From Phoronis australis (taxonomy: Eukaryota; Animalia; Phoronida): a stretch of DNA of 38,896 bases. Positions 1 through 38,896 of the stretch are shown here, in pieces. The first letter of the stretch is position 1. Each line of letters starts with the position of its first letter. The stretch lies in assembly GCA_002633005.1 (NCBI GenBank), contig NMRA01001218.1, positions 1 through 38,896 of the forward strand, given 5' to 3'. The notes below the pieces were generated by a model, which saw only the letters and a list, made by a program, of their open reading frames with translations, was not told the origin of the DNA and searched no databases. Both the position numbers and the translations under genes were made by a program.

Positions 1-419
1 CATTCCACACCAAGAAATTGCCTCATTTTGCCCCCCAGAACACTTCCCTTGTATCTCCTAAACCACCAAACTTTGTAGTGTCATACTTCACTCACTTTCT
101 CTCATCCCTAATGTGATTTATCAGACTAAACATGGATCTGAATGGTTGACCCCCCACCTTGCCGCTTGTTGGCTGTACTGTGGTCGGTGGATCCGTGGAC
201 TGATACTTAATTTTTTAGTGATATCTCTTAACTGTTTATTGCTGCATTTTTCTGATTGTGGGAACTGTGCAGCCAGTCTAGACCAATATCTCTCCAGGCC
301 TGCTGCTTTCGTTGGCTTGATTTGTACCAGTTTTTTTGTTCTCTATTACGGTAGCTTTTTTCTGATCAGTTGTGAGGGAATATTTTTCCTCACAAGAAAA
401 GCTTTTAGACCTCTTTTAA

Positions 420-550
420 TGTCTGCACTGATTCTACTGCTGTGTGCCATTGTGTACCCACATGATCAAGGTTTCATTGAAGCACTTCAATAGTTTCTTT
501 GTTGGGTTAATCCAGATCAAAACAGTAGTGTTACTTGGAGACTTTAAACC
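420..550 (+). mobile_element. Possible decayed non-LTR retrotransposon (CR1/L2-like) APE endonuclease remnant
   Basis: ILLLCAIVYPHDQGFIEALQ*FLCWVNPD followed, after a frameshift, by TVVLLGDF; resembles the 'vYrPP...F...L...iilGDFN' APE motif. Stop and frameshift present. Confidence 0.3.
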
Positions 551-687
551 TGAGTTTACTGAACCTGCTCCCTGGGCTAACAAAACCAGACTTCCAGACT
601 TTTAAACCATGTTGTTGAAATGCAAGTTATGTTTAATGTTCTACCATGTTTATGAAGACCTGAGGTTTAAGTTGGTTTTGTTAAAAA

Positions 688-1426
688 NNNNNNNNNNNNN
701 NNNNNNNNNNNNNNNNNNNNNNNNNNNNNNNNNNNNNNNNNNNNNNNNNNNNNNNNNNNNNNNNNNNNNNNNNNNNNNNNNNNNNNNNNNNNNNNNNNNN
801 NNNNNNNNNNNNNNNNNNNNNNNNNNNNNNNNNNNNNNNNNNNNNNNNNNNNNNNNNNNNNNNNNNNNNNNNNNNNNNNNNNNNNNNNNNNNNNNNNNNN
901 NNNNNNNNNNNNNNNNNNNNNNNNNNNNNNNNNNNNNNNNNNNNNNNNNNNNNNNNNNNNNNNNNNNNNNNNNNNNNNNNNNNNNNNNNNNNNNNNNNNN
1001 NNNNNNNNNNNNNNNNNNNNNNNNNNNNNNNNNNNNNNNNNNNNNNNNNNNNNNNNNNNNNNNNNNNNNNNNNNNNNNNNNNNNNNNNNNNNNNNNNNNN
1101 NNNNNNNNNNNNNNNNNNNNNNNNNNNNNNNNNNNNNNNNNNNNNNNNNNNNNNNNNNNNNNNNNNNNNNNNNNNNNNNNNNNNNNNNNNNNNNNNNNNN
1201 NNNNNNNNNNNNNNNNNNNNNNNNNNNNNNNNNNNNNNNNNNNNNNNNNNNNNNNNNNNNNNNNNNNNNNNNNNNNNNNNNNNNNNNNNNNNNNNNNNNN
1301 NNNNNNNNNNNNNNNNNNNNNNNNNNNNNNNNNNNNNNNNNNNNNNNNNNNNNNNNNNNNNNNNNNNNNNNNNNNNNNNNNNNNNNNNNNNNNNNNNNNN
1401 NNNNNNNNNNNNNNNNNNNNNNNNNN
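688..1426. other. Assembly gap (739 N)
   Basis: Run of N. Confidence 1.
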
Positions 1427-1444
1427 GCTGAACAGACTGCGTGT

Positions 1445-1472
1445 GAAACCGATGACGTCAGTGGAAAATTTC
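1445..1472 (+). promoter_or_regulatory. Candidate promoter module: GAAACC half-site, CRE palindrome TGACGTCA (1453-1460), kappaB-like GGAAAATTTC (1463-1472)
   Basis: Motifs read directly in a CpG-containing patch about 320 bp upstream of the exon at 1791. Confidence 0.35.
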
Positions 1473-1848
1473 ATCACCTCCGTCTGCCGTCAGGTGTCAG
1501 ATAACGCAACCGTACGTGCCGCTATCGAGGAGAACTACTCGATCTAAATTGATACAAATTAGGTTGTTTTTTGGGTGGCATGCTCCTTTAAGTGAAGCTA
1601 ATTGGTCCTGAAGACTGATATGATGAAGTTAAGTCGCTTGGATGATGTTTTGTTATTTTCAACATCTGTAAATTGTTTATGCTCAGCAAGTGGAGAGCCT
1701 ACATCACAATTAGAATTCAGACAGAATGTTGAACTGTTGTGGTACAACGCACAAGTTTTGTAACTAAATAAATCATGTGCTTCATTACAGGTGCTCAGGC
1801 TTTGGAGAGGGATATGCTTAATCTCAACTCGAAGTAACTTCAGTAAAG

Positions 1849-2066
1849 ATGGATAGTGACAAGAGTCCTGAAGATGATGGATATTACAGAGGTGGACGTG
1901 ATGGAGGTACACAGCTGGTCCCAGGAATAATGGATAAAGACCAGCCCAAGGAAAAGGCAGGACAGGATGGAGGTATACGTGTGGACCCAGGAGTAATGGA
2001 TAGTGACCAATCCAATGAATTAGGTGAAGAGATTGCAAGAATGTCAGAATGGTTTGTAGCTAACTG
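1849..2066 (+). CDS. Putative first coding exon (exon 1791-2066), acidic/Gly-rich N-terminus; possibly of the ROCO gene
   Basis: Acceptor ttcattacAG at 1790, ATG at 1849, consensus donor G|GTGAGT at 2067 in phase 2. Internal 66-bp (22-aa) duplication DGGTQLVPGIMDKDQ / DGGIRVDPGVMDSDQ. Phase matches the acceptors at 32453 and 33558. Confidence 0.55.
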
Positions 2067-2374
2067 GTGAGTTGTTTTGTCTAATGCAATTTGTTTGACT
2101 GGGTATCAACATGAACCATATTTTGAGCTGAAAATCCACAAGTCATCACACCAGTATATTGACTTGTCTGTTTTGCTGTACATAACATACATGCTTTGTC
2201 ATTAGGAACATTACAAGCTTTAGTAGCAGACCACCAATAAGCATTAAAAGCTATACTTTGTAGTGGTTTCCGCTCCTATTCTGAGATAAGTGCAGATGTA
2301 TGTATGCAGTTCTTGGACCAGTTATGCTGGGGATTTTCAGGGTCTAGTTTGTTCTATGAATGTACAGCATAGAC

Positions 2375-3055
2375 GCTTGAAGTGGAAATAATTTCCAGGA
2401 CACATATTTTGTATTCTAAGAATTGAAATATCTTCAGGACCCTAAAAAACAACTCAACCAGAATTTATCATACCAGGATCTATAATTTATCTTGCCAAGA
2501 CTGAAAATTTATCACTCCGGAATAGAAAATTTGCATGCATCACGCCTGGACAGAAAATTGATTGTGCTACTACAGAAAATCTTTATGCCTGGAGGCCACG
2601 CGACCATCCTTTGTCCAACAATGTTGATCCACTTTGTCTGTCATTCTCAGATGTAATTGAGTCTTAATTTATCCAAGTTTGCATGTATACATTAACTTTT
2701 GCTGTAAAACATGGAAGAGATAGCTGAAATTCAACCTCACTGTCACCTTAATATGAATGTCCGGGCACGACCATGTTGAATGCTTAGGTTTATGACTTTG
2801 ATAGATCAATGCTTGTGGATGATCACGTGGTCTCCTGGCATGAAAAGTGCATGACATTAAACACTTTCATGTTGTTGAAATTAACACTGATCAGAACTAA
2901 AATTAACCACAGTCCTTCATTTTATGCTTGGTCACATTATTTTTTCAAAAGAACCCTAATGATTGTTTTCTTGCAGAGAGCATTATTCTAGTCTTGACAG
3001 CTACTCTATTTATAACTTAGAACTCCAGCCCTGGAATACGATTTTTCAGCTTCTG
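2375..3055. repeat. Degenerate fold-back-like element with ~22-bp minisatellite
   Basis: Degenerate 'ccaggannnaaatttatca'-type units at ~2395-2590; inverted repeat tttatgcctggaggccacgcgaccatcc (~2582-2609) versus ggatgatcacgtggtctcctggcatgaaa (~2818-2845). Confidence 0.4.
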
Positions 3056-3168
3056 ATGTTGCGCAACACATGCGTTCAATTTGTTTGCATTCATTTGTCC
3101 AAGGGCATATATTCAGTAATTGAAACATTTTTGCACCCTAAATGTAAGTCTGGTAGGACGCTGTTCAT

Positions 3169-6100
3169 TACTTGGCGAAATAAATTTCGCCAAGTATGTT
3201 GGTCTTCCATCAAGTTTGGTACTTGGCGGAATTCTTCAGCCAAGTATGTTGGTCTGATAGCAAGATTTTTACTTAGCGAAATGAATTTCGCCAAGTATGT
3301 TGCTCTGTCACTAAGTTTGTTTTTTTGTTTGTTCGCATGATACAGGTCGCAATTTTCGTCCGATCATCACGAAATTTACACATAACACGAACTTCCGGAA
3401 GTACTTTAAGCCTATTGTTTTTCGTCAAAATCGGATCCAAGATGGCGGCTGTGGCGGCCATTTTGTTTTCATTTGGAGGTTCAAATGCGTCTGGAGGCTA
3501 CAATTTTTTACGTAAAAAGCTAAGAATCGGCACAGTAAATGGACCGGAAGTTTGCTATAAGTATACCGGCAATTGTTTACTTCTGGTTAAAGATGGCGGA
3601 AATATCGGCGATCGCGCATGCGCACCTCGATTTTGGCCTAAAAACGCTTCCTCCTGTAGAGGGCGCATTATAAGACCAATTTCTTCGAATTTTTACAAGT
3701 ATTAGTTTCTTATGACATGCTATTATACAAAGCCAAAAAACCGGAAGTTGCTTTCAAGAAGGCGGATCTGGCGCATGTTGGCCCATTTTTAGTCGTGCTG
3801 GTAAATGGGAAGAGAAAAAGACGTGAATTTTTGCATGTGGATTCTTTGAAGTATATTCTTTCAAATGGCCTGTAACAATTTTTTCTCAGACTTACCGTTT
3901 TCGAGTTATTTGACTTTAAATTTCTTAAAAAAAACGCAAAATTTCATTTTTTTCGAAAAATTTACGGAATTAGGCGACACCATCAGTTTAGATAGAATTT
4001 TGAACGGACTTTCAGAAGATGTTTTCCATTTTTTGCTAGGACGTCTACTTGTCGAGATATTTGAGATTTTCTGATATCGCTGTTCCTTTGTTGAGCGCTC
4101 TTGCTGCATTGATGTTGGTTTATCATCTATTGAACTAGACTTAGCCTTTTTCTTACTGATTTCGGAGTTCTACGTTCGTCATGTGTATGTTATTATTACT
4201 TCTTTTGTTCATCCTCGCCACCATCGTCGTCATATTCGTCATCTTCGTCATCATCATTTTTTTTGTTTGTTCGCACTCTACAGGTCGCAATTTTCGTCCG
4301 ATTTTCACGCAATTTGCACATGACGTGTAGAACGGAAAGTCCTGGAAGCCTATTGTTTTTGGTCATGATCGGATACAAAATGGCGGACGTGGCGGCCATT
4401 TTGTATCCGATTTCACAGTCAAATGCTCGTAGAAGCCGCATTTTTCGACACACATGGCTGAAAATCGGTACGATTATACTAGATCGCATGTGCTACAAGT
4501 CTGCCGAAAATCGTTGACTTCTGGTCAAAGATGGCGGAAATATTGGAAGTGGCGCATGTGCACCCCGAAATATGGCCAAAAACGTTTTCTCCTGTAGAGG
4601 GCGCATTTGCAAACCAATCACTTTCAAACTGGTCACGTGTTTGTTGAGTTTAATAAGCTTTTTTAAAAATTATTGAACTGGAAGTCACTTTCAAGATTGC
4701 GGCTGTGGCGCATGTTCACACGGTTTCAATCGCTCTGGTGTCGCATTTTTAACGGCAAGAGCAAATGACGTGAATTTTTGCATGTGGATTCCTTGAAGTA
4801 TGGCCTTTCAAAATGTCTGCGAGATCGTATTTCTCAGACTTACCGTTTTCGAGTTATTTGACTTTGAATTTCAAAAAAATCTGCAAATTTTCAATTTTTT
4901 CGATAATTTTTTTGATTTTTGACAAACTACCACTTTAGATAGAATTTTGAACGGGCTTTCAGATGATATTTTCCATTTTGCGCTACGACGTCTACTCTTT
5001 GAATTATTCGAGATTTTCTGATACCGTTTTTCCTTCGGTCACCTAAGCAAGCACGCAGCTGGCTGGCTTTCAGTTCACTTTGTTTTGGCTATGCCTAGTT
5101 GACCCCGGCTGACCCAGCCAGCACTCTCAAACTGTAGACTGGAATCCCAGGCAAAATACTTATTGTAAACATAACTTTGCTCTGCAGACTGTCACATAGC
5201 GCCATTTATTTTGGAATGTGGGAACAAAGCATGGCTCGTCCGTCATGTTGCGCCATCTATTGTTCTTTATTGTAGTTGATTGTATGCTCTCTATTTGATT
5301 TCTTCGCTAGTCACATGAATGTTATCGTGTTATTCATAATTGCCGCCCTTGATCGTCATGATTGTCGTCGTCCTCCTCATCGTCGTCTTTTCGATTAATT
5401 CCGCCAAGTGTCACTCCTCCGAGCGCTCTCGTTCTTTTGTTTGTTTGCACGATACAGGTCGCAATTTTCGTCCGATCATCACGAAATTTACACATAACAC
5501 GCAGTTCCGGAAGTACTGGAAGCCTATTAATTTTCGTCAAAATTGGATCCAAGATGGCGGCTGTGGCGGCCATTTTGTTTTCATTTAAAGGTTCAAATGC
5601 TTCTGGAGTCTACAATTTTTTACGTAAAAGGCTAAGAATCAGCACAGTAAATGGACCGGAAGTTTGCTACAAGTATACCGGAAATTGTTTACTTCCGGTT
5701 AAAGATGGCGGAAATATCGGCGATCGCGCATGCGCACCTCGATTTTGGCCTAAAAACGTTTTCTCCTGTAGAGGGCGCATTATCAGACCAATTCCTTCGA
5801 ATTTTTACAGGTATTACTTTCTTATGACATGCTATTATACAAAGCCGAAAAACCGGAAGTTGCTTTCAAGATGGCGGATCTGGTGCATGTTGACTCATTT
5901 TCAGTCGTGCTGGAGTGCGATTTTAAACAGGAAGAGAAAAAGACGTGATTTTTTGCATGTGGATTCTTTGAAGTATATTCTTTGAAATGTTCTGTAACAT
6001 TTTTTCTCTCAAACTTACTGTTTTCGAGTTATTTGACTTTGAATTTCTTAAAAAAAAACACAGAATTTCATTTTTTTCGAAATATTTACGGAATTAGGCG

Positions 6101-8770
6101 ATACCATCAATTTAGATAGAATTTTGAATGGGCTTTGAGAAGATGTTTTCCATTTTTCGCTAGGACATCTGCTTTTCGAGTTATTTGAGATTTTCTGATA
6201 ACGCTGTTCCTTTGTTGAGCGCTCTTGCTGCATTGATGTTGGTTTATCTTCTATTGAACTAGACTGTAGCCTATTTCTTAATTGATTTATGATATCTAAG
6301 TTCGTCATATGAATGTTGTGATGTTGTTCATCATCGCCACCACCATCATCATATTCGTCATCATCGTCATCATATTCGTCATCATCTCCGTCGTTAATTT
6401 CGCCAAGTGTCGCTCAAGACTGTAGCCTTTTTGTTACTGATTTCGGACTTCTACGTTGGTCATGTGTATGTTATTATTACTTCTTTTGTTCATCCTCGCC
6501 ACCATCATCGTCATATTCGTCATCTTCGTCATCATCTTTATCGTCATCTTTTTGGTTAATTTCGCCAAGTTTCGCTCCTTGGAGTGCTTTCATTTTTTTG
6601 TTTGTTCGCACTCTACAGGTCGCAATTTTCGTCCGATTTTCACGAAATTTGCTCACAACGTGTAGATCGGGAAGTACTGGAACGCTATTGTTTTTTGTCA
6701 TGATTGGATACAAAATGGCGGACGTGGCGGCAATTTTGTATCTGATTTCACAGTCAAATGCCCGTAGAGGCCGCATGTTGCGAAGTACAAGGCGGAAAAT
6801 CGGTACGATTATACTATAACACATATTCTACAAGTGTGCAGAAAATCGTTGACTTCCTGTCAAAGATGGCGGAAATATTGGAAGTGGCGCATGCGCACCC
6901 CGAAATATGGCCAAAAACGTTTTCTCTTGTAGAGGGCGCATTTGCAAACCAAACAAATGACGTGAATTTTTGCATGTGGATTCCTTTAAGTATGGCCTTT
7001 CAAAAAGTCTGCGAGAGCGTATTTCTCAGACTTACCGTTTTCTAGTTATTTGACTTACAATTTTAAAAAACCGGGCAAGTTTTTAATTTTTTCGAATTTT
7101 TTTTTTTGATTTTTGCCAAACTATCACTTTAGATAGAGATTTGAACGGGCTTCCAGAAAATATGGTCCATTTTGTGCTACAACGTCTACTTTTTGAATTA
7201 TTCGAGATTTTCGGATACCGTTGTCCATTCGGTCACCTATGCAAGCACGCAGCTTGCTGGCTTTCAGTTCACTTTGTTTTGGTTATGCCTAGTTGACCGC
7301 GACTGACCCAAGCAGCACTGTCCTACTGTAGACTGGAATTCCACGCCAAATATTGTAAACATATTTTTGCTCTGCAGACTGTCACATAGCGCCACCTATT
7401 TTGGAATGTGGGAACAAAGCATGACTCATCCGTCATGTTGCGCCATCTATTGTTCTTTATTGTAGTTGATTGTATGCTCTCTATTTGATTTCTTGGCTAG
7501 TCATATGAATGTTATCGTGTTATTCATAATTGCTGCCTTGATCGTCATGATTGTCGTCGTCCTCCCCATCGTCGTCTTTTTGATTAATTCCGCCAAGTGT
7601 CACTTCTCTGAGCACTCATTTTTTTTTATTTGTTCGCACTCTACAGGTCGCATTTTTTGACCGATTTTCACTAAAGTTGTACACAACTTGTATCTCTGGA
7701 AGTAATGGAAGCCTATTGTTTTTCGTCATAATCGGATCCAAGATGGCGGATAAGGTGGCCATTTTGTTTTCATTTAAAGGTTCAAATGCTTCTGGAGGCT
7801 ACAATTTTTTACGTACAACAGAATTATTGGACAGGAAATGTGCTACAAGTATACCGGAAATTGTTTACTTCCGATTAAAGATGGCGGTAATATCGGCGAT
7901 CGCGCGTGCGCACCTCGATTTTGGCTTATAAACGTTTTCTTCTGTAGAGGGCGCATCATAGAGAGCCATTTCCTTCGAATTTTTGCAGGTGTTAGTTTTT
8001 TTGACATGCTATTACACAAAGCCAAAAAACCGGAAGTTGCTTTCAAGATGGCGGATCTGGCGCATGTTGACCCATTTTCGGTCGTGCTGGAGTGCCATTT
8101 TAAATGGGAAGAGAAAGAGACGTGATTTTTTGCATGTAGATTCTTTGAAGTATACTCTTTCAAATGACCTGTAGCAATTTTTTCTCACACTTTCCGTTTT
8201 CGAGTTATTTCACTTTGAATTTCTTAAAAAAAACACAAATTTTTTTTAAAAAAATTTACGGAAGTAGGCGATACCATCAGTTTAGATAGAGTTTTAAACT
8301 GGCTTTCAGAAGTTGTTTTCTATTTTTCGCTAGGACGTCTACTTTTTGAATTATTCGAGATTTCTGATAGCGCTGTTCCTTTTTTGAGCGCTCTTACCGC
8401 ATTGATGTTGGTTTAGTTTCTATTGAACAAGAGTGTAGCCTATTTCTTGCTGATGTATGACTTCTAACTGCTTCATATAAATGTTATGATGTTGCTCAGC
8501 ATTATCACCATCGTCATCATATTCGTTATCTTCGTCATCATCTCCGTCGTAGTTTTTTCAGTCAATTTCGCCAAGTGTCGTTCAAGACTGTAGCCTATAC
8601 TTACTGATGTCTGGCTTCTACGTTCGTCTTTTGAATGTTATCATTACTTGAATTGTTCATCATCGCCACCATCATCATCATATTCGTCCTCTTCGTCATC
8701 ATCTCTATCGTCGTGTTTTCTGTTAAGTTCGCCAAGTGTCGCTCCTCGGAGCACTTTCATTTTTTTAGTT
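3169..8770 (-). mobile_element. Tandem array of non-autonomous Helentron/HINE (DINE-1-like) units, five ~0.9-1.2-kb units alternating A-B-A-B-A
   Basis: Unit marker 'gtttgttcgca..tacaggtcgcaattttcgtccgat' at ~3327, 4265, 5442, 6600, 7630. Triplicated hairpin TACTTGGCGAA..TTCGCCAAGTA at 3169-3297; (CAAA)n-like and (TCA/TCG)n microsatellites; opposite end has hairpin gtgctccgaggagcgacac next to cttggcgaa; T-rich flanks, no TSD. Confidence 0.7.
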
Positions 8771-9207
8771 ATTTATTATCATTGATAAACAAGTACAAAA
8801 TAAACAAGTACATCCATTCATTCAATCATGCACACCTCAGGAGAGAACATTCTCGTATCTCGTATAAAGTAAACAACTGTGACATGGAGTTAACGTGTTC
8901 ATTAAAATTCTCCATTTTCCCATACACAATTAATTTTTTAGCATTATTGTTCTTTTAAGTATAATTGTTACAAACTTGTGAACATTAGGTATACTTTTGT
9001 GATGCTGATCATGTTGTGAAACCTTGAAACTATAAAATCGTATAGAGGACCGTTCAAAATTATGCATTAAAACGTTTTACTTTTTAATGATTGGTTTGTG
9101 AGGTACACAAGTGAAACGCCTCTTTTCTGTTTTAATGGGCCTTTAAATGTGCTGTGGGGTTTTATACGCAAGACACATCACAAATTTAAAGTAGTAATAT
9201 GCCTTAG

Positions 9208-9386
9208 TCATGAGGGTAGAATCCAGTGCGAAAAAAACACACATGGGATTTCAAATCCACCTTGTGGGAGATTCACCCTCTTGTAACGACCATTTGTGAC
9301 TGTACAGTCGATGTAACCACCTCGTCTTACAAAGTGGTAAAAGACTGCCGAGTGATCACGAGGATTATAGTCGACAGTTTCCCGTT
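9208..9386 (-). pseudogene. HIRAN-like domain pseudogene, 3' half
   Basis: Minus-strand ETVDYNPRDHSAVFYHFVRRGGYIDCTVTNGRYKRVNLPQGGFEIPCVFF resembles the 'VGHvPreis..FL.rGG.i.c.VtG.....GGLEIPC' motif of invertebrate stand-alone HIRAN-like ORFs. Confidence 0.65.
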
Positions 9387-11798
9387 CAGGGCTCGACGCT
9401 ATTCAAATCGCCAGGTCGCATTTTGTGACCTAGCCAAAATCCCAGTTCGCATTTTCAATATCCAGCTCACATTCGTAAATGCCAGGTCGCGAAAATTTCC
9501 TGCCATTTTTACGCTACAAAATTGATTTTTTAGATCACTGAAAAAATGTTTAGATTATGCTCTCACCTGCAACGTTAAATACTGACAAATTTCAGATCGC
9601 AAAATTGAGTTTGTTCATGCAGGTATGGTATTACTGTTCTTCAAGACCGCCATTGAAAGGCTCTGAAGCGCAAGGCAAGTTGCCGACGTGAAAGTTGAAT
9701 CAGTGCTCTCTGACACGTGCATTCGAGTAATTAAGTTAGCGATGTGAAAAGAGAGAAAATGCCCGCTGAAAAAGTATCCGAGATTTTGCTAGGTCTGACC
9801 TGCCACTGACTGTCATCAAAGTCGTTAAAGATCCAAACTAACTCGGAGTGCAAATTCCCTCCACTTTTTGTTCGCAACCCAAATTTTGCAACTTAACTCG
9901 ATGTTTGAAAAACATCTGTCAAAAAACGTGAAACGATGCCCTAACCGAATGACGTATTTGGATGCGTGGGAACATTTCAGGGCAAATGTCACAACAAAAA
10001 TGTGGTACTTATGCTGTTTACGTACTCAACAATTAGTTTTCTATGAAATGAATAGCCTCGAAATAATTCCCGACTCCTTGCGGGATTGCATCGCGTAATT
10101 CGAGTTTGCTCCTCAATACCTTCCAAGTACGGGAAAAGTAGGTCAGTCATGAAACGACACGCATGTCACTAGTGTTAACTTTCTTTCCGAGGTATAAAAC
10201 AAAGCTGGGCTTTGGTCTTTACATATTGAGAAAAGATGTTTTTGAAAACTGAATTTGTTGTGTAGAATGAGAGTGACACACTATATGTGTGTCAATTTTA
10301 AACCACTGTGGGCACTTAATTGGAAATTCTCAAAGGTTGCGAGGTGAATATTTAGTAAATCAGTGAGCGCTTATTACAAAACACTTCAAAAGTAAGGAGT
10401 AGGCTTGTGCGTGGGCATTGTTAAACTGAGTGTTTGCGGTAATAAGGTATCAAAAGACTGCAATGGTAAGAAGCGTTATAATAATACGATTTTGCGAGAC
10501 AAACTCCATCGAGTATAGGGGTGACTTTCTGGATATCGTTACCACCTACACTGTACCCTTTTTAGCCACCCGGAATAATTTTGTTTTTAATTGCCCGCTT
10601 CAGCCGAAACACGATTGTTTCTATTGGAGTCTGAACATTTTACGGCGACGGTGGTCCGGGGAGTGAAAACTTGTCAGGGGGGTGTGTGAGGAGAAGAATA
10701 AAAAGTCGCTGACAATAATTTCTCATCTAGTACCCGTTTAGTTACCATAGCTGGCTACGGGCATAGAGTATAGGGTTTAAGGAACATCCACCTCGGGGAA
10801 ACGTCACAGGAAATATCAGTTCTGGGTTATATCGGTCCCGGAGAATATCGTGAAGCATCGGTTCTTTTATAACCGCCGGGAATCTGTGAGTTCATTTTCA
10901 AATAAACCACTGGCACACACCAGGGTGCTTAACAGAGCCAATCCGGTATACTCTTTCATTTAGGACTATAGCTGTTCTCTTTTGATGTGCAGCTTTGAAG
11001 TCAGGTGCGCATGCGTGAGTTCACGCACTTGAATCGCTGGAGTAGGCCTGCACTTTACCTTGGCAACAACGTGAGAAAGTCAAATCACGTAGCCCCAGGG
11101 GTTAGAGAATTTCTTGGTAACTGAAAGTAAAGACGTGGCCGTAGTATGGCGATTAAGAGTGTTTTCATTTTCACTTTGGCTGTCATATGCAAAAAAAGCG
11201 AGACGCACATCTCTAAGTTACGATTGTCTGCCGGGACGGCTTGCGCGCTAATGACGGGACCGATCAGTGCCGCAGTGCCGGCAATATCAGGTGGATATTT
11301 GGTACATGTAATAAGGACATCTTACGCGAAAAATAAACATATTTGTCCACCACAAAGTTTGATAAGTTGATCGCTTAATAATTAGTAGAAACACCGCCAT
11401 TTTACCACGTGTTATGCAGTGGCCCGAATTTTTCCGGCCCAAATCCGGAAATTTGTAAAAGTGGCCGAAAACGTTAGTCAGTGAAACGCGTCAAAGATCG
11501 ATTCTGCATATCCCATGTTCACGCGACTTGCTTACATGTAAAAGTCATCTGGAGGGCTGTTCTCTGTTGTCTTCTTTTGAACTTGGATTTGGCAACAACC
11601 AAATAAGGATCGGATTAACAAGAGTTGTTTTATATTTGACAGGTATCTGCCGAGAAATGTAAAAACTCAGCTTGCATATATTTATTTAGAAATTCCAGGT
11701 CGCATTTAGCGACTTGATACGAGCTGACAAAAATCTCAGCTCGTATTTCCAAATTTCAGGTTGCAAATGCGACCTACAGCTCGTTATGTCGAGCCCTG
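9387..11798. mobile_element. Non-autonomous hAT-like DNA transposon (2.4 kb)
   Basis: Perfect 11-bp TIR CAGGGCTCGAC / GTCGAGCCCTG; sub-terminal AGGTCGCA-type repeats at both ends (~9413, 9484, 11697, 11758); flanks ccgtt/ccgtg (5-bp, 1 mismatch); it interrupts the HIRAN-like ORF. Confidence 0.8.
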
Positions 11799-11934
11799 CC
11801 GTGAGGATTGTCGTGCTCTTCTGGGTTTGTATCCCGGTCGACATCCAGTAATTCGCCAGCAAACGGTGATGCCAAAAAAATCTGTAATCATGTTAGCCCT
11901 AAACAGCAGAACAGAAGTCGAATGTGTATGTCAT
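11799..11934 (-). pseudogene. HIRAN-like domain pseudogene, 5' half
   Basis: MTYTFDFCSAV*G*HDYRFFW / SPFAGELLDVDRDTNPEEHDNPH resembles 'f.SavRGyHvY...W.P..GE.L......N.hD'; two stops and a frameshift. Confidence 0.6.
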
Positions 11935-12029
11935 ATCGAAGTGTTAGCTAGTGTGTGTTGATCTAGGATGGAGCTTGTGGTCTCTCTGAAGTTAACTTAG
12001 TGAACTCTCATGTAATGACACTATTCACA

Positions 12030-12332
12030 AAGTCTGTGATCATCAACAAATCTATACATTTCTATGCAGTAACAGCAAAACAGACCCCAACAATGGATTA
12101 CACCTCTCCCTGACCAGCAGCTACGCCGTGACACCTGTACAGCTTGCAGTCACTTTAAACAAGCAGTTCCTCTTTATGAAGTCTCTGATTAGTCCTATCT
12201 GAGACTCCACAAGTCATTTCAATAGAATAACAGCAGGACAAACCCCAACAATAGGTTACACCTCTCCCCAACTCCCCATGAATATCAGCCAGGTGACACC
12301 TTGACTGGTTGCGGTCTGTTTAAAGACACAAT
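12030..12332. repeat. Diverged ~158-bp tandem repeat, with a third partial copy at ~13790
   Basis: aacagca..acanaccccaacaat.g.ttacacctctccc at ~12071 and ~12229; 'gattacacctaatccccc' at ~13798. Confidence 0.55.
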
Positions 12333-13744
12333 CACGGGTGAGAAACAACTTGACCGCCGGTACTCTTAAATCGGACGGACTCACCCAAAACAGGACCTCC
12401 AGGGATCAAATGGGACTGTCGCACCAGAAAATGGGACTGACGCACCTAAAAACATAACCGCCCCACCAGAAAACAGGACCGCCGGGGACTGAACATGACC
12501 GCCGGGGATTGAAACCGCAGTGACAAACAAGTTAAGATTTATTACTGGTAAGCCTACTCAGATCATACAATGGAGCTATGTACGTATGCATAGGCAGGTC
12601 TTGTGCTGATTAATCCAACGAAATCTTTCGTGCACTACAGGACACTTCGCTTTGTAACACGCGGCGCTTTTGAGTTTTAACCACAAACCAACCACGTTGC
12701 ACGCTTTTGAGCTAAATAATTATAACGATATCCACTGTAAGTTTTACAACAAAATGAAAATCGTTTTCTCCAATTTTACATTTTAGTCAAGAAAAAATGG
12801 GCATTTTGGTTCTCGATTGAAGCATCATAACTAGCCTTTGTGCGGCAAAGCAGTATACTAAATATACAGCTTGGCGCCGATGTGGGTAAAACACTGAACA
12901 TATAAAATCTTCATCGAATTAGTGTTATTAACGACACTCTTCCTTGAGTAAACTAAATTATTTATCGGCGCTCGCCGGGAAAAATTGTCGTTCTGTCATT
13001 ATTCTGCTGCTAAAATTGAGATGCGTTCTTTTAGGTTGGCTTACATTGACCAGTTCCTTAATTTTTTCACCCTTCAGTCAGCTCCTCTCTTCTTCTACGG
13101 GGTTGCGTACATGGCACAGCAAATTATCGGAACTGGTTTCATTTTGTCATAAGTTTTTAGTATTTTAATACCAGCAAATCAAATTTCAGAACAAATCGTG
13201 CTGCTGCGAAGTTGAGTCATCATCTTCCAAAAGATGTCGCAATATTTTAGGACGTGTCGTGTGCTCATGTGACGAGCGTGACAGACTTTTTTGTTACATT
13301 AGGCAAACAAATGACGTTCATTAGATTGTTTTTCATTCAAGCGGCTGCAACCTGCAAGGTGAGTGTTGATTGACTCCTAGATCTTGCATGCGCCTGCTCC
13401 GCTCGCTAGCTTCACGACGAGGTGACGAGCAGAACTATACCCGGGCTGTGGGATGTAACGGAGCTCAATAACGCAGTGCTACCAAGCTTTATTTTGGCGA
13501 GTCTTTACACAGATAGCTGACCGGTTACACAATTACACGTATTATACAAAGACATTGATAACTACGTATTGTCCGGCAGTCATGTTCAGTCCCCGGCGGT
13601 CCTGTTTTCTGGTGGGGCGGTCATGTTTTTAGGTGCATCAGTCCCATTATCTGGTGCGACGGTCTCATTTGATCCCTGGAGGTCCTGTTTTGGGTGAGTC
13701 AACCCGATTTAGAGGACCGGCGGTCATGTTGTTTCTCACCCGTG
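12333..13744. mobile_element. Non-autonomous TIR transposon with CAC...GTG ends and 5-bp TSD (Transib/RAG-like signature)
   Basis: ~175-bp TIRs starting CACGGGTGAGAAACAAC and ending GTTGTTTCTCACCCGTG, built of ~20-21-bp sub-repeats; exact TSD ACAAT at 12328-12332 and 13745-13749; no recognisable ORF. Confidence 0.85.
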
Positions 13745-15470
13745 ACAATCCTTAACTGAAATTTGCACTGCATCCCAATGTGCAGTCACAAGCAAAAGAT
13801 TACACCTAATCCCCCACCATTAACAATGTTTACCGGAGCCCCTTGTCATAGACATTGTACATGGGTTCTCAAAATCGCGGAAAAGCGCATCTTTTCCAGA
13901 TACGAAAAGGGTTTTAAAAAACATATATGGGTCATTTAGAATGAAATCGCGAGTTGGGTATCCCTTTTAGAAAGCTTAACAGATGAGGATTTTTTAATTT
14001 TTCGGTTTCCTCATTGGACCCAAATTTTAATTTGGAAGGAGGCCAACTGGTAGTTTTGTTGCAGACAGTTATTTTTCAATTTACTTTTGATTCGATAATT
14101 GACATGCGTTTCCATTATAAATTTAAGCCGGCAGTATCTATTACGCTGATGAACGACCATGTGCAACATACGGTCGTTGGAAAAGACTTGACTTAGCATT
14201 GATTTTGTGTCCCAACACTAAATAAAGAATAATGTTCTACTCAGTCACATTCACTGTCTGTTTAACTCAAACATATTTTATTCCTCTATTACACATATTT
14301 GGTCAACTACACACATCCCCTTTCGAAATGGTTGGTATTTTTTAAATGATGAACTAAGCGAATAGTTAGTTTTAGGCAATGCATTTGCAGTTTTTGATTG
14401 ACTAGCTGGTGCCTTTGAGACTGACATGTCTCTAGCTCTAAGCACTCTCAACTGAAACACGGTTGAGAATAGTCAATTAACTCAGGTCGTTAAGTACAGC
14501 ATACATTCTTTTATTTTTTCGCTTGACACTTGCAATTTCGGCCAATGAACACCACTATTCTCAATGAATTCATTAAACACGAAAGGGTCAACATACTTGC
14601 CCAAATCTGTTCTGTGCAAAGACCATGTGGACAGCTCGTGGCGAGATAGCCTTCACCCGGCTGATTTCATTAAAACAAAAAGAATTTTCGCTTACTCGGT
14701 AAGGCCGCACTGTTAGAGCTCGTTAGTAGTTTAGTAGTCGATTACCCTTTTATGACATGTGTTGAAATTCAGTGAATTAAATTGAGCATTTTCAGTGAAA
14801 GCACACTTTTTGGACAAAAGCGATAGTGGAATTTGTGATGCCTTGATGCAAGTTTTTATTCACTTGGTGGATTACAGTGGCCAGTGGTGGTTTACCATTA
14901 TTTAGACAATGTAACGTAAGCATACTCATGACATAAAATTACTTTTGAGTTAGTGGCAAGCTTGGGTGCTCGATTGGAAAGAAGAATCTCTGGAATCAAA
15001 TCCCAATGAGACTTGCATTACTTCACAAAGAGGGTTTAACTTATTAAATTAAACCATTAATTGTCCATAGCAGCAGTCAGTGTTGTGAGTTGTTGACTAC
15101 AAAATAGTGGTTTCACAAGTTTGTCCAAATCTTGTTTATGGTAACTCAGTTTTTTGACTCAAGAGCTTCCAGTTTACCCAGCAGTTAGGTGTTGATACAA
15201 TGCAATACAATATTGCAACTTTCTGATACAATCAAACATGCTACTTACTGAATTACTTTGCTAGAATCCCAAACCAGATGATTTGCATTAGAATTATGTC
15301 ACAGTTTTTTCGAGGGGGGGTAGGAGGTCACCAGATAAGAGCTGGGTTCTATTCTCTGCGCATACTTTCATAAGACCACAATCTTCACTTCCTGAGCTTC
15401 CACCTTCAACTGTGCAAGATACTTACCTTGCATGATGCAGTCTTGCTGTCCCATTCTTGAGTTACAGTTA

Positions 15471-15803
15471 AGCCTTGGTCACAACCCGCCGTACGTGCAA
15501 GTGCGTGCTGTCTACGTGTAAAAACGTGGGGGAAATTTGGCGATCCGTACGTGGCAAGTACGGCCTCCGTGCGTTTTGGTGAATACGCAGGAGAACGCAG
15601 ACACGACGTAGCACTTTTAGTGCATGCAGAACTTTCTCTGCGTGCAAGCTGCGTTCGCATTACAGATTCACGGCAGTACGTGTGACGTACGTCCTCCCTG
15701 CGCTTGCCACTCCCTACTCACGTTTTCAGAAAAACGTGGTGCCCTTGGCGTCCGCAGAAAACGTACGAACAATAAACACGCACGGCGGGTTGTGACCATA
15801 GCT
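15471..15803. mobile_element. PIF/Harbinger-type (Tourist-like) MITE
   Basis: TIR agccttggtcacaacccgccgtacgtg versus cacgcacggcgggttgtgaccatagct; TTA on both flanks; CpG-rich interior. Confidence 0.8.
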
Positions 15804-16574
15804 TTAGTTTCCCAGCAGACTTGTTTCGAGAAACTGGGACAGTGAATGCTTTCACACCTATACACTGAAAAATAATTGTCAGGCAGTCACATCCGTAACC
15901 AGCCACTTGTGCCTAATATGGGCCTTATTGAGACAATTGTCAAATGTTTTTTAGCAGATGAGACTAGCAAGTCCTGAATGAAGGACTTTCTACTTTTTAA
16001 TGTTTGTACTTATTTCACGCGCTCGCTTACACACGCAGATGAACTTCAAAACAAATGTCACATGACAACAACGTGTGTTCGTCCAAAATTTTTTCTTGTC
16101 TGCGGGTTGGCTTACTATCATACATTAGATGGCACGATCTATCACAGATTTCGACTTAACCTACCATTAATCCTGACTCCACGGGAATTTAAAAATCTTG
16201 GGGATGGTATCTGAAAAACTGAAGGAGGATTTCAGGTAATTTGCAATGTAATGAGTTGAAACTGTATTTTTATTCAAGCATTGAAGTTGTCATATCGACG
16301 ATTGCGAGGCAGTCAGTCAACAAGTTTTCGCCCCGAGATTTCAGCACAATTTTTTTGTAAAATGATAGTAATTTAACAACAAAGTTTGATAGCAATGCAC
16401 CTAAATTTTGTATAAAGCCTGCCATAGGTTACAGATATGCCACAGAGTGTATGATGAATCTTAGCTTCTGATTAATCACCCGTTTCGGAGACCGGATTTC
16501 AACCGCCTTGAGTTACAAATGTTTCTAAGCGCCCTCAGAGCGGTTATTAGGGTGAATACGGTATTTAAATTCTA

Positions 16575-16925
16575 TTCTTAAAAAATGCAAATTTTGTGGA
16601 ATTTTGTGAAGCTACTCTTTCTGTTAGGGTTTTGAACTGGCTTTCAGAGGATTTTTCTATTTTTCGCTAGGAGGTCTCCTTTTCGAATTATTTGGGATTT
16701 TCTGATGACGATGTTCCTTTGTTGACTGATTTTTGCTGCACTTTTGTTGGTTTACCTTGTATTAAACACGACTATATTTTTTACTCATATCTGACTCCTT
16801 TATTTGTCTGATGAGTGTTATCATCATGTTCGTCATTGCCACCATCACCATCATTGCCATCATCTTCAATCAATTAATTTCGCCAATTCAGTTGCTCCTC
16901 CGAGCGCTTTCGATTTTTACTCGAT
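16575..16925 (-). mobile_element. Dispersed, diverged partial copy of the Helentron-like unit of 3169-8770
   Basis: ttttgaactggctttcaga..ttttcgctagga.gtct..ttttcgaattattt..aatttcgccaa..gctcctccgagcgctttc matches the unit ends in the array. Confidence 0.75.
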
Positions 16926-19313
16926 TTTGCCCACCAGATATGGCTACCTTGGATTGGCGCTAAGCTAAACATTGTGCGCTGAACTTTGTTCATTAAGCAA
17001 TGTTTAAATGCGGTAGTCCTATGGCTATTGTTAAATATATGGCTGTATTGGAAATGTTCTGCAGCCTCACTTCTGCTTTTATGTGATGTTGACTATTGAC
17101 TCAGAAATGTACTTAATGGCTGTTTATTTGTTTGATTTGATGTTCTAGGCTGCGGGATTGTGAAAGATGTGGATATGTGGAAAAAATATTCTGGACAGAA
17201 TTGCTTGAAAAGGGGTATGTATTTAAATACTTCCTTTGTCTCATTCTCTATCAATTGCTTTACTGTCTGCCAATGGAATATATCTGAATTGATGGTGCTA
17301 ACACAGCAGCACTGTCTTGATGAAACGTGGTTAAAAACAGATTTGTTCAAACTGGTTGATCAACCCTGAAATTTAACCAGTATATGCATTTGTTAAAGTC
17401 AATTATGTTATCCACAACAAAGGTACATGTGAACTTTCTTTTACAGATAATAAAAGCACTTTTTAGCTCTTCAACTATCAATGACCTGACGAAAAATACC
17501 TTTTCATTCAAAACTTCTTGACTTAGTTGATAACTTTGGGAGTATTTCACATTCTAATATGAGCACATGTGTGTTTTCTTAATGTTTCTTCCGAAAAAAT
17601 ATGTACAAAAAGTAGTGTGGAGCCCAGGAAGCATTATATTTTGCCCTCTGTGTGTTGATGAATACACACAATTTATGTAGTATTGCATTTAAGTATGTAC
17701 ATAAATGCCCCAGGAATTTGAGAAATACATACGAAACTTACATTATTAAGAAAAGGATGTAAATATAGATGTATGATATAATGTTTTGTCGCTGTTAGAC
17801 TCCTTATTTACATTGTTCGAGTGTTTGAAAAGCTCTGCTCTTTGATCTTTTTTGTGCAATTACCAAAGAATTGTCGTCAAATGTCTGGTGTCTCTACACC
17901 AACACTATTGTGAAATGTCTCTAAAATGTGTGTTCACATTAATTTACAAACACAGCGAGCTTAGGACACCTCAGATAATCCAGCGGTGTGGTCCAGTTGC
18001 ATTGGGTCCCGCAATAGTTTGTTAGCCCCAGGTTTTACCCACGTAACATTGTCACGCCTCTTTTTGAAACTGACATTAGAATGCTTCTGATTTATCAGTT
18101 TGCTTTATCCAACTAATGCCCTACTTATATGATGTTAATTGCGTTCAGACAGATATGCATTATGTTAAGTGACTTGTTCCACCAGGTAGCAACAGTTTCT
18201 CATAAGCTCAGCTGTAGAAATGAACTTTGTCTTCAATCCCATTGTTACACAATCTTTTCACTGTTGGCTTTAAATTCCTGAATCTACCAACTTTTACTCA
18301 CAGGATCATGATGCTAATTTTCATTGACACCCAGGTGTATCTTTGCAAATGGTGTACATCTATGTATGAGGAGTAAAAGTCCTGCTTATAAACGTGGCTT
18401 CAGCTGTTTTATTTAGCCGTAATCGTACATTATGCTTTATTAAATTTTGTGTCAGTCACGTTCTGTGTTAAATCCATGAAATTGCAGTCTCCCAAAATTA
18501 TAATTCAACGTAGGAAAAATGCTGAAACATTGAAATTCTGATGTAAGGGTTTTTCAAAATTAATAACAATTTGTGTATTTGCTTGATCGTCTATCGTTTT
18601 CACACTCAACAAAATGAAAGGGGCTATAAGTGACTTATTTGGTAACAGTTTGATGGGAGTCTGTTGCAGTTGTTTTGAGAAGACTGAAATATTGATAATA
18701 TGGTTGTAGCTTTTGCTGAAACTCACGTGGCTATTAAATACCTTACTGTATTGGAAATGTTCTGCAGCCACACTTTATTTTTGATCAAAAATTGCCACCG
18801 AATATGGACCTTGATTGTGATTTGCCCGAATATAATGTATGGTAATCAGCTATTCTTTAAAGTGAAAACTAAGAAAGTATTGTACACAAAGTATAAAATG
18901 CACTTACAAATTAGTTAAATTATAAATCTAGTTGATAGAAAGCCAGATAGCTATATGAAAACTATTGTCAAATTACAGCTGATACTACTGTGTGTATAAC
19001 TTAATTAGACACTAAAATTTTACACAACCCAGGTAGCCCTACATGTCACCTTGTCGTGGAACCTATATCAATATGTATAGATAACGAACGGCGTCAGTGC
19101 ACGCAGAATCTGGAAGTCAACCGACACCCACCTTTGCCCGTTACAGCCTTTTAAGTGAAAAACAATGTAATAAAGTTCATTTTTGTGTAATGCTCCACCT
19201 TTTGTCAGTAACAAGAAAAGTGCCGTTTTGAAAGCAGTATGCTGCTGAGATGCGTGCCGTTTCCTAAAATTTCGCGATGACTGCTTGTCTGTAGCAGCAG
19301 TGGGTGAAGTAAA

Positions 19314-19816
19314 CAGGGCTTGGAATTTTCTGCGGAAATGCGGATTTCCGCTTTTTTCAAATGTTCTGTCCGCGCATTTTATTATATTTCCGCGTAAAAA
19401 AATCGGATTTTATCTAAAATTTCCGCGGCAAATTCCTTTCTTACCGCGGCGTTACAGACGACGTTCCCTTCGAAAAGCGGAAGTTGCTCTTTATGTTTCA
19501 GAGGAACGTAAATTGTCAACATTGTCGGGGCATCTGGGATAGCTTGGTGGGATTTTCAATGGCGTCTCGTGTTATTGTGAACCGCGGCGACAAATACTAC
19601 GGCTCTGCAGCCATAAATGTGTTGGTTGGGAGTGGACCGACGAGCTAAAAGGACGCAGACGCATGCTACTGATGGCGGTAACGCGTCTTCTTTTTTTTAG
19701 TCCTCCCGATTTTTGTCTGGGAAAGGTTCACATCGACCATTTCAAGGCTGCGTAGCGCGCATGATTTGGGCCGTAAAAGTTTCCGCGTTTTTTGTCATTG
19801 GTCATTCCAAGCCCTG
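19314..19816. mobile_element. hAT-like MITE with 6-bp TSD
   Basis: TIR CAGGGCTTGGAAT / ATTCCAAGCCCTG; TSD AGTAAA at 19308-19313 and 19817-19822; internal (TT)CCGCG repeats. Confidence 0.85.
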
Positions 19817-19884
19817 AGTAAAGTATGGACTCAAAGATAAGCCTGCAATGATTGCAGTGCAATCTCCAATTTTTTTATGGCAGC

Positions 19885-19978
19885 CAGTGGCGGATTTAGA
19901 GGTGCGAATGTCTGACAGGCTAAATCCTGGCTAATACTCCGCCCTGCCCCCCAACTCAAAATCCTGGATCCGCCCCTG
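19885..19978. mobile_element. Short MITE (CAGTGGCGGAT...ATCCGCCCCTG family)
   Basis: Imperfect TIRs and exact 5-bp TSD GCAGC. Confidence 0.75.
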
Positions 19979-21510
19979 GCAGCTAGCTAGCCTTATATTA
20001 AATTCAAAAGCCTCCAATTTACCCAGCAGACTAATATTGATACACTGTATTGCACTGTCTATATGTTTTGCAACTTTCTGATACAATCAAATATGCTACT
20101 CACTGCCTTGGCAAGTTTCCCATTGACCAGTTGATGTGCATTAAAAATTCTTCATTGTTTTCAAGGCCATGAGGTAAGGGGTGGGTCCCAATCTGTGCAT
20201 ATATGGTCTTGAGGTCACAATCATCGCTATGCTTCAGCTTGGCTAGTTAAAATGTACAAGAGACTGTGTTTTTTGAGGAAAAAGTTTTAGTAAAATTGGC
20301 TTTGGGGTTATTTTGTTATGAAACGAATAAAATGTACCTGTCTTGCACATGAAAAATTGACTCAAAACGAGGGGTCTATTGACAATACTAAAGACACACC
20401 TGTCTGCACTAAGAAATATATTTTTAGAATCCTTGATCTTTCTCCTTTCAGAATATAGATATGGAAAGCATTATATTTTTTCGATATTTGACTTATTACA
20501 GGTGATGTCCTTTATTAAGGTCCTAATTAATGGCTAATGTGCTTGATTTGATGTTGTAAGAGTTTGTTGTGTGACTGATGTACTGATGTGTATGTATGGG
20601 AACACTTGTGGCATGATATTGTACTAATGGCATGACATGTTTGATTTGATATTGCAGAGGTCGGTCGTGTGGAAACTGTGGTGAAAGTCGTAAAGTGGTC
20701 TGCAGTAGCAGGCTGAGGTATGTAATGGTTTATATCTATGTAGGCATGTAAAAGTGCTGTGTATCCACTCGGCATCAGTTGTTTCATTTTGCATTCACCT
20801 CTATTGTTATGTATTATCAAATTTTGCGTCCATGATTCTTTTTTAAGTCCATGAAATTGTAGTCTGCAAAAAATAATTCAAGATTGCTATTAGGAAAAAT
20901 GTTGAAATGTTGAAATGAGATGAAATTTTGATTATGAATGTGTTTGTATAGTTTGGTATATGATTTCGCTCTTAACCAAATGAACCAGCTGTAAATCATG
21001 AACTGAGGCTTCACGATAAAGTGTGCATAGACAGAACTTCATAATTCCATCTTTCAAGCAAATTTCACATTAGATTTAGTTGAAAGGTGCATAATTATCT
21101 ATTGGCAGTGATTTAAAAAATATGAATTCCAAAGTCAAATAGACGTATTTTACAAAAATACAAAATTTTAGGATTTCAATGAAACTTGGCCCCTGATATA
21201 CTACAGTAAGTGTTTTTATTTTGAGATACCTAACTTAGAAAGTTGTGAATGACTCCCACTATAGGCATACGTAATATGTTTGTGGGCATAAATGGCTTGC
21301 TTAAGTTGCCAATCATGTTTTGTTTGTATTTTGTATAACAAAGATTGGCTGTACTTCGGGAGCAAGTTTTCGGATATACAGGATAGATTAAACGCACGAC
21401 ACTTTTTCATTGTTGACAGTCTTTATTCCGTTACGTTCATACCTTCGCAACAAAACCACTCTCAATTGAACATAGGTAAAGTAACTGACCTAGCAACATA
21501 ATTACAAGGT

Positions 21511-22170
21511 ACACGATATTTCGAAACATACTTGTTTCAAAGTTTGTAAGCCTGATGATTACCTCGATGTTATTTATTTATTATTGGAATAGGAAGTCCT
21601 CCAACTTGGTCATGAAAAGTAACATTTCTAAAGCGAAAGTCCTGTCCGTTGCACAATGTAGTGTTATTTATGAGTTTGTATGCCCTACGAACTAATGCCT
21701 TCGTTCAAACCTCAAACAATTGTTTGCAGACTTTCCTGTTAGTTATCTTTGCATCTTCAAAATGGCGGCATCCAAGATCATTTTCTGCAATGTCACGAAC
21801 ATAAAATCACTTGTTAAGAAATTGTGGAAAACATTTCAATTCAGTGCGTGGAGCACGACGTGCTACGACTGAAAGTATTAGAGTCCTTTTTAATTGCATT
21901 TGAGAAGCCTGTTTTCAATGAGCAGCAAACAGGGTCGCGCCGCACGTTACACTTTCCCGTTACCCCCCCTTTCATTATTCATTCTTTGCAGTATTTCTCA
22001 CCTGCCGTGTCCCACTGTGTGTATCATCAGCTGATGCTGTGTGGTGGCATTACTGCGTCATTTTATCTTCACTTGAGAATGAAACAAGTATGTTTCGAAT
22101 TATCGTGTGGCGGAATAAAGACTGTCAACAATGCGTTTAATCTGTTTTGTATATTGTAAAGATGGAATAA
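21511..22170 (+). mobile_element. Penelope-like retroelement 3' fragment (GIY-YIG endonuclease remnant) with inverted terminal repeat
   Basis: Peptide remnants SNLVMKSN, SVIYEFVCP, GGIQDHFLQCHEHKI, ENISIQCVEHDVLRLKVLESFLIAFEKPVFNEQ; 29-bp inverted repeat 21511-21539 versus 22080-22108; AATAAA just downstream. Confidence 0.75.
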
Positions 22171-22863
22171 AAGTCGCCTTTCAATTTGAGTAATTGTTTT
22201 ATGTCCTTCAAAACAAACTTGTTATATTTGAAACATAAGATCTACTTTAAGATTTGTGGCAAGTTTTTCAAAAACATATCCTTGTGACTGACGCTCCAAC
22301 ATTGTTCCCATCAATTAATGTGTAGGGCTGGGGAGGCAGATGTCTGTTTTGTGTCATTATTGCACTATCAATGCGTTTCAAACATGAAGTGCGTTAACTT
22401 TGTACGTACAATAGAGAATGAAAATGTTTTAACCCAAGGTGTAGAGTAAATTACCACTCACATCAGCGCGCACATCAAAGACCTGTTGTTTAGTACATCA
22501 TTTTTAGAACACCAGTGCATCAGTCACACGAAATGAAGACGGCGGGTGATTATCTGTTACAGGATAGAATGTCTGCAGTCCTGTGTGTGCGTATAAGCAC
22601 TTATTGTGATGCTAGATGTTTAGTGGTGAGATTCGTGTATGTACAAGAAGTATCGTACCAAAAACATTAACCGAAGACGTTAGACAGTCTCTGATCATAC
22701 AGTGGACGTGCTATATGAACAGCATGAAAATTTGGTTGTGCCAACGGCAGATAACTAATTGGTTGTTACAGAGAGATCATTAGTCCTGTTTAGACATCAA
22801 CTTTTGATCCAGCACAAGTGACACGGAGCAACTTGATTGGTGTCACTATAGTGGCCCAGTTAC

Positions 22864-23181
22864 CATGGGCGGATCCAGGTGTTTGAGTTGGGGGGGGGGG
22901 GGGGGGGGGGGGNNNNNNNNNNNNNNNNNCCCAGCCGAAAATGTAGGGATGCAGGGGTCTCGAATTTTTTGAGTTTGTGGACCTTATTACTAAAAAAACA
23001 AAAAAAAGTGACTGAGATTTGTTCAAGGCCTATGCATTGTGCATTCGCCCCCCCACCCGAGCCCCCCCTGGGTGCGCGCATATACTAGTCAGCAATTCGC
23101 ACCCCGAACTGCCCAATGGTATCTAGGAGATTTTTAGGGCGGCTATGCCCCCCTTGACCTCCCTCCCTAAATCCGCCACTG
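22864..23181. mobile_element. MITE of the same family as 19885-19978, opposite orientation; contains poly-G and a 17-N gap
   Basis: CATGGGCGGATCCAGG..GAGTTGGGG start, TAAATCCGCCACTG end; flanks gttac/gtgac. Confidence 0.7.
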
Positions 23182-23365
23182 GTGACACATGCAATTCACT
23201 AACTGGCAAGACCGAAGTTGTGTGCTGGAGAGTGGAATGCATTATGCACATGTTTTCGAATAGCAGGAGTTGTAGAGACAGAGAACCCATTTGTAGGTTA
23301 TTGCACTTAGCGCAGTAGAGATGATCCTTTCCACCTTGCCCCAGTTTTGCTTTTAGACATATAAT

Positions 23366-25907
23366 GGGGCTATTCGGAGAATTCTCCTCGCGGTGTCGCT
23401 GCTGTACTAGTAGTGATTGAATTGCTCATGCGTCGCTGTCTGCATGTCAACAGCTGGTAAAAACACAGATTGTCATCAAAATACGGCGTCGCGCAAAGCC
23501 TTATTATTGCTATTTTCCCCTGGTGCAAGTCTTCGACAGGTGGTCACAAATTACCAAAAGACCTAAGGTTACTACATTCGTGGAGCATTGCGGTCAAAAG
23601 GGTCAACCAACTGACAAAAAGTGTGTGGGTGCCGAAGCCCCTTTGGGAGACTACATAACGTAACTTGGTAAGTTTTTAGCAATCAAGTTTCTATCGACAT
23701 CGTTCGGTGATGTTATCCCCACCAGTTACCCCACTGAATAACGGGTTTATTGAATGGAACTAAGGACGCGGATGCCGGGTAGGCTAGCAGTACATATTCA
23801 CATATTGTCCTGCAGGGGTAGGAATGTGCCCAATATAAGAGGTGTATGGTGCGTGACGCTCAGAAGTCAAGGGTGACTTTTTCACAGCAGTTTCTCTTCA
23901 AAGCGATGCTATGTCCAATGAAATTCTCTAGAGTGAGTTTCCTTATTTTATGGCGGACTCCACCCCCAGGACTACCAGATTAGTTACTGAATTAACATGA
24001 ATAAGCTATTCAGTAAACGTCATAACATTGTATTGGAATAAAAATTGACACCTAGAATGAATTTTACTTGTTGAGGTCAGATGCACATTTTAGGTGTGAA
24101 AAATACACATTATTAAATCACTTTTAGCCTGTTTCACATAGTTTAATTCAGATCTTAAATAAGACTTGTGTACAAAGATTATTTTTTTCTACGTATAAAC
24201 GTGAAGATGAAACGTCAAGTATGTATGTTCTGCCTTACTAAAGTAGTTTTGTCTTGTGTTTTCTTTATAATTTGTTAATATTTCTCTGACTATTCTGTTA
24301 CAGGTGAGAGAAAACGACCGCCTGACCTTCTATTTTACCTTTGGACAAAGTGAAAAGCAATCCTTCAGCATTAACCTGAGAGAATTGAACATAATTCAGA
24401 AATTTAGCCCTTGATATGCCTGATTATGGACTCCATTGCGTGGGAAAGTTACAATAATTGTTTTTAACAATGTTGTTTCTTTATATACTTTTCTTGCATG
24501 TGGAACTTTTGTTGAGGACAAGTTAACACAAAACTTAAAATTGTTCGAAGGCCTTCTTGAGAAAGCTCTAAAATAATTACACACACAAACAAATCAAATG
24601 CAAAGAAAGGGAATACTTCATTTTGATCGCTGCACATTTCTAGAGGTCAACAGGAAAACGACAATTCGCAAGCGTAATCCCTAATCATTTCAGATTTATA
24701 AAGAATAAAGAATAAGCACAACTGCACTGTGTGGGGCTTTAAAACTGAGGAAATATTGTGGTTTCAATAATTAGTGAAAAACTTGCCTGTTGATGAAAAA
24801 TTTATTCAATCATCAAAGTGTAACATTAACGGGCTTTCTACTGACAATAAGACAATCGATGCATTCACTGAATGTCATTTCCCCATAATGTGTACCAAAT
24901 TGAAATGTTTTTACCATTAATATAAAGTCTTCTGAAAGGAAAAGTTAATATCACTTAGTGAGAAAGGACAAGTATTTGTACCAGATGCTTTTGGTTTTCA
25001 TTTCACAGAGATCTAGTTTTAACAGCTTATAGAAGCGCTTGTAAAAAGGTCCAGTTTCGGCACGTGGCTTTCCTCCAGGTAACCTCATTCAGCTTCAATT
25101 AGATCCTTGAAGGTAAACACAACAGCACATCACTTGACTTGTTTTGTGCCCAAAATCTGACCCTGAACTAGACCAGAGTGTCACTACGTCTTCTTTAGCT
25201 TCAGTCCAGCATGTTTCTTCCAGGAAAGGAAGTAAGCTATTGTCTACATATGACTTATTGCCTACGAAAGGCCATCCTCACCAGCGAGGCTGACTTATAT
25301 AGCAGTCAGATATAGTTCCTCTTCATACATGCGCGCACCCAGCCTTCAATATGGGGGGCTCGAATTCCTGACTTTTGTGGACCTTTTGGTAACAAAAAAT
25401 ATAGTCTAATGGATATTTACGTACCCTTTGCCATGGCATTGGACTTGGATTGTAATCTCACTAACCAATATCGAGTTAAACATTCAGCATTCATTGATGT
25501 AACTGTCACTGATAAATCTGTTAGAAATCATTCCATACAATAAGACTGCTTTGAGGTACGAAAACATCCCGAGTGCTACATCAAGTATCGTAACAAGCAT
25601 CACAACAAACAAAGATTAATCCGACTGGCGACTGCCGCGAAGTCGGCATCGGCGAGTATCTCAGTTAACAGGCATCAGTAGAATAAACATGGAATAATCG
25701 TTAAAATAATCACAAACCTTACCTTTGTATAAGGTTGTGTTTACTTTCTCTCATAGAAGCACCCTTTTTATGCAATCTCAGATTCAGTTGGAACGCCTAT
25801 AAGCCATTTCACCATGTATTTAAAGGGCGCGCGAAATCTAGGCTGTTAATCTATCACCTGTAGTACACGCGCGCCCTCTAGTTAATGTAAATTTTCCGAA
25901 TAGCCCC
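23366..25907. mobile_element. Decayed ISL2EU-type (PHIS group) DNA transposon with THAP (+) and SAP/YqaJ-like exonuclease (-) remnants
   Basis: TIR GGGGCTATTCGGA.AATT / AATTTTCCGAATAGCCCC flanked by AT. THAP-like PWCKSSTGGHKLPKDLRLLHSWSIAVKRVNQLTKSVWVP at ~23518-23635; minus-strand LKLKKT**HSGLVQGQILGTKQVK*CAVVFTFKDL..VPKLDLF at ~25045-25210; SAP-like LHKKGASMRESKHNLIQR followed by gtaagg at ~25723-25780. Confidence 0.8.
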
Positions 25908-26121
25908 ATTGACACGGAGCAAGATGCAGGTTCATGATAAGGTCCAGTTTTAGTTAAACTAAACAAAACAAAATAAAACACATTCCTTATTTGAGTTTTG
26001 TTTATTGTTTATCTGAAATTTAAGTATAAATACCAAAATAGCCATAACAATGGATTGCCAACAGTACATTCTATAAGGTATGTATGAATAAATGTTTTTC
26101 AATAAGGCATGGAAAAATGTC

Positions 26122-26300
26122 GCAAACAGCTTGTCCCATCAGCACGCCATGTTTTTGGTCACATCACGTGACCTAATCAATATCAATCCAAAAAGATTTC
26201 TGCCCGTCCCTGTCTAGGGCAGAAATCTTTTCGGACATACATTCATTAGGTCACGTGATGTGACCAAAAAGATGGCGTGCTGACGGGACAAACTGTTCGC
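26122..26300. repeat. Fold-back palindrome (two ~83-bp arms, 11-nt loop), probably a hairpin MITE
   Basis: The left arm gcaaacagcttgtcccatcagcacgccat..aagatttctgccc pairs with the right arm gggcagaaatctt..atggcgtgctgacgggacaaactgttcgc with few mismatches. Confidence 0.9.
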
Positions 26301-27708
26301 ATTCAGCTTTTGAAGTACACTAGTTAATGAAGAATTTTTTTCTCTTATACATGGCTATGAAGAAAATTTTATTTTTATTTTTGATTCAGGACTTTTGGTT
26401 TCTTCGTCATAAATGAGGAACTGGCAAGAGTCTACGGTAGTGATGTGCTGGCTTTCAACAAAGGTACCAATTTACAAAAGGTGCCTACCCCAACATATTT
26501 TCGCAATGCAAGGGTTATGTCACAAATCGTACTGCTTTATCTACTTTGCTTGCAATCAAACAAATTATGTTATTTACTCAGGCACCATATTTTATGTGTC
26601 TAATGCATATTTGTTTTGTCTATTACTTAGTACTCTGATAAATGTGATTTCTTTGTGGTACTAATAAACAAAATTTATGCCCAATACCATTTCTTAGTTT
26701 CATACTGAAAACCGGATGAAGACTTAAATGTAATGAAACAGAACTGGTAAAGTTGCTACAAACCAACTTTCCATCAACAATAAAGTAACTTTCAATTTAT
26801 ACCATTTTCTGCATCAGACCTCCTATCAGTAAGTTTCTTTACCCAGGTGAGGATGGGTTTCTTGGCTTGTAACAAATTCACCTACAGAAAATGACAAGCT
26901 GTTTCAAGGCAACTTGATAAACTGAGGTTTGTTCTATAATGAACTGTCAGTTCTTTCTAGTTCCAGGAATCACTTGTACTTTGAGTAAGGAATGGGCCAA
27001 GACAATAAATAGTCAAAATCAAGAGTTGGTTTAATTGAAGGAAGGCAGGTTCATAGCAGCTTTAACAGCAATGACATAATCACATCAACACAAAATGGAT
27101 TTTCACTGCTGAAGTTTAACCTGTATAACATCAAATGCATTTCACTGCAGTAATTCTCAACACAACAGAAATGTAAATGCAAACAAGAGTTGCAGCACGA
27201 CATATAATTAATCGAAATATGTTTGAAGTCATGGACACATTTATATTAATTACGTAGTCAATTCGCACAACCACGTGGACCAACAAAAGCAGATGATGAC
27301 TGTTGATAGACTCAACATGAACCAAGTTACATGAGCACTTCAATTAAAAAGCAGGTACTGTATCACAGTTTTGGAGTCAAATGTAAGCAAACAGTGGTCA
27401 GGGATTGTTGGTTTACATATATAAAAAGTAGAATGTCAGATTTATATGCTGTACGGTAAATGAGTAAGATCAAAAATATAGCCGTGTCCTTTTGTATTGA
27501 CAACAGTCTATATCCACGTCAAGCTACTATGCAAAGGTAACTTTAAAATTAGTGTCAAATGTTCACTGAAGCAGTGATAATTCTTTTGATAGATCAAATA
27601 ACATTTGTTGTCATTGCAAAACCATTGATCGTCAAGGCAATGAACTGGGTAGCCCCTGGAAGTCATGTGTCAAGTTTGTGCATGCCTTGTTTTTCTCTCA
27701 AGCATCTG

Positions 27709-27800
27709 CTAACTATGGACACCGGTGGCACTGGAGTATAGACCTTTCTTAATCCTTGACAGCATTACTCTTAGATTTCTCACTGAAGTTCCTATGTAGC
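27709..27800 (-). CDS. Putative last coding exon of a small antisense membrane-protein gene
   Basis: Acceptor ttttacacttacAG; phase 1; (G)YIGTSVRNLRVMLSRIKKGLYSSATGVHS*. Confidence 0.55.
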
Positions 27801-28576
27801 CTGTAAGTGTAAAATATTGTGAAAAGTTACAATATAATTGAGCACTGAAACACTAAAACCAAAAATACAGTGCACAGAAAACCACCATTGGGTACAAGTA
27901 ATGATAACTGTATCTATACCAACAAGGAAATGCTAGTATCAACAAGTGTGAGAGGTTGCAAGTTAGAAAGATGGTGCAGGAACTAATGCACGTATTGCCA
28001 AATTTTCATCGCATCATGATAACTTTTGATGGCCATTGCCACTTTATGGTTTAATTGGATCCTATAGTTCCAAGACAAGAAAATGAACTCATGGCAACAT
28101 GGTTATGTCCCAAGTGCTACTCAGCAGCCGGTCATACTATTATCGTCTTTTAACAAGCAGTAAGAAACCTACATTGAGAGAAAATAAAGTTGCATTTTCA
28201 CAGAACAATTTCTGCGGCTATAAACCCTGTTATCCGCGCAAATTAACTTTTGATTTTAACCACTTTCCTCATTCAGATGAGAAATAAGTTTTGGTCTTGC
28301 AAAGAACTGTCAGTTCATTATGGTTGTGACCATGTCAGGTGAATGAAATGGCATGCTGTGACACGTCAACCTAAAGAAACTCAAGTAGTAACAAATTGCA
28401 GGAGATTTTCAAGCCCAAAATTCACACCTTATTTTTATCAAGTTACAATTCGAGATCAATATCATACTAATGGTACATGGTCTAAATAAACAAGTTGGTT
28501 TTCGTGACATAAGGCATGCCTATATCTACTTTAAATTCCAATAGAGCATAGAGTCTTTACAAGAGCAGACACAAAC

Positions 28577-28647
28577 CTTTGATCCAGATTGTGAGGATGC
28601 AGGTGACAAAGAAGATAAGGACAAGGGTGAACAACAGCTCTGAATCC
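28577..28647 (-). CDS. Putative internal exon encoding a transmembrane helix
   Basis: tcatcttgcAG|...AAG|GTttgt; 71 nt, phase 2 to 1; DSELLFTLVLIFFVTCILTIWIK. Confidence 0.6.
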
Positions 28648-29569
28648 CTGCAAGATGACAATAGTGGCATTTGTAAGAAGACATTCAGTTTAAAATTTAT
28701 TCTGAGGCCTCTACACTGAGAAGTCAGACATGTATCTATGAATATGAAACAGTGACATTGAATCGACAGATGGAATCGTAAAAAGGCAAATTTTCAAAAT
28801 AAGGTTTTTAGAAATCATAATTGCTTCCCACACCAAACATGGTGCACAGAATTTCAACCAGCAGCTGGAGTTAGCTTGCATTTATATTACAGTTGTAAGC
28901 GAGTTGAAAATTTTCACATGCAAATTAATTACATTACAAATGTTCTTTGCTAAACTGGACATCCTCCAAAGCACTGATACATTAGAACAAAAACTTCACA
29001 CTAAAGTATGGTTTACACAGACCTAATATAAATAACTCAAATGAAACACTGCTTCGTGCATTTCAATGTGCATTTCCATGTTTTAATATGGAACAGCAGT
29101 GACGCCATCATGTGCGAAGTGCACTCATCCTTAAAAAATATCTAATATTTGTCTGGTAAGCTGCTTGACTGTATTCATAAGTTTAGGTGTAAAAGTCTAT
29201 GTCCAAGCAGTTTTTTTAGTAAAAAAAGCTTGCTACAGGGGGTTAGTTTGAAAACGCAGATGTAAACGCTTTGATCTAAGTATTTTTGTAAAAAAATCAG
29301 TGTGGGGGTTGCTGGTGCACTGCACGGTGGTAGGGGTAATGCGTTGTCGGAATCACAGACACTCCAAAATATTGGGAATCCCATTTTGGACACCCTAGTT
29401 TCGAAATCCTGGGTGAATCCCTGAATAGAAATTGAACAGGCTTTAAAGAAGGCATGTTTAAATACTGTAAACCAAACAGTGATATCTTTGGTTAGGATTG
29501 TGAGTTGTGAGTTGAATAAAATGTGAAATGTCACTCCATGAGATATTAAGGAAATGAATGAAACAATAC

Positions 29570-29634
29570 CTCAAGGTTTCTTCAGGTGATGACCAGTCTG
29601 GGACTCTTGCAAAGAAGTTTGTAGAGGGCGTTGT
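29570..29634 (-). CDS. Putative upstream exon of the same antisense gene
   Basis: tttAG|...GAG|GTattg; TTPSTNFFARVPDWSSPEETL(R); phase-2 end fits 28647. Acceptor position uncertain. Confidence 0.45.
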
Positions 29635-32452
29635 CTAAACCACTCATTCTGAAAGTACAGATGATGAAGGAGGGTTTAAATACAATTTGACTCACTTTAC
29701 CAGGAGCAATCACAAGATTTAAGAATGTACTTTCAGTCAATTTGTTACACCTTTATGCTTAAAACAACTTTGATTTAATTACCAGAAGGCAAAATTTGTA
29801 GCTGAGACAAAATTATTCTAAACTGACAGCGACTTAAGAGACTTATAATTGATGAAAATTCCGGCTTACGTTAAAGCCCATAGCCTAATCTCTGTATTCG
29901 ATACACAACTCGAAAATTTAACAATTCCATGACATGAGCAAACATAAGATTTGTACTCCAATCACGTGATTTGACTGGCTAATTTTTTGAGGTTGTGAGT
30001 TCCAGTAATGTACCTCGACCATGCAGATTGCAATTAACCATTTTCTCCTAACCTGCACAGTCTAAGATGGAAATACAGAGAAAAGTGGCCATCAATAACT
30101 GAATAAGTTTAGCACACCTATTCTTTCTTTTAAAACTTAATGGAATAAGAAAGATCAACTTACGGTTACACGGGCCCCTGTAGGTGGTCAGTATTCTCCT
30201 AACTGGAAAAAATAAAGCAAATAAGACATTCTCAAGTATATCCATCTTGACCAAGACTTATCCCCCCCCACTGTACTCGGTACGACAAACACTGATATGA
30301 GCTTTCTAATAAAGCTATTGGCGTGGCCAAGTGAAGTCCCTAACACATCCTACAAACATCTCCCCTCTCCCACCACAATTATTTACACCACCTGCCACAT
30401 TGTTCTGCTAGTTAAAATTGATCTAAAAGCCCTTTTGTACTTAATTTTGGTCTGAGCAGAGTGTCGACATAAACTCGAAAGTTAATCGAACCGTTTTTAC
30501 CGGCTTTGGATGTCTAAGTAAACTGTAGCTGATGATGTTGTCATCAAAGTAATCTAAACGTAGTGCAGATGCAACACTGTTACACCAGGATTTTTTAATG
30601 TGATAATTTGGGAACATTGACATGTGCTAATGGACACAAAAACCTATTTCTAATTCGATTAGTGACTACTCCAGCAAATATGAGCAGCTTTTAGCGACAA
30701 CATTACCCTGTAATTGTCGATGATAGCAGTGGCCCCTGACAATAACTTCTTCGATGTAACCGAAGTTAATCATTCATACTACCGTACACCACAGCATCGA
30801 CGCTCCGCTTGTCTACTGTGAAGTCAACTGGCACAGTTAACTTCGATTCAGGACCGTAGTTAACCCTCCATACTGACTGCAACTCCCCAAAACATCGCCA
30901 TGTCGACGTTAGAATAAAAGGGCCTTACCTGTTTTAACTACATGTTAAAACACTAACATGGTGTAACTAGTCCGGGTCAGCGTGAATCAGTACTACTACT
31001 AGTACTAGTAGTATTAGAACAAAAACTGAACAGCTGATCGAATTGTAGCCAGCCAGCTAGCTGTATGATGACTGTATATATATACAGCTTTGTAAAAAGG
31101 CTAATCGAATTGAGGCTCTTCAAAATGATTCGGGTCCGATGTATGCTGACTGAGATCAGTCACCCATCAGTGATTGCTCTAAACGTGTATACGAGTCATT
31201 GAACATTTCACAAACAGCACACTTACTGACTTATACTTGTCCATCGAAAGTCTGGTATTGTTCATTTGTTGTAATGTAAAACCTTCACGAGTTCGAACAT
31301 TCAGTCTTGTCCTCATTGTTTCTCACCTATCGAACGAGTCGATTACAGGTACAAGGTTTGTTGGTAATTCCGCTTTTTGTACTGGCTAACACGTCTTTCT
31401 GAATCTCGTAGAGCAGGATGACTGCGTTTCGCCTTCGAACGTACACTTCGTAGATCTACTTCTCCCCGCCATTTGTATAAATTCTGTTGACCTCTAGATC
31501 TGTGGCTGCGCATGTGTTGTTGTAATGTTTGTAATCTGTTTAGCAGTCGGGATACTAAATTCTTTGTAAACATTTCATTCGTTTGTAGTATTTACGATTT
31601 TTTTCAAACTTTTTGCACAAGTTGAAAGTTAATAACTTTTTTAATTCCATGTCACATAAAAAACCGGCTTAAACGGCGTTAAGAGGTTTTTTCTTCTATA
31701 ACTCGGACCATAGGCCTTTAACGGCACTAATGACTGATATAATCTTGAGCTGGTGATTCAAACGGAGTCGAGTTGCCCACAAAAGTGATCAATTGTAGCG
31801 CTGCATCCGAGGGATCTGTTCCGATTCTGAAAAAGGCAATTTATTTTAAAATGACTGATCACGAAGGTGCTGAATATGATCAGCATTCTTGCTTTCTAAT
31901 ACAACATAACATTAAGTTAATGAATGTAAAGAACCTTACGAAATCCCCAATTTCTTTATCGTTTTTATGGTTGCGACCCGCTGTATGTAGTGAGCCACTG
32001 CACCGCAGTATTAGCATTGCAATCGGCCTCATTGCATAGGGTCCTATCAGATGTTCACCGTACTATAAGCTGACCTCAAGTCTGAAATGACGAGCTGAGA
32101 GTTTACCCATTTCCCTAATGAGAGTGGGGTGTTTTCTAATTGTCAGAGGCTGAACTATGTTGATAAATAAGCTTAATGAGCTATTTATTATAACATATTT
32201 CTTTTTCAGAAACATTTTAATCCCATGGCTGTTGTTAAATACGTCGCTGCATTAGAAATGTTGAGTAGTCACACTTTTGCAGTAACTTGATGATGAAGAA
32301 ATCTTAGCTACTGTCATATTAACTCATGTACTTAATGACTGATATGTTTGATTTAATGTTTTAGGAGATTGTTAATGTGAATGGTGTGGATGTATTATGG
32401 CAAGATATTGTACTTATTAATAATTGATATGACATTGTATTTGCTGTTGTAG

Positions 32453-32530
32453 TGATATACAGTGTTGCACCTGTGGTGAAAATGTTAAATTGGCCATAAC
32501 GGATCGCATTGGAGGGTGGGATGAAGAGAG
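32453..32530 (+). CDS. Putative symmetric (phase 2-2) 78-nt ROCO exon
   Basis: ttgtatttgctgttgtAG acceptor, AG|GTATGT donor, open frame DIQCCTCGENVKLAITDRIGGWDEE(R), in phase with 33558. Confidence 0.5.
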
Positions 32531-33557
32531 GTATGTCTCATTCAGTATCGAGTGTAAAAGAAATCCGAATTGATGGTCCAGCAGAGTAGAGCTATCTTGA
32601 TGAAAAACAATGTGATGAAAAATGGAAAATCAAACAGCACTTAAGCATCTTTTTGGTAATATTCAAGTATTTAAAAAGACACTTTCGTAGCCCTGGCTGT
32701 TCTCATTCGACACTTGTTGAGGCGAATGATTTGAATGTCAACTTTTTTGCTTATAACATGGCTGTGGTTGACATGTATTTTTAGTGAAGATATTTAGTTT
32801 TGATAATCGTGTAGTCGTGTACTATATGTATTTGGCAATGCTATGTTGAACTGTCGGTCAGCCATTTAAATTTGTCAGAATATATTGATTACAACTAGTA
32901 ATAGCATGTCTTCCTCCTAAGCTCATTTTAGAAAATACCACCATTGGACAATTAACAATTTGCTCATACTGTCTATAGTATGTGGGTCTGTTAGTAATGT
33001 GCTCTGTCATAGCAAACTGCTTCAGCAGTATGTGTCAGTGCGCACAAAATGTATTGTCAACTGGTCCATGTATCTCTGTGGTGATACTATCTACAATAAA
33101 AACATCTCCACAATGACATTGATACACATAATTATTTAGGTGTCATTGTGATGAAGCTGTGCCTGTATGCAAATGTGGGCTCATTCTGCATACCACGATG
33201 TGTAAAAACCCTGGCTTATATAATGAGTAAAATGAAAGTGCTTATTTTAAAAATAACGTGAGAATGAAACTTTATTGCTTTGAAACCAGTAAACGGTGTC
33301 GAGTTTTGAATGGAGGTGTTAACTACGAATGAATAGATGATGCATATACAGAATGAGATATGCATGTGTACAATGAAATGGAAAACTTACACCCATGTGC
33401 TTATGTGTGAAATATGTAAGCAAAATATAGTTTCTGAAAAAAAAAAGAAATACAGTTATGGCACATGGTTCTAATTACTCGACTGTGCAGGAGAACATTA
33501 TTTTATAATTGTCTTTTCAATGTATTGCGAATAAATTGATTTTATTTTATTTTACAG

Positions 33558-36500
33558 GGGAGCGTTGTTTGGACCTGAAGCATTAAAATGCTTGTCAGCT
33601 GTGGGCAACTCAAGTCAAGATCAAGAACTGTTACAGAAATTGGGAATTTGCCAAGAGCTGCGCTTGAGTTTGTTGAACTTAAAGAGCAAGGAGGTTCCTG
33701 GAGGACTGACTCTTTGTCAAAGTTTAGTGAACCTTGATATGTCATGTAATGAACTGACTTCTATTCCAGATGGCATTTTTTCGCTGTCGCATCTAGAATC
33801 ATTGAATTTGTCTCTCAACAGGCTTACAGAAATACCTTCTGACATAAAAGCACTGGCAGAATTGAAAGATGTTAACCTGTCTCACAATCAGAAATTAAGA
33901 GACATTACTTCAGTCTGTCAATGTATCAAACTGCGAAGGTTAGTGGTACATGACAACCAGTTAGTGAATATTCCAGTTGAAATAGTGAATATCATAGAGC
34001 TGGAGGAGATTGATTTATCAAATAATCATATCAGAGACTTTGATTCACTGGTTACTTGTGCCAAACTGAGAAAGGTATTATTATGGGTTAACAAGTTGGG
34101 GATTATTCCAGCTGAAGTAGGGAAGCTGAGTGAATTGGAAGAGATTGATTTATCAAATAATCAGATCAGAGACTTTGATTCACTGGTAACTTGTGCCAAA
34201 CTGAGAAAGGTATTATTACGGGGTAACAAGTTGAGGAGTATTCCAGCTGAAGTAGGGAAGCTGAGTGAATTGGAAGAGATTGATTTGTCATGTAATAAGA
34301 TCAGAGACTTTGATTCACTGGTTACGTGTGCCAAACTGAGAAAGGTATCATTACACTCTAACACGTTGGCGAGTATTCCAGCCGAAGTAGGGAAGCTGAG
34401 TGAATTGGAGGAGATTGATTTGTCAAATAATCAGATCAGAGACTTTGATTCACTGGTTACTTGTGCCAAACTGAGAAAGGTATTATTACGGGGTAACAAG
34501 TTGGGGAGTATTCCAGCTGAAGTAGGGAAGCTGAGTGAATTGGAGGAGATTGATTTGTCAAATAATCAGATCAGAGACTTTGATTCACAGGTAACTTGTG
34601 CCAAAGTGAGAAAGGTATTATTACGGGGTAACAAGTTGAGGAGTATTCCAGCTGAAGTAGGGAAGCTGAGTGAATTGGACGAGATTGATTTATCATGTAA
34701 TAAGATCAGAGACTTTGATTCACTGGTTACTTTTGCCAAAGTGAGAAAGGTATCATTACATCATAACAAGTTGGCGAGTATTCCAGCCGAAGTAGGGAAG
34801 CTGAGTGAATTGGAAGAGATTGATTTATCAGATAATCAGATCAGAGACTTTGATTCACTGGTAACTTGTGCCAAACTGAGAAAGGTATTATTATGGGGTA
34901 ACAAGTTGGGGAGTATTGCAGCCGAAGTAGGGAAGCTGAGTGAATTGGAAGACATTGATTTATCAGATAATCAGATCAGAGAGTTTGATTCACTGGTTAT
35001 TTGTGCCAAACTGAGAAAGGTATTATTACAGGGTAACAAGTTGGGGAGTATTCCAGCCGAAGTAGGGAAGCTGAGTGAATTGGAAGAGATTGATTTATCA
35101 GATAATCAGATCAGAGACTTTGATTCACTGGTAACTTGTGCCAAACTGAGAAAGGTATTATTATGGGGTAACAAGTTGGGGAGTATTGCAGCCGAAGTAG
35201 GGAAGCTGAGTGAATTGGAAGACATTGATTTATCAGATAATCAGATCAGAGAGTTTGATTCACTGGTTATTTGTGCCAAACTGAGAAAGGTATTATTACA
35301 GGGTAACAAGTTGGGGAGTATTCCAGCCGAAGTAGGGAAGCTGAGTGAATTGGAAGAGATTGATTTATCAGATAATCAGATCAGAGACTTTGATTCACTG
35401 GTAACTTGTGCCAAACTGAGAAAGGTATTATTACGGGGTAACAAGTTGGGGAGTATTCCAGCCGAAGTAGGGAAGCTGAGTGAATTGGAAGAGATTGATT
35501 TATCAGATAATCAGATCAGCGACTTTGATTCACTGGTTACTTGTGCCAAACTGAGAAAGGTATTATTACGGGTTAACAACTTGGGGAGTATTCCAGCTGA
35601 AGCAGGGAAGCTGAGTGAATTGGAAGAGATTAATTTATCAGATAATCATATCAGAAAGTTTGATTCACTGGTTACTTGTGCCAAACTGAGAGAGGTGATA
35701 CTGTCGTGTAATCTGATCAAAGTTATTCCACCCAGTATTGGAAATATGAAGCAGCTTGAGAACCTTGACCTATCCAATGATGAGATGAGAGGATTTCCTC
35801 GGTTGCCGTATAATTTCCTTGATGAAACTGATGATACATGCAATGACATCTGTAGCCTCCCAGATGAAGTATGCCAGTTAAAGAAACTAAGATTTCTTGA
35901 CTTGCAGAACAATTCATTACATCAACTTCCAATCCACATTGATCATTGTGATTCTCTCCAGTTGTTGTGTCTTGATGGTAACCCTTTAACAAGGCCACCT
36001 TTGGAAGTATGCGAAAGTGGTGTAAAGGCCATATTCCAGTATTTCATGGATCTGCGACAAAGTGAAAGCAGGGTCAGAAAACAGCAGGTGGTCTTCCTGG
36101 GAGAGACCGGAGCTGGTAAAACTAGCTTGGCTAGAACATTGGTAAACAATCAGTCATCTTTAGCTGATCCTGCGGACCGCACTCGTGTCCTTGATCGATA
36201 CGTTTTGAAAGTAAGCAATGATTTACAATTACAGATTACGGACTTTGGTGGCCACCATGTCTATGAGTTGGCTCATACATTCTTTTTGACGTCGGAAGTA
36301 ATTGCTTCATTAGTTGTGGATTTGTCGCGGTATGATGACGACAACTACATGAATTTCGCGGGTCGGTGGCTGGGTACATTAATGGCCATGTCGTGGAAGT
36401 CTACTGTGATTGTTGTTGGAACTCACAGTGACTGTTGTGCTGAAGAAGAGATTGAGAGAAAGAAGAAGGACTTGTTAGGTCGCATCAAAGATCAACATCG

Positions 36501-37804
36501 CAGGATGATCTCTGATGTTGAAGCGCAACGGGGAAGAATCATCTTGACAATGAACCAGTATGATGACAAAACAAAGTTCCATGGTTACGTTCGATACCTT
36601 GAAGACATTCGCAAGAGCAAGGAAAGGCACTTGGAATCACTGCGGTCCAACTTCAATTTAATTGACGACATCTTTGTGACGAGTTCGCATTCTCTGCATG
36701 GTATTCCAGAATTCAAGTCTCAACTACTTACAGTTTGTGACAAAAAGGCAGCAACATTGCCTGGTTTATGGCTGGCAATACAAGACATCATGGATGGGCA
36801 GAGTGATGAACCCTGCATAGAGCTCGAGAAATTCTATGAAATTGTGCGTCGGGGTTTCACTGTTCGTGAGTTGCCTACAGATGATATTCAGCACACTGCT
36901 GCAGTGTTACTTTCGTATCAACATCAGTGTGGAAATTACTTATGGTTTGAAGATGATGAGCAGCTTAAAGCGCATATCTTCCATCGACCTGATTTTGTTG
37001 TTGAGTTTTTGAAAGGTATTTTTCATCATAACATGGATAGTCAACTGGATCAGAGTAATCAAGATTTTGACTTCACAACTTTCACCAACAAAGGTTTCAA
37101 GAAAGCAAAAGAGGATTTCTTGAAGTGTGGTCTCATTTCAACGGATCTTCTGCGGTGTCTCTTGAAGCGACATGTGAGCGTCGAATCTTTGTTTGACACT
37201 TTGTTACATCTCCTGGAAAAATTCTGTCTATGTTTCCCTGTTCGCAAAATAGACCATGGCAGCATTCTTTGCTTTCCATGGTTCCTTGCCAATGACCAGC
37301 CTGATGAGATGAAAGTGAAGTGGCCAAAGAAGCCAAGCAAACATCAGTACCAAATCGAGTTTCATTTTTCAAGGCAGTGTCCTGAAGCTTTCTTTGAGCT
37401 GGCCATTGTTAGGGTGCATCAGTGCTTTGGACCATTTTTGCGGGATGTTGTGACATGGAAAAATGGTGTTTACTTCCACAAAGGTCACGACAAGATAAGG
37501 ATGTCCAAAGTATGTGTTAATGACGATGTCATTCTACGACTTGCAGTGCGGGGTGAACAAGTTACTAAGTCGTTGTGGCCTAGTTTGATGAAAGCATACC
37601 ACGCAGTTGTTGGTCTTTTAGTAAGTAAGTGGCCGGGAGCTTCGTATGACATCTTCTATGTTTGTCCTCATTGTCTATGCTGTGAAGTTGCTGAACCTAC
37701 TTTGTATCCAGCACATGATCTGCAAAACTTTCTGTTTGGTGAAGAATTCCTACCATGTGACAACAGTGATGAAGGGGTTCTAAAAGTGGATGAGGTTGTA
37801 CCAG
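33558..37804 (+). CDS. ROCO protein (LRR-Roc-COR), MFHAS1/MASL1-like; giant internal exon
   Basis: Acceptor tttattttattttacAG at 33557, donor CAG|GTAATA at 37805. More than 30 LRRs; linker GNPLTRPPLEVCESGVKAIFQY; P-loop GETGAGKTS (36100); DFGGH (36241); THSD (36421); helical insertion in Roc; COR motifs (HQCGNYLWF, FPWFL, WKNGV); CPHC. Confidence 0.95.
33994..35697 (+). repeat. Coding tandem array, ~12.6 x 135 bp (45 aa = one 22-aa plus one 23-aa LRR)
   Basis: Unit starts at 33994, 34129, 34264, 34399, 34534, 34669, 34804, 34939, 35074, 35209, 35344, 35479, 35614; consensus SELEEIDLSxNxIRDFDSLVTCAKLRKVxLxxNxLxSIPAEVGKL. Confidence 0.98.
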
Positions 37805-38538
37805 GTAATACACTAATAAAGTCACTATTCATCAAGTTATCTAGTAAATGAAGAACTGACTTTGAAGTGTGTGTACAGAAAAAATATGGCCATCTGTTGC
37901 GATAAGGTCGGAGGACTTTAATTGGGTGATTTAGAGCACCAATTCTAAGTGTCTTGACGATTCTATCTCAAAGTGGATGTAATTTCTGTGCTTGGAAAGA
38001 CCTTAGAATTCTGGAGTTGGCTTGTCATGAAAGGCCATTATATTTGCCAAATTATATTGTCAAGGAAAAGTGAGCTGTCATTATATCCAAGTATAGAGGA
38101 TCCTGATGAGTCTGTTTCATGAAAAGTGGCTTAAATAATTTGTACAAATTTTCACTGTAAGCAAAAGTTATGGATATAACACGAGTGTTAAGTATATTTT
38201 ATAAATAGTTATGTTGAGCATGAGACCAAATTTCTGTCTTAAATCATTTTTCATAAAACAGATCTTAGTAGTATGGTTGAAATCAAAAGTTTAGTTTTAA
38301 TCAAGTTGCTAAACTGTCAAGCAGTAAGATTTGGGCCGAGGACTTACACAAAACATTTTTTCTGTGACTTGTATGTGACCTTTGAGAAGTTCCAAATTCT
38401 CCCTCTTAATTCTCTAGTTTTAATAATTTAGTGAAGGTCATGAAGTTGTAAATATCTTGTAGCCTGTTTAAGAAATTAAACGCGTGTATCGACAAATTTA
38501 AATATGACCATGTACATAAGGTTTTAATTTGTGTTTAG

Positions 38539-38609
38539 GTTCCTTTTCTGTACCAACTGAAGGACAGCTGTTTGAGGCACAGAAAGGTTTTGACATTTGT
38601 CAGCGAAAG
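38539..38609 (+). CDS. Next ROCO exon (C-terminal region; gene probably continues)
   Basis: ttttaatttgtgtttAG acceptor, phase 1 matching 37804, (G)SFSVPTEGQLFEAQKGFDICQRK, donor AAG|GTAAGA. Confidence 0.8.
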
Positions 38610-38896
38610 GTAAGAAGTAATTTAAACTGCACTAGTTTTTTATAAACGCTCTAGTTTTCTAGCCAATACTCGACCGTTTTAGGATTGATTTCCGATTCTA
38701 GTTTTCATGACTTGTAATGTTCGCTTCTTGTTTGATTTGTTTTTGCATTGTCCTACCTTGCAGTGTCGCACAAAGCAGGTCGAGATAACTTTTGGGCAGA
38801 TAAAATTGAGTTCATAATTCTTCTTCTCAAGGTGTGTTAGATTACAGTTTGAAATCCTTAATGTGCCCGTCCCTGTTTGTATTTTAAAGACGGTAT

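What the first reader, a model, noticed from the sequence alone, without database searches (positions are those of the whole stretch)
33994..35697. Animal ROCO GTPase with a homogenised LRR array that varies mainly at the predicted ligand-facing residues: candidate diversifying immune receptor
Seen: 12 full 135-bp units in one exon, nearly identical in DNA, with substitutions concentrated at DLS[N/C/D]N[H/Q/K] and V[L/S]L[W/R/H/Q][V/G/S/H]N[K/T/N]L[G/R/A]. The di-residue before the second N reads WV,RG,HS,RG,RG,HH,WG,QG,WG,QG,RG,RV. Known: these x positions of LxxLxLxxN lie on or beside the concave binding face. High-identity repeats with hypervariable sites underlie fungal NLR (HET-E WD40) specificity, lamprey VLRs and TALE RVDs, and variable LRR-ROCOs are proposed immune genes in the brown alga Ectocarpus, where LRRs are separate exons. 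Inference: an intracellular sensor whose specificity is reshuffled by intra-exonic unequal crossover or gene conversion and read out through a Roc-COR switch.
Basis: partly seen in the sequence, partly recalled or inferred. Interest (0 to 1): 0.9.

Follow-up and report, generated by a model that had tools for sequence, protein, structure and literature searches.

The report
Reshuffled repeat sensor on animal ROCO
A gene from a likely invertebrate animal encodes an LRRK2-family GTPase carrying twelve near-identical repeat units that differ mostly at a few residues on the predicted binding edge; distant animal relatives show the same pattern, so it is likely a fast-changing immune-type sensor, though no ligand or function has been tested.

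Summary
Twelve 135-nt two-LRR units (93% identical) plus a partial one sit in one open frame ahead of an intact Roc-COR, and reads confirm tandem units, sense transcription and the 3' splice site. Of 29 amino-acid changes, 18 fall on exposed LRR positions (dN/dS about 3, p=0.007). That excess comes mainly from two unit types; within the major type it is not significant, and two of its variants fit CpG decay. Block duplications and mosaic units point to unequal crossover or conversion. Reads show at least three sequence types and six further di-residues. The pattern is not unique: 14 of 150 distant relatives (amphioxus, brachiopod, unnamed) carry their own homogenised arrays, variable at the same positions in 27 of 27 arrays tested. 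They do not form one clade, and relatives end in CARD, Death, caspase or GT4 domains. It works like fungal high-identity-repeat NLRs and brown-algal ROCOs, but ten paper searches found no description in animal ROCOs. This scan found the same pattern before on bacterial and protist DNA. Ligand, immune role, this gene's effector domain and polymorphism between individuals are untested.

The parts
33558..37804 (+). Large coding exon (4247 nt): LRRs, array, Roc, COR
   Evidence: Open frame 33535-37851. Acceptor AG at 33556-33557 is predicted from sequence. Donor GT at 37805 is supported by loose read ends matching the next exon in X6, X7 and X1.
33724..33999 (+). Four degenerate LRRs before the array
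34000..35619 (+). Twelve 135-nt units, each two LRRs (22+23 aa), 93% mean identity; variable at LRR positions 8 and 10 of the first repeat and 5, 7, 8, 10, 12 of the second
34270..34404 (+). Unit 3, minor type B (C-N-K / S-L-H-S / A)
   Evidence: 8 fixed nt differences between type A and B units, 7 in x codons, all in codons that differ in amino acid
34675..34809 (+). Unit 6, minor type B (C-N-K / S-L-H-H / A); shares a variant with its type-A neighbour unit 5, i.e. mosaic
34810..35349 (+). Exact doublet duplication: units 7-8 equal units 9-10 (388 nt exact match at lag 270 from 34776)
   Evidence: a recent duplication or an assembly duplication, not resolved
35620..36050 (+). Degenerate 13th unit, further LRRs and cap before Roc
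36088..36687 (+). Roc GTPase: G1 GETGAGKT (36100), candidate G2 DRT, G3 DFGG (36241), G4 GTHSD (36418), candidate G5 TSS (36679)
   Evidence: Pfam Roc 1.9e-11; motifs located
36760..37779 (+). COR-A (36760-37260) and COR-B (37345-37779)
   Evidence: Pfam 1.7e-8 (34.9 bits, just under the 35.3 cut-off) and 8.1e-7
38539..38609 (+). Next coding exon (GSFSVPTEGQLFEAQKGFDICQRK); the gene runs on beyond the window, so its C-terminal domain is unseen
   Evidence: In frame with the large exon; matched by loose read ends
32453..32530 (+). Candidate upstream coding exon (78 nt, phase 2-2)
   Evidence: Sequence prediction only; not tested with reads

Best explanation
This is a kinase-less (as far as the window reaches) LRR-Roc-COR gene of a likely invertebrate animal whose LRR arm is kept near-identical by inferred unequal crossover and gene conversion, while selection likely keeps changing the residues on the predicted binding edge, so it likely acts as a fast-diversifying intracellular non-self sensor. 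Shown: array, frame, Roc motifs, transcription, at least three expressed sequence types, block duplications, mosaic units, non-synonymous excess at exposed positions, and the same pattern in distant relatives. Inferred: the LRR edge binds a variable ligand (pathogen product or modified self); binding shifts the Roc-COR nucleotide or dimer state; this activates a C-terminal or partner death-fold or enzymatic effector, as the domain architectures of relatives suggest. New specificities would arise by adding, dropping or converting whole 135-nt units in the germ line, with CpG decay supplying part of the point variation.
For: Reshuffling: exact 388-nt duplication, triplet similarity, and 20 of 105 informative site pairs failing the four-gamete test (13 of 66 without CpG sites, counted from the list). 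Selection: 18 non-synonymous changes on x codons against 7 synonymous overall, omega about 3.0, p=0.007; 3.15 with CpG transitions dropped; other codons 0.67. Location: AlphaFold pLDDT 88, strand at LRR positions 3-5, so 5 is on the strand and 7, 8, 10 are in the loop right after it. Family: contigs with 0, 31 and 45 differences over the same stretch, and further di-residues QH, RH, HD, HE, HY, HR in reads and contigs. Recurrence: 14 of 150 representatives have homogenised LRR arrays; 27 of 27 arrays tested are more variable at 5, 7, 8, 10, and more than at polar convex-side positions in 8 of 10 at p<0.05; one clade is rejected, p-AU 1.5e-59. Effectors: CARD, Death, caspase, OTU or GT4-conflict domains in 8 of 12 relatives scanned.
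Against: The excess is carried by the A/B type contrast; in the ten type-A units omega is 1.65 (p=0.28) and the concentration is not significant (p=0.1). Counts are small parsimony counts on non-independent, converting units. The homologue tests are protein-only and cannot separate positive selection from relaxed constraint. 136 of 150 representatives have no such array at the threshold used (some are fragments). No ligand, challenge expression, tissue or population data. This gene's own C-terminus is outside the window. In the 2026 RNA runs only 10 of 158 and 8 of 192 laid reads are 99% or more alike, so most signal comes from other copies or alleles.
Confidence: 0.55

Rival explanations
1. 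Neutral concerted evolution: slippage or unequal crossover expanded one LRR pair; the framework is under purifying selection, exposed x positions are simply tolerant, and CpG decay makes the apparent di-residue code. No diversifying selection and no special immune role.
For: The only two CpGs of the majority unit (codons 29 and 38) are among the most variable sites, and CGG>TGG and CGG>CAG are CpG transitions. Type-A units alone show no significant excess. Whole-unit pN/pS is 0.96.
Against: Omega on x codons stays 3.15 without CpG changes. The A/B contrast has 7 of 8 fixed differences in x codons. Polar convex-side positions are far less variable than 5, 7, 8, 10 (0.10 vs 0.37 here; 8 of 10 arrays p<0.05). 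Reads add non-CpG di-residues.
Confidence: 0.22
2. A diversifying recognition protein but not for pathogens: allorecognition, gamete or selfish-element conflict, as with fungal het genes.
For: Same evolutionary signature as the HNWD allorecognition genes (PMC13449251 passages); death-fold and caspase effectors in relatives.
Against: An intracellular GTPase with no membrane segment among the Pfam matches; a multi-copy family rather than one locus; nothing ties it to gametes or fusion.
Confidence: 0.15
3. The array's length and perfect doublet are partly an assembly artefact (expanded or chimeric repeat built from paralogues).
For: 388 nt of exact repeat exceeds short-read length; the scaffold has N gaps; near-identical paralogue types exist.
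Against: Reads that go back one period exist in all four runs, and depth on one period is about 7 and 11 times the unique part in the two raw-read runs. The frame is intact over 12 units. Relatives have 4-22 units. At most this changes the count, not the phenomenon.
Confidence: 0.08

Closest known systems
Group-1 ROCO proteins (LRR-Roc-COR), including vertebrate MFHAS1/MASL1 and invertebrate proteins annotated 'MFHAS1 homolog'
   Same: Same domain order and Roc motifs. Nearest named relatives, at about 30-34% identity in Roc-COR, are Lingula proteins mostly annotated 'MFHAS1 homolog'.
   Different: Orthology to MFHAS1 is unresolved: no well-supported group holds P0001. Homogenised LRR arrays are not mentioned for MFHAS1 in the passages read (PMC6337361, PMC4104024).
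Brown-algal LRR-ROCO candidate immune receptors (Zambounis 2012, PMC3341825; Teng 2024, PMC11378527)
   Same: Multi-copy LRR-Roc-COR with selected sites on the concave LRR face and a proposed immune role.
   Different: There each LRR is its own 72-nt exon, shuffled and alternatively spliced. Here a two-LRR 135-nt unit is repeated inside one exon.
Fungal high-internal-conservation NLRs (HNWD: het-d, het-e; PMC13449251)
   Same: Units 80-100% identical with a few hypervariable positions, concerted evolution by unequal crossover, repeated independent origins.
   Different: They use WD40, ANK or TPR repeats and a NACHT or NB-ARC ATPase with an N-terminal effector; here LRR, a Roc-COR GTPase and, in relatives, C-terminal effectors. 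Their function and length polymorphism are demonstrated; here they are not.
Prokaryotic AP-GTPase-COR counter-invader proteins (Kaur 2021, PMC8195603)
   Same: Rapidly evolving N-terminal LRRs, Roc-COR and a variable C-terminal effector, including GT4 and caspase, mirrored by amphioxus relatives.
   Different: Described for bacteria and predicted only; this gene is spliced and animal-like.
Lamprey VLRs and TALE RVDs (recalled, no call)
   Same: Variable residues on a constant repeat scaffold.
   Different: VLRs are extracellular and assembled somatically from cassettes; TALE RVDs follow a DNA code. Nothing here indicates either.

Membership tests
ROCO | Roc GTPase with G1-G5 motifs | tested here: met
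   Pfam Roc 1.9e-11; G1, G3, G4 clear, G2 and G5 candidates
ROCO | COR directly after Roc | tested here: met
   COR-A 1.7e-8 (just under the curated cut-off), COR-B 8.1e-7
Group-1 ROCO (LRR-Roc-COR) | N-terminal LRR domain | tested here: met
Group-1 ROCO (LRR-Roc-COR) | No C-terminal kinase | not testable with these tools
   The gene continues past the window and no genome is held
MFHAS1 orthologues | Groups with vertebrate MFHAS1 in a Roc-COR tree | tested here: inconclusive
   No strongly supported set holds P0001; no named vertebrate MFHAS1 was among the 30 proteins looked up
HIC sensor repeats (HNWD-like) | Repeats 80-100% identical | tested here: met
   93% mean DNA identity
HIC sensor repeats (HNWD-like) | A few hypervariable positions under diversifying selection | tested here: inconclusive
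   omega about 3, p=0.007 on all units; 1.65, p=0.28 in type A alone
HIC sensor repeats (HNWD-like) | Repeat number and order polymorphic between individuals | not testable with these tools
   Only short reads and contig pieces; alleles and paralogues not separable
NLR | NACHT or NB-ARC STAND ATPase | tested here: not met
   No such Pfam match; the NTPase is Roc
Ectocarpus exon-shuffling ROCOs | Each LRR on its own exon | tested here: not met
   Array contiguous in one open frame
VLR | Somatic assembly from flanking LRR cassettes | tested here: inconclusive
   No LRR cassette elsewhere in this window (0 of 668 tblastn hits outside the exon); rest of genome not held; the definition is recalled

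The most novel reading that the evidence does not exclude
Invertebrate animals have a second, GTPase-based class of NLR-like receptors: multi-copy LRR-Roc-COR proteins whose intra-exonic two-LRR units are homogenised and reshuffled to make new specificities, arisen separately in at least six lineages and wired to CARD, Death, caspase or GT4 effectors.
Probability: 0.4. Interest if true: 0.8.

Novelty: new variant of a known kind. Interest (0 to 1): 0.58.

Why it matters
How invertebrates make diverse intracellular receptors without adaptive immunity is an open question, and animal ROCOs are studied almost only as four vertebrate genes (LRRK1, LRRK2, DAPK1, MFHAS1). If these arrays are specificity modules, ROCOs are an overlooked receptor class parallel to NLRs, and the LRR-to-Roc-COR switch of the LRRK2 family has a sensing role in animals that can be tested. 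Amphioxus, brachiopod and this species offer genomes where unit polymorphism and unit swaps can be examined directly.

Tried and rejected
No genome is held, so paralogues could not be counted. No RNA holder was listed as such; the raw reads laid answered expression instead. Upstream exons were not tested with reads, so the start codon and N-terminus are unknown; three-frame reading of 31080-31420 gave no clear start. No second ROCO or LRR piece lies elsewhere in the window. The fold search gave only generic LRR solenoids (GSO1, LRRD1, FLS2, SHOC2), uninformative on ligand. CpG decay as the sole cause was rejected but kept as a contributor. A single origin of array-bearing ROCOs was rejected. 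A TALE-like code and VLR-like somatic assembly were considered; no evidence for either. The amphioxus immune-repertoire paper sought by DOI is not held. The search of earlier findings by sequence was blank. No complex was predicted, as no partner is known.

Full report
Observation. The window holds one long open frame, 33535-37851, with LRR, Roc, COR-A and COR-B matches. A 135-nt repeat of 12.6 copies spans 34001-35696. Twelve full units (34000-35619) average 93.0% DNA identity; each encodes two LRRs of 22 and 23 residues.

Gene structure and expression. From sequence, the large exon is 33558-37804, the next 38539-38609, and a candidate upstream exon 32453-32530. Reads were laid on 35562-37870, from 4 of the 8 runs listed. 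In two raw RNA runs 158 and 192 reads mapped, almost all with the first mate on the minus strand, which in most stranded libraries means sense RNA. Loose ends at the donor match the next exon. X1, guessed to be DNA, carries the same spliced end and so is probably RNA-derived. Reads that go back one period occur in all four runs, and depth on the one period is about 7 and 11 times the unique part in the raw runs, so a tandem array is real. X1 and X2 hold pieces with no differences from the window beside pieces with 31 and 44-45 differences over about 280-410 nt: at least three sequence types, read as paralogues though divergent alleles are not excluded. Only 10 of 158 and 8 of 192 raw reads are 99% or more alike, so most signal is from other copies. 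Letters at the joints and loose ends give di-residues absent from the assembly (QH, RH, HD, HE, HY, HR), mostly on the S-L-H type of unit (my translation of tables 5c and 7).

How the array evolved. Units 7-8 equal units 9-10 (388 nt exact at lag 270) and units 1-3 resemble 4-6; 20 of 105 informative site pairs fail the four-gamete test, 13 of 66 without the CpG sites. This fits block duplication by unequal crossover plus conversion between neighbours. With exposed positions defined from LxxLxLxxNxL (2, 3, 5, 7, 8, 10) and conservative parsimony, 18 of 29 non-synonymous changes fall on those 12 codons (p=6e-5), against 7 synonymous changes overall: omega about 3.0 (p=0.007), and 0.67 elsewhere. 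A first count with arbitrary ties gave 20 and 5; I use the conservative one. Against this: the units are two types (B = units 3 and 6), and the ten type-A units alone give omega 1.65 (p=0.28). The unit has two CpGs, at codons 29 and 38, both among the most variable sites; R>W and R>Q are CpG transitions. Dropping them leaves omega 3.15. These are small counts on dependent units.

Structure. AlphaFold on 790 residues with an 18-row alignment gave pLDDT 88, a regular solenoid with the strand at LRR positions 3-5. Position 5 is therefore on the strand and 7, 8, 10 in the loop after it. That this is the usual binding side follows from LRR structural knowledge and passages in PMC3341825; I did not measure exposure on coordinates. 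Fold matches were generic LRRs.

Relatives. The Roc-COR query found 2219 representatives at E up to 0.001, of which the best 150 were returned. Named ones among 30 looked up are from Lingula, Branchiostoma, Owenia and molluscs, with Oculina in one cluster; several are annotated 'MFHAS1 homolog'. Fourteen of the 150 have a homogenised 46-47-residue LRR-pair array. Across all 183 proteins then held, 30 passed the threshold: this gene, 28 LRR arrays and one non-LRR repeat (enriched, which was seeded with an array-bearer). In 27 of 27 arrays tested (this gene and 26 of the 28; P0067 and P0167 left out), positions 5, 7, 8, 10 vary more than the rest; mean diversity is 0.37-0.61 there against 0.03-0.25 elsewhere. 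These positions were chosen after seeing P0001-P0003, and many arrays are close kin. Against polar convex-side positions, 8 of 10 arrays have p<0.05, the others 0.05 and 0.064. On a tree of 177 of 194 hits, array-bearers fall at six places; on 25 rows picked from that tree, one clade is rejected (p-AU 1.5e-59) and six changes are needed, while P0001 has no supported neighbour. Some array-less sisters are fragments. Eight of 12 relatives scanned carry CARD, Death, caspase, OTU or GT4-conflict domains, after COR in seven and before the LRRs in one.

Mechanism. Best reading (0.55): a germ-line-diversifying intracellular sensor. Homogenisation and reshuffling are well supported; diversifying selection moderately; ligand binding, Roc-COR read-out and an immune role are inferred from architecture and analogy. 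PMC6337361 passages describe nucleotide-driven dimer changes relayed among LRR, Roc and COR in a bacterial Roco. Rivals: neutral concerted evolution on tolerant positions (0.22), non-pathogen recognition conflict (0.15), partial assembly artefact (0.08).

Literature. Seen: PMC11378527 (abstract, first part of Discussion), PMC3341825 (passages), PMC9334734 (passages; Aplysia TIR-ROCO fusions), PMC6337361 (passages), PMC8195603 (passages), PMC13449251 (passages and one section), PMC4104024 (passages), PMC4658032 and PMC5520684 (search listing and abstract start only; human MFHAS1 in TLR2 and macrophage signalling). Each ingredient is known: selected LRRs in brown-algal ROCOs, high-identity hypervariable repeats in fungal NLRs (also noted for animal ATPase proteins), predicted bacterial LRR-Roc-COR-effector systems, and a ROCO expansion in Trichoplax. 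Ten searches listed no paper describing homogenised, hypervariable LRR arrays in animal ROCOs. Most subscription papers are not searched, Marin's ROCO surveys and the amphioxus repertoire paper were not read, and no supplements were opened; figure 8c and supplements of PMC13449251 could hold animal examples. VLR and TALE comparisons are recalled.

Earlier notes of this scan report the same pattern in bacterial and protist ROCOs; they are unchecked and not counted as support. One calls it the ordinary look of the repeat class, which is my first rival.

Verdict. A real feature and a new variant of a known kind: the animal, intra-exonic, recurrent form of a diversifying repeat sensor on a ROCO switch. 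Interest 0.58.

Noticed in passing
window 3100-8800: About five diverged tandem copies of a 0.9-1.2 kb non-coding element (65-95% alike), alternating in two subtypes; satellite or mobile-element array.
   Followed up: no
window 12332-13745: Element bounded by inverted arms of 139 nt at 94% complementarity, no long ORF; looks like a non-autonomous DNA transposon.
   Followed up: no
window 26122-26300: Near-perfect 84-nt-arm palindrome, probably a MITE.
   Followed up: no
window about 30150-31000, minus strand: Donor-like sites suggest the first exons of a divergently transcribed gene sharing a promoter region with the ROCO gene; read from sequence only.
   Followed up: no
window 688-1426 and 22913-22929: Assembly gaps (N runs), so the scaffold is a draft.
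   Followed up: no
proteins P0028, P0037, P0061, P0047 (Branchiostoma): Homogenised LRR array-Roc-COR fused to GT4-conflict glycosyltransferase, OTU protease or caspase domains; good test cases for sensor-switch-effector function.
   Followed up: partly
proteins P0003, P0155, P0156: Three related array-bearing ROCOs with the same longest-contig length, probably a tandem cluster, with far richer variation at positions 5, 7, 8 than this gene.
   Followed up: partly
runs X1, X2: Listed as probable DNA; X1 carries the spliced junction and X2 shows the same piece pattern, so both are likely transcriptome data.
   Followed up: partly
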